DNA from: a virus
Direction: 5' to 3' (one strand)
Length of the DNA: 64,000 nucleotides
Virus record (IMG/VR): IMGVR_UViG_3300041407_000094
Location: 1-64,000 of that record
In this document: positions 1 through 64,000 of the stretch, piece after piece
Position numbering within the stretch: the first letter of the stretch is position 1
Layout of the letters: each line of letters opens with the position of its first letter
The notes under the pieces: generated by a model
The model's database searches: none
The model's input: only the letters and a program-made list of their open reading frames with translations
What the model was told of the DNA's origin: nothing
Program-made: the position numbers and the translations under genes

Positions 1-27
1 GGTGAAAGTTTCAGCAACGAAAGGCAT
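1..27 (-). CDS. 5' end of next head gene (MPFVAETFT..., probably head decoration/capsid-associated), truncated by window edge
   Basis: ATG at 27 preceded by AAGGA RBS; follows protease/scaffold gene. Product inferred from synteny only. Confidence 0.5.
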
Positions 28-67
28 ATTTGATTCCTTTAAAAATAGAGAGATTAGCTAAGGCTAA

Positions 68-508
68 TTATTTCAAACCTAGTTTTTGTTTGATAAGGTC
101 TTCGGTAACATCTTTAGACTTAGAAGCTTTAGCTTCAGGAACTACTTCTGTACCTTGGTCGCCAAGTTCTGTAAACATATCAGATGCTTCAAGAGCTTGT
201 TTCTGTGCAGCAAAACCACTCAGAACAGTTTCAAATGCCGAGTCGTCAAGGCTGGACAAGGAGGTCGAAACAGCTTCAACTTTGTCAGCGGACATAACAG
301 CGGCAAGAGCAGTCTTGCGACTGGTCATTTTTACGGCTACAGCAGCTTCTTTCATTTGAGCTACGTCAGCCAAGGCTTGAGCCAGAGCTGCATCTTTCTC
401 AGTAATCGAAGTTTGCAGCAAAGTGAAAGCTTCTTTAACAGAGGAGAACTCTGCAAGTTGCTCGTTTGCAGCAGTGAGTTGCGATTGCAATTCAGCAAGT
501 TGGGACAT
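68..508 (-). CDS. Putative nested scaffold protein (internal start, lambda Nu3-like)
   Basis: In-frame ATG at 508 (MSQLAELQ...) preceded by GAGGAA at 523-518; coiled-coil sequence. Confidence 0.55.
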   Translation of the reverse strand: MSQLAELQSQLTAANEQLAEFSSVKEAFTLLQTSITEKDAALAQALADVAQMKEAAVAVKMTSRKTALAAVMSADKVEAVSTSLSSLDDSAFETVLSGFAAQKQALEASDMFTELGDQGTEVVPEAKASKSKDVTEDLIKQKLGLK

Positions 509-1423
509 GTCTAGAGTTTCCTCGGTATTGGTTTTACTAAATTTAAAGATACGATTACTCATCGAACTTCCTTCTTTATTGGTTTGGGCTTCGCCCGATA
601 GATAAGAATAAAACTCTTCCTGAGTCATAATCCGGTCAGCTAGGCCCAAGGCAATAGCATCATTCGCTAGGAAAGTGTTTGCTTGAGTATTCCGAACTGC
701 TTCCACAGACAAGTTACGATGTTCTGCAACATACTCTGCGAAGTCTGTGTAGAGAGTGTCTACTTTGTATTGCAAGTCATCCAAGAACTCTTTACGGAAA
801 GAACCGTCTTCCGAATATGGAATCTTCTGAGTGCCAGCACTAATAAAGGAACGTTGATAACCTTCCATCTCAAGAGCTTTGGAGTCATTCATCAAACGAA
901 TCAAGACACCGATAGAACCGATTTCGGAATTCTTATTAGAGATGATTTCATCAGAGATAGCAGTAAGACCATAGGCTGCCGAAGCACTGAGGCCATCAAC
1001 ATACGAGATGATACGAACACCATTTTCATCTGCCAATTTACGCAGGTAGTTACCAGTGTCCATCATGCCGTAGGCTTCACCGCCACCAGACTCAACCATA
1101 AAGGCTACGGTCTTAGTACCAGCTTCAAGCAACGCTTCAAAGTCTTCTTTAATACTTTCATACGATGTACCCCCACACAATGCTTCCCATCCAGTTGACT
1201 TGTTAGTCAAGGGGCCTGAGATGTGGATAACACCAAGATTTGATTCTGCATAATGCAAAGTGCTATACATTGAGAACTCATTACTAGCTTCTTTCTGTAC
1301 AACATCAACAGTCCCTTCACAACGCTTATCTACATAGTTAAGAATAGATTCAAAACTTTTAGAGTCCACTAGGAGGGGAGTATCGAACAGCTTGCTACGA
1401 AAGCGAGCTAATTCATGGGCCAT
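68..1423 (-). CDS. Prohead (head maturation) protease, peptidase S49/SppA-like, with C-terminal coiled-coil scaffold
   Basis: Motifs ESGGGEA, SASAAY, GSIGV; directly downstream of portal; Ala/Glu-rich helical C-terminus. Confidence 0.85.
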   Translation of the reverse strand: MAHELARFRSKLFDTPLLVDSKSFESILNYVDKRCEGTVDVVQKEASNEFSMYSTLHYAESNLGVIHISGPLTNKSTGWEALCGGTSYESIKEDFEALLEAGTKTVAFMVESGGGEAYGMMDTGNYLRKLADENGVRIISYVDGLSASAAYGLTAISDEIISNKNSEIGSIGVLIRLMNDSKALEMEGYQRSFISAGTQKIPYSEDGSFRKEFLDDLQYKVDTLYTDFAEYVAEHRNLSVEAVRNTQANTFLANDAIALGLADRIMTQEEFYSYLSGEAQTNKEGSSMSNRIFKFSKTNTEETLDMSQLAELQSQLTAANEQLAEFSSVKEAFTLLQTSITEKDAALAQALADVAQMKEAAVAVKMTSRKTALAAVMSADKVEAVSTSLSSLDDSAFETVLSGFAAQKQALEASDMFTELGDQGTEVVPEAKASKSKDVTEDLIKQKLGLK

Positions 1424-1435
1424 AAATGGACTCCT

Positions 1436-2926
1436 TTATGTATTTTCTGTGTTGGATGTGGAAGAGTCGCCTGAGCTACCGTTAGATGATCCCGTACCGT
1501 TACCCATACCCTCAACCATTCCCTGACCACTGCTTGAAGTCTCAGGAGTAAGCTGCTTAGAAAGCTCTTCAACGGACAAGCTTTCATCTACTTTGTAAGG
1601 GATGTTTGCTTGATCCATAATCCAGTTAACTACTTTTGGTGCTTTAGGGATTAGGCCCACTGCTGCGGTCCGTTGAATGAACTTAGAGATTTCATCAAGA
1701 CTAACTTTACCAATCTCACCATAAGTCCACTCTGGCATAACTTCTGTTGACCAGCCATTTAACTGGAACAGTTGTTTGGCAAGGTCAAAGTTAAGTTGAG
1801 TTTTAATCTCATCTAGTTTAGATTGAATAGCCATCTCTACTACGCTGATTTTAGATTCGGCAAGAGAGAAGCTACCTGAACCATTACTACCAAGAGTCAA
1901 AAAGTCTGCAAACAAAGCAGTAAGAATCTCTGCTGTGTAACGCTGAATAATAAGGTTTGTATCATAAGACTTTTGTCCAGTTACAGACATAATCTCAAAC
2001 TCAAACATCTTCTTGCCATCTTGGTCAAGAATAAGAGGAAGAATCAAACCAGACTCTTTAGCTTGATGCATGTTCTTGATTACAGTTTTGTAATGCTCAA
2101 ACACCGCTTTATCTTCAACAGTTGCGGTTTCAGTCATATACTGAGGGGGCAAGTAAAGCACTTTAAACCCGTTCGAATCTTGAGCCACGGAGATAGCCTC
2201 CGACTCTTGATAAGCTGTCTTGTACTTCCAAGCTGTCCAACAACCAACCAAAGGAGATTGGCCTTCGGGGCTATCTTTTATGGGATTTGAGCGGAACAAC
2301 ATGAACTTTTTACGCGGGATGAACTTAATGTTATTATCGTTAAATTCGTCTACTTCTTGATAGGAATTTATAGCACGATTACTTGGGATATTAACGCACT
2401 GATTCAAACCAGCAAGGTCACGGCCTTTATTCTTGAATACCCAACTGTCAATTGAGTCTTGTGAACGCAAAGGAAGTTTACGAATACCAATTAGGCCGTC
2501 ATTATACATCGAGCCTTTTTCTTTGTATCTTTGACGATAAACCTTCTCTACCGGTGCAAAACCATAACGGTTGAAGCTCACAGCTTGCTTAATAAAGGAC
2601 TTAAAATCGTGTTCCATATCATTCATACATTGACGCATGAATATGGCTTTATCTTTCAACTCTTCTTCGTAGCCTTCTGGAATCTTTACTGTCCAGTCAA
2701 CACGAGAAATCATCATCTCAACATACGCAAGAGCTGGGGCAATAGCACCATCTTTTTCCATACGTTTAAAGGTCTTAATTGCTTGTGGCCAACGTAGTTC
2801 GCTAGCGCATTCCTCAAGAATTTCGCCACCTAAAACCCGGAGATTATTAAATCCAGTTTCACCAAGAGCAAGAGTTGGAATATCATTTTCCCCAGCCTCT
2901 AGGGAGATTTCAGCATCATCAGCCAT
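1436..2926 (-). CDS. Portal protein
   Basis: 496 aa between TerL and protease; YGFAPVEKVY and GSFSLAE motifs typical of DUF935/Mu gp29-like portals. Confidence 0.85.
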   Translation of the reverse strand: MADDAEISLEAGENDIPTLALGETGFNNLRVLGGEILEECASELRWPQAIKTFKRMEKDGAIAPALAYVEMMISRVDWTVKIPEGYEEELKDKAIFMRQCMNDMEHDFKSFIKQAVSFNRYGFAPVEKVYRQRYKEKGSMYNDGLIGIRKLPLRSQDSIDSWVFKNKGRDLAGLNQCVNIPSNRAINSYQEVDEFNDNNIKFIPRKKFMLFRSNPIKDSPEGQSPLVGCWTAWKYKTAYQESEAISVAQDSNGFKVLYLPPQYMTETATVEDKAVFEHYKTVIKNMHQAKESGLILPLILDQDGKKMFEFEIMSVTGQKSYDTNLIIQRYTAEILTALFADFLTLGSNGSGSFSLAESKISVVEMAIQSKLDEIKTQLNFDLAKQLFQLNGWSTEVMPEWTYGEIGKVSLDEISKFIQRTAAVGLIPKAPKVVNWIMDQANIPYKVDESLSVEELSKQLTPETSSSGQGMVEGMGNGTGSSNGSSGDSSTSNTENT

Positions 2927-4285
2927 TTAAGCTCCTGCATTAAGGAAGGGGTTAGATTGAGTTAGGTTTGCGGATAGTAGACCGGATGAGAAGTTTGGAA
3001 TGATTTGTCTTTGTGCTAAAGTTATGAAACTATCAGCTACGGCATCAACTTGGTCATCCTTCCGGGCACGGGAGCCGTCAAAAGCCTCACATTCAGAGAA
3101 GAAAGTATCATTCCACTCCCCGTGAACATATCGAACTAAGCCCGCTTCAGATGCTGATGCAAACGGCATAAATCTCAAGACTTTGGATTTATTTGTTGCC
3201 CTCATCCGGGCATAAAGACCTTCACTTAGGAATTCTTTAATCATCATTTGTCCAGCAGCTTTCCCAGCTTGGCCGGGCTCCTGCGGGATTATAATCTGAG
3301 TACCTTCAGGATCTTCTTTAGCAACTTCAATCATTCGTTGTATAACTTCGCCAAATCTGGCACGAAATCTAACAACGTCCATAATGATATATAAACCAGA
3401 CTTTGTTTTTCCTAGAAGGACTCCGGCTGTCCAGTCTGGGTTAGGAAGTGCTTCTGATGGCAATGAGCCAGCAATATCCCAAGCCCTGCAATATTGAACT
3501 ATATCAAGATCAAAAGGATTAACAGGTTCGCCCATCCAGTCTAATTTCCAAAAACCGCTGGAGTCCTCGCGGATGTCCCAATTCCCAAAAAGGTCGCGTT
3601 CTTTTTTTACACGTTTGAGACCTTGAAGGTTTGCAAGATATCCGGGGTTAGCTTTAATAAGTGGCGGATTGTCGTAGATCGTGGCTGAAATAAACTGTAG
3701 AGAAAGTGGAAGTACATCTTTACCGTAAGTCTCAAGAAGTTCTTCTCTGCTATCGCCCCAAATCATTTCATTGTTTTGACGGATAAACCAACGAACTTTA
3801 CCATCTCGTTCTGGATTAGGACGACCGGCGTTCTCTTCCCCTTTAGGGATGATCCACCAATCAATCCAACGACGTAAAAATGAGTCAGGAGAGGGGTTAC
3901 AAGTTAGAAATAAGTTAGGTTTCATCTTCGCTTTAGTACGAAGTCGAGACAATACAACTAGTGTGTGGTCCTCAGAAATCTGAGTGGCCTCATCTAGCAT
4001 TGCCCCAGAAATTTGTAACCCACGATATTTCTCTGCATCGTCATCTGTATCAAGGTGAGACATAGAAATCTCAGCGCCCGATGCAAATGTGAACTTCATT
4101 TCTTTTACGTTAACTTTTACTTTAGGGTCAAATGCCCTATATAGTTGGCGAGCCTCATCAAAGAGGCCACCAGATTTAGTCAGGGTATTTGAATTCTTTC
4201 GGATGATGAAACCGCGATATTGAGGATCATGCACCCAGCGGAGATGGCGAAGCAAGCCACAATAAGACTTACCTCCTCCCATAGC
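2927..4285 (-). CDS. terL: Terminase large subunit, exon 2
   Basis: Second half of Walker A (AMGGGKS), Walker B MLDEA, TCNP coupling motif, nuclease motifs AWDIA and DDQVDA. Confidence 0.92.
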   Translation of the reverse strand, partial: AMGGGKSYCGLLRHLRWVHDPQYRGFIIRKNSNTLTKSGGLFDEARQLYRAFDPKVKVNVKEMKFTFASGAEISMSHLDTDDDAEKYRGLQISGAMLDEATQISEDHTLVVLSRLRTKAKMKPNLFLTCNPSPDSFLRRWIDWWIIPKGEENAGRPNPERDGKVRWFIRQNNEMIWGDSREELLETYGKDVLPLSLQFISATIYDNPPLIKANPGYLANLQGLKRVKKERDLFGNWDIREDSSGFWKLDWMGEPVNPFDLDIVQYCRAWDIAGSLPSEALPNPDWTAGVLLGKTKSGLYIIMDVVRFRARFGEVIQRMIEVAKEDPEGTQIIIPQEPGQAGKAAGQMMIKEFLSEGLYARMRATNKSKVLRFMPFASASEAGLVRYVHGEWNDTFFSECEAFDGSRARKDDQVDAVADSFITLAQRQIIPNFSSGLLSANLTQSNPFLNAGA

Positions 4286-4524
4286 CTTTCTGTTATAAAG
4301 CTCGCTAAGCCTTTCTTAAGTTTCCCTAAGTGTCGGACCAACTCTTAATTCTAAGAATTCTCTCTGTTTCGGAATCGCTTGATCCCTACTCTACTCACTT
4401 CCACATTACTGTGTGTTTTCGATGGCCTCTACGCACTGTCTTTAAACATTGGCACGGGATTGGCATAGACCTAAGTCCTTAGCTTTCCCCGTTTAAGAGA
4501 GTTTTAAATGGAGGCGCTAAGTTC
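4286..4524 (-). ncRNA. Group I self-splicing intron (239 nt, no ORF) in the terL Walker A codons
   Basis: 5' exon ends in U (GGU), intron ends in G; IGS UAGC-GCCUCC pairs with both exons; P (AAACGGGGAA), Q (AAUCCCGUG), P7 GGCCA/UGGUC, P3 CUCUCU/AGAGAG; splicing restores YGG-AMGGGKS. Confidence 0.9.
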
Positions 4525-4614
4525 ACCACCATATACAATTATGTCACTATCAGCCGACAAAAACCAACTTTGTTTCAAACTTGCCGGTGAGAATGAATAC
4601 TCAAAATCTGTCAT
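4525..4614 (-). CDS. terL: Terminase large subunit, exon 1 (MTDFEYSFSPASLKQSWFLSADSDIIVYGG)
   Basis: 30 codons with Q-motif (KQSWFL) and first half of Walker A; ATGA overlap with the upstream HNH stop; absent from ORF track. Confidence 0.88.
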
Positions 4615-5192
4615 CTTGAAATTTCTTTCCCATGATTTTCAGAATACCCGTACTCTACTTCCCATGCTTTTCGAGCATTAGCAGCGTCTTCCAACTCTTT
4701 AAAGATACCTAGATAATGCCTAACACGCTTTCCGTCAATTATTTCTTGACCCTCAGCTTGCCATTTACCTGTTTTCTTGTGGAAAGACACACCTACAACC
4801 CCGGAAGAGTTATTTGTATATTTAGCACGGTTTCTGTGGTTTAATTTATCAATACTAAGTTGTAAATTAGATATTGCATTATTTTGAGTGTTCAAATCAA
4901 TATGGTCAATATCCTCAGAAGGCCACTCACCATTTACATATAGCCAAGCAAGTCTGTGAGCCTTATACAACTTTCCACCCAACCCAATTACAACGTAAGG
5001 GGATGGATTCCTTTTTGTTGCTGGACTCAAATAACCAGCTTCAAGTGTAGGACTTATATTACTGAAGAATCCGTTTTTACCTCTCCAATCTTTGAAGTGG
5101 TAATCTGGTCTATCCAACTTCCAAGTAAACTTTCCAGTTTCTGGATTGTAGTCTATAGCTTCTTTTAGGTAATCTTGCGTAATTTCATTCAT
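4611..5192 (-). CDS. Free-standing HNH homing endonuclease with C-terminal AP2-like domain
   Basis: AHRLAW...IDHID...NNAISNL HNH motif; SGVVGVSFHK..KWQA...HYLG DNA-binding domain. Confidence 0.9.
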   Translation of the reverse strand: MNEITQDYLKEAIDYNPETGKFTWKLDRPDYHFKDWRGKNGFFSNISPTLEAGYLSPATKRNPSPYVVIGLGGKLYKAHRLAWLYVNGEWPSEDIDHIDLNTQNNAISNLQLSIDKLNHRNRAKYTNNSSGVVGVSFHKKTGKWQAEGQEIIDGKRVRHYLGIFKELEDAANARKAWEVEYGYSENHGKEISR

Positions 5193-5248
5193 GCTTTAGT
5201 TCCTTTACATTAAAGGTAACTGCGTGTCTCCCGACAAGGCATGATTAT

Positions 5249-5464
5249 TTATTCAGGTTTGATAATTGCGTAGACAGCTTCAGTGACCCATTCAGGAATG
5301 AAGTCAAAATCTACATGTTCCTCAGTATCACCAACAAGCTTTACGCAAAAGCCCGGTGTATCAACTAGGTAACAATAAGTTTCTTCTTCACCATCAGGTT
5401 GGACCAAAGACACAATAAGCTGTCGTGAATTTGCAACCATTTCATCTACATCAACTTCTTTCAT
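5249..5464 (-). CDS. Hypothetical protein
   Basis: ORF with AGGAG RBS, co-oriented with block. Confidence 0.65.
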   Translation of the reverse strand: MKEVDVDEMVANSRQLIVSLVQPDGEEETYCYLVDTPGFCVKLVGDTEEHVDFDFIPEWVTEAVYAIIKPE

Positions 5465-5578
5465 TTGAATCTCCTATCAGATTGGTTCTGAGCGTCATCG
5501 CGACGAGTCGGAGTTCTTTGTAGCTAATTAGGTGAGGGCGTCATCCCGACGAGCCTCGATACAACTCTTTATAAATCT

Positions 5579-5941
5579 TTACTCAACTTCTTCCGAAGCT
5601 CTCTCACCACCCTCACATGTGGCAAGATATTGCCTGATCATCTTCGATTTATCGCGACCCTTAATGCCCCGACGGGCAAGGATTGGTCGGATATCCTCAA
5701 TAGGCATATCTTCAAGTTGTTCTTTCGTATAATTTTCTTGGATCACTTGATAACGAAAACCCGGACTGTCTTCCAGCATATCTTTGCTTTCAACATACAT
5801 CCAGCAACTATGTGGATAGCTCAGTCGTGGCACTTTATCTTCTTGAAGGATGGCGCCTTTATTAGAAGCTTCTACTACGTTTTTCATGAAGTTGTAGCCA
5901 AGGCTATCATTGCCTGTAATATACAGCATATATCGATTCAT
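5579..5941 (-). CDS. Hypothetical protein (C-terminal SAP/HeH-like helical motif)
   Basis: GAGGAG RBS; YTKEQLEDMPIEDIRPIL..RGIKGRDK resembles a helix-extension-helix; own promoter upstream. Confidence 0.65.
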   Translation of the reverse strand: MNRYMLYITGNDSLGYNFMKNVVEASNKGAILQEDKVPRLSYPHSCWMYVESKDMLEDSPGFRYQVIQENYTKEQLEDMPIEDIRPILARRGIKGRDKSKMIRQYLATCEGGERASEEVE

Positions 5942-5976
5942 TTAAATTCTCCTCTTGTTCTTAATCTTGAGGATGA

Positions 5977-6006
5977 ACTATATCAAACTGTAAGCCGTTC
6001 TGTCAA
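5977..6006 (-). promoter_or_regulatory. Sigma70-like promoter
   Basis: TTGACA-18 bp-TATAGT upstream of the 5941 gene. Confidence 0.55.
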
Positions 6007-6076
6007 GCTTATTACAAAATAAATATTAAATAATTATAACTGAAGACTTTTGAAAGAAAGTCTTCTATATATCTAC

Positions 6077-6895
6077 TTAATTTCGTTCTTCCCAGTACAA
6101 ACTATAAATAACAACAGGGGTGCTATTGGTAGCCTCTACTTTAATGTAGAACGTTGTAGCTGGAAGACCTCGCTCATCACCAGCGTTAGCCCCTACAGTA
6201 GACTGTTGGGCTGTTGCAGTGGCTGCTACGAGACGAATAGCTTCTACTTCAGTACCACCTGTAAACGTCCCACCAGTTTGAAACGTAACATTCGTCACAT
6301 AAGGAGGTTGAGGAATAGACGTCATTCTATTCTTACCAATCACAGGAATACTTGTCCAGACACCAGAAGGTGTGGCTCCTGTCCAGACTGAAAGTCTTAC
6401 ACTACCACCACTAATACTAAGTGATTGGTCAAATAGTACAAAGTCTGTAAGAGATGTAAACCGAAAGTATCTTACTTCTGCTGCTGCAAGAGAGAAGTCA
6501 TAGTAGCTTCTGAATTGCTTACCAAGGAAGAAGGATGTTTGTCCAAGGTCTACCCTAAGTCGTCTAAACCCTTCTTTAGTTTCAGTCCATACATCTGAAG
6601 GAAGGTCTACAGATGTGAATGGTTCAATAGAACTATCCAGAAGTAGGTCAGCATCAATCACGCCAAGGAAGGGTGCCCTAATCCAAGTCTGCAAAGAATT
6701 CTTTGTGAAGGAGTAGGTTTCTTTTGGAAAGATTTCAGCTCCTGTAAAGGAGTCTGCTGGGATAGTGGCTGAACGTGTGACGTATAATGCACCGTTACTT
6801 AGGTTTGTAAGCTTGATGCTGTTGAGTGTAAAGTCTAGAGATGTGAGGGTGGATAAATTAACCCAACCAGTTGTTTGTAGCCTATGTACACTCAT
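6077..6895 (-). CDS. Hypothetical beta-rich protein, possibly virion-associated
   Basis: Thr/Ser/Gly-rich 272 aa ORF with AAGGA RBS in the late block. Confidence 0.6.
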   Translation of the reverse strand: MSVHRLQTTGWVNLSTLTSLDFTLNSIKLTNLSNGALYVTRSATIPADSFTGAEIFPKETYSFTKNSLQTWIRAPFLGVIDADLLLDSSIEPFTSVDLPSDVWTETKEGFRRLRVDLGQTSFFLGKQFRSYYDFSLAAAEVRYFRFTSLTDFVLFDQSLSISGGSVRLSVWTGATPSGVWTSIPVIGKNRMTSIPQPPYVTNVTFQTGGTFTGGTEVEAIRLVAATATAQQSTVGANAGDERGLPATTFYIKVEATNSTPVVIYSLYWEERN

Positions 6896-6957
6896 AGCAT
6901 TCCTTTATTATTTTGATTTGGAATGAATACTTATAAACTTACTTAGTAGAGGTTACC

Positions 6958-8346
6958 CTACAATCCTAAAGCAGCCGTATAAGCTGGGATAGCGTATCCA
7001 GCCAATGTTAGATAACCATTAGCCGTAGGGTGTGTATTATCCAATGTCTCAAAGCCTGTCCATGTGATGGTATCAATCCAAACAAGCTTAGGATTAGCTT
7101 TAGCATCCATCACAGCTTTCAATGTGACGTTTGCAGCATTAACCAACTCTGGAGCACCAGTGTTAGGCAGAATCCCACGACACAATACTTTGCCATATCC
7201 TTTAGCCAGCAACTTATCAATACACAATCCATAATCAGTTTGTTCTGTGCTATCAATACCACCAGAGCCGCTATTACCACCCAGTGCTAAGATTGCTACA
7301 TCATTAGCTGTCACAGTCTTCATAGCCAAGGCAGCATCAATCATTGCCTTGCCACCACCTGTAGTTTGACCACTAACACCATTCGTGCTACCAACAAACC
7401 CAAGGGCTGCTGCTACGTGCATTGTCTCAGTGTTTACTGAAGTAGCTCCGGGACCAGAACCGTAAGTGATGCTGTCACCAAATTGGTCAAGCTTTCTTCG
7501 GACACCAATGTCAAGCAGTGTGCTATTGCCGCTTACAGCAAAATGTCCACCAAGCTCTCTGAATGCACCACCATCCCACACATTGTATGTTGCTACAGAG
7601 CCATCACAAGGAATAACAATAGCCCGAGGAACACCATCAGCTTCAGGAGGGGCTGTGTAATAAGTGGGTGTACCACCATTCTTACTCACACCAACCCTAG
7701 AGGATGTAGCTACAATCTTAGTGAATGCCCCACGTATCTTCACAGAGCCTACGTTAGATCCACTGGTTACATTACTTGGTGCTTGGAGAGGCGGGGAATA
7801 TCCGGCAACGTTTGGTATGATCCCAGCAGAATACAAGCCTGTAGCTGAATCACTGCCTGCCTGAATCCAATTAGATGCTGTAACAAGGGATGGAGGTTGA
7901 CCTGTAACACTCAAGACATTTCCAGAGGATGCCACATAGGGAGCATCACCCATCTGCACAACCCACCTTACTTGAACAAAGTAGGTAGCGTGAGGAAGGC
8001 CTGTGAAGAGAGTGTATACAGATGCAGAGTTAGGGGCGCTAGTGAAGTCACCACCGTCTACGCTCACTTGCATAGACCCGGCATTATCACCATAATCTGA
8101 AGGAGATGTAAGCAACGCTTGCGTGCCTGTAATCCATCCACACCACAATGTCAAAGCACCGTAGGCATATACTCTTGCAGCATTCTTAGTTGTATTAAGA
8201 GAGCCTGCAAAGCCCGGAACGAACTGAGAGGATGTGAAGGGTGCAGTTGTGGGATCAGGAATTACAACGGAATGCTTTAGTTTAAAACTGTGAAGAGGTC
8301 TTGAAATAGAGCTGACAACTGGAGAGGTGATATCATGAGTCATCAT
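6958..8346 (-). CDS. SGNH/GDSL hydrolase-domain protein, probably a virion-associated esterase
   Basis: Block I FGDSIT, block II NGVSG, block III LGGN, block V DNTHP; beta-rich N-terminal region. Confidence 0.8.
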   Translation of the reverse strand: MMTHDITSPVVSSISRPLHSFKLKHSVVIPDPTTAPFTSSQFVPGFAGSLNTTKNAARVYAYGALTLWCGWITGTQALLTSPSDYGDNAGSMQVSVDGGDFTSAPNSASVYTLFTGLPHATYFVQVRWVVQMGDAPYVASSGNVLSVTGQPPSLVTASNWIQAGSDSATGLYSAGIIPNVAGYSPPLQAPSNVTSGSNVGSVKIRGAFTKIVATSSRVGVSKNGGTPTYYTAPPEADGVPRAIVIPCDGSVATYNVWDGGAFRELGGHFAVSGNSTLLDIGVRRKLDQFGDSITYGSGPGATSVNTETMHVAAALGFVGSTNGVSGQTTGGGKAMIDAALAMKTVTANDVAILALGGNSGSGGIDSTEQTDYGLCIDKLLAKGYGKVLCRGILPNTGAPELVNAANVTLKAVMDAKANPKLVWIDTITWTGFETLDNTHPTANGYLTLAGYAIPAYTAALGL

Positions 8347-8350
8347 AAAA

Positions 8351-8653
8351 TCAAGTCTCTAGAAATACACCAAAAGGTTTGCCAACATAAGCATAACGCT
8401 TCACACGATAAGTGCCGGGACCGGACAAGACAGTAGAGGGGTTGCCATAACTCAGTGCGACAAATACAGCATTGTCAGCACCGGGAGTGTCTTGGAGGAT
8501 TTTGAACTTAGGTGCGTTTTGTTCTTGGTAGGATAGAGGCTTATCAGCGTCTAGAAAGAACACACCAACCACCACTGAAGCACCTGCTGCAATAACGATA
8601 TCTGTTGAAGTCGCTTCTGTAATACCAGCAGCTAAAATTGTACTTTGTGCCAT
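8351..8653 (-). CDS. Small beta-rich hypothetical protein, possibly structural
   Basis: 100 aa ORF ending a few bases before the SGNH gene. Confidence 0.65.
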   Translation of the reverse strand: MAQSTILAAGITEATSTDIVIAAGASVVVGVFFLDADKPLSYQEQNAPKFKILQDTPGADNAVFVALSYGNPSTVLSGPGTYRVKRYAYVGKPFGVFLET

Positions 8654-8855
8654 ATTAATACCTTGAGATTAGCTGCTGTTTATTGAATTAACGTATTAGC
8701 GTCTACCCTGCCTGACCTAATATCTCTACCTTCGCAAGATTCGAAAGTCTTCTCCACCTAACCGTCTTTCCGGTTTGTCATTTATTTCAACTGTCCGCCA
8801 GAACAGTTTGGGCTAGGACTAGGCGTCCTGATACCAGACCGAAGCCTGATTCTTT

Positions 8856-9269
8856 TTAGTCGTCTTCTTGTTCGTCAGGATCAACGTAAACTAGCGATAG
8901 ACGCGGTTTCAATTCTTTACTGATTTCAGCAGGAGTTTGTTCTTCTGGCTCATCATCACGCTTACCTTTCAGGCGAGCATTGAACGAACCCAACTCTTCA
9001 GCAGTACAAGCCTTACTTACCGAAACAATACTGTTCACCAACCACTGAGCTGTAGACTTTTGGTCTGCTGTACGATCACCCTTGTTAGCAAGAATATCAT
9101 CAATGATTTCAAATGCCAACTCTTTCCGTTCCATCAACTGTTCAAGGAGATTAGTAATCTTGGATTTATTAATCCTAACCTTACTGTTTCCCCGGACATT
9201 CCGGTTTGACTTCTCACCATCAAAACGATGAGCTTTCTGTGCATCAGTTTGGGGCTTCTTATTAGCCAT
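8856..9269 (-). CDS. Candidate terminase small subunit
   Basis: 137 aa, basic N-terminus, helical core, acidic tail; first gene of the packaging block. Inferred from position and size. Confidence 0.45.
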   Translation of the reverse strand: MANKKPQTDAQKAHRFDGEKSNRNVRGNSKVRINKSKITNLLEQLMERKELAFEIIDDILANKGDRTADQKSTAQWLVNSIVSVSKACTAEELGSFNARLKGKRDDEPEEQTPAEISKELKPRLSLVYVDPDEQEDD

Positions 9270-9304
9270 TCTATAATTTACCTATAATCGTCTATAATTG
9301 ATTA

Positions 9305-9525
9305 CTTTCTAAATAATCCTGACAAGATCACTTGCATTATAACTAAGGAGTTACAAGATTATTTAGAAAGCTCACTGAATGCATGAGGAGTGCATACACC
9401 AATGAGCGAAGACCATCTCGCAGGAGAGAGGGACGAGCGGTCTTAAGTTGCTGAAGGAAGAGGAGAGAAAAACTTCAGCAGGAGAAGATAAGACTCATGT
9501 AGAATTTAGTTCTTATTGTCTTATC
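9305..9525 (-). ncRNA. Putative structured ncRNA: five consecutive hairpins with CUCCU (anti-SD) motifs
   Basis: Inverted repeats 9305-9370, 9370-9407, 9409-9444, 9449-9480 and ~9487-9525; several plus-strand mismatches become G-U pairs on the minus strand. Confidence 0.65.
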
Positions 9526-9647
9526 GGGTGAAACTTAGAATTAATGATGTCTTTCCATCAGTCAAGCTATCATCACTAGATGACTAGGTGGGAATCGCAC
9601 CCACATGTACCAACTCTCAGCTACCGAGCAGAATTGAACTGCATGCT

Positions 9648-9723
9648 TGGCTGGCGATCCTGAATTCGAATCAGGGACAACTTGATTAACAGTCAAGCGC
9701 TCTACCAACTGAGCTAATCGCCA
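9648..9723 (-). tRNA. tRNA-Asn (GUU)
   Basis: 76-nt cloverleaf TGGCGAT...CTTGA-CT-GTT-AA-TCAAG...TTCGAAT...ATCGCCA-G-CCA with encoded CCA. Confidence 0.95.
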
Positions 9724-9764
9724 ATAATCTGTATAGGTACTAACAAAAGTAGTAGCTATACAAC

Positions 9765-9793
9765 ATTGTAACATTATTACATTCTATTTGCAA
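9765..9793 (-). promoter_or_regulatory. Sigma70-like promoter for the tRNA/ncRNA transcript
   Basis: TTGCAA-17 bp-TACAAT with TG extension, about 40 nt upstream of the tRNA. Confidence 0.65.
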
Positions 9794-9800
9794 CCACTTT

Positions 9801-9992
9801 CTATTCAGAATATGCCTCTGGAACATAGAAAGGGTCACACTGATCTTCAAATGTATAAGTGCGTGGTTCGAATTGATCAATATTATAAACTACGTTTAAG
9901 CAGTTAGCACAAAAATCTTCTTCAAGACCGTTCTCTTGTTTCATTTTAAAGTTCCTCCACGAAAGAGGCACATTGCAGCAACGACACCTCAT
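9801..9992 (-). CDS. Small zinc-finger-like hypothetical protein
   Basis: CRCC...CANC; AAGGA RBS. Confidence 0.6.
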   Translation of the reverse strand: MRCRCCNVPLSWRNFKMKQENGLEEDFCANCLNVVYNIDQFEPRTYTFEDQCDPFYVPEAYSE

Positions 9993-10070
9993 CGGTGGAT
10001 TCCTTTATTTGGTTAATGAAGTAAGAGTATCAAATAAATATCTAAAAAGCAAGTGTTTGTGAAAATATAA

Positions 10071-10331
10071 TTAATCTTCTATTTGTAAAACACCGGAATG
10101 CACATATTTGATAATTCCATTATTCTCCTCCCAGTATCGAATATAGTCTAGAATGCCTGTCTTACGTTCCGTGTCTTTCAATGGAATCCCGCACATGCAA
10201 GAACCTTTTACAAAATATATGTAATGACTTAAGAAATCACTATAGTCAGGGACAAAGCCTTCATAGAATAATTGTTCCGCTTCCTTAAAGCCGTACCACC
10301 AAGTGTTTACAGTTTTATGCTGCTTGCTCAT
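10071..10331 (-). CDS. Hypothetical protein
   Basis: ATGA overlap with upstream polymerase-like gene. Confidence 0.6.
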   Translation of the reverse strand: MSKQHKTVNTWWYGFKEAEQLFYEGFVPDYSDFLSHYIYFVKGSCMCGIPLKDTERKTGILDYIRYWEENNGIIKYVHSGVLQIED

Positions 10332-11575
10332 ACGCTCAATTTCTCCTCAATCGAAATACCATCTTCTTTCCAATTCAAACTGATTGGAACTAGATAATCT
10401 ACACCGAACATTTTACGAAAGCAATCACCCATAGTCTTTGATAGCAAGTCAGCATTCTTAGTCTGAACCAAAAATGAGTCGTGTACTGGCAAGCATGGGA
10501 TATTCTTTTCAATCATTACTTCTAGAATATCATTAGCCAAATGACTATCAGCGTTCTGTAAAATACGTCCCATGCTATCTGGGCAACAGAAGAAATCACC
10601 AAACTGTGGGTATTTATCATAGATAAGCAACATCACGGCTTTTGCACCGCCAAGGGAATACTTCTTTTTGTCTTCATCCTTAAGCAGATTAATCTCTTTA
10701 CGAATAGCACCCTCTGCATCGTCATCGTTATAGCAGTTGAACATGATATTTACTGCAAGCTTTACAATACGACGATCTACTGTGTTTGTTTCATCTTCAA
10801 GAATACCTGAGTAAACATCTAGTGGTAGGTATTCAACATCAATGTCTTTCAAAGCTGCTGCTACACGAAAATGAAGATTACAGAAATCAATCTCACAAAC
10901 TTCTTGACCTTCAATCTTAATATCAAGCCGTGCATCAGTGTCACGATTCTTAATTGCCAATACATCGGCCTTATAGAACCTACCACCATAAGCAAACGAC
11001 TCGTTGAAGATGCGACAGTAGAAGTTTGTTAGGGTCTTACCATTTCCATCCTCAATACGGAATGATTCATTCATGTGGTTGAGCTTACGAACAACCTCTT
11101 CCATCTTCTTAATGTCTTGCGTATTACGATAAGGGATTGAATTCTTGTCTTCATCTCGCAATTCAATAACCTTCACTGTGTCTTCATATGCTTTCATAGT
11201 TTCCTCAATCAATTCTTCCGTGTGCCAGACTTCAATGAACTTCTGGGTTGGAGTGATGTAGCTGACTTCTCTCTTCTCTTTAATCTTATGTGGCTTACCC
11301 TTAACATTAACCACATATCCATCGTGTACTAGATACTCAATACAACGAATAACCTTACGAGATGTAATATCTTTCTTACTACTTGTCTTTGTTCCTCCTG
11401 TATCTCTACTGTACACAAGCTTGCATTGTTTCTTCAGGCAAGCAATGAGGTTAGTGACAACCACACCTAGTGTAGTGATATCCTTATACCCATACACCCT
11501 AATAGCATTACTTACCTCTCTACTAACCTTAATATCATATGTTAGTAGCTTAGTATTCAAGACTACCTCTCCCAT
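10328..11575 (-). CDS. wHTH + PolA/T7-RNAP-superfamily polymerase-like protein, copy 1
   Basis: GGRFY, motif A EIDFCNLH, motif B RRIVKLAVN, LQNADS, motif C PVHDSF. Start placed at ATG 11575 (GGAGG RBS); ORF track extends to 11647. Confidence 0.75.
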   Translation of the reverse strand: MGEVVLNTKLLTYDIKVSREVSNAIRVYGYKDITTLGVVVTNLIACLKKQCKLVYSRDTGGTKTSSKKDITSRKVIRCIEYLVHDGYVVNVKGKPHKIKEKREVSYITPTQKFIEVWHTEELIEETMKAYEDTVKVIELRDEDKNSIPYRNTQDIKKMEEVVRKLNHMNESFRIEDGNGKTLTNFYCRIFNESFAYGGRFYKADVLAIKNRDTDARLDIKIEGQEVCEIDFCNLHFRVAAALKDIDVEYLPLDVYSGILEDETNTVDRRIVKLAVNIMFNCYNDDDAEGAIRKEINLLKDEDKKKYSLGGAKAVMLLIYDKYPQFGDFFCCPDSMGRILQNADSHLANDILEVMIEKNIPCLPVHDSFLVQTKNADLLSKTMGDCFRKMFGVDYLVPISLNWKEDGISIEEKLSV

Positions 11576-11716
11576 CCTCCTCCATACCTCCCTACTATCA
11601 TATAACGCAATTTTAGAGACAAAATGCTCTGTAGGCCACAGCCACAAAGGCTTGTAGCAAAAATCCCATAAATAAGTTTGCCTAAATTCGTCTGTACGCA
11701 GTCATTCCAAGCAACC

Positions 11717-11778
11717 ATAGTGACAGATAAAATATTTACTGTCAACCCCTTGCAATCAAAAATATTAGGGTGTACACT
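11717..11778. promoter_or_regulatory. Back-to-back divergent sigma70-like promoters
   Basis: Minus: TTGACA(11745-11740)-17-CACTAT; plus: TTGCAA(11750-11755)-17-TACACT; located at the strand switch. Confidence 0.6.
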
Positions 11779-11957
11779 TGAATCTCAAGCATAGGAGAAG
11801 CACAAATGCCCATCATCCACCTGCACACCTACCGTCTCCTGAAACAAATCCTTGAACATGCAGATAAGGTTGTGATAGTGTCGGTGAACAGAGAGTATGG
11901 GGAGCAAATGACATACACGTATGTGAAACGTAAACAAACTGAGAAGGGAGAGAAGAG

Positions 11958-14900
11958 ATGACCAAGAAGATTATAGAAGATGAATCTACAGACATTGAGT
12001 TTGACTACCTAAAACCTACGTTGGATGAGGTAATCGCAAAGCTGCTAGAGATTCGTAAGACTGTACCGGGTGATGCCAAGGCTCGTGCATGGGTAGATGG
12101 TTACGATGGAGATGAAATTCATGTGTGTTTTGAATACAAACGCGAAGAAACTGATGAAGAGTATTTGAATCGAATCACAAAAGAAGGTTGGGAAAGGAAA
12201 CGTAAAGACGATGATGAGAAAGAAATCTATCGCCGCCTAAAGGCTAAGTTTGGAGATGAACAATGACTCGTGAAGAATATTTGATGGAGCACCATCACAT
12301 CACAGAAAGTATGATAGGGCTTATTTCTATCCAGTACAGTATGGAGGATGTGCAGAAGGTCTTAGCTGAATGGAAACCTAAGCTAAAAGAGATTCAGAAG
12401 AAACGTTATCTAGAGCTTTGTAAGGATCTTCCTGAAGAGGAAATTCAAAAGATGTTGGAGATTACGGGGCTGGACAAATGACCACTTGGAATGAAGGGGT
12501 CGTGGAGGGCTTGATGATCGCTAGAGCGTTTACTCGTGGGCAACTAGAACTGGCTCTAGCAAAAGATAAGCGTGGTAGAAGTGAAAGTCTTGGCCATATT
12601 CTTAGAGAGATTGAAAAGGTGATCACGCTTGAGCGGAAAAGTATTGCTAAACAAAGAGAGAACGCTAAATGACCCGCACATTCCGTGACAAAGACATAGA
12701 CGAAATCTTCGTCATCTATTCACCAAAGAACACTCTCCTCCACATAAGCTATCTAGGCCCAACAGAGGAGACGTTTTATACGAGGGTTGATATAGTAAGG
12801 TTGTTAGATATTATTGATGGGAAAGAAGAGGGGAGGGTAGTAATTGGACGTTAATGCGATATTTGAACAGTACACACGAGAGCAGTTGATCCAGTTGGTA
12901 ATGAAGGACAACTCTGAAATTTGCAGGTTGGAGACGCTACTTACAACAGCCGGTGAAGAGCTTGTTCGGCTAGGTTCCAGTGCAGATGCGCTATTGGCCG
13001 AGATAGAAAGTCGAGAAAAGAAATGGTTGCCTAGTTATAGTATTGGTGGTTACAATCAAATGAGAATGTATATTCACGAGCTTGAGCAGATAGTCGGACC
13101 TGATGCTAGAAAGCTTCGCGATAACCGACAGAAGTATCTAACAGATTGGTTTAAGGAGACAGAGCCTAAATGACCTATATCATCCTCTGGCTAATTGCCG
13201 CTACATGCAGCTTTTATCTACTCAAAACCTACATCACCTCCAACCTGCGACAGATGGGTATCCCAGACGCTAGCATCGCTCAAGCTATGAGAAATGCCGC
13301 TAAGAAAGACGCTTCGATTGAAGAAATCTACAATGCTACGGACAATACAATCAACGCAGCATTTTGGACAGTGATATTAGTAGTTCATCTAGCTATTTGG
13401 CCTATTTGTTTGGTACAGTTGTTGGTGTGGCAGACAATAGATAAACAAGACTTTTCGGATTTTAGGGGTTTATGAAAATGAGTTATCGTCACGAAGTAAA
13501 TTGGAACCCTAAATTTATCAAATGGATTGAGTCGAGTGTTTATTCTAAGGAATTCAACAAAGACAAACTGAAGCCAACATATACACAAGACTTCGCTCAG
13601 TGGTCTATTGCTGAAGAAGCTTTCTGTGCAGGGATAAGATTGACTCTTGAGGATGAAAAAGAATGAAACGACTAATCATGTACCGCTACGATTCTTGGAC
13701 AGAAGGTTGTGGGTGTTGTTCAAATAGTGAATCTGTTTATGATGTATATGAAGATGGTGTTATGGTATCAGAAGCAAATTGGTGTGAGCTTGCACAGGAT
13801 GAAGCTGACTTACGGGGTATTCTGAAACACTTAGAACCTTTTGATGTTGATCCTGACAGTCGGTGGTTTTGATGACTGAACAATGTGCTTGGTGTGGTGG
13901 TCAAGCAAAGGCTGAGTGCAAGAATATTAAGAGCTGTCACAAGGATAAACCCGGCCAAAGGTGGGGTTGTATGGATGACATTGACCTCCTAACAACCTGT
14001 GGAATATTCGACACAAACGATTGCATCAGTCACGAAGACATGCGACATTTATTTAAAGTGAAGGAGAAACAAATTGACAACTAAGATCCAGTATGAAATG
14101 GTGATCACAGATGCAGACAGCACACTGACAAGTCTGCATACCCTTGAAGCATCAATTGACCTGACAGATTTGATACTGGATGGTCAAGTTACAATAGCTG
14201 AGAATGCTTTGCTGGCTATTATCAGTTCAGCTCAAGATAAACTTGATCTTATTGAACAGGAGGAAGTGATGCAAGGATTTCTTTCTGAATTGAAAGTTGT
14301 GTTTGATAAATATACTGCTAAGATTGAGTTGGGGAGTACTGAGACAGGGTACGGGCTGAGTTACGGGGAAGGTGAGACAGCGGTTGGTATTAAGCTGACG
14401 GCGACTTTTGAAGGGATAACAGCGACTAAAGAGATTAATAAATCTGTTATTGTTAGTGGAGACTTGGTGTAACATGAAAGAGCAAGAGAAGCAGAAGCTA
14501 CGTCAATTGGACAATGAAGGCACTAACGGCACTATCCAAGCTTGTCTAATGGACCCTAATATCAACCAAGCCCATTATGCAGATGTTTTGTATTATCTTA
14601 TTCACAAAACACTTGACGAACGTGCATACTATGAGAAAATGTATCAGAAATTCTTTAATGTGATTACATCGGCTGGATTGATGACTAATGAATTGCTTGA
14701 ATTGGAGGAGAAGTTGTGAGGATAATTATTGAAGATTGGAACAGTCCTTGCCCTGTTGGGTTGAATGAATATAAACAGTTCACGTTGAAAATTGGTGAGG
14801 AAGACTTTCATTTCCAGATACAAGACTACTATTGGGACTCAAAAATTGTAAGTAATATGTACAACATGAAGGACACATACTATAAAATCGTTGCTGAGAG

Positions 14901-15021
14901 AATTCCTGAGCTTACAGTGAAAACTGAGCAAGAGGAAGCAGCAGAAGAATCTGTAGTTAAAGCTAAGGAAGCCTTGAAGGCTGCTGAGAATGCTTTGAAG
15001 GTTGTAAAACAGTCTAAATAA
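11958..15021 (+). other. Cluster of 12 tightly coupled small hypothetical ORFs (11958, 12263, 12478, 12669, 12844, 13170 [membrane], 13472, 13663, ~13872, 14074, ~14474, 14716)
   Basis: ATGA/overlapping start-stop junctions and GGAG RBSs; no recognisable domains. Confidence 0.7.
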
Positions 15022-15123
15022 AGCTTGCGTAATAGATTGAAGTGTGGGAAGCTAGAGATGTTGGGAAAGTGGTGAAGCAAAGAAAAGGTGTGGAAATTTA
15101 ATTACTGAGAAGGAAATACTAAT

Positions 15124-15927
15124 ATGGCGGGTAAAAGTCGGGCATATCTAACTGTAGTCGATGACCAAGAGGTTTTGGTCCCGAGGAAGAAAACACGGTC
15201 CACCAGAAATGGTGGTGTTAAGCCTGAGATTAAGGAAAAGTTTCTGGAGGAACGTAATAACCCGCCACCAGTTGTGGCTAAGACTGCAAAACAGAAAGAA
15301 TACTTCCGTCTTTTGGAAGATCCTGAAGTAAAAGCAATCGTATGCTTGGGTTTGCATGGTACGGGTAAGACTTTTTGTGCTGCTGTTGTGGCTGCTGATA
15401 AGTTCCGTAAGAACGAAATCAAACAAATTATCGTAGCTCGTGCATATGTTCAAACTGGTAAAACATCAGGTTTTAAGCCCGGCAGTTCCTTGCAGAAGTT
15501 GTATCCCTACGTTCGTAACGTTCTGGATACTATTAAGTCTCGTATTGGCGGCGGGGCATACGAAATTGCACTGAAAGACGGGGAGTCAGGTGAAATTCAG
15601 GTGCAGGAAGTTGAGAGTATTCGTGGCCGATCCTTCGATCTGCCCTCATTTCTGATCATCGACGAAAGCCAGCAAACAACCAAGGAAGAAATGCAAAGTA
15701 TTGTTACGCGGGTATCGGATAACTGCAAATTGGTGTTATGCGGGGATATTTTGCAGAAGGATATTCAAGGCGAATCTGGTCTTGAGTGGTTTATGTCTTT
15801 CTCAAAACGTCATAATTTGAAAGGTGTTGCAGTGATTGACTTTAATTCTCCAGATGAAATTGTTCGTGGTGGGTTGGTTAAGGATATTGCAATTGGGATG
15901 ATGAAAGACCGGGCAAATGATTTGTAA
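15124..15927 (+). CDS. phoH: PhoH-family ATPase
   Basis: GLHGTGKT, SGFKPG, IRGRSF, IIDESQQ, GDILQKD, IVRGG motifs. Confidence 0.92.
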   Translation: MAGKSRAYLTVVDDQEVLVPRKKTRSTRNGGVKPEIKEKFLEERNNPPPVVAKTAKQKEYFRLLEDPEVKAIVCLGLHGTGKTFCAAVVAADKFRKNEIKQIIVARAYVQTGKTSGFKPGSSLQKLYPYVRNVLDTIKSRIGGGAYEIALKDGESGEIQVQEVESIRGRSFDLPSFLIIDESQQTTKEEMQSIVTRVSDNCKLVLCGDILQKDIQGESGLEWFMSFSKRHNLKGVAVIDFNSPDEIVRGGLVKDIAIGMMKDRANDL

Positions 15928-15935
15928 GGAGAAGT

Positions 15936-16667
15936 ATGAAAGCTATTAATTTAACGGGGATGAAATATAATAGACTTCTTGTAGAAAGTTTCGCGGGTTC
16001 TCGTAAGACCGAAGGTGCTGGTCAGTCTATACGAACTTGGAATTGTTTGTGTGACTGCGGTAATAGGATTGTTGTAGATGGGCATGCCTTGAAGTGTGAC
16101 AATACGATGAGTTGTGGATGTTATAAACTTGAAGTCACAACAACACATGGTATGTGGAAGGATCGATTTTATCAAATATGGGGAGATATGAAAGTTCGCT
16201 GTGATTGTGAAACTAATCAGTCTTACTACAGATATGGAGGTCGTGGTATTAGCTATCAAGAATCTTGGGTATCGTTTGAAGCTTTTAAAGAAGACATGTA
16301 TTCCAGCTATGAAGATCACCTAACTCTAGAGAGGATTGACGTAAACGGTAATTACTCCAAAGAAAATTGCTGCTGGGCCACTAAAGCCGAACAAGCAAGG
16401 AATAGAGGTATGGATACACGTAATAAAACAGGAGTAACTGGTATTAGAACTTGGATTGATAAAGATACTCAGGTTCTATATTATGTAGCAGAGGCTCAAG
16501 GGTTAGATGGTAAAAGGGTGACTAAACACTTTTCAACTGTAAAGTATGGCGAAGAAGGGGCATTTAATTTGGCCGTCGCTAAACGAAAAGAGTTTATGAA
16601 TGTACTAAGTGAAAATGGAATTGAGTACGGCATTAATCACGGTATCCAAAAAGAGGAATTTGTATGA
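15936..16667 (+). CDS. HNH homing endonuclease with AP2-like C-terminal domain
   Basis: WNCLCDCG, SCGC, YGGRGI, LERIDVNGNYSKENCCWAT..EQARN; FSTVKYGEEGAF tail. Confidence 0.88.
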   Translation: MKAINLTGMKYNRLLVESFAGSRKTEGAGQSIRTWNCLCDCGNRIVVDGHALKCDNTMSCGCYKLEVTTTHGMWKDRFYQIWGDMKVRCDCETNQSYYRYGGRGISYQESWVSFEAFKEDMYSSYEDHLTLERIDVNGNYSKENCCWATKAEQARNRGMDTRNKTGVTGIRTWIDKDTQVLYYVAEAQGLDGKRVTKHFSTVKYGEEGAFNLAVAKRKEFMNVLSENGIEYGINHGIQKEEFV

Positions 16668-17434
16668 AACACGAAGAACTAATGCTGTTGCCACAAAAGT
16701 CGCGTATCTCCTCCAGTCATAATGGAGGTATGACCCACGTTATTCGGATTCACGAAGATATTTCTGAGCCAAGTAACTGGAGCGATGAACTTGATCTGAT
16801 TAATGGTGCTTCTGAACAAGATACAATTGTGCTTGATGTGTGCTCGCCGGGAGGTTATCTTGATACAGCAATGCTCTTTCATCGTTCATTGAATAATTGT
16901 GCAGCTCACACTGTTGCAATTATTGGCCCTGAGTGTGCAAGTGCTGCGTCGATCATTAGTCTTTCGGCTCGGGAGTGGATTCTAGATGACACTTCTAGTC
17001 TAATGATTCACACATCTAGCTATTCGCTTGGAGGAAAGGACACAGATATTCTGGAACATGCAAACTTCTCTCGTGGACAGTTGAAGCGTTTGTATGAAAA
17101 AGTTTATTCGGGTTTTCTAAGTTCCGATGACCTTAGCGATGTCATTAAAGGGACTCCGTTCTACTTTAGTGCAGAACAAATTGCTGATCGTCTGGATGCA
17201 CTTACAGAATATCGCGCAAGTCTTCCTTGCCAGTGTGGTGATCCGTTGTGTGGGGTAGGCACAACAGAAACTTCTGAAGAAAACGAAGAAGACTTTGACG
17301 AAATGCCTACATTGGAAGACATGATTTCTTCTGCGGTAGCTTCCGGTATTGAGCAGTACGAAAAGAAACGATTGGCTACTGAAAAGAAAGCAAGTCGTGC
17401 AAAACCAGTAAAAATTACCGAGAAATCCGAATAA
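16664..17434 (+). CDS. ClpP-like (S14) protease
   Basis: SPGG, CASAA (catalytic Ser), LMIH (His); acidic/basic C-terminal extension. Confidence 0.82.
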   Translation: MKHEELMLLPQKSRISSSHNGGMTHVIRIHEDISEPSNWSDELDLINGASEQDTIVLDVCSPGGYLDTAMLFHRSLNNCAAHTVAIIGPECASAASIISLSAREWILDDTSSLMIHTSSYSLGGKDTDILEHANFSRGQLKRLYEKVYSGFLSSDDLSDVIKGTPFYFSAEQIADRLDALTEYRASLPCQCGDPLCGVGTTETSEENEEDFDEMPTLEDMISSAVASGIEQYEKKRLATEKKASRAKPVKITEKSE

Positions 17435-17503
17435 TTCGCTAGACAAACCAGTGGAGTGCATGTATTATGGCTCCACTAACCCAAACACAAAGGAGAGAGT
17501 ATT

Positions 17504-18423
17504 ATGAAAACCACAGGTGAAATGTATTTTGATGAAAATGTAAGCCTTGAGCACCGTCAAGGATTTCGTTCAGGTCTTGAGAAAGCCTACGAAATTATTG
17601 AAGAATATAAGACAGCACTAAAGCAAGATGGTAGGGTCAATGAACTAAATTGGGTGAATGTTTGTAGTGAACACCTAGATGACGAACTTTCCATGTATCA
17701 AGTTGGAGATGAAGAATGATCAGCACACAGGAAATCGAGGAACTAATTGCAGAACAACAAGCTGACCTTGCTGCACAGGAAAAGTCAGAGAATTCTGAGG
17801 AGGAAGAATGAAAGAGTTAGATTATGATGAACGGTATGAGGATTACTTAGCCATCGTTGAACACTGCTTTGATGTGGACCCTCAATGGAACTGGGAAGTT
17901 GATTTAGAATCTAATTGTATTGATTAAAGGAGAATACTTTGTCTGGATCAAATGCCAATAAGAGAAGTCAACACTTAGCAATCAGGTGTGCCCTACTCAG
18001 AGAAGAAGGTTTGACATTATCTGAGATTGCTAAGTTAGTTGGGATTGAGAAAGACAAAGTAAACACAAGAACTGAACTGGGTAAACGACTTTTAAGTTTA
18101 GGAGAAATGTAATGACTGTAGATATTCAAGAAGTGCTAGACTGCCCAATGCAAGAGAATGATTCAGAGGCAACTACAATTAAAGGCTATCTGAAAGCACT
18201 TCTCTTCACACTGTGGGACGAAGGTGAGGGATTCTCTGGTAAACGCCCGTTTGGTAATTCTAATTGGGAGGATGATGTAGCATTTGCACTTGTGAAAGGC
18301 AAGTTCATTAAAGGTCGAATCACATCTGAAATGGAAGACGGGGAGGTTGTCAACGAGTATTTGGAGGATGCTGATTACCCATTGATGAACAAATTGATTC
18401 AACGTGCTATTGAGGCTTTGTAA
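17504..18423 (+). other. Small hypothetical ORFs (17504-17719, 18112-18423 and <60 aa ORFs between them)
   Basis: GGAG RBSs; promoter-like TAGACA-17-TATTAT at ~17440-17468. Confidence 0.6.
17939..18112 (+). CDS. Small HTH protein, 57 aa (sigma region-4-like)
   Basis: TTG start after AAGGAG; LREEGLTLSEIAKLVGIEKDKV helix-turn-helix; below ORF-track cutoff. Confidence 0.6.
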   Translation: MSGSNANKRSQHLAIRCALLREEGLTLSEIAKLVGIEKDKVNTRTELGKRLLSLGEM

Positions 18424-18727
18424 TTATTATGCCACTATATATATGCTAGTTAAAGTTGACTTCGGACACCGTGAATATATTAGTCTATTCGACACGCAAG
18501 ACAAGGTTAAAGCTTACCAGTCAAGCCTAGAGATGGAGATGTTTGACTCCAACAATCTTTGCGGTATTACTTTTTACACTGAGGAGTTTCAAGTACGATG
18601 AGTTATACAGAAGTTGAATTGGAAGGTTTGGAAAGTTCACTTGAACATTGGATTCTGAGTGATGAGCAAGATATGCGTGAAACTTTTGGTGACGACCTTG
18701 TGTTTGCTGTGAAGGAGGCTCTAGTAG

Positions 18728-19360
18728 ATGATTAGGGAGAAGCATTACGGAATAGGGATTAATGATGCTGATTGGCCATTATATACTTATGAAATAGTGG
18801 GGAATAAAAAGAAAAGAATTGGGATTTGCCCGTTTTATATGCGATGGGTTACAGTTTTAAGTAGATGCTACTCACCAAAGGAGTTAAAAAGGAATCCATC
18901 ATATCTTGGCTGTGGTGTTTGCGACGAGTGGAGATACCTTTCAAATTTCAGGTCTTGGATGGAAACTCAGGATTGGGAAGGTAATCAATTAGATAAAGAC
19001 TTGCTTGTCAGGGGTAATAAAACTTATAGCCCTGAAACTTGTGTATTTGTATCACAAGACGTTAATAAATTTTTAACTGATCGTGCTAATGACAGAGGGG
19101 CTTTTCCGATTGGTGTTTATTTTGAAAAAGATTCTGGTAAATATAAAGCTCAAGGAAGCGGTGGTGTAGGGAAGCGTATAAATTTAGGCCGTTTTGGTAC
19201 TCCAGAAGAAGCTCATAAAGCATGGCTAACCTTTAAATTAGAACAAGCTTACGTGTTAGCCGAACGACAATCTGATGAGAGGGTCGCCAAGGCTTTGATT
19301 GATCGCTACGAAAATTATGTGATGGCTTTCTCAATTACTGAGGATACTGCAAATGACTGA
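18728..19360 (+). CDS. HNH homing endonuclease
   Basis: CPFYMRW..VLSRCY, LDKDLL..GNKTYSPETCVFV family motifs. Confidence 0.88.
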   Translation: MIREKHYGIGINDADWPLYTYEIVGNKKKRIGICPFYMRWVTVLSRCYSPKELKRNPSYLGCGVCDEWRYLSNFRSWMETQDWEGNQLDKDLLVRGNKTYSPETCVFVSQDVNKFLTDRANDRGAFPIGVYFEKDSGKYKAQGSGGVGKRINLGRFGTPEEAHKAWLTFKLEQAYVLAERQSDERVAKALIDRYENYVMAFSITEDTAND

Positions 19361-19495
19361 ATATGATCGCTGGCTAGATGATGGCATGGAAGACTGGTAT
19401 TGTGACGGTGAAGAAGTACTAGAGGGTGTATATGATGAACCCGATGTAGAACCAAACACTGATTACGATAACTATGACGGCTGGGATGACATGCA

Positions 19496-19780
19496 ATGAC
19501 TAAAGAAAAAGAAATTGTATCGGTTGTAGTTTCTTATGAAGACTTCACTAGCTATGATCACATACCGATTGGGAATTTCTACTTCAAAACTGCTATGGGA
19601 GATATCATTTATTTGAAGACTTCTCAACGTGAGTTGGCCCAAGAATGGATTGATGACTACGCTGGTGTTAAAGGTAAATATGTAGCAATTCCTTCCAAGG
19701 TGTTTAAGACTAAATCTAGACAGGAGAATGGACTCAGTACTGCCACAGGAACTAGTACTAGACGCGGGCAATCTAAATGA
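19496..19780 (+). CDS. Hypothetical protein
   Basis: Coupled ORF. Confidence 0.65.
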   Translation: MTKEKEIVSVVVSYEDFTSYDHIPIGNFYFKTAMGDIIYLKTSQRELAQEWIDDYAGVKGKYVAIPSKVFKTKSRQENGLSTATGTSTRRGQSK

Positions 19781-20265
19781 AGCTTAAACATCAGCTCATG
19801 TATATGAGGATTGCAGAGGCCGCTGCTGAAACATCGTCTGCTGTCAGACTCAAGGTTGGTTGCTGTTTGGTTAAGAATAATGCAGTGATTGCAGTATCAT
19901 ATAATGGACTGCCAAGTTTTCTAGATGGACCTATTGAGGATAAAGTATATCTTGCGGGAGGCGGAGCTTGGCTAGATCCTGATGAGATACTTGAAACTTA
20001 TCCTTACAAAGATGATGTGGATAGATATAAATTAGTTACCAAAAAAGAATGTAGGCATGCGGAGAAGAATAGTCTTCTAGCTTTGTCTAAGAGTAACGAG
20101 AGTGCAACCGGGGCTTCGCTCTTCTGTACTCACGCATGTTGCGAACTTTGTTCGATTGATATCATTGACAGTGGAATCGTAAAGGTCTATTATCGTAACG
20201 AGTACCGAAGCACAGAAGGGTTGGAGTATCTTCGGGCAAACAATATTGAAGTAATTAAAATTTAA
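19777..20265 (+). CDS. dCMP deaminase
   Basis: KVGC, YNG, HAEKN, THACCELC zinc motifs. Confidence 0.9.
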   Translation: MKLKHQLMYMRIAEAAAETSSAVRLKVGCCLVKNNAVIAVSYNGLPSFLDGPIEDKVYLAGGGAWLDPDEILETYPYKDDVDRYKLVTKKECRHAEKNSLLALSKSNESATGASLFCTHACCELCSIDIIDSGIVKVYYRNEYRSTEGLEYLRANNIEVIKI

Positions 20266-20275
20266 GGAGAAGAAA

Positions 20276-20899
20276 ATGCATAGCAATGAATCGAGCTGGA
20301 ATCCCGACGAAATCGTAGACACTAAATCTTTACAACTATTCACCCTTCGTGAATTTATGAAGTGTCTTAATTATGAATTTGTTGAAGGAAATCTATGGTC
20401 CAACCCATTCTTTCACTCATCTCACCATTCTAATAAAGGTCGTAATATTATTGGTTTTGTTGGAGCCCTGAAACTTTATAACGGGAATAGTGTTAAGTGT
20501 GTATTCGGTAAGCCACCAGAAAAGCTCAGCTTGTGGTCATTCAATGATTATCAAATTGCTAAAGCTAAGGCTTCACGTATCCTTGTCCGGTTGAAGCTGC
20601 AACTGTGTAAGTCTACCAAAACTATTTTGGTTCAGGACCACCGAGTGGAATTTACTTTAAAAAGTTATTCTAGACTCTTTCTTTCGAATAAATATTTGGG
20701 GTGATGTATGGAGCATCGTACTATCGCCTTGCTTTTTAGTAACTCACATTGGATGTGGTCTGAAGACTACCACTTTGGTAATCACAAAGACCTTGGGAAG
20801 TTCGTTGAAGTGTTCTTCACAAAAGGCTTCTCTGATCGTGAGGTTGATGAAGTCGTGAGGGATTACTATTCGGCAAACTGTGAGCATCTTTTTGACTAA
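20276..20899 (+). other. Two hypothetical ORFs (20276-20704, 20708-20899)
   Basis: RBS and coupling. Confidence 0.6.
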
Positions 20900-20904
20900 T
20901 TCTA

Positions 20905-20944
20905 AGGCTCGGGACTTGACTGTCTCGGGCTTTTATTTTATCAT
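20905..20944 (+). promoter_or_regulatory. Fused terminator/promoter
   Basis: Hairpin with TTGACT in the loop, followed by T-tract; TTGACT-17-TATCAT. Confidence 0.65.
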
Positions 20945-20973
20945 TGGTTTACTAATTTAAAGGAGCACAACAA

Positions 20974-21300
20974 TTGGCTAACGTTTGGTTTACATCAGAC
21001 CTACACCTAGGTCACAAGAATATTGCAAACTTCCGCACTCAGTTTGAATCTGAACTTCACCATAGGGAAGTAATTAAAGAGAATTACCACAAGGTCGTCA
21101 CTAAACGTGATAAAGTGTACTTTCTTGGTGATGTGGCGTTTACACAGGAAACTCTAAAAGATGTTGGTACTTGGGTTGCTGAGAAGAAAGTACTGATTGT
21201 AGGTAATCATTGTATTGACAACATCAAGATGTCAGAAGTATGCAAACACTTTGATGAAGTGTACAGCCTTAAAAAGTACAAAGAAACGGTTGAATATTGA
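20974..21300 (+). pseudogene. Calcineurin-like metallophosphoesterase, apparently C-terminally truncated
   Basis: SDLHLGH, LGDV, GNH motifs present; the later H and GHxH motifs are absent; only 108 aa. Confidence 0.6.
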
Positions 21301-21315
21301 AGAGAAGGTTTACAA

Positions 21316-22626
21316 ATGAATAAAGCAAAACTAAAGAAAGACCTAGAACTAATCCACCGCCACCTAACACGGGCAGAAGTTGTGATGGAAAAGATAGCCA
21401 CAAAGCTTGGCATTGACAGACACGAATACTTAGAGAAAACTCTATACGAAGTGGAAGAGTTGCTGAAAATGTTTGAAGACAACGGACCACCAAAGACCCA
21501 CTAGGCCTTGTTTAGTTACTTAGTGGACATCATAAAGACTTTTAGAGAACATTTGCAATGGTAGGATTAGTTAAACAACGTCTAGCTTGGGAAGCAGAAT
21601 TTGCATTAGGTGCTGAGACAGACTTCGTAGCTTTCAAAGAATATAAGGAAAAGAGATTGTCTGAAGATTTCAGACTGTCAAGTTATATGGAAAAGCATTT
21701 TGAATATGTGATTAACTTAGAACGACGGCTTAAATTGAAGGAGAAAGAAGATGAGTAATCCAAACTTTACACCGATTACAGACGCTCAACGAGAGCAGGC
21801 TAAACAACAACGTCTAGCTGACCAAGAGTTTGCCCGTAATAACTTAAAAGTAACATACATGGACCAACCACACTGGGTGACATTGGCTTCAAAATATAAT
21901 TGCAAACTGCCGATGTGGTGGAAGCCCTCTAGTGATGTGAAATACCTTAGGCGAGTGGCCAAGAAAGCTAATTTTGATTTGAATGTGTTCGTAGAAAGTA
22001 CAGGCTGTTCTAATATCAAAGAATATGCTGACTTAAACTCAAATTGGAGCGTTCTTGGACTGGTTGGTACTCTACTTGAGTTTATTGATGAGCAAAAGAG
22101 CTTAGAATCAAGCGCATGTACTACAAGTTAAGGGAGTTTTAGGGGTATAAAACTATGATCTCTGTTTCAAAGCTGTGGGATCAGGGTTGTAAAGACACGA
22201 AGTTTCTGATATGATATATTTCCAATGAAAGGAGTAATAAAATGTTTATAATTCTATATCTCGCAATAACTTTAGTAATGCTGTATAGCGAAGCACTCGA
22301 TTGCTACAGAACTAAAGTGAAATTCAATATCCTCGGTAGTTTGTTGTTCTCCTTTGCTTGGATTATATCCCTACCTTGGTCTATTTATAGTATTTGGGCT
22401 GTTCAACAGAAAGATACAAACTGAGTAACTTGGTGGGGTGTAAATAATGACCAAACAATATTCCCATGACAGAGAAGTGATCAAAGACTTCATCCGCTTC
22501 CTGTCAGATGAGCATAAGTGTGCAGTGGTGTGTTTTCCTGATGAATTTGCAGCCAACAGTTATGTGAACTATAAGTTTATTAACGTTTCAGATATCTTGG
22601 AAGAGTTTTTGGAGGGGAGAAAGTAG
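21316..22626 (+). other. Small hypothetical ORFs (21316, 21558, 21751, 22242 [membrane], ~22448)
   Basis: RBSs and co-orientation. Confidence 0.6.
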
Positions 22627-23459
22627 TGAGCATTCAAATGAATAACCAAACAATCGTGTTAGGGAATCAGTCCATGTACGTTTCAATTAAGCCGGGGAAG
22701 CTTGGGGCTGTCCCACTTTTGATAATGAATGGTATAGGAGCGAATACTGGTCTGCTGACTCCGTTTGTTGAAGCTATGCACGAATCAAATCCTGAACTTG
22801 AGATTATTACTTTTGATGTGCCGGGGTGTGGTGGATCTTCTGTTCCCTCTTTTCCATACCGATTCAGTGGTTTGGCTAAAACAGTAAGTCAGGTACTTGA
22901 CTATTTGAACTATGGGCAAGTTGATGTACTTGGCCTATCATGGGGTGGATTTTTGGCGTCGCAGTTCGCATACGATTACCCACAACGTTGTAAGAAACTA
23001 ATACTATGCGCGACGGCCACTGGCGTTACATCCGTTCCACCTAGTTTTAAGGTGTTGTCGCTGATGGCTTCGCCTAGACGCTACTCTGACTCAGCTTATA
23101 TGATCGAGATTGCTCCTCTAATCTACGGTGGAAAATTCCGCTCTGATCCTGAGCTAGCAATTAAGTATGCACGGAAGATGGAAGCTAATAGGTCTGAAAA
23201 TAAAGCTAACACCGCTGGATACAAGTTTCAACAGCTAGCAATTTGTTGGTGGAGCAGCATGTGGATGCTTCCTTGTATTAAACAACCTACACTTCTGATT
23301 GGTGGTAGCGATGATCCAATCATACCGTTAGTGAATATGAAGATTATGAAAGGACTTATTCCTAATTCAAAGCTTCATGTGGTGGACGATGGACACCTTT
23401 TCCTACTCTGTTCAACTGATGTGGTAACACCTATTATTAATGAATTCTTGGAGGGTTAG
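22626..23459 (+). CDS. phaZ: Poly(3-hydroxyalkanoate) depolymerase, intracellular mcl-PHA type alpha/beta hydrolase
   Basis: NGIGAN oxyanion loop, FDVPG.GGS, PYRF.GLAK, lipase box GLSWG, CKKL, MASPRRY, IAP.IYGG, DDPIIP (Asp), DDGHLFL (His); collinear with Pseudomonas PhaZ as recalled. Confidence 0.9.
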   Translation: MSIQMNNQTIVLGNQSMYVSIKPGKLGAVPLLIMNGIGANTGLLTPFVEAMHESNPELEIITFDVPGCGGSSVPSFPYRFSGLAKTVSQVLDYLNYGQVDVLGLSWGGFLASQFAYDYPQRCKKLILCATATGVTSVPPSFKVLSLMASPRRYSDSAYMIEIAPLIYGGKFRSDPELAIKYARKMEANRSENKANTAGYKFQQLAICWWSSMWMLPCIKQPTLLIGGSDDPIIPLVNMKIMKGLIPNSKLHVVDDGHLFLLCSTDVVTPIINEFLEG

Positions 23460-23846
23460 ATGATAATTGAATATGCTAGAATACTCTCACCTCCAATGTG
23501 CAGGCGATATCCAGAGAAGATATACATCTATGGTGATAACTTAAAAGCCTTCGGTAAAGGAGGGCAAGCTATCATCCGTGATGAGCCTAATGCTTTGGGT
23601 ATCCCAACTAAACGATACCCTTCTTGGGATGATTGGGCATTCTTTAGTGATAAACCAGATGAAATTGAAGCTGTAAAGATATCCCTACGTGAATTGTGGA
23701 AGGTTGCACAAGACAAAGTGATTGTATTCCCTGAAGATGGTATTGGAACAGGAAGGGCTAAGATGAAAGAGAAATCTCCTGTTGCTTATGAGATGATGTG
23801 TGGTATATTGTGGGAACATTTTGGTATTGTTAATGGAGGAAAATAA
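23460..23846 (+). CDS. Conserved phage protein (YGDNL...GGQA.IR...NA.GIPTK family)
   Basis: Motif familiar from lytic phages; function unknown. Confidence 0.7.
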   Translation: MIIEYARILSPPMCRRYPEKIYIYGDNLKAFGKGGQAIIRDEPNALGIPTKRYPSWDDWAFFSDKPDEIEAVKISLRELWKVAQDKVIVFPEDGIGTGRAKMKEKSPVAYEMMCGILWEHFGIVNGGK

Positions 23847-26167
23847 TGACAAACCCTGAACGCTGTTCATGTGGAGCTAGGGAGAAGAATAAGTGCAGTG
23901 AGGAGAGTGAACATGGAACTGGGAAGATGTGTTTGAAGGATGAAGATAAGGTCATAGTGAAGAAAGGTAGGATTAGGATTAAACAAGGTTGGGGAATCTA
24001 TATACTGTCGAATGTCGGCTTAGTTGGTGGCTGCCCTTTTGGTGGTACATGGGGTATACCAGCTATTTTGATGTTGCACAGAACCATATAAAGTGGATTG
24101 AGGAGAATATACTGTGAACCAAACAATTGAAGACAGGATGCAAGCTGTAGAAGATCAACTGAAAGAAATTCGTAAAGAATTGGAGGAGAGTTTGGCGAGG
24201 TATAAGGATAAAGAAGACCCTCTTGCAAACTACAATCTGCACACAGCAAACCCTAACCTCCCTGTGTGGGATGCATCTACTTACTATAGGGAAGGCTGTC
24301 TTGTAAAATGGCCTGATGGTGGTATAATGAAAGCTAAGATTAATACCATATCAAATATTGAAGATTGGTATGACCCTGCAAAATGTGATATACATGGAAA
24401 CATGGTTGAGAAGATCAAATGAAACCTAACGGCTGCAATGAAGATGGTTGGGACTTATTCGAACAGCAGACTAAAGAAGAGTTTGAACATTATGCTGTTC
24501 GTAGGGGATATGATATAACACGAGACAGTGAATACAGCTTCTTCTATGCTGATAAGCGTACAGCGGATGCTTGGGAGATGTATCATCAGGGTCATGTTAG
24601 CGGGAGGGTGTGGAATGATTGAACATTACACAAAAGAGGGTGGACATTTCAAAGTAGGGTTGTCTGCCAATAGCAACCACATACTCTTGCAGATTCAGAA
24701 TAAGTATGGAGATCAAGCAAGAGAAGCACTCACTAGTACAGAGGCTGAACATGTTGCTTTGCTATTACTGGACTACGTAAAGGAATTAAAGAATGAAACC
24801 AATAATCCTTAAAACACCAGAAGGGCTATATGTCTGTGAAATACCAATTGAGAATGAACCAGAAGATGGGGCATCTGATAGAACGTGGTGGATATGGGCA
24901 GCAACAGGAGTTGGTAGTAGTCCAGTAGAGGCTTATGATAGGTGGGTACTTGACTATGAGTCACAATTGGAGGATAAGGTGTGATGAACAAAGACACAAT
25001 TATGGATTTCATCGAATGGCTTGAAGATGAAAAGAATGTTTATCTTGTAGATATGTACTACCACAATAAAGAGGGTACAGGGATGTTTGATTCACTGGAT
25101 GAAGTGAGAAGTCTGGTGGATGAGTTTGCAAAGTTGCCGTCTGTCGGATACATAGACACAGCCTTGTAAACGCAGATTTAAGCTGATATAATCATTTCAT
25201 AGCATCAAAGCTATACGGACAATCTTGTCCTGAATATTATTTGGAGATTTAAATATGACAACTTACCACGTAGAACTTACAGGCCATTGCGATGTGATTG
25301 TAGAGGCTAATAGTGAGCAAGAGGCATTTGATCGTGCTGTAGCTCGCATTCCTTCGTCTTCCTTGAGTATCGAGACAGCAGAAGTGAAGGGTGTGTTGGA
25401 AGGTGAAGCTTTGAAACAGGCTTATCGTTATTTTCCTGAGCATTTGGCTATGGTGGATACAGAAGTGTTTGAGAAGGAAGAGAATTTTGTATTGTACACC
25501 AAGGAAATGCAAGATGCTGATGCGCTTGATGCTGACAAGATTTATAAAGAGCTTTCTGCACGTAAATCCGCTGGTGAAACTCTTGATTGGATTGATGAAG
25601 AGTTCCTTGAGCAACATTCTTACATCAACGGTTTGGTAGAAGAACTTATTCCAAAGCAAGAGAGTTACAAAGATAAGATGATGGCTTGTTTTGATGAGGA
25701 TGATAATTTTGTTGGCTTGGTTGGTCAACAAGAGAATGGTACTTATAAGATTTTGAAGAAATGAAACAGTCTCGTGAACAAGCAAAGCAACGATATGCTG
25801 AACGTTCAGTGGATGAGCAGATATCTGATGCTATCAACAGTATGGAGAGTATTTACGAGACAATGGTAAATCAACCTGAGTGGTTGAATAACCCAAGTGA
25901 AGAATATATTGAAGGATTTAAGTTTGCCATGAATATGATGAATAGTCGATTCTTTCCAGAGGATGTAATTAAATGACTGTAAGTGAATATGAAGATTTCA
26001 AACCCACCGTAGAAGATTTGATGTTGGCTCAGAGAGTAATTATGGCATCTCACAAGCAACTTATGAGGGAGTGGTCAGATGGTGATCTTGGGCAAAACCA
26101 AGACCCTGAAATCTTCCGACTAAAAGAGTCTTTGCTTGTTGCCCATGCCACACTTATGTTGTTTTAA
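23846..26167 (+). other. Cluster of small hypothetical ORFs (23846, 24114, 24419, ~24615, 24793, 24981, 25255, 25761, 25973)
   Basis: Overlapping start/stop junctions and RBSs. Confidence 0.65.
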
Positions 26168-26226
26168 TTTATAATATCCTCACATTTCTTAATTGATTTG
26201 TGGGGTGCTTTTATTTTGGAGGGGTT

Positions 26227-26832
26227 ATGGCATATAGGATTATACAAGGTGTAGGCATTAATGATGCCGGCTATGTAGTTAATAAGACGGACAGTCTAGG
26301 TAGGAGGGTTAGGTGTCCATTCTATGTTAAGTGGGCAGCGATGCTAGAACGATGCTACTCTGAGTCTTTTCATAAAACCAATCCAAGCTACGTAGGGTGT
26401 TCTGTGCATCCCAACTGGCACAGGTTCAGTAACTTCAAAGCTTGGATGGAACAGCAAGATTGGGAAGGGAAACACTTGGACAAAGATCTACTAATTATTA
26501 ACAATAGAATATATTCCCCTGAAACTTGCGTTTTTGTTAGTGGTGCGGTTAATAACTTTACTCTTGATGGTGGCAACCAGAAAAGTGGACTACCGATGGG
26601 AGTATCACTAGACAAGAGCTATGTTCCGTTGATGTACAAGGCACAGTGCAGGAGTGTTATAAGTGGGAAGAATGAGACTGTGGGCCGTTCACCAAACCCA
26701 GATATTGCACACAAAGCATGGTTAGCAGCTAAGCTAGAACAAGCTTACATCCTTGCAGAACAACAAACAGATAAGCGTGTAGCTGAAGCTTTGATTGATA
26801 GGTATGAAAATTATAAGGAGTATTTTGGTTGA
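26227..26832 (+). CDS. HNH homing endonuclease, paralogue of 18728
   Basis: GVGINDA, CPFYVKW..MLERCY, LDKDLL...YSPETCVFV; ATG at 26227 after GGAGG. Confidence 0.88.
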   Translation: MAYRIIQGVGINDAGYVVNKTDSLGRRVRCPFYVKWAAMLERCYSESFHKTNPSYVGCSVHPNWHRFSNFKAWMEQQDWEGKHLDKDLLIINNRIYSPETCVFVSGAVNNFTLDGGNQKSGLPMGVSLDKSYVPLMYKAQCRSVISGKNETVGRSPNPDIAHKAWLAAKLEQAYILAEQQTDKRVAEALIDRYENYKEYFG

Positions 26833-28067
26833 CAGACATACAAATCGTAGATGCAATATGTGGTGCAGGTAAAACAACTTGGGTGTTTGATCATATGCGC
26901 AGGCATCCAGATAAGAAGTGGATATTTGTAAGTCCATATCTAGACGAAGCTGGTGATGGTGAACACAAAGGTCGTATTCAAGAAGAGCTTCCTGAGTTTG
27001 GATTTAGATCACCATCTAGCACACCAAGTAAAACAAAAGACTTCTTACGCCTTGCACAGAAAGGAAAGAACATTGCTATTACCCACAAACTGTTCACAGG
27101 CTTTAGTCCTGAAGTGGCATTGGTTTTGAAGGAACAGAAATACCATCTTGTGATTGATGAAACTATAGACCTTGTTTCATTCTATGAAGACATCAGCCAC
27201 GAGGATGTTAAGTTTCTTATTCTTGCCGGAATGGTTAAGTGTGGTGATAAAGGACTCCTTACATGGAATAATGAGCTATGGCCTAATTATACAGGTAGGG
27301 ATATTAGAATCAAAGAACTCTGCGAACTAGGTTGTCTGTGGCTTTACGGAGAGAATGTATTGATTCAACGTATCCCACCAACTTGTATGAAAGCTTGTGA
27401 ATCTGTTATCATCCTTACCTATTTGTTTGAAGCCAGTCTTATGCACTGCTGGATGCAGCTCAATGAAATGGACTGGAGATACTTACAACCACAAGAGATG
27501 AGGTTAACATCAGACATAAAGAAGATAATCAGAAACAAGATACATCTGATTGAACCTCCTAAACTTGTAAAGGACTTGCAACGTACTGAATACGGAGCAC
27601 CAATACTCAATCCATTCAATGTCACTTGGTACAAGGATAATGAACCAATACTAGAAAGAGTTAAGAAGAGTATTGAAAGCACACTGAAAGATGATATGGA
27701 TAAGGGTAATGTCTTCTGGACAACCTTTAAAGAATGGGAGTCAGACCTTGCAGGTGTAGGTTATAAGAGATCTAGGAAAGTAGAAGGTAAACTTAGAAAA
27801 CCCTTTGTACCTAAGAATATGAGAGCTTCTAACGAATACAGAGATTGTACTAACTGTATTTACACAATCAATATCTATCCTCATGGTAGTTTAGAAAGCC
27901 ACTTGAGGGCATTTGGTATTGTGCTAGATAGAGATCTGTATGCATTGTCTGAAGTCGTTCAGTTTATCTTTAGGGGCAGTATTAGGGAACATAAAGACAT
28001 GTACCTCTATATCTTATCGGATAGAATGAGGACTTTAGTGAGTAATTGGTTACAAGAGGATTACTAA
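26829..28067 (+). CDS. SF2 helicase-like protein, possibly origin-binding
   Basis: DAICGAGKT (Walker A), SPYLDE, ITHKLF, LVIDE (Walker B), QFIFRGSIR (motif VI). Confidence 0.8.
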   Translation: MTDIQIVDAICGAGKTTWVFDHMRRHPDKKWIFVSPYLDEAGDGEHKGRIQEELPEFGFRSPSSTPSKTKDFLRLAQKGKNIAITHKLFTGFSPEVALVLKEQKYHLVIDETIDLVSFYEDISHEDVKFLILAGMVKCGDKGLLTWNNELWPNYTGRDIRIKELCELGCLWLYGENVLIQRIPPTCMKACESVIILTYLFEASLMHCWMQLNEMDWRYLQPQEMRLTSDIKKIIRNKIHLIEPPKLVKDLQRTEYGAPILNPFNVTWYKDNEPILERVKKSIESTLKDDMDKGNVFWTTFKEWESDLAGVGYKRSRKVEGKLRKPFVPKNMRASNEYRDCTNCIYTINIYPHGSLESHLRAFGIVLDRDLYALSEVVQFIFRGSIREHKDMYLYILSDRMRTLVSNWLQEDY

Positions 28068-28769
28068 TCTCATATCTAGTATTGGTGTTTACTCTAATTG
28101 GAATACGTTCGAGATGGAGTAAAATATCTACACCCCTTGTAAACAAAGGCTTTCACAGCAAAACCCCTTATAGATTTTATATTAACAAAATATAGGTTGG
28201 TAACTTAATATCACCAACTCCCCTCTGGAATAGGACTAGCTTTCAACTAGTAGTCCTAATTTTCTGTATCTTAAATATGTGTAAGATCCTTATAAGCCTT
28301 TGAAATTACTAGATATTTAGACTAGGTGTTTAGCAAGGGTAACACACCCCGTTTTAACATGCAAGAGGAATTTAAAATATTGGAGACTTCGCCGACGAAC
28401 GGTCTACCTAGACTGCATGCACCTATCGTACCAACTAAACTACCACCTGTCGCCTAAACTAAATGTCTTGACAGGAGCACTGACCTATGGATGTAACAGC
28501 TTAGCTTGCTATGGGAACGTGTAACATGGATTATGTTCAAGTAATACTATAACACTACTGACCAGTCACCCTGAACAGACTACATATGTCAACCATAATA
28601 ATCTCCTCTGCACAACTAGCACACTTCACTAGCTTAAGTCAATGTATTGTGATGTTTGTGAGCAAGGATTGGCTAAGAGATGGGTGGAATGGAATCGTTA
28701 CAGGGGGAAGCAGCGACAAGAGCGTCTGTGCTTAACTACCAAAGGTAGTCTCGCATACTTACAGATGAC

Positions 28770-28863
28770 TATAAAGTGACTAAAACACTCTTATCAGTCA
28801 CATTGGAGACTAAGTAGAATAAAGCTTTGACAGGATTTGTTAGTGTTTATAAAGTGACTAAAA
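28770..28863 (+). repeat. 16-bp direct repeat TATAAAGTGACTAAAA
   Basis: Exact copies at 28770-28785 and 28848-28863. Confidence 0.85.
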
Positions 28864-28894
28864 GAAGAGGTGTAGTCATATTTAAGACAACATA

Positions 28895-28916
28895 AAGCCG
28901 ACTCTTTAGTCGGCTT
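28895..28916 (-). terminator. Intrinsic terminator for the minus-strand block
   Basis: AAGCCGACT-4 nt-AGTCGGCTT hairpin followed by T-rich sequence on the minus strand. Confidence 0.65.
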
Positions 28917-29122
28917 AGAATTACCCTGCTAGAGTGTCAGACTACAACTTCCTTCACTAACCAGTCTTCAGGATCGTCTACAGACTGTTTGACTATCTCC
29001 ACAGCCTGCTGTGCAGTACTGGCTTGAACAGCCTGAGAGTGGGTGACAGAGCTGAACTGGTTGATTAGGGTGATTGTATAAGTAGTCATTTTGTTTAATC
29101 TCTGTTTGTCTTTGGTGTTTAG

Positions 29123-29151
29123 AGTGTAGCCCTCTTTCGAGGGCTTGTAAA
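29123..29151 (-). promoter_or_regulatory. Sigma70 promoter with palindromic spacer
   Basis: TTTACA-AGCCCTCGAAAGAGGGC-TACACT. Confidence 0.75.
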
Positions 29152-30343
29152 CACTTATCTTAGATCTTTAGCACCATTTACAACCTCTTGTGCAGCCTTT
29201 TTGTTGGTCATTTGAACTTTACGGCTTGCATTCAGGTGACTGTACTCTCCAGTTGCCCGTGCAGCATTGATTGCAGATGTAGGACCAATTGAGTCAATGA
29301 TGAATGCCACTTTAGAGGTCTCATATTCACCGGCTTTGTAGAGTTCAACGAAGTAGATGGTCATTTTCGTATTCCTTTCAGGAGGTTTTCTTTGTCTGTG
29401 TGGTTAGTATAACAGACTAGAGACCTCCGTCAAGAACTATTTTCATGTTTTTACTCATTGGTTTGACACAACAATAACAGCTTCTCTAGCAGTTCATCGG
29501 GGTTACTGTCTTGATCAAAACACATAGGTACGACCTGTGATACCAATCTTTTTATCTCGTCAAGTTCGTTAGTCAGCGAGACGATCTTTTGGTCTATGTT
29601 ATCAGGGTTGTCTGAATAGGAACCGAAAGCAATGGGGTTTGCAGGAACTCCGTTTTGTAGTTTAAGGTGCTCAAAACTGGAGGAGTTGAGATTGCAAACT
29701 AATTCTCCGTTCACCCAGACTTCCCGGCACTTAGTTTTCCGGTTATCGAAAGTGCCTTCTAAGTATTCATTCATATTTGATCTTCCTAATTAGTGTTTCG
29801 TTCTGATGCCTCATTGTAAGAGAATTTATCTACCCTGTAAACAACTATTTTCAATTTATTTTAAAGCTTTCAGAGGCTCAAAGAGCCTCAAACCTAATAG
29901 GATATTCAGGCTTTGCCTGTTCCATCCATTCTCACAAAGCTTCGAATCGGATTGGCGTGTATTCAGCATAGTCATTACTCATCATAGTGAATTGCTCATA
30001 CATCTCAGCACGTTCAACATGGAGGGACTTTTACCATTGTTTCAATACAGACCGTACACTAGACACATCATCAATGAGAGAATGCAGCTTCTCAACAGCT
30101 TCCCACTCACTAAATGCACAAACAAGAATCCACAAATGACCTTTGCAATAGCTAGTGTCGTAATTCAAGATAAACATGATATTAGCTCCAGTATTGAACA
30201 GTGAAAGAATCAGCATTATTCTTAGTGAAGTAGGCTTTGTAGCCTTCACCTTTCAATTCAGCTACCAAGGAGATTGCTTGGGCTTCTGTGTAGCGTTCGA
30301 TGTAGGTCATGATCTTTACTCTGTGTTTGGTTGGTATGTCTAG

Positions 30344-30372
30344 ATTGTAAGCCCCTTTCGAGGCTCTGTCAA
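30344..30372 (-). promoter_or_regulatory. Sigma70 promoter with palindromic spacer
   Basis: TTGACA-GAGCCTCGAAAGGGGCT-TACAAT. Confidence 0.8.
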
Positions 30373-30674
30373 CCACTCTTACAAAACTAAATCATTCTCT
30401 GAGTCAGCACCACGGACATATTTGCCATCAAAAGTGTAGTAGGCGATACGATGAACCAAGCCATTGGTCTGCATAATCTTACCGAAGAAAGGGTAGAAAT
30501 CATCACCCTTATCGTGCTCGATGGTTACAGTCATACCAGATTTAGTTTTGTAGGTTTGGCCGATAGTGATCATGTTCTGTACTCTGTGTTGGTTGGGTTG
30601 AGCTTTCTGCTCTGTATGGCTCATTATGAAGCTATCCACCACACCAGTCAACAATTATTTTAAGAAGTTTATAT

Positions 30675-30899
30675 TTATTTGGGGTCTTCTGGTAAGGGCA
30701 TCCAGTGTGTAGGTGTGAAGCCAATAGGTCCATCACAAGGCAGCAATTCACCTGCACAGAAGTAGTGCCACTTGTCATCAATAAATTCACAATCTGTTAA
30801 GCGCATCTCAATTAAATCATACTGAATGTGCCCGAATAAATCAACAGATTCTAATGATAAATCTACAGTTTCAATTGGTAGCCAGTCACTCATATTCAA
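30675..30899 (-). CDS. DUF551-like protein
   Basis: N-terminal WLPIET and C-terminal THWMPLPE.P. Confidence 0.7.
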   Translation of the reverse strand: MNMSDWLPIETVDLSLESVDLFGHIQYDLIEMRLTDCEFIDDKWHYFCAGELLPCDGPIGFTPTHWMPLPEDPK

Positions 30900-32767
30900 T
30901 CCCCTTGCCCATTTATCCCACTATAATAATCCCCACCATGATTCCCTGTCCTTTTGCTCCATATGTCTTCAGCAGAATGTTCAGACAAGGTGTTTTCGAT
31001 ATTGTCCCAACTCATGTATTTACTATTCCACTTGTGAAGCTTCTTAGACTTGATGTCTAGCCTGTAATCAGAGCCTAAGCTTTGATCATCACTATCTAGC
31101 TTAAAGTAAACTGTTGTATATGTCACCCATGTGCAAGTGAGAAAACTTGATTCATAGTAGTCGGCTTGGAGCTTGTATTTGGTGCCCTCTTGATAGTTCA
31201 TGATTCAATCCTAAGATAATTGATAGATCTTTTCTAGAACCAATTGTTTGATTGGTTGAGCATCAGGCTTGTAGTTTGTCTCCACTTGAACAGAGTAAAC
31301 GTATGCAAACTCTTCACTTAGTTTCTTGTGAAGTAATTCAGGAATTTCTGTGACAAACTCGTATTGTTCTAGATACAAGTAGTCATCACCAGATTCTGTC
31401 TTTAAGGCTACAGCAGCATATTTAATCTTCATCTAAATTCTCCACTAGGTCAGGTATGATAGCGCGAAGCTTCCACATGTAGTACATACAGTTGTTTTCA
31501 TTGTGAACAGGAACCAGTCACTCGGGAATCCACGTCAGAAATTGTTTGTCGGTCATTTGTTTTTCTCTTCCTTGATACGCATTGCATAACCCAGCATCAT
31601 GTTGAAGTTGAAAGGAGTATAGCCATGGAATTCGCTAGTAGGCCATTCACCATCCATCTTAGTAATGCATTCTTCAATAGACATGGATTTCAAGTCTTCA
31701 CAAGCTGCTTCATAGCCTTTAGCTTGGATTGCATCTTTCTCTTCGCGGGTCAGTTGGGTAGTCATGTCTTTAGTCTCTTTGGTTGGTGAGAGCTTTTCTC
31801 TCTTCTTGTGTCCATTCTACTCTATTGATGCGGACGTGCAAGCTTTATTTAAAAGAATTTCGATTTATTTGCGATGCAGTCATTAGGACTTTTCAATGAG
31901 TTTTATGTCTTGCAGCGATAGACCAGTCTCTTCTAAAAAGTAATCTACCGCCTTTCTGACATCTGTATGCATGGATTTTACCCAAGTCCCGTTATATGCT
32001 GTAATCTTCCAGATCATGCCTCTATCTCCCAATTCCGCTTAAGACTCCGCTCAGTACTATAGCTTCGCTTCTTGTCTTTACGATCTGTCTTATACTGGTC
32101 TGCACACTTGCGCTTAGAAGAATGCTTGCGTTCATATTTCTGGCATGATTCTTGTGTGTAGGTGTTCATTACATCCAATCCTCGTTTACATCACCAAAAG
32201 TAAAATGACCAACATCACGCAATTCCTTGAGTGCTTCAGCAATCACATAGGCCCGATAGCTTCCATTGTGATGATTCTCATCAAGAAGGAACAATTCAAT
32301 AGCTGAAGACTTCAAAGCTTCTGGAAGATTCATACTAGCCTCTTTCGCATAGGGTGTCAACTCAAGCACCTTAGACCAAACATACTCTCTTGACCATTTC
32401 ATTTCAACATCTCCGATTCAATCATCTGTTTTGTATTATACATTGGAACACATGGAGTGTCTGACGTAGGAAGACAGACCCATTGCCCATTGTCACGGAA
32501 TAATTTAGCACGTGTGCCTTGGGAAAGGAAGAGAAAAGCTTGTTGGAAGGTTGTTTGATAGTTTGTCATTATTGTTCTTCCAAGTGTACGCAGTTAGCAA
32601 GGTTTGTATAGTCTTGAGTGATAGTTGTGACAGCCGTAAGTTTAGGAGTTCCCATAGGACTACGAACTTCATCAAAACGCTTAAAAGCTTCTTGGACATC
32701 TGTAAACTCTTCCGACCAAGAATCGTGGATTTCTAATACATATTTGATTGTGGTTGTATTATCCATG

Positions 32768-33394
32768 TTACACCTCTTTAAGAGTCTTAATGTATCGTTT
32801 GGTTGCTTGGCTGTAGTGTATCAAAGCTTTAGTGGTCTTGCAAGCAATCTGTAAAATCTTTTTAAAACTATTTGTGTGGGGAAGATCCTCGATGAAATCG
32901 GACATCCAGCTCACTCCACAAGGTGTGGCTACCTCTGTGTGGGTGTACTCTACATCAGACGTTTCATAGGCACTTTCTACGCCAACTTCGTCTGTTTCCT
33001 CACGAATTGGACGGACACTTGTAGCTTTCTTAAGAAGCTCTTCAGCCCTATCACGTTTGACGATTAAAATGTCACGTAATTTTGAATAGGTGTGAATGTC
33101 CATCCCGGCTTTACGTTCGGCTTCAAGTTCGATGAGTTGTTCTGTCAACACACGAACCCGGCGTTGCTGAGGTAAGATGCGATCAACCAAAGGGATGGAA
33201 GTCTTACGTTTCTCTTTGTTAGCTTCAAGTGCAGCATCAGAGAAAGCTTCTACTCGGGCCCTCCCATTTTTATCAAATGTGCTGAAGTCAACCGAACGAT
33301 CACCGCGATACTGGTCATTTCCGCCGGACCAAAGTCCATGCTCTTCGCAGCTATTTAGAAAACTTGGTTGTATGTACATGCGAGTCATTATCAT
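32768..33394 (-). CDS. Hypothetical protein
   Basis: Longest non-HNH ORF of the early block; ATG 33394 after AGGAG. Confidence 0.7.
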   Translation of the reverse strand: MIMTRMYIQPSFLNSCEEHGLWSGGNDQYRGDRSVDFSTFDKNGRARVEAFSDAALEANKEKRKTSIPLVDRILPQQRRVRVLTEQLIELEAERKAGMDIHTYSKLRDILIVKRDRAEELLKKATSVRPIREETDEVGVESAYETSDVEYTHTEVATPCGVSWMSDFIEDLPHTNSFKKILQIACKTTKALIHYSQATKRYIKTLKEV

Positions 33395-33475
33395 TCTCCT
33401 GAAGCTTTGTTTGTTCCTGTTGTGATGATTGTATAACAACGCAGAAAGGAGCACAAGGCTCCTTTAAGGTTTATT

Positions 33476-34249
33476 TTAGTCATCTATTGAGATTTCCCAT
33501 GACAGTAAGGCTTGGTAAGCCCTTGGGTCAATTTGATCCTTATAGATTTCAGCCGCTTCCTTGATCACACGTTCTTTGTTCGTTTTGTAGAACATAAAAG
33601 CTTCGTTCACTGTCCAAAACCTTTTAAGTTTCTTTGACCCACTAAACTCATTGAATTGTGCTGTGAATTGGTTTCGGCCTTTACCTTTATGTACACCAAT
33701 AGGGTATTCACCCCGCCCACCAATTCGGGTAACAATTAGCATATTCAAATCGTGGGGTAGCATCACACAGGTGTCTGGCCCATAAACTTTATTACCTTTG
33801 AATAAAAGATCCTTGTCAATGTTCCACATGTTGTTGCCCCAACCTATGGCAGACTCTGACCAGTCTCCAAAATCTTGAAAGCACTCCCACTGTGAATCGA
33901 CAGAACAACCTCTGTATGTTGGTTTCTGAATTAGAAATTTCTCCGAATGACATCGATTATAAAGGCCCTTCCATGTAGAATACTCTAATGTGTGTACGCC
34001 AGAGGCTAGTGGTATGTGCTTACCAATGCCGACATAGCCCCTACCATATACGGACGGCTTGTATGGATTATAAAGCTTACCGTTACTAAGATTAGTCGTA
34101 TTAACAACCTGTTCATAGCCAACACCATCAAGCCACTTGACCAATACCCTTTGTTTGCCTAACCCTGACACTTCAAGTATCTGCACATCCACACCACAGT
34201 TTGTTGGATATACATCACCTATAAAATACTTTCTTACTGTCACAAACAT
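33476..34249 (-). CDS. HNH homing endonuclease
   Basis: VYGRGYVG, W..LYNRC, IDKDLL.KGNKVYGPDTC. Confidence 0.88.
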   Translation of the reverse strand: MFVTVRKYFIGDVYPTNCGVDVQILEVSGLGKQRVLVKWLDGVGYEQVVNTTNLSNGKLYNPYKPSVYGRGYVGIGKHIPLASGVHTLEYSTWKGLYNRCHSEKFLIQKPTYRGCSVDSQWECFQDFGDWSESAIGWGNNMWNIDKDLLFKGNKVYGPDTCVMLPHDLNMLIVTRIGGRGEYPIGVHKGKGRNQFTAQFNEFSGSKKLKRFWTVNEAFMFYKTNKERVIKEAAEIYKDQIDPRAYQALLSWEISIDD

Positions 34250-34252
34250 CTC

Positions 34253-34459
34253 CTATAATTTCTTAGATATATTTCCACACACTGAGCAACGCACGGAGCC
34301 ACTGCACAACATCATTAAAATGTAGACAGGTAATGCCAACAGACCGGTTAGTAGGGTCAAGACCAACCCTACAAAGTGCCCACCGCCGGATAACCCAGAC
34401 TTAATACCCACCCGGTTTGCCTTGCAAGACTTACAGAAACACATCACTTGACTGCTCAT
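34253..34459 (-). CDS. Zinc-ribbon membrane protein
   Basis: CKSC, hydrophobic segment, CSVCG. Confidence 0.65.
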   Translation of the reverse strand: MSSQVMCFCKSCKANRVGIKSGLSGGGHFVGLVLTLLTGLLALPVYILMMLCSGSVRCSVCGNISKKL

Positions 34460-37400
34460 TCTATATCACCTCAATCAATTCAGTTGTATACCAATTCTGT
34501 AGCCACTGGCCCTTACCATCATCAAAAAGTATAGTGGCTGTTTCATTGTCCTGTCCTACGTTGTTAAAGGTTATCTCTTTAACCTCACAAGCGGATTTGA
34601 ATTTGCTGCCACCTACATGGGTGAACACCTTATCACCGGGTTGAAGCTCGCCTATAAGCTTTTTGATGATCACACTCCAAACCGATTAGTCAGCATGCGA
34701 TCACGAGTGGCGTTGCTTGCTGAAGCACCGTAGTGGGTCTTGGAAGACAAGGCTGCATAGGCGGCTACAGCTTGTTCGTTAGAAAGGATGCCAGCTTTGA
34801 GGGCTGCTTCTACACGGGCTTTGAGTTGGGACATGTTCATGGTTGTTGCTCCGGTTGGTTTAGAAGCTTTCTGCTTCCTATGTCTTAGAGTTTAGGGTAT
34901 CTAGAAAGTCCTGTCAACGCCTATTTTCATTTTATTTAACTCCTGCGAGTACCGAGGCAACCAGCACAGATGTCAGCGTAGCCACAATCATCCAGAAAAT
35001 CACTTCACATACAAAGTCAGTAATGTTCATCTCAATCACCTTGGTTTGTTTGGTTTCTTACTCTATTGTGGTAATTCTAGGTCAACAAAAAGCCCCAGTC
35101 AAGGGGCTTGGTGTAAATCTTTTCACTTATTCACTAGGTTTTAACACCTGTTTGCAACTCTCTGAGATAACAAGTAGCTTCGAACGATTCTCAATGCTAC
35201 TTTGACTAATCACTTCTGTCAGCTCAACGATCCCTTCCACCACTTCAACAAATTTCTCAAGCTGTTGTTTTAGCTGATCTATTTCCTGTTGCTGCAAGTC
35301 AAACAACTCATTCATCAGTTGCATGCGTTCGGCAGTGTCGTCTGTTTGCGGTTGGATTTCAATAACGTTTTCATAACATTTGTAGATGTCTACGGGGATC
35401 AGAGCGGTTACTGTGTATTCACTATCCTCCAACGCCCACGAAGCCTCGTTAATGTCTCGGATGAAGAGTGAACGATTATCCCTTTCTACTAAATAACCTT
35501 TGACATTAGTCATGGTCTGATCCTCAATTTTCGCGCCGGATAGTCTTGAATGCATCGGTCAAATACCGTTTGATTCTGCGCTTTCCATCTTTGAGACGGA
35601 ACACTGAGTAGCCTTGATTGTTGTCAAGCTTGGTAATCGTACCAAGAAACAATCCACTATCGTTAAACACACGGCGGACTTTGCCGGGGTTGATTGTGCT
35701 GAAAGTGCTTTTGATCTGTGTGACTGCCATGATTTTGTACTCTCTATTAAGGTTAGGTTAACAGACTAAAAGTTTTGCTCTACTTTTACTGCTGTGCCTC
35801 CCTGTTCGCCGAGACTTCTTTGTTACTCGGCTGCTTGCATCTCCCTTCTGTGACTTAATAGTATGCGAGCCTGATCATGGCGTCAAGCTCTTCTGTCAAA
35901 ATAAATCAAATTATTTCAAACCTATCAATCGTTATAGATAAGTCCTTGATTTACCAGCACTTGCTCAATACTCCCAAGGCTGATAGCATAAGCTTTAGCC
36001 TCATCTGTAGGGTAAGCTGTATCGAAATCAATATCCTCAGCAAACCACAGGTTGCTGTCTAGGAATCCTTCCAGTGTGCTGATAGGAAGGTTTGAATAAG
36101 CGAGACAATCCATCAGTGCTTCATTGTGAACACCTTCTACTTTCAAGGATTCCAATACAGCTTTGATGGTAGAAACTTCGATTCTTGCGATCATTTTAAG
36201 CTCCATTAATGTTGTGTGTTGACTCGTTTGTGTTACAGATCTACAGAGTGTGTTGCTTTGGTGAATCACCCTGTAAGCGCCATGGTACAGCCTTTGGTTG
36301 CGAATACAAGATGTGATCCAATATATTTACACATTTATTTTCCAATGATTCCTTGCAATTTCTCAGCTTGTTGCTGTAGATCCGTGATCTGTTGCATCAG
36401 AATGTCAAGCTGTTCTTGCTCAGCACTTTTACGACCAAAGATTTCAGCTTCAAATCCCTCTTGAACAGCACGGTAATCAATCAGATTAAATTTATCAGCA
36501 ATAAATTTATTGTATGCCACTCCATCAGGGTCAACAAATGACTTAAGGGTTTTGTAAAGGCTGTAGCCAACAGTCCCATTTGCTCGTGCGCTGATTGCAT
36601 AAAGCCAAGCTGCATCTTGTAAAGTCATCTCGATATTAATTTTGTCTTCACGTTTCATTTGTTTCTTCTCCTCAATAATTTCAAAATAAACATTAGGTAG
36701 AAAATAGCTGCCGTCAACCTTTAGCCCATCGTCGCACAATGCAACTACTTCATGAGTTTCTTTATTGTTCAAGAGGTAGTTGAACGCTGTCATACCCCTG
36801 TAGCCTTCTTTCACACGCACAGTATCACCAACGTTAAACATTTGTTTCTCTCCTAAAACATTAATTTAAATTATCAAAACACCAGCTCTTTAAAACATCC
36901 CAGTGATTGCATGCCACTGTTCTTCTACAAACCGAATCCCTTTGCAATATTCATAGTTATAAGGTCCGTTCAACCATTTCTCCATATGTTGCTCAAGGGC
37001 TGTCACACTGAGATTACAAGCGTAGTCACAATCAGAAAGAGCCTCTTGATAACAATCTGATTCTGTCGATTCATTTAAGGCAGTTTGCAAGCGTTCTTTT
37101 AGTTGTTGAAGAGGGTTCATTATCAATCCAAGCACCATCACACAGTTCGTTGTTGCCAGTTTTTATATCAAAGTCTTTAACTTTATATTCAGCACCATAC
37201 GTGAACCCACACGATGTTGGTGTGCCAAGTAACCTAACTTTCATAAATTTCTCCTCTGGATATCTAAATTCCTATTTCAAGCTATTTCTCAACTGTGCTA
37301 ATTCCTCCCGCAATCTGTCCACCACTTCCACATTATTACTAGCAATGCAGTCAGATATTACCCCTCTAGTTCGTCTATTGAATCTAGTATCTGCGCCTCA

Positions 37401-37998
37401 ATATCTATATCAAACTCAGGTTCATTTAGGTGGGTTGTAGGCTGAGATTTCAAGCCCTCTAGTCGCATGAGTTGTGTGAAAGTATCTACGGACATAAGAC
37501 CATATCTGACCATCTTATTTCTCCTCAATTTCTATCTGATTAATTATGTGAGATAAGCTCTACTTCTCACCACCCAAACAATACCCCAATTTCCCTCACA
37601 AAACAACCCTTTCATGCGGCTTTTTGTATGTTTAAGCCACGTTAGGGATTAGTTGATACAAGGGCAAGCCAAAGCAATAATCCCTGTTTAATTCCACTCC
37701 AAAACACTATTCTTCAGTGTCTGCATCAACTCTTTATAATCCATCTCTCCCGGCTCTTGAAATTTCTTCAAAGATTCTTCCAGCCACAAAGCTTCCACAC
37801 CATCACATTCTATAAAATCCACAAGAGGAGTGTCTAGAATGTAGGCGTGTCCTTCATTTGTGTAAATTGTCTGCCCTGTAAGCCTACACACAAAATCTTC
37901 ATTAGCTTCGATAATGGCTTCGATAATGTAACACCCATTATGCTCTGATAGGAGTTTACTTTGGAGAATGACCTTTTCGCCTATGCTAAAGAGGTGGT

Positions 37999-38184
37999 TC
38001 ATGATTTATCCTCTTTAGTGAGCACACGCTGGCTGACATTGCCCGCAACATACGCACTAATGATAACCATTGTCAGTGACTGAAACACATCTGGTGGGAG
38101 CGTACCACTCCATAAACACACGAAGAACAGGAGCTGTGTAATGGATATGAGAAGAAACTTACGAGATAGAAATTTATCAGACAT
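37999..38184 (-). CDS. Small two-TM holin-like membrane protein
   Basis: KFLSRKFL N-terminus, two hydrophobic helices, AY..GN, charged tail. Confidence 0.5.
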   Translation of the reverse strand: MSDKFLSRKFLLISITQLLFFVCLWSGTLPPDVFQSLTMVIISAYVAGNVSQRVLTKEDKS

Positions 38185-40567
38185 TCTCTTCGTCCTCATC
38201 AGTTAGAATTTTACCATGTTTATACAATTCAGCACAGACATTCTGGTGAATACGAATAGTCCCTTGAATACCAGACTCCATATGCAAGATGCTCCCACGC
38301 TTTCTCTCGGAAGAATCCCACTCCCAAACGATTGTTTCAGCATAGCGACCTCCGTACATGGAGGAGCTTTCTCTATCGATTGTAGACACATAAAATGCCT
38401 TATCTTCTTTTGTTTCGTTTGAATAAAACACATAGGTTTGGATAAGGGTTTTGTTTGGTCCACGTTCTTCTGAATAACTCATGCTCCATCCTCGCAAAAT
38501 AATGTATCTTCCACATAATCCCTACAAGCCAAGGCATAATTATACCGGGCCTGTTTAAGCTCCTCCTTCGCCAGAATGTACTCTAAAGATCCGTCTAGAG
38601 AAGTCTTAGCTGTCTTATAGCTTTGTTCAGCTAACGTTAGGATTTTACGAAGCTCTGTTAGTTCGTTCATTTCACCAATCCCTTCGCAAACATCATTGCA
38701 TCACTCACATTTCCAAATGTCTTAGCAATGTTGTTAAAGATTACAGTCCAAACATTATCTTTGTTTTTGAATGGGAGGATTCCCAATCCGTTAATGGTCA
38801 TTAGTTCTGCTGAATTACTCATTTAGTTTCTCCTAGGATCGTGCCTATCATTCGTCGAGAACATTATGCACAGAATTATAAAAGGATAAAAGAGGAGGCA
38901 AAATACTAGGAACATTATCCATTACCCCTCATAGCCAAATCGATTGCATTATTAATATCTTCTTCACTGGACTCTGTGCTCCCCATACTTGCAAAGAAGT
39001 CACGGGATTCTTCACTCAAACTGTCCCACTCAATAGCGCACTGAGACAGGAGGAAGGTCCACCGTTCGTGATTCAGAATCTGTTCAGCGGATGGACGCTT
39101 TGCTACTGTCACGCGCTTAGTTTTAACCGACATTACCTTTCTCCCTTACCAGTCAATATCAATTGTATAGTTACCAGCTTCAATCAAGCCTTTTGTATGT
39201 AGGTCATTTGCAATCATTTGAACATCTGGATAGAAGTTACGTTCCCACCAAAGACCAAGACTCCAACTACCATTCTCATTTGGAATTGATTTCTTTGGAT
39301 CACGCTCAAGCCAAGCTTTGAAACTAACTCCCATATCTTCATGGTTAACGACTTCTGGAACTGTGTCATTCTCATAGTCATAAGCTTCTTGAGGAATTGT
39401 AATCTGAACACGTTGACGTTCTTTACAACCATCTTGTTGCTGGAAACTGTAAGGCTTACCATAAGTGTCAATTACTAGTTGATCCCAATCACCAACATCA
39501 ATGACTTGTTCTGTTCGTGTACTGATCTTCATAACCATCTCTCCTCTCTATCCTACATAACATATCTATTTCATTTATTTCAGCGCTTTTAACGCCATGT
39601 CTTGTGTGTTGATTATGGTAGGTTTTGGTGGATGTGTCAAGTATAAATTATCCAGCTATCATACTCTTCTGACCAATGAGAGAACTCCTCCATCTCTGTA
39701 AACTCTCGTGAACCGGGGAGATAAATCACATCGTGATCAGCAGCTAGCCATTCATCACCAAAACCACGATCATCAAGAAATTGCAAGGCTTGAAGCAAAC
39801 TTTTCACTGTACTCATTCTGTTTTCTCTTTGTTGTTGATGAAAAAGATACATGCATTCACATCTTTGACACTCACTTCCATACACAACCACGGTTGATAA
39901 CGAGGAGCTGTCTCTACCAGATACCGATAGCAAAGCTCCTTTCGTGGGCAGTTTGTGCCAACGCATTTACTATAGGTTGACACTAGACATACTCCACTTT
40001 TTCTGTCATCACTTGAGTAACTTTACGTGTCAAGCCTTCCTTCTCAACACTGATGTCAAACAAACCTTCACCAGAGCTGTGATAAGCTTTCACTTGTGCG
40101 TAAGTACCATTATCATTTGCAATATAGAACTGAATGATCTTTGAATAACTCTTTTCTAACAAAGTTTCCTTGTTCAACAGCTCGTCAGGCTCATAGTTGT
40201 GCAGGATACACCAATCTTCAAATTCTGAACGGTAGTTAAATCGCATTAGTTTTTCTTCTCCCAAGATATACAATGATTATAACCATCATGATGTCTTACA
40301 TATTTACAAGATAGATAATTCATTCGCCCTCCTACATCATTTGTGTATTTAGGGTGCGAGCAACGCCATTCAAGGAGTGTCATATACCGCAATTGTAGAG
40401 GGAAGCATTTGTATTTGCAATCTGTGCAGGTTTTCATTTATTAATCCTTAGTAAATTTACCCTTACCCAGTAGCCAAGCTTGAAGGCTGTACGGTAGTCA
40501 GTATGTATTTTTGTAATAACTTCCCAGTCAGTTTTCTTGCATTTCACACCGCAAAGAAAGGCATAGA

Positions 40568-40831
40568 TCATTTAATAGCCTCCGGCTTGTCTGGTAAAGA
40601 CATCCAATGTGAAACAATAGGACGATTACAGAACCCCGGACCATCTGCAACAGTTTCCACAAACTCACAATGATCCTCAATTCCTAGCCAATAACCACCA
40701 TCATCATGGTTGCTGTCTGTTTGCCACCTGTCAATCTCAATAGAGAAGTCAGGATCACCCGCCCACTTGACACAGATCAAAGCGTCTGCTGATTTAGTTG
40801 GCGGAGATAGTTTAAAATTATTCCATGTCAT
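40568..40831 (-). CDS. DUF551-like protein
   Basis: C-terminal VSHWMSLPDKP. Confidence 0.65.
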   Translation of the reverse strand: MTWNNFKLSPPTKSADALICVKWAGDPDFSIEIDRWQTDSNHDDGGYWLGIEDHCEFVETVADGPGFCNRPIVSHWMSLPDKPEAIK

Positions 40832-42017
40832 TTGATTACCTCCAATTCAGTTAATACCTTTAAGTTCTTTCAGTATGTCTGTGATCCAAAGCTGCTCTTT
40901 ACCAATTAACTTCTCAACTCTTGAGTCAAGCACTTTGACAAGAGTTTTATATTTACCAACCTCTAGAATTTCTACTTTAAAGCAGATGTTTCCGTCAGAT
41001 GTTTGTTGAGTGATTATATCACCTATTTTTAGTTTCATTCTCCAACCCTCCGCAATTCATTAACCAAAACATAACATCTACCGGTAGTTTTGTCCATCCC
41101 CATCACGCAGATATGTTCACCCTTACCTAGCTCATCAGGAGAGGTTCCAACACGAATTAGTAGCTCTTTTCCCGCCAACTCTTCCCATTTGAAGGTGGGG
41201 TTTGCTAGGGTGTCTTTAGTGAATAAGGGAGTCATCAGAAAACATCCTCTTCCTCATAAACCATGTTGATTCCTTTACCATACTCCTTGTAATAACCTTT
41301 TGGACATTTGGAATATGAATATTCTTTCCAGTCTGTAATAGTTAACACACGCTCAGGATACTGCTCAATTGTAAATTTGTCTCCTTCGCGGATACCATAC
41401 CAAGCTCCGTTGCAGACGTAATACTTACCTGTTGACTGCTCAATTATACACAACAGATTGGATTCCTTTGAAAACATATAGACATCTTTCATTTAATCAT
41501 CTCCTTAGCAGCCCACACTATAATTTCCATTGCTATTTCTTGTCGGTCATCGAAAGCATACGAACCAAAATACTTATATTCCGTTTGTTCAATAGCCCAT
41601 TGTATCTCTTCCGTGCTGAAATGTATTGGAGCTTTTTGCTCAGCACTCCAAGATGTACGTTCCATGTAGAATTGATTGTATGTCCAGTGGTCGAAGATCA
41701 TTTATATTTCTCCAGAAAATTACTAGCTTCCTCATTAAGATTCTCAAGAACTTCTGCATAAATCAAAGCTACACCTTCAAGCTCAGAGATAGCACCTTCA
41801 TATTCATAATGAGCATAAGCATTCTTGATATCGGAGATAACTTTATAGGCGTCACTCAACTCTTCTTTGAGTTTCAAGTTTTCTAGTACATAGTCAGAAA
41901 GGTTCATTCTTCATCCTCCAAATTTATAAATAGAGTAACACGCCCAACCTAGAAATGCTGCCACCATTACTATACAAGTCAACATCGTTCCAAGCCAAAT
42001 ATTTAGTTCCTCACGGC

Positions 42018-42413
42018 TCATTTCATCTCTCCCAAACGTTCATTAATACGCTGACGATTAATTTCAATAGCTTCTTGTGTAGGGATGTAGTCTCCAAACC
42101 ACCAGCTATTGATCCCTTCAATCAAACTGTCTTTCTCAATAGGATTTACTTTATATCCACGACTGACAGCTTCATTGCACAGAGAATAATACCGCTTGGT
42201 GATGAAGTCAAGCTTATCGTAAAAATGAAGCACATGGCCTGTACCCATTGTGTAAGCTGATGGTTGTTTGATCTTTTCTTTGAAATTGTATTTGTTAATT
42301 TTTCTATCTTGTGCCTTACGGACAAGACCAAAGACACGCGTTATCTCGTGGATTTCAGCGACCAAGTGTTTCGGGTGCAGTTCAGATGGGGCGATAACAT
42401 TGATTCGTGTCAT
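42018..42413 (-). CDS. denV: Pyrimidine dimer DNA glycosylase (T4 endonuclease V-like)
   Basis: MTRIN...HLVAE..EITRVF, YTMGTGHV.HFYDKL, RGY; own fused terminator/promoter at 42446-42480. Confidence 0.92.
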   Translation of the reverse strand: MTRINVIAPSELHPKHLVAEIHEITRVFGLVRKAQDRKINKYNFKEKIKQPSAYTMGTGHVLHFYDKLDFITKRYYSLCNEAVSRGYKVNPIEKDSLIEGINSWWFGDYIPTQEAIEINRQRINERLGEMK

Positions 42414-43037
42414 GAGAGTCTTCTGTGAGAAGGGCTGATGTGAGAACAATACAGACAAAAGAAAAGGCCGTCAAGCGGCCTGTGAGGTTTATTTGTGTTT
42501 ATCTGCTTCAGCCATTAATTCCTTAGCAGTCTTCGCAATACGTTCTTTCCAAACCTTCTCAGCCTCTTGCCAAGTATTCCTGTTGTAATTGCAAGGACCA
42601 ACAAGATTGGCTGCTACAAGCATGTATTGGTCAAATCTTGACATTTCATTACCCATCATTCTTACTCGTATTTAGATTTATCACAAGACAATATCATTTC
42701 AGCTTGTCCTTTCCAGTTGAAATTAAGTTGCTCTTGCATATCTTTGTAAGAAAATCCTAGACGTTTCATAGCATGAAGTGCTTCCTTACGAGCTTCAAGG
42801 AAATCCCCCCACCATTTGTATGATTCGTCAAATTGTTTTAGTTCTTGTGTGTTCATACCACTAGCTCCAATTCATGTTCCATGAAAGGCCATTGTGCATA
42901 AAGATCTTCATCACTGCCGACGTAAAATGGATCTATGATGTAGATTAGATCTTCATTAATAGAACTGATTGTGTGTTCAGAACCTACAGTAAAAGCTGTG
43001 TATACAGCCTCAACTATTTTAACTTTATCACCAGTTT

Positions 43038-44414
43038 TCATTTTTGATCCACCTTTACAAATTCTTTGGAGCCGATAACATCATTCCATGCTTCGACCAT
43101 TGCTGAATGTAACAATTCACCTGCACTTGCTCGGCACTGAAAACTGTCATGCCAACACAGAACAACTTCACCAGACTGTAGCATCAAATCAATCACTCGT
43201 AAAGCAATTTCGCTATCAAGATTTTGTAACCAAATACCCTTATCTTGAAAGAAATCCTTAGAAATCAAATGGTTGTGTGCACAAACTACCATTAACACCT
43301 GTTTAGTATCAGGTTTAATCAGCCCAACATACTCACGATCTGCTATGTTTTTCTTACCGTCGGTGAACAATTCATGGGATAGACTAGACCATGCACGATC
43401 AAAACTATCACAATTCAACGCCCTCATAACAGCATGTTTCATAAAGGATCGCGCGGGATTATATTTCTTAATACCAAACCGAAGTTTGTGTTCTTCCACT
43501 GCTACATGGTCCACACGAAGGCATGATTCATCAGCACCATACGGGTCTACATCTTTTGAAACCAAATCAAGAATTTGAGGCTCTTTTTGAGACAAAATTT
43601 CTAGAAGAATTCTTGGGTGGTTTGCTGAATAGTCCCACTCCTGAACAGATTCACCCTCAATTGTGATGGCAGACAAGCGTAATTCTTGAGGAACAAGCTG
43701 AATACTTCCTCCGTGTGCAAACAACCGACCACCACTATTGAAGTCACCACTGAAACTACGATGGTATTCTAGCAAAGGGACCTCTTTACCATTAAATCGG
43801 ATGTCAACACTTGACAAACTCTCATTGTAACGAGCCATTTCCTGAGCCATCTTGTCAATCATGCCTGTTTTCTCTACTTCGATCATCTCTTTTGTCTTCC
43901 TATCTTTCAAAATAATAGGGTAATCCATAGCAACGCTAGGGACGTGTAATTCTAATTGTTTCTTGTCAAACAAGTCAACCAGTTTTTGATTGAATCGGAC
44001 AACACTCATATAAGAAAAGTCTTCATTTCGATAGTCATGACTGCCTTTGAGAACATAAATGTATTCATTTTCGCTCATATAACCAAGAACAGAATTAATT
44101 CCACGAGCACTAATACCACAATCGTTACCTGTCCAGTAGGCAGATTGTAGCTTTACAGAGAAACCCATGTAGTTGTCTCTTAACGATCTTGCTGTATTAG
44201 TGAAGAACCATTGTACTGCTTCAAACTTCTTGTACTTTAATTCTTTGTTCACTTGATCAACAAGATGGTTATATGCTTTGTTTGGTGATCTGTAAGGCTT
44301 ACCTTTAGCTGTAGTGATGAGAACAGAATATAACTCTCTACCAACTAAATCTCTTACCTTATATACTACATCTTTCTTCTCTTTCTCATCTATTATATTA
44401 CTAATCTCACTCAT
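43038..44414 (-). CDS. wHTH + PolA/T7-RNAP-superfamily polymerase-like protein, copy 2
   Basis: GGRLF, motif A EWDYSANH, motif B RSFMKHAV, LQNLDS, motif C CWHDSF; collinear with 10328-11575. Confidence 0.75.
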   Translation of the reverse strand: MSEISNIIDEKEKKDVVYKVRDLVGRELYSVLITTAKGKPYRSPNKAYNHLVDQVNKELKYKKFEAVQWFFTNTARSLRDNYMGFSVKLQSAYWTGNDCGISARGINSVLGYMSENEYIYVLKGSHDYRNEDFSYMSVVRFNQKLVDLFDKKQLELHVPSVAMDYPIILKDRKTKEMIEVEKTGMIDKMAQEMARYNESLSSVDIRFNGKEVPLLEYHRSFSGDFNSGGRLFAHGGSIQLVPQELRLSAITIEGESVQEWDYSANHPRILLEILSQKEPQILDLVSKDVDPYGADESCLRVDHVAVEEHKLRFGIKKYNPARSFMKHAVMRALNCDSFDRAWSSLSHELFTDGKKNIADREYVGLIKPDTKQVLMVVCAHNHLISKDFFQDKGIWLQNLDSEIALRVIDLMLQSGEVVLCWHDSFQCRASAGELLHSAMVEAWNDVIGSKEFVKVDQK

Positions 44415-44573
44415 ACATACCTATCTCCTTCCAAGCCACTATAATAGAAACGCTTTGGTTAAAAAATGATCAGCCCACTAATTAAGTGAAATCCAGACAA
44501 CCATAATCTCACACTCACCCTTCCAAATACAAGGTTGAATTCACTGTTTATTGAGTGGTTTCAGGAGATTTAC

Positions 44574-45750
44574 CTAATCCTCAATCCCATCATCAAAATG
44601 TCTACGGATCAAATACTGTCGCCACTCTTCACTTACTTCATAGTCTTTCTTCGTGTGGTTTTCAAAGAAATACATAGACCAACCACTACTACTAATGATA
44701 CCACCTTCTTGGATAGGCTTTCCCCAAGATTCCTCTACATTCAGCACTTCACCTTCAACGTACGTTGATGCAAGATAGCGTGATTTACTAAGGACAACTG
44801 AGGAATATTTCTTTCCTGAATGTAAATGTGTAACGTACCAAGCTTTAAGGTTGTTCATTCTTCATCCTCCCAATATTCAAGTTCTTCTTCAAACTCAAAG
44901 TCATCATAAGGACCATCAGCTTCCAGTTGAGCTTTACGTTCTGCACGTAGATCAGCTTGATGTCCTTCATCAGAATAGTATTCATCCCAATCTTGTTCGT
45001 TCATATTATTGCCCCTTAAGCCCATAACGGCGTTTGAGTGTAGAGGACGCTAGTCCGTATCCCCTCACCAGTTTCTTTCTGGAGTAGACGTACATCTTCT
45101 ACTGTGATTTGTTTCACTGTAAGTCCTCCCAAATCTTTTTAAGATGTTTCTTCTTGATATCAGGGAATGCTTCAACAATATCCTCAAAGAAAATTCTATG
45201 GAAAGACTTGAAGTACTTGTCAGCCATCCATTGTTCAATCTCTTCAACCAAGGCATCAAATTTCTCTTGTTTCATTTCACTCTCCGAACATTAGCCCAGT
45301 GTTCAACACCAAATTGATCACGTTTAAACTCTCCAGACACCTCACCTTCAAAGGTTACATCAAGCTTCATGTTTGTGCGAACATTCTTCTTATATACTGA
45401 CTGGAAGGTTGTACCTGTGGTTTCGTAGTCCGATACCCAAGGACTGGACTCTTCTGTGATTTCAGAGGCACTGATAGGAAACACTTCAAAATCTTCTGGC
45501 AAGCTCTCAATCCAACTGATAAATTCTTTCTTGTTCATCACTCTTCTCCCTTCCACACTACATCAAACCTCGGCTTACCCTCTAACGAGGGCTTACACAC
45601 ATCAGCTAGCTTCCTGACATACGTATCATAATCCATAAAATTCCCTACGAGGAAGAATATTCCCTGATCATTCATGACAAGCATCTCCTTCTCACGTAGC
45701 TTAAGCTTCTGTCCCGTAGATGTGTCGATTATTTTGAATTTCTTTTTCAT
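44574..45750 (-). other. Small hypothetical ORFs (44574, 44855, ~45113, 45272, 45538)
   Basis: Coupled ORFs with RBSs. Confidence 0.6.
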
Positions 45751-46378
45751 TTGTTATTGTCCAAGTGGTATGGAATTTTAAAGTCGCTCAGGTGGATACG
45801 TTCAACAGTGCCGTCTTCAAATATGACATCAACCTTAGACCATTCATCACAAGGCTCGTTGTAATCCATTTTACGCCGTTGTACTTTGACAGGAACACCA
45901 CCATACAAACCAACATCAGTTAGAAGCTCACTGTGATAACGTACAGTATAACTGCCCCATATTCATCATCAAGAGCTGCAATTGTAGGATAAAACTTCTC
46001 ATCTTCTTTTACCAAGCTTAGGATAAAATCCCTTACTTTCAAGGCTGCTTCTTCAGACACAAATCGAATGTAGACATCACTTTTACGTGCGGATTGGGTA
46101 GAGACAGCAATAGGCTCATCATCCATAAAATACACATTCATACCAACATGGGTATCTGTACACAACCACTGTGTAAGGGCATAACCTTTTACATGTTCAT
46201 CGAAACGTTCGTCCCAACCCAACCACTCATTAATATTCAGAGCTTGACAGAAAGCATCAATATCAGCACTGTCTTCGTTCTTCTCGGAACGGTCTACCTT
46301 GGCAATCAGTTCACGTAGCTTCATTTTTATATCTCCGCATTGGTTGCTGTGTCGATTATTTTGAATTTCTTTTTCATT
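45721..46378. repeat. 31-bp direct repeat flanking a single-gene cassette
   Basis: TGTGTCGATTATTTTGAATTTCTTTTTCATT at 45721-45751 and 46348-46378. Confidence 0.9.
45747..46324 (-). pseudogene. Frameshifted paralogue of 47213-47800
   Basis: Shares WLCTDT.VG..VYF.D.EP.A.S.QSARK; similarity continues in another frame after the G4 run at 45955-45958 to the stop at 45747. Confidence 0.75.
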
Positions 46379-46954
46379 CTACAATCTCAGAAGGTTTGTC
46401 TGGCCTGAAGTTCTCACAGATAGCTTTCACCAAAGCATCCTCTTCTTCATCCATCTTAGCTGCATTCATAAATTTATAAGCCTCAACATCACCTACGAAC
46501 CTAGCTACAATCATCCTGCCTTTGTGTACGGCCCAACGGTAAGGCCTGTGCCACTCATGCAATTCTCTAACTTCCCAAGTGGCCATGTGGCTACCCTCCA
46601 AAGCTTCTATACAGGGATAGGATTTCTTCCTCAGTGTTTCGTTGATAGTGCCGACCTTCAAAAGAAAAATAGAAATACTGACGGTTTGCACAAAAGCCTG
46701 TGGAAATTACACTTTTCATTTACTCAACTCCTTGATCTGCTTTTCGAGCTCGTAATTCAAGATATTCAATTGGTTACGAAGGGTTGTCAAGTGGTCTTGT
46801 AGAACCATGCACTCTTCACGATCTGATGCGCTATTAGCACAAGCTGCCCTTTCAAACTCTTTATAGCAGTAGCCGGTAGCCATCAATTCTTGGTTTACGT
46901 TTGCAATGCCCATTTTGTATCTCCCTCTGTTGGGTTTGTCTTTCAGTAGGTGTA

Positions 46955-47179
46955 ATCTTAACCTCATCACCAACCCCTGTCAACCCTTCCTTCGAAAAAT
47001 CTTCTGACAGAGTGTAGATAAATCTACCAAACAAATTTGCTGGGTAAATCTACTGAATAAATTTACCAAATGGGTTTACCAAAGGAGGGTTTCCCTGAAT
47101 TGAGAGCTTAGAGAATATTTTTAAATCAGTGCGTAATTTTACAAATTACCCTTGACAGGTGTGTAGGAACATGTAAACT
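46955..47179. promoter_or_regulatory. Divergent sigma70 promoters
   Basis: Minus: TTGACA(46983-46978)-17-TAAGAT; plus: TTGACA(47152-47157)-16-TAAACT. Confidence 0.7.
47018..47082 (+). repeat. Five tandem degenerate 13-mers (consensus ~ATAAATYTACCAA)
   Basis: ataaatctaccaa / acaaatttgctgg / gtaaatctactga / ataaatttaccaa / atgggtttaccaa. Confidence 0.75.
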
Positions 47180-47212
47180 GAGGCCAATCGAAAACCCTGA
47201 AGGAGCATAATC

Positions 47213-47800
47213 ATGAAACTTAAAGAAGCCATTCGGCTGGTGAATAAAGACAAGAGTAACACAACTGATGCCGACATTAACGACTTTGCCCGCGCAGTGA
47301 ATGCTGACATCTATATTGGCTGGAGTGACAAATGGAATGAGCGTGTCAAAGGTTACTGGCTTGTTCGTTGGCTGTGCACAGACACTTGGGTAGGTCGTCG
47401 GGTGTATTTCTTTGATGGCGAGCCTGTTGCTACCAGCTATCAGAGTGCCCGTAAAAATGATGAATATATTGAATTTGTCAGTAATGAAGCTGCCGAGAAA
47501 ATTCGTTCATTTATTTTTGAGCTTTATGGTCAAGAAGAAAAACCAGCATATGACATTGTCAATGTTGAAGAGGACATTGAAGATTTCTATCATTTCGACC
47601 TAACTGATTACTTTCTTGAGGATGAAGGTTTTGTGGATGGTAAGCCTGTTAAGATCATTCAGCGTCGCTGGTTCGATGATACGGAAGACAAGCGCTGGGT
47701 TTGCTACCACGCTAAAGTGAAATTTGAGGGTGGAGAAGAACGTGTTGTAAAGGCAGAAGAAATTCATTTTCCACTTCGTATTAGCAAAGATTTCTCTTGA
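47213..47800 (+). CDS. Hypothetical protein (WLCTDT family)
   Basis: AAGGAG RBS; first gene after the promoter. Confidence 0.8.
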   Translation: MKLKEAIRLVNKDKSNTTDADINDFARAVNADIYIGWSDKWNERVKGYWLVRWLCTDTWVGRRVYFFDGEPVATSYQSARKNDEYIEFVSNEAAEKIRSFIFELYGQEEKPAYDIVNVEEDIEDFYHFDLTDYFLEDEGFVDGKPVKIIQRRWFDDTEDKRWVCYHAKVKFEGGEERVVKAEEIHFPLRISKDFS

Positions 47801-48591
47801 CCTCTCACAAACAATGTGACAAGATGCTGTGACTTGTAGAAATGTAAGCAAATAAATTTGAATAATTATTAATGTAACACTATGCAGCGAAAGCTATTCG
47901 AAGAATGGTGGCTGTGGGAGAGATGGGATGAACGCAGCACAAAAGCACATGCTTGAGTATATGCAAGAGGTGGTCAATCAGGAGGATGTTTATTTCTTTG
48001 AAGCATGGAAACAGGTGGAGAATTTTGTGATGGACGCTCTCTGTGATTCAACCGAACAACCAGCCTTGGAGAACCAATATGAAAATTAACAGATATACAT
48101 TTGACAACGGTAAATATGAAGTCCATTCTGCTGACGATGGAAGCTCTTTGGTAGCTTATCGTCACGGTGAGTTCTGGCAGAATATGATCGGTGATAATCT
48201 TACAGCGGCTATGTTGCATAGGATTGATGAGCTTGAAGCTAAGATCAAAGATGTGACTATTCAAGCCTATGAAGAAGGTTTAATGGATGGAGCTAATAAA
48301 TGAGAGTATGTCAATCAATTCAAGAGCTTCTTGACGAAGAGATTAGTCAGATGTGGGAAGGCTTGGACTATGAAGGGCTGAATGTGGAAGCAACCAAAGA
48401 ATGGTTTGCAGGGACAGATATTTTTATTCAGCTTCTAGAGAAGCTTAAAGAGGAGAATAAGCACCTGTCATGATTGATGAACGTATGCAGCAATTAAGTG
48501 AGATGGAAAATAAATTGAATGGGGAGCGAGACAAGCTCGCTTTCGTTCAGGCGCCATTGGGGCTTTAAAGGCAATTAGCTAGGAGAGAATT

Positions 48592-50451
48592 TTGAGTAAT
48601 ATCCGAGAGGTCATATCTCATTATCTTGATATCTCTGGAGATAAGTGTTGCTGCCCTTTTCACAAGGAACGCACACCATCTCTGAATATCTTTGACGATA
48701 CCAATTCATTTTATTGTTTTGGCTGTGGTCAGAGTGGGGATGAGATTGAGTTTGTGAAGGACTACAAAGGTTTGACATTTCCCAACGCTGTTAAGGAAGT
48801 GTGTTCAATTCTGAAATTAACCAAAGAGGAGCTTATGGAAAGTAAAGATAAAGAAAAGGTTGCTGAGAAAGTAGCTATTGAGAATGCTGAAGTTATGGAT
48901 GTTGAAGAAGTTAAATCTCTCATTCAATCCACAGGATATGTGAGTCATGGGTATCGCGGTATCCGAGATGACATTAACAAATTCTTTGGGCATTTGAGTA
49001 AACTGGATAGTCAAGGTAAAGTCCTTGCACGCTACTACCCAGAAACCAATAACAACGGTAAGTTGACAGGTTATAAATGCAGAAACACACCAAAGGACTT
49101 TAGTCACGGAAACCAAGGAATTACTGGCAGTAAGAGTCAACTTAGTGGTCAGGTGAAATTCAAATCCCCCGCTAAATATGTTCTCTATGTTGGTGGCGAG
49201 GAGGATAAAGCAGCAGCTTTTCAGATGCTCAAGGATAATCGTAAGGATCAGGAGTTCGATTCTATTCCTGTAGTAAGCTCAACGGTTGGTGAGTTGACAG
49301 CAGCCAAACAAGCTGCCCAACAATATGACTGGTTTGACATGTACGATATCATCGTAATTGGCATGGATAACGATGAAGCTGGTCGTGCTGCTGCAAAGAA
49401 GATTGCAGACGTTCTACCAAAAGAGAAAGTACGAATTGCTACATGGTCCGGCAAAGATCCAAATCAGATGTTGATTGATGGTAAAGAGAAACAATTTGTT
49501 CGTGATTTCTACAATGCAAAAGAATTCATTAGTAGTGGTATTTCCTCTTCTGGTGACGCTGAAGCTGGTTTGGCTGAGTTCCTGACAGCTCCAAAGATTG
49601 GTCTACCACCTCAACTGAGCAAGCTTGAGGCTGCAATGCGTGGTGGTATCAAATCTACTGGCTCCGTTGTGAACATTATTGGTGACACAAGTATTGGTAA
49701 GAGCTTTCTGTCTGACACTCTGATCTATCATTGGTTGTTCAACAGTCCTCGTGTACCAACAATTGTCAGTCTTGAGCGAACTAAGGAAGAGTTGACAATT
49801 GATTTGCTGTCAATGCATCTTAAGAAAAACCTGATGTGGTTCACAGATGGTCACGATGCTGTGGATTATCTGAATCAACCTGAAGTACAAGTATTGAAGA
49901 ATAATCTTCTTTACAACGAAGCTGGTGAGCCTCGATTCTTTATTATTGATGAGCGGGAAGGGGAGATTGAACTTCTCAAGCGTCAGATGGAGAAAAGTGG
50001 TAAAGTCAATGATTCACGACTGATGGTGATTGACCCACTCACTGACTTCTTGCGATCATTAGGGACAGAGGTTCAAGAAAACTTTATGATGTGGCAGAAG
50101 TTGCAAAAGAAGAATGGTTTTGTATTCATCAACATTCTTCACACCCGCAAGCCACCAACTGATAAAGATGGCAATGTTCGCAAGGTTACGGAATATGACG
50201 CACTTGGTTCTGGGACATTTATCCAGTCAGCAGACGTGAATATTGTGATCAATCGTGATAAGATGGCTTCAGATCCGATTGAGAAGAATACGACCTATGT
50301 TGACATGCCTAAGTGTCGTGGGGGTATCACTGGTGAGATTTGTGCGCTATACTATGACGCTGAAACTCGTCAGCAGTATGATCGTGATGAGTATTTTGAC
50401 CGTAAAGTAGAAGATCCACCGCAACATCATGCGGATGAGATTGATTTTTAA
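48592..50451 (+). CDS. DNA primase-helicase (CHC2 zinc finger, Toprim, DnaB-like)
   Basis: CPFH.ERTPS...CFGC; GGEED and MDNDEAG; KDPN; GDTSIGKS; VIDPL; KCR. Confidence 0.92.
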   Translation: MSNIREVISHYLDISGDKCCCPFHKERTPSLNIFDDTNSFYCFGCGQSGDEIEFVKDYKGLTFPNAVKEVCSILKLTKEELMESKDKEKVAEKVAIENAEVMDVEEVKSLIQSTGYVSHGYRGIRDDINKFFGHLSKLDSQGKVLARYYPETNNNGKLTGYKCRNTPKDFSHGNQGITGSKSQLSGQVKFKSPAKYVLYVGGEEDKAAAFQMLKDNRKDQEFDSIPVVSSTVGELTAAKQAAQQYDWFDMYDIIVIGMDNDEAGRAAAKKIADVLPKEKVRIATWSGKDPNQMLIDGKEKQFVRDFYNAKEFISSGISSSGDAEAGLAEFLTAPKIGLPPQLSKLEAAMRGGIKSTGSVVNIIGDTSIGKSFLSDTLIYHWLFNSPRVPTIVSLERTKEELTIDLLSMHLKKNLMWFTDGHDAVDYLNQPEVQVLKNNLLYNEAGEPRFFIIDEREGEIELLKRQMEKSGKVNDSRLMVIDPLTDFLRSLGTEVQENFMMWQKLQKKNGFVFINILHTRKPPTDKDGNVRKVTEYDALGSGTFIQSADVNIVINRDKMASDPIEKNTTYVDMPKCRGGITGEICALYYDAETRQQYDRDEYFDRKVEDPPQHHADEIDF

Positions 50452-50461
50452 GGAGAAGGTT

Positions 50462-52684
50462 TTGGATAAGAAGTGGTATGAATCAGACTTTATTTACGAT
50501 TTGGAGTCGTACCCGAATGTTTTCTCTATGAGCATCATCCATGCTTCTGGTAAACACATGCGAGTTTTTGAGATTAGTGATCGTAAGAATGAAATTGAAG
50601 GGATTGCTAAATGCTTGCGATATCTGGTTCAGAATAAATGTCGTATGGTGGGATTTAACAATAACTCATACGACTACACTCTTATCCATGAAATCATTAA
50701 ATCTCTGAAGGAAGCAAAGCAAACTGGTAAAGCTCCAAATATTACAGCTCAGAAGCTTTACAAACTCACAACTCAAATCATTACAAAAATGCAGTCTGAA
50801 GATAAGTGGTACGGCATTAAAGAAGCTGACCACTTTATTCAACAGGTTGATTTGTATAAAATTCACCATATGGATAACATGGCGAAAGCTACATCTTTGA
50901 AGATGTTGGAAGTGAACATGCGATCTACCAACGTGGAGGATTTACCCTTTCCTGTTGGTAAGAAGCTGACAAGTGATGAAATTGATATCTTATTGCATTA
51001 TAACAAACACGATGTTAATGAAACTCTGAAGTTCTATTACTACTCTTATGAGGCGATTGAGCTTCGTAAGGAGTTGTCTGAGAAGTTTGGATTTGACTGC
51101 ACAAGTTTTAGTGATAGTAAGATTGGTGAAACCTTGTTTATCAACCGTCTAGAACAAGCTCAGAAGGGTTTGTGCTATGAGTACAGTAAACATGGTGGCC
51201 GTAAGATCAATCAGACCAAGCGTGACAATGTAAAGATTAAAGATTGTCTTTTTGACTATCTGAAATTTGATCGTCCTGAGTTTAGGGCTGTACATGATTG
51301 GTTGAGTAATCAGACAGTGCAAGAAACTAAGGGTGTCTTCAATGATTATGAAGAACATCAGATCGGTGATCTTGCTAAGTATGCTCAGATGAAAACCAAA
51401 AAGGTGTTGTTCAAGAATAGGTTGAATCTCGATAATAAAGATAAACCTAAAGCTGACTTTGATTTTACTGATCTAGATCACTTGGAAGAACTTCAACGTC
51501 TGAAAGATGAATTCTTGAAAGAACATCCTATGGGATATTTTGAAGAGAAGGAAACTAAAACGTCACGCTCTCATAAGCTTAAGGTAACTGCTTTCTATCG
51601 AGTGGTTGAGGCAATTAACACTGTAATTGATGATAAGGTGTACGTGTACGGTACTGGCGGTATTCACATGTCTATTGAAAGTGAGACTGTGAGAGCAGAT
51701 GACGAATGGACAATTATAGACGCCGACGTCACCAGTATGTACCCGTCGATTTCCATTGCCAACAACGTGTATCCTGAACATCTCGGTATTACATTCTGTA
51801 AAGTGTACAAGGATCTATTTATGGAGCGTGGTAGATATCCAAAAGGTAGTGGTCCAAATGGTGCAATTAAGCTAGCATTGAACTCTGTGTACGGTAAGTC
51901 CAACAGTGAGTTTAGTCCGCTTTATGACCCTAAATATACCTTAACTATCACCATTAACGGTCAACTGTGCCTGTCTATGCTGGCTGAAAAACTGATTGAT
52001 CTTGGTTGTAAGATGATTCAATGTAATACTGACGGTGTGACAGCTTTGGTTCCACGCAGTAAGGAAGCTGATTATTATGCAATCACAAAAGAATGGGAAA
52101 AAACTGTTGGACTTCGGTTGGAGTATGCTGTATATTCAATGATGGCTTTGGGAAACGTTAACAACTACATCGCCGTTTATGAAGATGGGAAGGTGAAGAG
52201 TAAAGGTCAGTATGAAGTTGCTCACTTTGAAAAGCTTGGATGGTCTAAAAACCATTCTGCGATGATCGTGCCAAAGGCTGCACTTGACTACATTGTTTAT
52301 GGTAAAGATATTGAAGAGACTATTCGTTCTCACAAGGATGAATTTGATTTTCTTTTGAGGGCGAAAGTACCACGTAGCTCAAAGCTTTATCTTTGTTATG
52401 AGGACGGTCGTGAGGTTCAGCAACAGAACATCTGCCGCTACTATCCATCTGAACAAGGTGGTAAATTGGTCAAGCTGATGCCAGCCTTGATTGATGGTGG
52501 TGAATGGCGTAGACTTGGATTGGACACTGAATGGACGGTTGAGACGTGCAACAACATTGCAGAGTTTGACTGGAATAAACTTAACTATGATTATTACATC
52601 AAGGAGGCTCAAAAGCTGATTGATGGTGTGGGGATGAAAGAAATTGAAAATAATGCTTTACAGGGCCATGAAAACGTGGAATAA
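50462..52684 (+). CDS. Family B-type DNA polymerase with 3'-5' exonuclease
   Basis: Exo DLESY, GFNNNSYD, YNKHDV; Pol DVTSMYPS, KLALNSVYGK, NTDG; TTG start at 50462 after AGGAG. Confidence 0.9.
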   Translation: MDKKWYESDFIYDLESYPNVFSMSIIHASGKHMRVFEISDRKNEIEGIAKCLRYLVQNKCRMVGFNNNSYDYTLIHEIIKSLKEAKQTGKAPNITAQKLYKLTTQIITKMQSEDKWYGIKEADHFIQQVDLYKIHHMDNMAKATSLKMLEVNMRSTNVEDLPFPVGKKLTSDEIDILLHYNKHDVNETLKFYYYSYEAIELRKELSEKFGFDCTSFSDSKIGETLFINRLEQAQKGLCYEYSKHGGRKINQTKRDNVKIKDCLFDYLKFDRPEFRAVHDWLSNQTVQETKGVFNDYEEHQIGDLAKYAQMKTKKVLFKNRLNLDNKDKPKADFDFTDLDHLEELQRLKDEFLKEHPMGYFEEKETKTSRSHKLKVTAFYRVVEAINTVIDDKVYVYGTGGIHMSIESETVRADDEWTIIDADVTSMYPSISIANNVYPEHLGITFCKVYKDLFMERGRYPKGSGPNGAIKLALNSVYGKSNSEFSPLYDPKYTLTITINGQLCLSMLAEKLIDLGCKMIQCNTDGVTALVPRSKEADYYAITKEWEKTVGLRLEYAVYSMMALGNVNNYIAVYEDGKVKSKGQYEVAHFEKLGWSKNHSAMIVPKAALDYIVYGKDIEETIRSHKDEFDFLLRAKVPRSSKLYLCYEDGREVQQQNICRYYPSEQGGKLVKLMPALIDGGEWRRLGLDTEWTVETCNNIAEFDWNKLNYDYYIKEAQKLIDGVGMKEIENNALQGHENVE

Positions 52685-52702
52685 TAGATCTATTGAAAAT
52701 AA

Positions 52703-53458
52703 TTGTGGACTCATATGAAGAAAGTAATCAAACCGTTAGACGAGGGTTCAATATACGAGACGATATACGGAGAGGGTTTCAAGGTTGTTTGGTATATAGG
52801 CAGGGATAAGATACTGATTGAATTCCTAGACGAAACAGCACACCTGCACTGGACATCAAAGTGCCAGATACTTAGAGGAGACTTTAGGAATCCTTATAGA
52901 AAAACAGTCTATGGTAGAGGATTCCTAGGTTTTGGTAAGTACAAAACTAAAGAGGGTAGGAAAGATACCTTAGAATATAAAACTTGGGCCGGTATATTTC
53001 GCAGATGTTATGAGCAGGACGATTGTGGTAATAATCTAGAGCCAACTTATCAAGGGTGTGAAGTTGATGAAAGATGGTATAATTTCCAAAACTTTGCATC
53101 TTGGTTCTGTAGTAGAAAACAATATGGAATGGGGTGGCACTTGGATAAGGATATTACTGTTTCGGGTAACAAGGTATATGGTCCAGATACTTGTACAATG
53201 TTACCTGTACAACTTAATGCCTTGATTGTTGGGGAAAGATTAAAGTCTAGAGAGTTACCTGTAGGAGTATACAAGGATCGTTATGGATATAAGGCGGGAA
53301 CTGGTAAAGTATATGCCGGATTTTATAGAAATGTAGAAGAAGCACACCAAGCGTATAAAGTTAGAAAAGGAGAGTACATAAGGGAGGTTGCTGAAGGTTT
53401 TAAAGAATTTCTTGATGCAGAAACGTTTGACAAACTAATGAACTTTGAAGTTAAATAA
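52703..53458 (+). CDS. HNH homing endonuclease, paralogue of 33476
   Basis: VYGRGFLG, RRCY, LDKDI...GNKVYGPDTC. Confidence 0.88.
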   Translation: MWTHMKKVIKPLDEGSIYETIYGEGFKVVWYIGRDKILIEFLDETAHLHWTSKCQILRGDFRNPYRKTVYGRGFLGFGKYKTKEGRKDTLEYKTWAGIFRRCYEQDDCGNNLEPTYQGCEVDERWYNFQNFASWFCSRKQYGMGWHLDKDITVSGNKVYGPDTCTMLPVQLNALIVGERLKSRELPVGVYKDRYGYKAGTGKVYAGFYRNVEEAHQAYKVRKGEYIREVAEGFKEFLDAETFDKLMNFEVK

Positions 53459-53471
53459 CTGGAGAAATAAA

Positions 53472-54114
53472 ATGCAAACCAAATTTGAATACCTGATCAC
53501 AGATTACAAGAATCTTTTTGCAGTATGTAGCACAAGGGAAGAATCGAGAAAAGAATTGCGCGAGATTAAAGCATTGGGTTACAAAGATGCTAAGATTGTT
53601 CGCGAAGAGTTTGTAAAGATTTCGGAAAAGGTTGTTCGGTAATGGGCAGCGTAACATTAAAAGATTCTGTAGAAAAAGTTGGTGATGCATCAATTTCCAC
53701 TGTAGAATATGTCTTCTCAGATATTCAGGACTTTCTGCTTTGGGAGTCAAGTAAACGAGATGCTATGAATCAGGCTGTAAAGAGCTTTGTTGATAGTCAG
53801 TTGTTTGGTGGATATGAAGAGCCTGTCGAAGAAACGGCTGTAGTGGATATTAATGTTAAAAAGAAAGAAACTAAACACTAATTAAGGAGAAGTAAATGAA
53901 AGTTGCATTTTTCGGTATCGTTGTTGTAATTGCTGCAATCTTGATGGCTCTAGCAGTTGTCTCGGGTATTGGTTATGGTCTATACTTGTTGGGTGTTGTT
54001 GGCCTGACATTTGGTCCAGCGGCTTGGGCAGGATTTGTACTGTGGGCTAAGATGTTTGGCGGCGGGTTTGTGTTGTACATCGCCGGCATTCTTGGTGTTA
54101 CACTTAGTAAGTAA
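53472..54114 (+). other. Three small ORFs (53472, 53642, 53896 [two-TM membrane protein])
   Basis: RBSs; hydrophobicity of the third. Confidence 0.65.
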
Positions 54115-54210
54115 AAAGAATTTACGGAAACGTAGATATCGATTCGTAAGAATCAATCCCTCACAATATTGTGAACTAAATAAATACACACCAAATAGAG
54201 AAAATTAAAT

Positions 54211-54936
54211 ATGACTGCTTCTGTAATTGTAAAGCAACTTCCTAAGTCTGGCACTTTGGAAACTTTTAATGTATACGTGCTGAATGCTCCAGTGTTCTAT
54301 GCAGCGGTACACACTCCCAAGAGCAAATATCAGAGTACCGATAAAGAGTTCAGTCTGACAGCGTTTGTGGACGAGGCAACTAAAGACAAACTGCTGGACG
54401 AAGTGATGTTGAACAAAGGTTTTGCACTTGTAGGTAAGGACAAGACAACTAAGCCGCCACGTCGGATTAAATATCCTTTGTCCAAGGACGTTGAGGAAGG
54501 TAAGACCAACTATGATGTAGTGGAAGGTATGTACGGCTTTGGTCTTGCAAAGCCTGAGTTCAGCAAGAAAGGCAACCCGATGACTGTCAATGTTATTGAC
54601 AAAGAAGGTCAAGCGTTTACTCAGGACATTGGGAATGGCTCAGTTTGTACTTTGAAATTGTTCGGCTATCGTAATCCTGAAGGTCAACTCACTGTTACAT
54701 TGGACACTGTACAAGTAGTAGAACACATTCCTTATGAGGGTCGTACTTCCTCGGATGAAGTTGTTGATGATGTGATGGGTAGCTACAAGGTGAAGAAAGC
54801 TGAGGCTAAACCTGCTGAAGAGGAAACTCCTGCACCGAAAGCCAAGGCTGCTCCACAACCAGTACCGGACTTTGCAGCGCTCGACGATGACATTCCATTC
54901 ATGCGTATCAGTGATCGTCTGTTGATGATTATCTAA
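54211..54936 (+). CDS. Single-stranded DNA-binding protein (T7 gp2.5-like)
   Basis: IGNGS motif, VQVVE, flexible linker and DDDIPF acidic tip; in the replication module. Confidence 0.8.
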   Translation: MTASVIVKQLPKSGTLETFNVYVLNAPVFYAAVHTPKSKYQSTDKEFSLTAFVDEATKDKLLDEVMLNKGFALVGKDKTTKPPRRIKYPLSKDVEEGKTNYDVVEGMYGFGLAKPEFSKKGNPMTVNVIDKEGQAFTQDIGNGSVCTLKLFGYRNPEGQLTVTLDTVQVVEHIPYEGRTSSDEVVDDVMGSYKVKKAEAKPAEEETPAPKAKAAPQPVPDFAALDDDIPFMRISDRLLMII

Positions 54937-54997
54937 AGGAATTTAAGAGCAAGGATGCTCAACCATTTAAACAAATTAATTGCTAGGAGATTTAAAT

Positions 54998-55246
54998 ATG
55001 AAAGAACGTCAATCGCTGTACAGCCGTGCATATCAACTGGCTCAAGAAGCTATCACCAATAAAGAAGACATGAAAGAACTGGCGGGGGAATTTACTTACG
55101 ACAAAGAATACAACACCGATGGTTTTGATAAAGTTGAAGTGAAGAATATTGTTAAAGCAGCCCAAGCAAAAGCGAAGCAAGATAATCTTGCAGAGAAGGT
55201 TGAAGAGCTGAATAAGCTGCAACAGATTCAAGAAGCTTATAGCTGA
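54998..55246 (+). CDS. Small dsDNA-binding protein (T4 DsbA/GapR-like)
   Basis: EDMKEL...GFDKVEVKNIVK pattern; helical 82 aa. Confidence 0.5.
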   Translation: MKERQSLYSRAYQLAQEAITNKEDMKELAGEFTYDKEYNTDGFDKVEVKNIVKAAQAKAKQDNLAEKVEELNKLQQIQEAYS

Positions 55247-55261
55247 GTAGTTAATTCAAAT

Positions 55262-55286
55262 AGCCGGTGAAATATCCGGCTTTCTT
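55262..55286 (+). terminator. Intrinsic terminator
   Basis: AGCCGG-loop-CCGGCT-TTCTT. Confidence 0.6.
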
Positions 55287-55302
55287 GTAAGAGGAGAATT
55301 AA

Positions 55303-55605
55303 ATGAATAATCTTTATAGTTTCTATGTTGATTGCGGTCGTCAAGGTAGTTTGGATGGTTTGTTCATCGCTACACAAGAACAAGTAGATAAAGCTATTGG
55401 TTGCGAGATGTACTTTGGCGAAGTTCTTGGTAAACACTCTGATGTACAAGGCACTCTTGAAGCTCATGAGATTAAGTTGGTTTCAAGTGACCAAGACAAA
55501 GTTGAGTGGCTTCTTGAACTTCTTGGTGAAAATGTAAGCGGTTTTAATCCTCTTGACTACATTCAAGAATCTGATGAAGAAGAGGAATATGAGGATGACG
55601 AGTAA
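55303..55605 (+). CDS. Conserved acidic hypothetical protein
   Basis: DCGRQG.L.GLF, YFGEVLGKHS. Confidence 0.7.
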   Translation: MNNLYSFYVDCGRQGSLDGLFIATQEQVDKAIGCEMYFGEVLGKHSDVQGTLEAHEIKLVSSDQDKVEWLLELLGENVSGFNPLDYIQESDEEEEYEDDE

Positions 55606-56677
55606 ACAATACACCGCTATAGTAGACATCGACACTCTCATAATCCACGCTGCCCTTGCTGGACAAGAAACATCTGTAATTGTCACACACAAAGAAACTA
55701 ATTGGAGTAAGACTTTCAAGAATCAAACTGAATTCTTTGGTCACTTCAAAAAGAAAGAAGGGGGATGGCTTGCAGAAGTAAATGCAAAGAAAATTGAGAA
55801 AGGTCTTGAGCCTGTATCAGCGGATGCATTTGAAATTACTCCCGTTGTTGTAAAGATTGCTGATCAGTACACAGATGAAGGCGATGTAATTACTGCTGAG
55901 ACTGTTGTGAAAGGTCGATTCAAGAATAAGATCGAAGCTATTACTTCTCAAGCTTGGTGCAAAGACTTTAAGATTTGCTTTGGTACTGGTAAGAACTTCC
56001 GATACGATATTGCACAGACTCAACCTTATAAAAATGAACGTCCTGTAAAACCTTTGTTGTATGAAACTGTCAAAGAGTATATGCTTTGGAAATACAAAGA
56101 CAAAATGCTTATTGTTGACGGCGTTGAGACGGATGAGATTGTAACCCAAGAAGTTTGGAAAGCTTGGATCAAAGCAAAACGTAAACATGAGAACTTAGAT
56201 GCTGTGGCTTGTTACATTGACAAGGACATTTCGCAGTTCCCATGTCTTTGGTATAACTTCGATAAGCCTGAACTTGGTTTAGTGAAAATTGATGCACTTG
56301 AGGCCGTAAAGAACTTGGCTGTTCAGCATCTCAAGGGTGACACAATCGATTCGATTCCCGGTCTCCCGGCATTACCAGAAGATATGTATAAGCAGTATTC
56401 TCTGCGTAAAACTAAGGGTATTGGGGAGACTACGGCAAGAGGGCTGCTAGCGGACGCTAGCTCTCCTAAAGAGGTTTTTGAGCGGGTAGCCGCCGCATAC
56501 AAAGGGTATTACGGAGAGGAAAAACAACCATTCACTTCGTTCCGTGGTGATGAGTCTGAAAGGGATTGGTTGGATCATCTGAATGAGCAATTTAGACTTC
56601 TTAGGATGCGAACTGATGTGACTAAAGACGTTGGGCATGTTAGAGACTTTCTAAAGGCAATGGAGATTGAAGTGTGA
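55595..56677 (+). CDS. 5'-3' exonuclease (T7 gp6/FEN-like)
   Basis: VDID, NFR, YKNER, ETDE, DKD, GDTIDSIPG, GIGE.TA. Confidence 0.88.
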   Translation: MTSKQYTAIVDIDTLIIHAALAGQETSVIVTHKETNWSKTFKNQTEFFGHFKKKEGGWLAEVNAKKIEKGLEPVSADAFEITPVVVKIADQYTDEGDVITAETVVKGRFKNKIEAITSQAWCKDFKICFGTGKNFRYDIAQTQPYKNERPVKPLLYETVKEYMLWKYKDKMLIVDGVETDEIVTQEVWKAWIKAKRKHENLDAVACYIDKDISQFPCLWYNFDKPELGLVKIDALEAVKNLAVQHLKGDTIDSIPGLPALPEDMYKQYSLRKTKGIGETTARGLLADASSPKEVFERVAAAYKGYYGEEKQPFTSFRGDESERDWLDHLNEQFRLLRMRTDVTKDVGHVRDFLKAMEIEV

Positions 56678-57213
56678 AAGAACCTTGGAAACAATCTCCA
56701 GATGTGTGGCCTACAAAGTCAAGCTTTTTCACATGGCTTAGGGGAGCACTCAGAAAGTCTATCTGGCAGTTTTACCCACCAAAGATGCAGTTTAAGAATG
56801 AAGGATGCTCTAAACCACCAGAAGACTACAAAGGGCGTGCAAAGTCTGGAGCCTACTGTGAGCTGACAGGAGAGTGGACAGGGAAGTCATTGCTGGAAGT
56901 GGACCATAAGATTGGTAACGTAAAGTTCACCGAGTGGGAAGATGTACTTCCATTCATTCTTCACTTATGTTGTGATAAAGATGAAATGGCCTTGGTGAAT
57001 AAGGAAGCGCATAAGGTGAAATCTTACGCTGAGAGGATGGGGATCAGTTTCGAGGACGCACTCATCCAGAAAGAGATTATTTCTATCTGTAAGGCAAAGA
57101 AAGATATTGCATGGCTGAAAGAACGTGGTATAGTGCCAGCAAGCAACGCCAAGAAAAGGCGTCAACAAATTGAGGAGGAAATGAAGAATGCTGATATTTC
57201 ACTTCAAACCTGA
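56674..57213 (+). CDS. HNH-like endonuclease of the recombination module
   Basis: WLRGALR, CELTG, EVDH, HKVKS. Confidence 0.7.
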   Translation: MKEPWKQSPDVWPTKSSFFTWLRGALRKSIWQFYPPKMQFKNEGCSKPPEDYKGRAKSGAYCELTGEWTGKSLLEVDHKIGNVKFTEWEDVLPFILHLCCDKDEMALVNKEAHKVKSYAERMGISFEDALIQKEIISICKAKKDIAWLKERGIVPASNAKKRRQQIEEEMKNADISLQT

Positions 57214-57287
57214 AAACATGCTTGAACTCAACAAAGAAGATAACCGAAAGAAATTAATGGATACTCTCAGGAAGTTTCAAGAAGCTG

Positions 57288-58476
57288 ATGAGGAGCTTGA
57301 GAGGATCTGTAGAGAACTTGGCATTGATAAACCTGAAATGGTTTGTAGGAGTATGGAAATTGACTGAACCAAAACCAAATAAAACCTACATTATCCAACA
57401 CAAAGAAACAAAAGAGTTGTTCATTGCACGGTCTGGCAAGTCCTCTTGGAAACAGCCTGGACATGCCAAGAATGCTTGGAATCAAAGCTTCTATTCATCC
57501 AAACAAGTAGAGGCTCTTGGGATGAATATGATAGCTGATGCCAGTCGTTATAATCCTGAACGTACTCGTGTTCCGCTATTCTCAGAGCAAGATAACTTTG
57601 AAGTGGTAGAACTTAAACACGAAGCTCATAGTAAACTTGACGAGGCTGTTAATCTTCTTCGATCTGTCCTAGGTCGTTGTGATTATCAAGTACATAATGA
57701 AATCGTTAAATTTTTGGAGAGTGTAGAATGACTGACAAAACTAAGATGTCCAACCTTGAATCCTATCAGGAATTAACTATTCAAATTTCTACGCTAAATC
57801 TAAAGCTTGATAAAATTCTAAGTTTGTTGAATAAGCCACAAGAAGAATATGTAATCAACCAACTAGTAACCCACACACACTTGGACGCTCGTGACCCTGA
57901 GATTACAAGGGTGGTTAACAAAGCTATTGCTCAGCTTTCTGACAACGAAAACTTTGAGGATTCTTTTAAATGATTAAAGATTATTGGACAGCAATCTTCT
58001 GGTGTGAATTTGTCCAGTTTAGTGTTTATTTCAATGTGTGGTGCTCACAATTGGGGATATGATCCGGAGGATCTAGATATGTCAGTTATAGAGATGTTTC
58101 CAAAGAAACCAGACACAGATAAATCAGTTGATCACACTATCTCTAAGTTAGACTTCTGGCGCTGGCGGAATGAGATTATATCGAGGGATTTTCATACTTT
58201 CTCGATCTACCAAAAACAAGAGACGCTTGATACAATATTGAATATCAACAACCAGCTATATCAACTTATTTTAGAATTGAAGGGAGAGATTTAATGAACA
58301 TTACGTTCTTCACATTGGAGGATGCTTTAGACTGTGTATGTGATATTGACGGGAAAGTGTTCAGTTATCTAGATGGTGAGCCAGAGAATGCAATCTACAA
58401 CCTTTTGAGATTTTGTGGGCACACTGTTAATCGGGTTGAACTTACAGAAGAAGAATATGAGGAGAAGTTTCAGTGA
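57288..58476 (+). other. Small hypothetical ORFs
   Basis: Coupled ORFs; starts uncertain. Confidence 0.55.
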
Positions 58477-59399
58477 GTGAGTGGAATTGGAGAGATAAAG
58501 CACAACGACTAAAAGAACAAGGTTTGTCTAGTCGGGAAATTGGTAAAATTTTAGGTAAGGGGAAATCTACTATTAATGATTATCTATCTTTAGTGAAAAA
58601 GATGGCTGCAAATATTCCTCTAGAAACAAAAGGTCCAAAGATTCTATTTATCGATATTGAAACGAAGCCCATCCTTGCACATGTATGGCGACTATTTGAT
58701 CAGAACGTTGGATTGAACCAAATCCAAGAAGATTGGTCAATCTTGTCTTACTGTGCAAAATGGAAAGGGTCTGACGAAGTAATTTATGAAGACCTTCAAG
58801 GATCTGCTGATTTTGAAGATGATAGTAAACTTCTTGGTAATCTTTGGAAGTTGATGAATGAAGCCGATATTATTGTTGGTCAAAACAGTAAACGATTTGA
58901 TGTGAAGAAAATCAATGCGCGTTTGGTACTGAACGGCTACCCTAAGCCAAGTACATTCCGTCAGATTGACACACTCAACATTGCTAAAGCTCAGTTTGGT
59001 TTTACAAGTAATAAGCTTCAATACATGACAGATCAGCTTTGCACCAAGTATAAGAAACTTGAGCATGGCAAGTTTGCAGGCCACTTGCTTTGGTCAGAAT
59101 GTATGAAGAATAACCCAGAAGCTTGGGCTGAAATGAAACTGTATAATATCAATGATGTGTTGAGTCTAGAAGAACTCTACGACATTCTCAGTAGCTGGGA
59201 CAATACACTTCCTAACTTTGATGTCTATGTAGATGAAATTCTAGATATGTCTGTGTGGGAAGAAGATGGTTTCCATTACTCCAACGTGGGTAAATACAAA
59301 CGGTATCGCAATAAAGTTACTGGTGTTCAACGTAGGTCGCGTGTTAATCTATTAAACAAAGAAAAGCGTGATAGTTTGTTGTCTAATATTGCGGGGTAA
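58473..59399 (+). CDS. RNase H-like (DEDD) 3'-5' exonuclease with N-terminal HTH
   Basis: GLSSREIGKILGKGKSTI; IDIET, GQNSKRFD, IDTL, YNINDV. Confidence 0.85.
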   Translation: MSEWNWRDKAQRLKEQGLSSREIGKILGKGKSTINDYLSLVKKMAANIPLETKGPKILFIDIETKPILAHVWRLFDQNVGLNQIQEDWSILSYCAKWKGSDEVIYEDLQGSADFEDDSKLLGNLWKLMNEADIIVGQNSKRFDVKKINARLVLNGYPKPSTFRQIDTLNIAKAQFGFTSNKLQYMTDQLCTKYKKLEHGKFAGHLLWSECMKNNPEAWAEMKLYNINDVLSLEELYDILSSWDNTLPNFDVYVDEILDMSVWEEDGFHYSNVGKYKRYRNKVTGVQRRSRVNLLNKEKRDSLLSNIAG

Positions 59400-59403
59400 G
59401 TAA

Positions 59404-59718
59404 ATGAGCATTCACAACCGAGTACACGAAGCATATAAATACAAGCTACTAGCTGAATTTAAAGAAAACAAATATCTTCCACAAACCCCAGAAGGTCTGT
59501 TGGACTTCTTGTTTGACGATGACAGTGAATACCGTATTTACTATTACAGCGATCCGTGGGGTAGCAGTAAGCGTACTATTGGTACTCGTCTCAACACTAT
59601 TTGGATGATGCCTATTTGGGCTATATGTGCCCCATTCCTATGGTTGTTTACAGGTGAGACAGGAATTAATCAGCACAGTAAGCTTGGTAAGTGGATTGCT
59701 AAAGTAACGGGGCTTTAA
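59404..59718 (+). CDS. Hypothetical membrane protein
   Basis: Hydrophobic C-terminal segment. Confidence 0.65.
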   Translation: MSIHNRVHEAYKYKLLAEFKENKYLPQTPEGLLDFLFDDDSEYRIYYYSDPWGSSKRTIGTRLNTIWMMPIWAICAPFLWLFTGETGINQHSKLGKWIAKVTGL

Positions 59719-59767
59719 GTGGAAGACTACAAACTAAAGAACACTGTCAATCGCTTGGAGAATTCGG

Positions 59768-59796
59768 TTGACAGCTTGACTAAAGAAATCTATAAT
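59768..59796 (+). promoter_or_regulatory. Perfect-consensus sigma70 promoter
   Basis: TTGACA-17 bp-TATAAT upstream of the nucleotide-metabolism genes. Confidence 0.85.
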
Positions 59797-59854
59797 CTTA
59801 AACAATAGCAAGCAGATATGATTGAGCAGATTAAACGACTGAAGGGAGAGAAAG

Positions 59855-60328
59855 ATGATTGCAAATAGTAGGTTTACAGATGGTGACCGTGTAATCTCTG
59901 TAAGGGACACGTCAGATGTGCCGGAAGGCTTTATTGGCACTTTACAGCACGCTCAAGGCGTGTTTGATTATGAAGTGACAGATGATAAGGGTAAAATGGA
60001 GTTATTTAATGATGATGAACTTGAGTTGTTGAGTGTCAGCAGTAAAGTTCATATCCCAAACGGCCTAGATCGTGATGATATTACACCACAAGAGATTCAA
60101 GGTATTCACCAGTCAGCACTAGACAAACAAGTCAGTGGTAATCACTATAAAGATTGTGGTATTCAACCAATTGAGTATATTCACGCGAATAACCTTAGCT
60201 ATCTTGAAGGGAATGTGATTAAATACACAACTCGACACAGCAAGAAGAACGGGAAACAAGATATTCTTAAAGCTATTCATTACCTTGAACTAATCTTGGA
60301 AATGGAGTATAAAGGTGAAACAGAGTAA
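59855..60328 (+). CDS. DUF3310-domain protein
   Basis: QVSGNHY...IQPIEYI...GNVIKY..R..KKNG.QD..KA.HYL. Confidence 0.8.
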   Translation: MIANSRFTDGDRVISVRDTSDVPEGFIGTLQHAQGVFDYEVTDDKGKMELFNDDELELLSVSSKVHIPNGLDRDDITPQEIQGIHQSALDKQVSGNHYKDCGIQPIEYIHANNLSYLEGNVIKYTTRHSKKNGKQDILKAIHYLELILEMEYKGETE

Positions 60329-60533
60329 GCTTCAGTCTCTGACGGAGACACTGACAAATACTGGTGTAGGAATGGTAGGAAGTTGGTTACTAACAATGGC
60401 TTGCCTAATGTTCTTCACTACACCAGTTGGGATTGCAACATCGACCACCATTGCTTGCACTGTATGGTCGCTAGGAAGGGGTTATGTTGTAAGGCGTTAT
60501 TTTGATTCAAAGCTGCAAACACAAATTAATTAA
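60315..60533 (+). CDS. Small membrane protein
   Basis: QS..ET..N..VG; two TMs; RGY..RR.F. Confidence 0.7.
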   Translation: MKQSKLQSLTETLTNTGVGMVGSWLLTMACLMFFTTPVGIATSTTIACTVWSLGRGYVVRRYFDSKLQTQIN

Positions 60534-60541
60534 GGAGAGTT

Positions 60542-61030
60542 TTGGTGTCAAAGAAAGAATGTATAAAGTTTGGTTATGCAATCGGTAATCAACCTGCCAT
60601 GGGTGATCACTGGGAAGTTTGGAAACAAGTGAAAGCTCAGTCTAAACTTATCCTAGAAGAAGTGAATGAACTTGAGGATGCTTGTTCAGAGGAAGACCTT
60701 CTAGAAGTGCTGGACGCTGTAATGGACATCAAATACCTTAACACATATCTGGAACATCTGCTGGAAGCTTACGGCTGTAAGACAAAGCTTGCTTGGGAAA
60801 CAGTGTGCTCAAATAATGCACAGAAGATTACAACCAGCTACACCTACGCACAAAGCAGTAAAGAATACCTAGAGTCTCGTGAAGAGGGTGAATTCTATAT
60901 TGATGAAACTTTGTTTGAAGGTGAACGTCTATATACGGTAAAGCGCATGTCTGACAACAAAGTAATGAAGCTGAAGTCTCATGTACGTCCAGAACTTACC
61001 ACTTGTATTCCTGAAGAGTTTAAAGTATGA
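60542..61030 (+). CDS. MazG-like nucleotide pyrophosphohydrolase
   Basis: EEVNE...EVLDAVMD, NNAQK, NKVMK. Confidence 0.75.
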   Translation: MVSKKECIKFGYAIGNQPAMGDHWEVWKQVKAQSKLILEEVNELEDACSEEDLLEVLDAVMDIKYLNTYLEHLLEAYGCKTKLAWETVCSNNAQKITTSYTYAQSSKEYLESREEGEFYIDETLFEGERLYTVKRMSDNKVMKLKSHVRPELTTCIPEEFKV

Positions 61031-61198
61031 TTCACGCAAGCACTCAAACAGCTAGACCTAAAGCAGACTGGAAAGATTATGTCTTCAACAAAGAAGACTA
61101 CAGTAAAGTGGTAGCTTCGGGGATGTGTTGGGTGGTTTTTCCAGACTGGCCTACACCACAAGAGTTTGAAGAGTATTTGAATAATAAGGAGAAAGAAG

Positions 61199-61876
61199 TT
61201 GTTTGAATTTATCAAAGCGCAAGTAATCGGGGTAACAACACCGACTGTAGATTTCATCCCGACAGCAGAAGACCTTCCAGCCTTCTGCGCAAGGGTGAGT
61301 AACCCAGACAATCAAAAGAACTTTGATACAGCGGCAGGGCTTCTTAAATACTGCATGCGAGTTGGTCACTGGTCTGTATTTGATATGTCCAATATCGTTG
61401 TAGAGATTGAGGCTCCACGGGATATTGCAAGGCAAGTGTTGCGACATTCAAGTATTAAGTTTCAAGAATTCAGTCAGCGTTATGCAGTAGCCCAGAACTT
61501 TGTTATTCGTGAAGCTCGTCTACAAGACACAAAGAATCGTCAGAATAGTGTTGAGCTTGATAAGTTTAACGAAGAAGATTTTAACCTGATGCTTGCTTGG
61601 GAGAACAAGCAGCGAGAAGTGATTGAACTAGTTAAAAAGAATTATAACTGGGCACTAGATAACAATATCGCCAAAGAGTGTGCTCGTGTTATTCTTCCTG
61701 AAGGTAATACAATGAGCTACATGTATGCAAACGGTACAGTACGCCAGTGGATTACCTATCTGAAAGTTCGTGATGATCTAGGTGTTACACAGAAAGAACA
61801 CGTAGACCTTGCACGAAAGATTAAACCTGTTATCATTGAACACTTCCCGTTCCTTGAAGAGTTGATGGAGAAATAA
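61199..61876 (+). CDS. thyX: Flavin-dependent thymidylate synthase
   Basis: ARVSNP, HWSVF, RQVLRH....QEFSQRY, KECAR..LP, TQKEH. Confidence 0.93.
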   Translation: MFEFIKAQVIGVTTPTVDFIPTAEDLPAFCARVSNPDNQKNFDTAAGLLKYCMRVGHWSVFDMSNIVVEIEAPRDIARQVLRHSSIKFQEFSQRYAVAQNFVIREARLQDTKNRQNSVELDKFNEEDFNLMLAWENKQREVIELVKKNYNWALDNNIAKECARVILPEGNTMSYMYANGTVRQWITYLKVRDDLGVTQKEHVDLARKIKPVIIEHFPFLEELMEK

Positions 61877-61877
61877 A

Positions 61878-62437
61878 ATGATTAACGTAGATTACAAGTT
61901 CTCTGATTTCGTAAAAGAATATCAAAACCTATTAATGATTCGTTTGGGGATGAGTGTTAGTGAATCGTCACGTTACATTGTTGATGTTATAGAAGACATC
62001 GAGGCGGCAGTTATGCAAGACATTTCAGCATTTGAATTTTTCCAAGACGAACTTAAAGATGGGGTAGATGTATGAGTGGTATCGGACATGTGTTGAGCAT
62101 TAGTGATTTGCTTCTAATTGATAATTTCAAAGCTGCTTTTGGTAGTGATGATAAAGTGGCCCTTGAAAAGATTCTTTTTGATAACGGCATTGATGTAGAA
62201 GAGCCATACACACTTGAGTATTCTAAGCATCGTAATTTGCGTGGTAATATTGTAAGTTGTGAACGATTTGTAGGAATTGAAAGGTCTGATATTAGCTGGC
62301 TGAAGTCTGGGGCGAGTAGTTGGGAAAATATCGTAGCTAATTGTGATCTAGACCTACGCATTCAATTGATGAATATGGGCAAGAATTACAGCAATACGGC
62401 ACACATTGTGTCTGAGCTTGAACGACACGCTAATTAA
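61878..62437 (+). other. Two hypothetical ORFs (61878-62075, 62072-62437)
   Basis: Coupled, with RBSs. Confidence 0.65.
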
Positions 62438-62446
62438 GGAGTATTT

Positions 62447-63109
62447 GTGGGAAAGAAACTAGTTTATGGAGTAGGTATAAATGACTTAGGTTACCCTATA
62501 ACTAAGACAGAACAAGGTATTCGTGTATGGGAGTGTCCTTATTATAACAAGTGGATTGAGATGTTGAGGCGTGGATTCTCTGAAGCTGAGAAAGCAAGGC
62601 ATTCAACTTATAAAAATACAACCGTCTGTGATGAGTGGAGAACAGCAAGTGTGTTTAAAGCTTGGATGGAGCAACAAGACTGGAAAGGGTTGGACTTGGA
62701 TAAGGATATACTTTTAAAAGGTAATAATATTTATAGTCCAGAAACAACAGTATTTGTTCCATCCTATATCAACACCTTACTTGTAACGAGCAGCGCTATT
62801 AGAGGTAAGTGGCCTTTAGGAGTATCTTTTGTAAAACAGAATTTCTTAAAAGGTGTGAGTAAAGTATTTAGGGCATCTATTAAAGATAAGAGAAACCTTG
62901 AATGTATACAGAAGAATCTGGGACATTTTACAACACAAGATGAAGCTCATAGAACTTGGCAACAAGCTAAATATGAAGTATTCTTGCGGCGTCTAGATGA
63001 ATACTCAAAAGACCCTCAGTTCAATCAGAAAGCATATGATGCAATCAAGATTCGTGCAATTAATTTAAAACTAGACATAGCTCTAGGAAAAGAAACTTTT
63101 AATATCTAA
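62447..63109 (+). CDS. HNH homing endonuclease
   Basis: VYGVGIND, CPYY.KW..ML.R, LDKDIL.KGN.IYSPET. Confidence 0.88.
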   Translation: MGKKLVYGVGINDLGYPITKTEQGIRVWECPYYNKWIEMLRRGFSEAEKARHSTYKNTTVCDEWRTASVFKAWMEQQDWKGLDLDKDILLKGNNIYSPETTVFVPSYINTLLVTSSAIRGKWPLGVSFVKQNFLKGVSKVFRASIKDKRNLECIQKNLGHFTTQDEAHRTWQQAKYEVFLRRLDEYSKDPQFNQKAYDAIKIRAINLKLDIALGKETFNI

Positions 63110-63119
63110 GGAGTAACAA

Positions 63120-64000
63120 TTGAATACCGCTGGCAAAAAGATGATGAGTTCTTCTAAGTTTCACATGGGTTATTCTCGTTGGGATGAAGTGAAAGGAGGT
63201 TACGAAAGCTGGGGAGAGTCTGTTGAACGTGTGATGAATATGCACCGTCAGAAATATGCTTCTGTAATGACACCAGAGCTTGAAGAGTATATTGTTTTTG
63301 CAGAACAAGCCTACAAAGATAAAATTGTACTGGGGGCACAACGAGCATTGCAGTTTGGTGGTGAACAGTTGTTCAAACATGAAGCTCGTATGTATAACTG
63401 TTCAGTATCTCACTGTGACCGTGCCACTTTCTTTCAAGAAGCTATGTACTTGTTGTTGTGTGGTTGTGGTGTTGGCTTCTCTGTTCAAAGTCATCATGTT
63501 GCAAAACTCCCGAAAGTTCATAAGCGTTATGAGAAGAAAGTAAAAGTATTCCAAGTTCCAGATACAATTGAAGGCTGGGCTGACGCATTTGGTGTATTGT
63601 TCAGCAGTTACTTTGTTGATGGTGGCAGCTTCCCTGAATATAAAGGTTGCCAAGTACACTTTGATTTCAATAAGATTCGACCTAAAGGTTCATTGATTTC
63701 TGGTGGTTTTAAAGCTCCCGGTCCAGATGGTTTGCGTAGTGCGTTGGTCAAGTGTGAAGCTCTACTAGAAGCATTAGTTGAGGGGAAAACAGAGGCTGTT
63801 AGCGTTCCAACCATAACAGCCTATGACTTTGTTATGCACATGTCTGACGCTGTTTTGAGTGGGGGTGTTCGCCGGTCTGCAACCATCTGTATGTTTGATA
63901 AAGATGATGAGTTGATGTTGAAGGCCAAGACGGGGGATTGGTTTGTTGACAACGCCCAACGTGGCCGCTCAAATAATTCTGTTATGCTAGTACGAGACGA
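63120..64000 (+). CDS. Ribonucleotide reductase large subunit, partial (runs off window)
   Basis: TTG after AAGGAG; open frame with LGAQRALQFGG, MYNC, LLCGCGVGFSVQ, GGFKAPGP, GGVRRSA, GRSNNS. Class cannot be fixed without downstream genes. Confidence 0.9.
   Translation, partial: MNTAGKKMMSSSKFHMGYSRWDEVKGGYESWGESVERVMNMHRQKYASVMTPELEEYIVFAEQAYKDKIVLGAQRALQFGGEQLFKHEARMYNCSVSHCDRATFFQEAMYLLLCGCGVGFSVQSHHVAKLPKVHKRYEKKVKVFQVPDTIEGWADAFGVLFSSYFVDGGSFPEYKGCQVHFDFNKIRPKGSLISGGFKAPGPDGLRSALVKCEALLEALVEGKTEAVSVPTITAYDFVMHMSDAVLSGGVRRSATICMFDKDDELMLKAKTGDWFVDNAQRGRSNNSVMLVRD

Follow-up and report, generated by a model that had tools for sequence, protein, structure and literature searches.

A family of tRNA-linked, structured phage RNAs with CUCC-containing pyrimidine loops

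Introduction

Among described RNAs, the cuckoo/ar14 group, which includes NfeR1, is the closest known design to the phage RNA presented here. Its members are described as two to four adjacent hairpins with variable stems and one anti-Shine-Dalgarno (anti-SD) loop motif, in an account that also mentions Firmicutes small RNAs with C-rich or CU-rich loops (PMC4615179). For NfeR1, three such motifs are reported to silence ntrB redundantly by pairing at its ribosome-binding site (PMC10746234). The group consists of alphaproteobacterial small RNAs, in which RSs0680a-d are the same as CcsR1-4 and SmelC397 is the same as NfeR1; its Rfam entry is RF02344. RNAIII and RsaE/RoxS carry several hairpin loops with a UCCC-type motif that pairs to ribosome-binding sites, and known protein sponges, such as CsrB/RsmZ and CrcZ, repeat one short motif in several loops.

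To our knowledge, virulent phages have yielded very few regulatory RNAs so far. Phage T4 shuts off early mRNAs with proteins, the nuclease RegB and the repressor RegA. The c4 antisense RNA of phages P1 and P7 has an entry in Rfam. It is described as being cut from a longer transcript, with loops that pair around a ribosome-binding site and block translation (PMC12197685). In the Nankokuvirus PAK_P3, a distant relative of the phages studied here, small RNAs of the tRNA region just upstream of terL are reported among the most abundant late transcripts (PMC4933390).

Here, we analyze an element in a 64,000-nucleotide stretch of viral DNA (the window), to which an earlier note had drawn attention because of five clustered AGGAG words. 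We assign the element to a previously undescribed family of non-coding phage RNAs, about 215-250 nt long. In the following, we describe its structure, conservation and surroundings, and weigh what it may do.

Results

A cluster of AGGAG words and the choice of strand

On the plus strand, AGGAG occurs at 9346, 9386, 9422, 9461 and 9480, as the earlier note had listed. These are five of the 138 matches to this word on both strands of the window, any other 140-nt stretch of which holds at most two per strand. In 200 dinucleotide shuffles of the whole window, the maximum was five in 2, four in 13, three in 115 and two in 70, and the cluster by itself is therefore unusual at about the 1% level; conservation in relatives, described below, is the stronger argument. 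No ORF of at least 30 aa lies between 9270 and 9561 on either strand, and no tandem repeat was found in the region, in agreement with the view that the element is not a tandem duplication.

Folded as minus-strand RNA, positions 9270-9560 reach -85.6 kcal/mol (z -6.72), and as plus-strand RNA -79.4 kcal/mol (z -3.71); for neither strand was any of 200 shuffles as good. The minus-strand fold displays the loops that had been predicted for it, namely UUUUUCUCUCCUCUUC, CCCUCUCUCCU, CACUCCU (CUCCUCA with one pair fewer) and CCUU. The proposal that four of the five words sit at hairpin apices and one mostly in a linker holds for the linker; it fails in part at 9346-9350, where CUCCU is only partly unpaired, being in the 4-nt tip of one branch of hairpin 5, and where relatives do not share it. 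Likewise, the idea that mismatches turn into G-U pairs on the minus strand is weak in the window itself, with seven such pairs in the minus fold versus six in the plus fold, and fares better over 16 family members (90 sense versus 60 antisense). In 15 of these 16, the sense fold is lower in energy than the antisense fold.

These figures bear on the possibility that the plus strand is the RNA, with GGA/GGAG purine loops that sponge CsrA/RsmA or bind the 16S anti-SD of the 30S subunit; an RsmA sponge of this kind had been among the earlier proposals. The plus-strand fold also beats its shuffles, and the PAK_P3 record annotates late antisense RNAs over the tRNA/terL region. However, the antisense fold is the weaker one in 15 of 16 copies, a scan of 8600-10100 revealed nothing promoter-like on the plus strand, and the tRNA fusion, the promoter and the genes are all minus-strand. 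Moreover, the purine loops measure 8-19 nt, unlike the usual CsrA sites, which are short GGA loops. The favoured strand differs from the CsrA sponges CsrB/RsmZ in showing CUCC instead of GGA, and no Rfam Csr/Rsm family matched. With promoter, neighbours, tRNAs and fold energies all favouring the minus strand, we regard a plus-strand RNA as highly improbable.

Architecture of the element

The element and its surroundings comprise the following features, in the order of minus-strand transcription:

9765..9793, minus strand: sigma-70-like promoter TTGCAA-17-TACAAT with TG before the -10 hexamer, preceding both tRNA-Asn and the element, with 9 of 12 positions matching in a consensus scan
9648..9723, minus strand: tRNA-Asn (GTT), called by ARAGORN and matched by the Rfam tRNA model (69.4 bits), 111 nt upstream of the element
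9537..9647, minus strand: spacer between tRNA and element, with a T-arm-like piece and a small hairpin, without a tRNA call by ARAGORN or Rfam
9534..9305, minus strand: whole element, about 230 nt, five domains
9527..9534, minus strand: single-stranded 5' motif GUUUCACC, better conserved than any other sequence in the family
9487..9525, minus strand: hairpin 1 (helices 1-2), with a variable stem of 6-8 bp and a conserved A-rich loop containing a small inner AGAA/UUCU helix, without CUCC
9481..9486, minus strand: linker UUCUCC, which with the next base forms the fifth CUCCU, between hairpins 1 and 2; many copies have UCUCC(C/U) at this place
9449..9480, minus strand: hairpin 2, with a GCUG..CAGC stem and a 16-nt pyrimidine loop containing CUCUCCU
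9409..9444, minus strand: hairpin 3 (helices 4-6), with an AAGAC..GUCUU stem and the 11-nt pyrimidine loop CCCUCUCUCCU
9370..9407, minus strand: hairpin 4 (helices 7-9), with a variable stem (36-61 nt in relatives) and CUCCU in the loop
9307..9368, minus strand: hairpin 5, a long Y-shape with an outer stem of 15-16 bp and two small branches, the first of which bears the non-conserved CUCCU in the window
8856..9269, minus strand: 137-aa ORF starting 37 nt after the element, with a basic N-terminus, an acidic C-terminus and a weak AGGU-type ribosome-binding site

Conservation and covariation in related phages

We found 26 full-length and two truncated copies in IMG/VR and JGI contigs of related phages of about 80-90 kb. 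Folding across relatives, which the earlier note had put forward as a check together with covariation, gives five top-level minimum-free-energy domains in the same order in all 25 copies folded singly. Z-scores of the 24 distinct sequences range from -4.1 to -10.9 (median -6.7), and for each of them none of 60 shuffles was as low. Since MAFFT misplaces the variable stems, whether given the whole element or single hairpins, we used single-sequence folds and a covariance-model alignment; covariation was first computed on a 16-row version, and the main figures given here come from the 25-row model alignment. In the latter, 80.1% of cells pair, compared with 60.6% in shuffles, and both sides have changed in 56 of 67 pairs, a count that none of 500 shuffles reached (mean 43.8). 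The covariation score is 0.514, versus 0.189 in shuffles and at most 0.111 with the partners slid. The pair counts are conservative, because the inner regions of hairpins 3 and 4 are misplaced even in the covariance-model alignment. Among individual helices, both sides have changed in six of six pairs of helix 3 in hairpin 2, and in 12 of 15 pairs of helix 10 in hairpin 5, where 95.2% of cells are paired.

The loops behave differently from the stems. CUCC is present in 73 of the 75 loops of hairpins 2-4 in these 25 copies, with the consensus CCUCUCCU and almost no purine. The earlier note had named unconserved loops on drifting stems as speaking against a function; here, the stems vary and covary, and the only unpaired stretches kept strictly are complementary to the ribosome-binding signal.

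This pattern also bears on a reading at the DNA level, in which the repeated CTCC/GGAG is a pac site or another site for a protein that binds double-stranded DNA, the hairpins being incidental or cruciform. Pac sites with repeated short words are known, for example from phage P1; here, one word occurs five times at a spacing of 19-40 bp, adjoining the packaging genes and upstream of a presumed small-terminase gene. Yet the stems are replaced wholesale and remain complementary, which double-stranded DNA binding does not need. The strand asymmetry (sense fold lower in 15 of 16, G-U pairs 90 versus 60), the fusion of the 5' end to tRNA 3' ends and the lack of a terminase family match for the 137-aa ORF likewise speak against it, and we consider such a site very unlikely.

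The canonical element is absent from 7 of 10 whole records of relatives. Divergent relatives (L117/L118, L119/L120 and L126) have kept CUCC-rich loops and linkers, with hairpins that cannot be aligned. Scans of the window against Rfam 15 returned tRNA-Asn and chance-level rows only, with no family for the element, and we found no phage RNA of this design in the literature searched; the earlier remark that none had been described thus stands for these sources. In a blastn search of positions 8800-10000 against 50,697 phage records, the best 40 of 296 records match only the tRNA and one piece near the promoter. Of 24 DNA-pattern matches in 185,579 species genomes, none is the element, and the copies all lie on phage-like contigs; the genome collection therefore gives no host clue.

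The host matters for another earlier proposal, namely that the CUCCU loops antagonize host RsmX/Y/Z by pairing with the GGA loops of these small RNAs. The sole point in its favour is that the terminase is distantly akin to those of Pseudomonas phages (45-46% identity). Against this, the phage has a G+C content of about 40%, the pattern matches (0 of 24 being the element) do not point to such a host, and only UCCU, four nucleotides, would pair with A(N)GGA loops. We find this reading hardly credible.

Genomic context and probable processing

The neighbouring genes and tRNAs are all on the minus strand, as is the element. Together with the lack of ORFs and a fold that beats its shuffles, this agrees with the original view of a structured, non-coding minus-strand RNA in a tRNA transcription unit. 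The promoter scan by itself is weak, because three sites were found in the region where 3.5 are expected; in one copy (L003), the same promoter-plus-leader sequence lies 35 nt upstream of the element. Near-consensus sigma-70-like sites precede genes of all classes and so give no hint of when the element would be expressed. The 5' motif directly abuts the 3' end of a tRNA in 11 of 26 copies, with five different tRNA kinds represented, which suggests that the 5' end of the element is defined by maturation of the upstream tRNA. The spacer of the window may be likened, by its position, to the tRNA-like sRNA2 of PAK_P3. A long-range pairing of the 5' motif with the ribosome-binding site of the 137-aa ORF, which appeared in one fold, was dropped, because the motif is constant, the ribosome-binding site differs among copies and other genes intervene in several of them.

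By position only, the 137-aa ORF would be the small terminase. It matched no Pfam or PHROG family, a tblastn search with it found nothing, and we discarded the label terS as being without family support. Usually, the element lies before this ORF and the packaging genes. No terminator was found after hairpin 5, and the RNA may therefore never exist free of the downstream mRNA.

An arrangement of this kind could also reflect a cis-acting leader or processing module of the tRNA-packaging transcript, serving tRNA 3' maturation, protection of the mRNA 5' end or readthrough (attenuation/antitermination). The element always lies between a promoter or tRNAs and packaging genes without a terminator after hairpin 5, and a homologue of the 137-aa ORF starts at most 150 nt downstream in 16 of 26 copies. 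Furthermore, the corresponding position in more distant relatives is taken by CUCC-rich leaders without homology to the element, which in L118 stand directly before the homologous ORF, and the 5' motif begins with AG|UUU, which we take to resemble the preference of RNase E. However, no homologue of the ORF is found within 900 nt downstream in 8 of 26 copies, and other sequence intervenes in several: a tRNA-like sequence (weak Rfam matches) in L006 and L012, a stretch like that 3' of hairpin 5 of L006 in L086, and about 3 kb of other genes in G006 and G007. There would be no need for a stabilizer or processing signal to repeat one CUCC word in three loops, and the AGGU-type ribosome-binding site of the ORF pairs poorly with these loops. 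We thus see a cis-acting role as an unlikely, if serious, alternative.

A search of sequencing runs for the element returned small shares only (0.05-0.20). In an RNA library, X2 (a marine metatranscriptome of about 1 million letters; the contigs of four runs were compared), a 158-nt contig with a depth of 28 covers 9301-9378, corresponding to hairpin 5, with two differing letters, and continues downstream into sequence like that after hairpin 5 in L006, L086 and L128. Because the contig derives from a relative and could stem from DNA in the library, we do not take it as proof of transcription. Runs X9, X1 and X8 contained pieces of relatives and many tRNA look-alikes. Regions of the element that these contigs leave uncovered carry no information.

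Comparison with known RNAs

Like the cuckoo/ar14 RNAs, the phage RNA has adjacent hairpins with freely varying stems (hairpins 2-4 in 25 of 25 copies) and the same pyrimidine, anti-SD-like motif in each motif loop; in both, motifs also occur in unpaired linkers and are redundant. The motifs themselves differ: CCUCUCCU in the phage RNA and CCUCCUCCC in cuckoo, the latter being found in none of the 75 loops of hairpins 2-4. The phage RNA further has the motif-free hairpins 1 and 5 and a conserved 5' tail, and it is phage-encoded, fused to tRNAs and without a terminator, whereas cuckoo is an alphaproteobacterial chromosomal or plasmid gene. One copy (L129) scores 38.8 bits on RF02344 (E 0.00027), below the gathering score of 58.8; the other 20 of 21 member loci gave no match (E limits 10 for the window and 0.1 or 1 for the others). 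We read this as the same design reached independently.

RNAIII and RsaE/RoxS share no sequence or structure kinship with the element; they are host-encoded and have their own terminators. The likeness to c4 lies in the origin from a longer transcript and in loops directed at a ribosome-binding site, but c4 acts on a single, specific target within its own operon and lacks a repeated anti-SD word, and its family gave no Rfam match here. The small RNAs sRNA1 and sRNA2 of PAK_P3 occupy the same place, between tRNAs just upstream of terL. Yet they are not homologous to the element: the family model R1 had no match in PAK_P3 40001-88097 at E up to 10, sRNA2 looks tRNA-like, neither has pyrimidine CUCC loops, and the folds are different.

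Possible pairing with ribosome-binding sites

The reading we favour, tentatively and with slightly less than even confidence, is that of a tRNA-linked phage RNA whose redundant loops pair with GGAG(A)-type SD regions. The RNA would be transcribed from the sigma-70-like promoter together with the phage tRNAs, and its 5' end would be released by the cut that matures the 3' end of the preceding tRNA. In the predicted five-domain fold, hairpins 2, 3 and 4 would each expose a purine-free CCUCUCCU loop, with one more UCUCC in the linker. These loops would then pair with the SD regions of mRNAs, from early/middle phage genes or from the host, and block or tune ribosome binding, as the three anti-SD loops of NfeR1 do.

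Among the 35 AGGAG-type ribosome-binding words of the window, 25 read AGGAGA, which is exactly complementary to UCUCCU and is the commonest ribosome-binding word of the phage. With gene starts set crudely (longest ORF) and temporal classes guessed from gene function, GGAG is found at -20..-4 in 34 of 56 ORFs of the plus-strand replication-gene blocks versus 7 of 27 ORFs for packaging and tail (Fisher p 0.0046), and GGAGA in 21 of 56 versus 1 of 27 (p 0.001). This bias is not repeated in a second complete family genome (G006), where GGAG precedes 8 of 20 late versus 9 of 24 early/middle homologues (p 1.0) and GGAGA 0 of 20 versus 3 of 24 (p 0.24). The putative multivalent anti-SD repressor, processed from the tRNA transcript, that the earlier note had put first is the best reading in its complementarity to AGGAGA and its NfeR1-like design; the early-versus-late preference did not recur in the second genome. 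Since nearly every strong ribosome-binding site of the phage is a potential target, no specific target emerges; acting as a global sponge, the RNA would face competition from ribosomes. The match of 13 of 14 nt to the ribosome-binding region of the RNR gene (63106-63119), also reported earlier, is real; we read it as chance, because the loop concerned is the only one without conservation among relatives.

The conserved 5' CC in CCUCUCCU is unexplained by the ribosome-binding consensus AAGGAGAA, and here a protein partner fits as well as pairing does. The purine-free loops could accordingly form a sponge or decoy that titrates or traps a protein for pyrimidine-rich or 16S-3'-tail-like single strands; candidates are Rho with its YC-binding clefts, ribosomal protein S1, the KH protein Era and a MazF-type toxin cutting pentads of this kind. 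Known protein sponges share this design of one short motif in several loops. Conservation of the motif exceeds the SD complement, divergent relatives retain only the CUCC-rich loops and linkers with hairpins that cannot be aligned, and hairpins 2-4 are C-rich and G-poor (C/G 1.6-3.2). Known specificities count in favour as well: Rho subunits are described as binding short pyrimidine stretches, and hairpin-like RNAs as able to bind Rho tightly (PMC12360218), and among the MazF toxins mt3 is reported to cut U|CCUU, mt6 to cut UU|CCU and mt11 to remove the anti-SD (PMC12274833). However, no candidate protein was identified, the links to Era, S1 and a toxin being resemblances, and rut sites are not known to depend on a fixed word like CUCC. 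For Rho, whose utilization sites are C-rich, G-poor and largely unstructured, the signs are mixed, with a C/G ratio that fits but is unexceptional for this genome (5-17 in other 120-nt windows) and an RNA that is highly structured. A protein sponge therefore appears to us doubtful, though worth keeping in view.

In a bolder form, which we consider quite improbable, the RNA would be a decoy that mimics the unpaired 3' tail of 16S rRNA. With three to five CUCC(U) loops, it would absorb a host factor directed at that tail or at pyrimidine tracts, for example a MazF-type abortive-infection nuclease cutting UCCUU/UUCCU-like pentads or Rho, and thereby shield ribosomes or the transcription of the phage. 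Phage phiTE offers a parallel to such an RNA-only counter-defence in its pseudo-ToxI RNA.

Conclusions

The element is short, modular and readily assayed with reporters. Its family means that a whole clade of uncultured phages of about 80-90 kb retains a large structured RNA in its tRNA cluster. If the favoured reading holds and GGAG-type sites are masked, this would be a case of translation reprogramming by a phage with RNA only. By analogy only, GGAG-type early ribosome-binding sites would then be inactivated as they are by RegB and RegA, except that here an RNA would act by pairing; the RNA would match what T4 achieves with proteins in its early shut-off, and the cuckoo/NfeR1 principle would have been invented independently by phages. 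Should the loops instead trap Rho, S1 or a toxin, the family would represent a new kind of phage RNA decoy.

The AGGAG cluster and its surroundings

The cluster of AGGAG words is confirmed, and it extends to a conserved, covarying, tRNA-linked and uncatalogued family of phage RNAs. On the plus strand, the five words lie at 9346, 9386, 9422, 9461 and 9480, where the earlier note had placed them, and they are indeed non-coding (9270-9561 has no ORF of at least 30 aa). The claim that they do not stem from a tandem duplication also holds, as the stretch is free of tandem repeats. Elsewhere in the window, AGGAG occurs at most twice per strand in any 140 nt, and of 200 dinucleotide-shuffled versions of the window, two reached a cluster of five. 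The minus-strand fold of 9270-9560 has -85.6 kcal/mol (z -6.72), and the plus-strand fold -79.4 kcal/mol (z -3.71). All genes around the element, a putative structured RNA, are on the minus strand.

Features around the element
Upstream of the promoter-like site (-): 63-aa ORF (gene order)
9793..9765 (-): promoter-like site TTGCAA-17-TACAAT (site scan)
9723..9648 (-): tRNA-Asn (tRNA call)
9537-9647 (-): spacer of 111 nt between tRNA-Asn and element
9534..9305 (-): element
9269..8856 (-): 137-aa ORF
Further downstream of the 137-aa ORF (-): HNH gene, then large terminase, portal and protease
6958-8346 (-): 462-aa ORF of the packaging operon, GDSL-like lipase/acylhydrolase at residues 289-445 (PF13472, 40.8 bits)
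4611-5192: HNH_3 + AP2 gene, just upstream of the large terminase ORF

The window covers the initial 64 kb of an IMG/VR virus record of 81 kb, which is about 92% complete. Its terminase shares 45-46% identity with the terminases of the Pseudomonas phages UAVern, ventosus and Bitten and of the PAK_P3/KPP10 group. For the large terminase ORF (2927-4282), the match to its PHROG profile starts only at position 176, which means that the N-terminal part is missing. At the Rfam gathering score, no group I intron was found anywhere in the window; clear ones occur in the relatives L007 (4842-5107, 88.3 bits) and L021 (2331-2557, 71.5 bits). An additional match in the tRNA region of L021 (8326-8388, minus strand) is to YrlA, a Y RNA-like family, and stays below threshold (39.2 bits, gathering score 69).

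Distribution of the element

In total, we found 26 full-length copies (25 distinct sequences) and two truncated ones. The 137-aa ORF as query yielded 11 loci. A look-alike element lies just 5' of the ORF in seven of these (L002, L003, L004, L006, L007, L010, L012), a different gene takes this place in L005, L009 and L011, and the sequence of L008 ends without the upstream part; in the full records of L009 and L011, the element is present about 3 kb further upstream. Two DNA patterns were built from conserved words, and their matches were checked by counting motifs, with nhmmer or against a covariance model. With the first, 11 of 97 stretches were true, adding L014, L021, L034, L047, L051, L065, L070 and L086 as well as a truncated copy, L066. 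The second gave 71 stretches with 62 new loci, among which were 10 model matches, three of them on already-known records, and added L141, L151, L157, L162, L166, L177 and L181. A stricter pattern identified the element in 5 of 38 stretches of the metagenome collection, two apparently being contigs already counted, judging by their length and model score (L219 is new, L236 is truncated, and L228 has the model score of L166), and in none of 24 stretches from 185,579 species genomes.

Among 17 loci retrieved with the terminase as query, nhmmer detected the element only in three already-known records. In ten whole records of relatives, the model recovered the canonical element in two (G006, G007) and a weak match in G003 (26.7 bits); seven records, three of them at least 90% complete, gave no match (G001, G002, G004, G005, G008, G009, G010).

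A common fold with exchanged stems and conserved loops

Folded singly, each of the 25 examined copies shows exactly five top-level domains in identical order, with z-scores from -4.1 to -10.9 (median -6.7; 24 distinct sequences, 60 dinucleotide shuffles each). The stems are swapped wholesale from copy to copy; for instance, hairpin 1 has about ten different stems in the first 16 copies. In a model-based alignment of 25 sequences, standard pairs occupy 80.1% of 1603 cells, compared with 60.6% in shuffles, and changes on both sides are seen for 56 of 67 pairs, a number reached by none of 500 shuffles (mean 43.8). The covariation score reaches 0.514; it is 0.189 when shuffled and at most 0.111 with partners slid by 1-3 columns. 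These values are biased in favour of the structure, to which the alignment was fitted, and against it, as the interior of hairpins 3 and 4 is still misaligned. An alignment of 16 sequences gave 77.0% paired cells, 51 of 67 pairs changed on both sides and a score of 0.464. The comparison of folding and covariation across relatives, which the earlier note had proposed as a check, yields a common five-domain fold.

Hairpin sets look mixed among phages, the window for example sharing its hairpin 1 with L070 and L003 and its hairpin 5 with L006, L010 and L086; this distribution points to recombination between modules.

In the 25 copies, hairpins 2, 3 and 4 end in loops of 7-19 nt that are nearly purine-free. 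These loops contain CUCC in 24, 25 and 24 copies, respectively (73/75 together), most commonly in the form CCUCUCCU, and an extra UCUCC(C/U) is often found in the linker 5' of hairpin 2. No conserved CUCC motif occurs in hairpin 1, whose loop is A-rich, or in the long, Y-shaped domain of hairpin 5. The proposed display of CUCC(U) in loops stands for hairpins 2-4; the window's copy in a hairpin 5 branch is not kept in relatives.

Distant terminase relatives carry short leaders at the matching place, scarcely recognized by the model (14.8-26.7 bits), with 4-6 CUCC words in loops and linkers. They may represent a wider super-family of CUCC leaders.

Distant CUCC leaders, located 3' of a TTGACA-type promoter and 5' of the packaging genes
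L117: 7390-7517
L118: 7997-8124 (immediately precedes the homolog of the 137-aa ORF)
L119: 5060-5246
L120: 6627-6813
L126: 7193-7421

Strand and transcription unit

The sense fold is lower than the antisense fold in 15 of 16 copies. The argument that G-U pairs reveal the transcribed strand holds better across these copies (90 sense, 60 antisense) than in the window itself, where it has little force (7 on the minus and 6 on the plus strand). A search for promoter-like sites on the plus strand of 8600-10100 found none.

A same-strand tRNA lies within 700 nt upstream in 14 of 26 copies, and in 11 of 26 the G of the conserved 5' motif GUUUCACC is the base right after the tRNA 3' end. As the abutting tRNAs vary (Thr, Gly, Arg, Leu or Pro), this junction is kept whichever tRNA precedes. 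In L003, the element begins about 35 nt past a window-like promoter. Downstream, 16 of 26 copies have the start of a 137-aa ORF homolog at a distance of up to 150 nt; eight have none within 900 nt, and in two the sequence is too short to judge. No terminator-like site was found 3' of hairpin 5. A single transcript would carry the tRNAs, the element and the packaging genes, and tRNA 3' maturation would create the element's 5' end.

The window's spacer (9537-9647, minus strand) has a T-arm-like piece without a tRNA call. In several copies, hairpin 5 and the next ORF are separated by a module starting with CUCAUGUGUU and by a weak tRNA-like sequence (L006:2868-2950, L012:2876-2955, L128 downstream of 1753); the Rfam matches, to tRNA at 26.4 bits and to tRNA-Sec at 33.9 bits, are below threshold. 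A contig from a marine metatranscriptome (RNA library X2) runs on into sequence of this kind.

Comparison with known RNAs

The earlier note knew of no described phage RNA of this design, and we likewise found none in Rfam 15, in excerpts of a phage-sRNA review from 2025 (PMC12197685) or through full-text literature searches. The closest design is that of the cuckoo RNAs (ar14 family), which, according to excerpts of PMC4615179, have 2-4 adjacent hairpins, freely varying stems and CCUCCUCCC as their loop motif, whereas CCUCUCCU is the commonest loop form here. Their Rfam family, RF02344, gave a sub-threshold match in one of 21 member loci scanned (L129, 38.8 bits; gathering score 58.8). For NfeR1, excerpts of PMC10746234 report redundant silencing via pairing at the ribosome-binding site. 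The distant cultured relative PAK_P3 has abundant late small RNAs in a tRNA region just upstream of terL (excerpts of PMC4933390; record annotation), but these are not homologous to the element and lack CUCC loops. Its sRNA2 (L260:46344-46477), at the place that matches the window's spacer behind tRNA-Asn, is also tRNA-like.

Putative function

The loop word UCUCCU is the complement of the phage's commonest ribosome-binding word: the ORF starts are preceded by 35 AGGAG-type words, of which 25 read AGGAGA and two AGGAGG. Scored at -20..-4 of the longest-ORF start, GGAG precedes 34 of 56 ORFs in two plus-strand blocks, which contain primase/helicase, DNA polymerase, exonuclease and RNR, versus 7 of 27 in the blocks for packaging and tail (p 0.0046, Fisher test; block C, with GGAG at 11 of 39, and the three ORFs located 5' of the tRNA were excluded). 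The same comparison for GGAGA gives 21 of 56 versus 1 of 27 (p 0.001). G006, a complete family genome with proteins on average 56% identical, has no such bias (GGAG at 8/20 late versus 9/24 early/middle homologs, p 1.0; GGAGA at 0/20 versus 3/24). The ribosome-binding site of the 137-aa ORF (8856-9269) and its homologs is weak, of the AGGU/AGGA type, and lacks GGAG in the copies inspected; the phage's other strong sites are mostly AGGAGA.

The noted match to the RNR ribosome-binding site is present and concerns a non-conserved loop. The conserved CC on the motif's 5' side is unaccounted for by the ribosome-binding consensus, and the element region is moderately C-rich and G-poor, without being exceptional. 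A sponge for a protein is a serious rival, if an improbable one, and much the same weight falls to a leader acting purely in cis, which we consider unlikely and equally serious. An anti-Shine-Dalgarno repressor RNA, the main hypothesis of the earlier note, is the best available proposal for the putative function, tentative as it is at somewhat below even chances; the bias of ribosome-binding sites in the window is consistent with an RNA that would mask early and middle sites and spare late ones.

What the first reader, a model, noticed from the sequence alone, without database searches (positions are those of the whole stretch)
10328..11670. Minimal wHTH-PolA/T7-RNAP-like polymerase (copy 1 of a paralogous pair) in a phage that already has PolB
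Seen: this protein and 43038-44414 share, in order, an N-terminal winged-helix-like segment, I.L[RK]D, GGR[FL], E.D[FY]...H, R...K..V, G..LQN.DS and HDSF, i.e. motifs A, B and C with both catalytic Asp, but no exonuclease and about half the size of T7 RNAP. Known: these motifs define the PolA/single-subunit RNAP superfamily, whose small divergent members (TV-Pol-like) are poorly characterised. Inference: site-specific primases/replication initiators or mini RNA polymerases. Two diverged intact copies about 32 kb apart suggest distinct cognate sites.
Basis: partly seen in the sequence, partly recalled or inferred. Interest (0 to 1): 0.75.

Follow-up and report, generated by a model that had tools for sequence, protein, structure and literature searches.

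The report
Mini PolA-like polymerase (divPolA2) paralog
This phage gene encodes a real, half-size relative of DNA polymerase I and T7 RNA polymerase joined to a probable DNA-binding head; the family was described by computer analysis in 2024, and its job is still untested.

Summary
The gene at 10328-11575 (-) (415 aa from the likely ATG) and its paralog at 43038-44414 (-) share 22% identity (E 1e-11). [quoted passage not shown] It has no exonuclease domain. The N-terminal domain looks like a winged helix, at modest scores.

The family is already in print as "divPolA2" (Yutin et al. 2024, PMC11348598). The paper's own representative, AUR84708, matches my family profile at 99.7%. So this is a new member of a known but uncharacterised kind. 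An earlier agent of this scan reached the same family for copy 2.

New points here:
- the winged-helix reading of the N-terminal domain;
- the size of the family, 8004 clusters at 50% identity;
- 8 of 10 members, including both copies here, carry H / N / HDS where AUR84708 keeps the PolA-like E / Y / DE;
- a homolog in the model phage ICP1, ORF100, which its review says is not predicted to encode an RNA polymerase.

My best guess for function is a DNA-site-targeted initiating polymerase that primes replication at an origin. A special-purpose RNA polymerase is the close rival. Neither is shown.

The parts
10328..11575 (-). Copy 1 coding sequence (415 aa from the ATG at 11575; the longest ORF reaches the TTG at 11647). 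A divPolA2-family polymerase.
   Evidence: start; family
11243..11530 (-). N-terminal winged-helix-like domain (residues 40-135, numbered from the TTG ORF).
   Evidence: Whole model: ranks 22-50 in VIA are winged-helix proteins, Z 6.5-5.7. Domain folded alone (pLDDT 84): Foldseek's top hits are MarR/PadR/GntR regulators, E 0.0066-0.06, none <=0.001. VIA's top rows are nearly all winged-helix proteins, Z 6.3-5.2, none >=8. Weak profile hits to TrmB (E 0.02), PadR and RPA32 winged helices. Pfam HTH_34, HTH_46 and MarR_2 hits on at most 5 of 59 members.
11063..11242 (-). Linker (residues 136-195): two helices and the IELRD strand, at the place where PolA enzymes carry the thumb.
   Evidence: Secondary structure of the model. 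L163, R164 and D165 are conserved in 44, 42 and 40 of 59 members.
10331..11062 (-). Minimal palm and fingers polymerase domain (residues 196-439). It carries GGRFY (R223), motif A ExDFxxLHxR (D254, H259), motif B RxxxK...N (R292, K296, N304), LQNxDS (Q364, D367, S368) and motif C HDSF (H389, D390).
11576..11745 (-). Upstream region of copy 1: a TTGACA box at 11745-11740, then a leader of about 135 nt ending in GGAGGAGG.
   Evidence: Sequence. Conserved in the 4 close orthologous loci while DNA further upstream diverges. Leader against coding identity: 94% vs 79% in L010, but 74% vs 78% in L009. No significant RNA fold, z 0.37. No second copy in the genome above shuffles.
43038..44414 (-). Copy 2 coding sequence (458 aa), the diverged paralog.

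Best explanation
Both genes encode active, thumbless, exonuclease-less polymerases of the PolA / T7-RNAP superfamily. Each is tethered to a fast-evolving winged-helix DNA-binding head. I think each is made from its own promoter early in infection and is brought by its winged helix to a specific place on the phage DNA. There it starts or extends a short nucleic-acid chain. That chain serves as the leading-strand primer at a replication origin, which the phage's PolB and its gp4-like helicase-primase then take over. This is the job T7 RNA polymerase does at the T7 origin and mitochondrial RNA polymerase does at mtDNA origins. It is not the replicative polymerase.

Shown: the fold, the intact catalytic residues, the domain layout, the paralogy, family membership and genomic position.

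Inferred: early expression, DNA-site binding, de novo initiation, the nature of the product (RNA or DNA) and the link to replication.
For: - Fold and active site: AF2 pLDDT 87. All 50 listed Foldseek rows are family-A polymerases, 58 matches at E<=0.001, best 1.2e-5. VIA ranks 1-21 are all PolA DNAPs or T7, mitochondrial or N4 RNAPs, Z 14.4-6.9, including yeast mtRNAP at Z 13.2. D254, D390, R223 and K296 are present in 59 of 59 members.
- There is no exonuclease and only a two-helix linker where the thumb should be. That fits short products rather than processive synthesis.
- The N-terminal domain is winged-helix-like. It diverges faster than the polymerase part: 43% vs 58% mean identity among copy-1 orthologs, 16% vs 26% between the two paralogs.
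- The phage has a T7-style replisome: a Zn-ribbon + Toprim + DnaB_C primase-helicase, a gp2.5-like SSB, an exonuclease and PolB. It has no T7-type RNA polymerase: PF00940 matches nothing but this gene, and that below cut-off.
- The gene usually heads its own unit. 32 of 40 loci have at least 95 nt of non-coding DNA upstream and 19 of 40 have a divergent upstream neighbour (crude ORF calls). Copy 1 sits behind a conserved TTGACA box.
- There are one to two copies per genome here: 2 in each of 3 complete relatives, 1 in Barba19A. The paper reports up to 3.
- Precedent: the A-family polymerase CCPol primes DNA de novo with its partner MP (passages read).
- No T7-like repeated promoter exists in the genome.
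Against: - The phage already has a DnaG-type primase domain in its gp4-like protein.
- The two genes are not in the replication module (47213-66219). Their neighbours are variable small genes, and no partner gene is conserved: the largest neighbour cluster holds 4 proteins across 38 loci.
- No origin has been mapped. No iteron or repeated site was found next to either gene.
- The copy-1 leader occurs only once in the genome.
- At the copy-2 locus the upstream DNA is 88-92% identical to that of a relative whose polymerase is only 28% identical. If there is a cognate site, it is not there.
- Sequence methods alone do not tie the protein to any polymerase. There are no Pfam hits above cut-off, no polymerase among PDB profile hits, and hhalign against T7 RNAP fails.
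- Whether it uses NTPs or dNTPs cannot be read from the sequence. Motif A is PolA-like but has His where PolA has the steric-gate Glu. Motif C is RNAP-like.
Confidence: 0.35

Rival explanations
1. A miniature single-subunit RNA polymerase. Made early by host RNA polymerase, each paralog uses its winged helix as a promoter-recognition module and transcribes a subset of phage genes, for example the structural module.
For: - Motif C is HDSF, and the T/DxxGR-like GGRFY and the QxxDSHL stretch resemble T7 RNAP's HDSFGT, WRGRVY and SQDGSHL.
- The only recurring Pfam signal for the catalytic half is RNA_pol PF00940: 4 of 59 members, best E 2.3e-4, with no DNA_pol_A among the 25 families shown; also (E 0.017).
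- Mitochondrial and T7 RNAPs score Z 13.2 and 11.1.
- Of 24 strong sigma70-like sites, the 10 that are intergenic and co-oriented with a gene all lie in the early, middle or replication regions, or before one lone plus-strand gene. None faces the minus-strand structural module. So late transcription is unexplained.
- 8 of 10 members, including both copies here, replace the PolA sugar-selecting residues E, Y and E with H, N and S.
Against: - There is no repeated phage-specific promoter. No 12-mer occurs more than 4 times, and the enriched upstream words are only A/T-rich stop-codon contexts and TTGACAG.
- The protein has no counterpart of the T7 N-terminal domain, intercalating hairpin or specificity loop (415 aa).
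- It has His, not Gly, at the steric-gate position and Asn, not Tyr, at the Y639 position.
- All PF00940 hits are below the gathering score.
- A thumbless enzyme is a poor candidate for operon-length transcripts.
Confidence: 0.25
2. An accessory DNA polymerase for repair, gap filling or synthesis across damaged or modified phage DNA. This is one of the two options offered by Yutin et al. 2024.
For: - The best structural matches are DNA polymerases: apicoplast Pol Z 14.4, Pol nu 14.1, Klenow 13.4, Pol theta 12.3.
- Motif A, DxxxL[H]xR, is in register with T7 DNAP's DASGLELR.
- One member, AUR84708, keeps Glu, Tyr and DE exactly as in PolA.
- The phage encodes thymidylate-synthase-like, nucleotide-kinase and MazG-like genes and a denV-like glycosylase. 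Copy 2 lies about 580 nt upstream of the latter.
Against: - A sequence-diverging winged-helix head and 1-3 paralogs per genome are not expected of a repair enzyme.
- The gene sits at the head of units of small early-type genes, not with repair genes.
- In 9 of 10 members compared, the PolA-type Glu of motif C and the O-helix Tyr are replaced.
Confidence: 0.12
3. A counter-defence or host-takeover enzyme that makes a nucleic-acid product unrelated to phage genome replication or transcription, such as a decoy.
For: - The gene lies in an early-type position among variable small genes.
- Cassette-like allele replacement at a conserved locus: flanks are 88-92% identical while the protein is 28% identical.
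- The family is very large and fast-evolving.
- A truncated homolog in a Thioclava plasmid lies beside an IS21 element, a methyltransferase, a helicase fragment and AbiE genes.
Against: There is no hit to any defence or anti-defence family. I did not scan PADLOC. The Thioclava copy is cut by the IS element. Nothing in the structure points to a template-independent activity.
Confidence: 0.08

Closest known systems
divPolA2 (Yutin, Tolstoy, Mutz, Wolf, Krupovic, Koonin 2024, Virol J 21:200, PMC11348598; section 'Two novel phage PolAs' read)
   Same: It is the same family. My 59-member profile matches the paper's representative AUR84708 at hhalign 99.7%, E 9e-26, and Barba19A gp041 at 99%, E 5e-18. 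The palm has catalytic residues, there is no 3' exonuclease, there is an N-terminal globular domain, a regular PolB is also encoded, there are paralogs per genome, and the neighbourhood is variable. All of these are as described.
   Different: [quoted passage not shown] Here it comes out as winged-helix-like, at modest scores. The paper's representative is atypical at three substrate-side positions (E / Y / DE), whereas 8 of 10 members compared, including both copies here, have H / N / HDS. The host phage here is an uncultured 81-kb phage, not a barbavirus.
TV-Pol family (Iyer, Abhiman, Aravind 2008, PMC2579912; parts 1-2 of the text read)
   Same: A minimal PolA-like core: a beta-hairpin Arg, two catalytic Asp and an RxxxK fingers helix. 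No nuclease. Found in viruses and mobile elements. Predicted to prime.
   Different: TV-Pols are tied to D5-like helicases, or to an all-helical N-terminal domain plus integrase, resolvase or transposase genes. None of that is here. Direct sequence relation to TV-Pols was not tested.
CCPol-MP / PolA-SSB primases of SCCmec and Firmicute elements (Bebel et al. 2020, PMC7581432, passages read; Rice 2022 preprint, introduction read)
   Same: An exonuclease-less A-family polymerase domain. Shown to start DNA chains de novo.
   Different: CCPol needs a small OB-fold partner encoded next to it and sits in a helicase-recombinase operon. No conserved neighbour exists here. The DNA-binding module here is fused and is a winged helix.
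T7-like, mitochondrial and N4 single-subunit RNA polymerases (Pfam RNA_pol PF00940)
   Same: The same fold (Z 13.2, 11.1, 8.3). Motif C is HDSF, with a GR[VF]Y hairpin. The gene is likely made early.
   Different: Less than half the size. No N-terminal promoter domain or specificity loop. H259 stands where T7 has G542, and N304 where T7 has Y639. The Pfam score is below cut-off.

Membership tests
divPolA2 | Sequence homology to the published representatives (AUR84708; barbavirus proteins) | tested here: met
   hhalign of A2 against AUR84708: 99.7%, E 9.1e-26. BLASTP of P0001 against AUR84708: E 7e-11. A1 against Barba19A gp041: 99%, E 5e-18. tblastn hits 115 Rheinheimera phage records.
divPolA2 | PolA-type palm with catalytic residues retained | tested here: met
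   D254 and D390 in 59 of 59 members
divPolA2 | No 3'-5' exonuclease domain | tested here: met
   415 aa. The model holds only an N-terminal domain, a linker and palm plus fingers.
divPolA2 | No thumb homologous to that of other DNAPs | tested here: inconclusive
   Two helices (144-157, 177-194) lie where the thumb would be. Model coordinates cannot be inspected with these tools.
divPolA2 | Encoded in addition to a regular replicative DNAP | tested here: met
   PolB at 50429-52684
TV-Pol | Core of hairpin Arg, two Asp and RxxxK | tested here: met
   R223, D254, D390, R292 and K296
TV-Pol | Fusion or neighbourhood with a D5-like helicase, or an all-helical N-domain with integrase, resolvase or transposase | tested here: not met
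   Window annotation. Neighbours in 38 loci are small unrelated ORFs.
TV-Pol | Profile-level sequence relation to TV-Pol members | not tested
   No TV-Pol sequences or model were at hand.
T7-like ssRNAP (PF00940) | Pfam RNA_pol at or above the gathering score | tested here: not met
   14.4 bits against a cut-off of 22. 13.3 bits in the genome search. 4 of 59 members hit weakly.
T7-like ssRNAP (PF00940) | Gly at the steric-gate position and Tyr at the end of the O-helix (T7 G542, Y639; residue roles recalled from the literature) | tested here: not met
   H259 (57 of 59) and N304 (58 of 59), read against the T7-like alignment A5 by motif register
T7-like ssRNAP (PF00940) | Motif C HDSF and a T/DxxGR hairpin | tested here: met
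Family A DNA polymerase (PF00476) | Pfam DNA_pol_A hit | tested here: not met
   No hit at E<=1 for P0001 or P0002. Not among the 25 families shown for 59 members (20 further single-member families were not shown).
Family A DNA polymerase (PF00476) | Fold of the polymerase domain | tested here: met
Family A DNA polymerase (PF00476) | Motif A Glu, motif B Tyr and motif C HDE, as in T7 DNAP | tested here: not met
   H, N and HDS in P0001 and P0002. Only AUR84708, of 10 members, keeps E, Y and DE.
CCPol-MP type PolA-SSB primase | Conserved small partner gene next to the polymerase; helicase-recombinase operon | tested here: not met
   All-against-all BLASTP of up to 3 neighbours on each side in 38 loci: the largest cluster holds 4 proteins.

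The most novel reading that the evidence does not exclude
The main branch of this family, including both copies here and ICP1 ORF100, is the smallest known class of site-specific single-subunit RNA-synthesising polymerases. Its catalytic core of about 250 aa changed its sugar preference through coordinated replacement of the three PolA residues (steric-gate Glu to His, O-helix Tyr to Asn, motif-C Glu to Ser). It is aimed at origins or promoters by a swappable winged helix. If so, thousands of phages thought to rely wholly on host RNA polymerase, ICP1 among them, would carry their own.
Probability: 0.22. Interest if true: 0.8.

Novelty: new member of a known kind. Interest (0 to 1): 0.45.

Why it matters
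The family is very large: 8004 clusters at 50% identity match at E<=0.001, and 5252 at E<=1e-10. It is almost confined to lytic phages. I found 0 and 1 hits in 72,556 plasmids. I found 5 loci in one genome for each of 185,579 species, all on MAG contigs, using patterns tuned to the copy-1 subfamily. It has no Pfam or NCBIfam model.

It defines the smallest natural PolA-type catalytic core known so far. If it initiates chains at defined sites, it would fill a gap in how phages with T7-style replisomes but no T7 RNA polymerase start replication or time late transcription. It could also be a compact, retargetable polymerase for biotechnology.

The homolog in ICP1, a genetically tractable model phage with published replication and RNA-seq maps, makes the question directly testable.

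Tried and rejected
- **Sequence-only links to polymerases failed.** phmmer of P0001 and P0002 against the PDB found nothing relevant. Profiles A1 and A2 against the PDB gave only weak winged-helix and unrelated hits, and no polymerase. hhalign of A1 against T7 RNAP gave probability 0.1%. hhalign of A2 against a 14-sequence T7-like alignment gave 3.7%.
- **The T7 RNAP homolog search was of little use.** It listed only relatives at >=74% identity, too uniform for a sensitive profile.
- **Phage-specific promoters.** k-mer counts over the genome and enrichment in 50 oriented upstream regions gave only TTGACAG and A/T-rich words. The latter sit at stop codons or UP-like positions.
- **Leader RNA.** There is no fold beyond shuffles, z 0.37. 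The alifold covariation term is 0.04.
blastn-short of the 180-nt upstream region finds no second site above shuffles: best 26.3 bits, against 22.3-30.2 in 30 shuffles. A gapped match could be missed.
- **Conserved partner gene.** None found.
- **A 'third carboxylate' idea.** I supposed Glu sits either two residues before the motif-A Asp or after the motif-C Asp. This fits 9 of 10 members but fails in ICP1 ORF100 (SLD and HDA). Dropped.
- **ESM Atlas.** Only 'hypothetical protein' clusters.
- **Rfam on the window.** tRNA only.
- **RNA evidence.** No RNA holder was listed among 16 runs.
- **Not used.** Complex prediction, because I claim no binding.
- **Literature.** 'divPolA2' occurs in 3 held texts, all the same work. 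Searches for small single-subunit RNAPs, barbavirus and ICP1 gp100/ORF100 turned up no functional study in the listings I read.
- **Supplements.** The tables of PMC11348598 may list ICP1 or relatives of this phage, and the ICP1 RNA-seq tables may give the timing of ORF100.
Full report
**What is there.** The window is the first 64 kb of an 81,122-bp phage record, which CheckV rates 92% complete. On the minus strand an ORF runs from 11647 (TTG) to 10328. The likely start is the ATG at 11575, giving 415 aa. It follows GGAGGAGG. The 120 listed homologs cover about 94-95% of the query and are mostly 411-419 aa long. The ESM Atlas holds the protein from residue 25 on. The paralog is at 43038-44414 (-), 458 aa. 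The two share 22% identity, E 1e-11, and both match phrog_4756 ('unknown function') nearly end to end. A profile search finds only these two copies in the genome. They survive in a 59-member alignment with 20% mean column identity: R223, R240, E252, D254, Y279, K296, H389 and D390 are invariant, and H259, N304 and S391 are present in 57-58 of 59.

**Fold.** An AlphaFold2 model of copy 1, built on a 32-sequence alignment, has pLDDT 87.2 and pTM 0.82. Only residues 1-26, upstream of the real start, are disordered. Foldseek against the PDB gives 58 matches at E<=0.001. All 50 rows shown are family-A DNA polymerases, best E 1.2e-5. The TM-scores are low (0.27-0.34) because the query is about half the size of the targets. 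An independent all-against-all structural search ranks only PolA-type DNA polymerases and T7, mitochondrial or N4 RNA polymerases at positions 1-21. The top scores are apicoplast Pol Z 14.4, Pol nu 14.1, Klenow 13.4, yeast mtRNAP 13.2 and T7 RNAP 11.1, falling to 6.9. Ranks 22-50 are winged-helix proteins aligned to residues of about 40-158, Z 6.5-5.7. There is no exonuclease domain.

I folded the first 165 residues alone (pLDDT 83.8). Foldseek's best hits are MarR, PadR and GntR regulators, but only at E 0.0066-0.06. The structural search lists almost only winged-helix proteins, at Z 6.3-5.2 and none >=8. Weak sequence hits point the same way: TrmB E 0.02, PadR, the RPA32 winged helix, and Pfam HTH_34, HTH_46 and MarR_2 on a few members. 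I call the domain winged-helix-like with moderate confidence.

**It is a published family.** Yutin et al. 2024 (PMC11348598, section read) describe 'divPolA2'. [quoted passage not shown] They found it in 110 barbaviruses and other phages beside a regular PolB, sometimes as two or three paralogs, in variable neighbourhoods. They propose a repair DNA polymerase or an RNA polymerase. My profile matches their representative AUR84708 (MG592441.1 25469-26761) at 99.7%, E 9e-26. It matches Barba19A gp041 at 99%, E 5e-18. The term occurs in no other held paper. An earlier agent of this scan reached the same family for copy 2 (e1-6119818). I had found the paper independently.

**Context.** The phage has these features:
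- terminase, portal and protease genes;
- many HNH genes;
- a Zn-ribbon/Toprim/DnaB_C primase-helicase;
- a family-B polymerase;
- a gp2.5-like SSB and an exonuclease;
- nucleotide-metabolism genes;
- no other RNA-polymerase-like gene.

Copy 1 is the first gene of the leftward unit that leads into the packaging and structural genes. It sits behind a TTGACA box (11745-11740) and a leader of about 135 nt. Copy 2 lies inside the leftward early-type block, with 159 nt of non-coding DNA upstream.

Among 36 related IMG/VR loci, 5 MAG loci and the two own loci (40 usable), 32 have at least 95 nt of upstream non-coding DNA and 19 have a divergent upstream neighbour. In my crude ORF calls for this genome, 36 of 148 genes have a divergent upstream neighbour. 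No neighbouring gene family is conserved. Three complete relatives carry two copies each and Barba19A carries one.

Strong sigma70-like promoters are common in the early, middle and replication regions. None faces the structural module. No repeated phage-specific promoter exists.

**Evolution.** The winged-helix part diverges faster than the polymerase part. Between this phage and a close relative (G001) copy 1 is 98% identical. At the copy-2 locus the flanks are 88-92% identical in DNA, yet the polymerase is only 28% identical. That is a cassette-like allele swap.

The copy-1 promoter, leader and gene travel together, while DNA further upstream differs. The leader has no significant RNA structure and no second copy in the genome.

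The family is very large, with 8004 clusters at E<=0.001. It is essentially absent from plasmids. In genomes of isolates I found only MAG contigs, with subfamily-specific patterns.

**Substrate-side residues.** I read these in register with T7 DNAP and T7-like RNAPs. Residue roles are recalled from the literature.
- Motif A is PolA-like (D-x-x-x-L-x-x-R) but has His where PolA has the steric-gate Glu and T7 RNAP has Gly.
- The end of the O-helix has Asn where both PolA and T7 RNAP have Tyr.
- Motif C is HDS(F), as in T7 RNAP, not HDE.

Among 10 members compared, 8 share H / N / HDS. Barba19A has W / N / HDS. ICP1 ORF100 has H / N / HDA. AUR84708, the published representative, keeps the PolA set E / Y / DE. 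The sugar preference therefore cannot be read off. A coordinated change at the three positions is a testable lead.

**ICP1.** An annotation note in Aeromonas phage 4L372D led me to Vibrio phage ICP1. ORF100 (555 aa) matches the profile at 99.9%, E 6e-35, winged-helix region included. The ICP1 review (passages read) makes these points:
- ICP1 has a PolA and a gp4-type helicase-primase;
- ICP1 replicates from one origin by theta replication and later from another by rolling circle;
- what controls that switch is unknown.

I saw no study of ORF100 in the listings.

**Verdict.** The structural interpretation is supported. The functional interpretation is open. I commit, at 0.35, to a site-targeted initiating polymerase that primes phage replication. 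A special-purpose RNA polymerase (0.25), a repair DNA polymerase (0.12) and a counter-defence enzyme (0.08) are the rivals. The finding is a new member of a known, uncharacterised family.

Noticed in passing
HQ641347.1 53113-54780 (L055:4179-5846): Vibrio cholerae phage ICP1 ORF100 (555 aa, 'conserved hypothetical') belongs to the same family (hhalign 99.9%, E 6e-35). Other ICP1 isolates carry a different allele at about 58-59 kb. ICP1 is described as having no RNA polymerase of its own.
   Followed up: partly
window 46974-47212: The divergent intergenic region before the replication module holds three copies of a 20-nt repeat (TAAATCTACCAAACAAATTT-like). They form overlapping palindromes between two back-to-back TTGACA promoters. 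This could be an operator or an origin.
   Followed up: no
window 43038-44414 against L029 (G001): The copy-2 locus shows cassette replacement. Flanking DNA is 88-92% identical, but the polymerase gene and about 1.8 kb downstream have no DNA similarity, and the proteins are 28% identical.
   Followed up: yes
window 5492-5552 (-): Two exact copies of a 15-nt hairpin-forming motif (TCGTCG[C/G]GATGACGC), 46 nt apart, lie upstream of a small gene near the HNH and terminase genes. A looser third copy lies at about 5220.
   Followed up: no
window 28068-28936: An 869-bp stretch without ORFs lies at the convergent junction of two transcription units. It has two short direct-repeat pairs and a TTGACA-type site. 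No Rfam family matches.
   Followed up: no
window 11576-11710 (-): The leader of copy 1 (about 135 nt) is 94-97% identical in three relatives, one of which has only 79% coding identity. A fourth relative shows 74% leader against 78% coding identity. There is no RNA fold signal.
   Followed up: partly
NZ_CP053563.1 34925-35860 (L048): The only plasmid hit is a polymerase-domain-only homolog in a 127-kb Thioclava plasmid. It starts right after an IS21 element and is followed by a DNA methyltransferase and helicase fragments, with AbiE genes nearby.
   Followed up: no
window 50429-52684 and 58473-59399: The PolB gene has no Pfam hit at E<=0.001. A separate 308-aa 'DNA polymerase exonuclease subunit' (phrog_403, RNase_H_2) lies 5.8 kb downstream, so the proofreading function may be a separate protein.
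   Followed up: no
window 9648-9723 (-): A tRNA-Asn (GTT) gene lies between copy 1 and the structural genes. It explains the only nucleotide hits to Staphylococcus phages.
   Followed up: yes
window 6958-8346 (-): A 462-aa protein with a C-terminal GDSL lipase/acylhydrolase domain lies in the late region.
   Followed up: no
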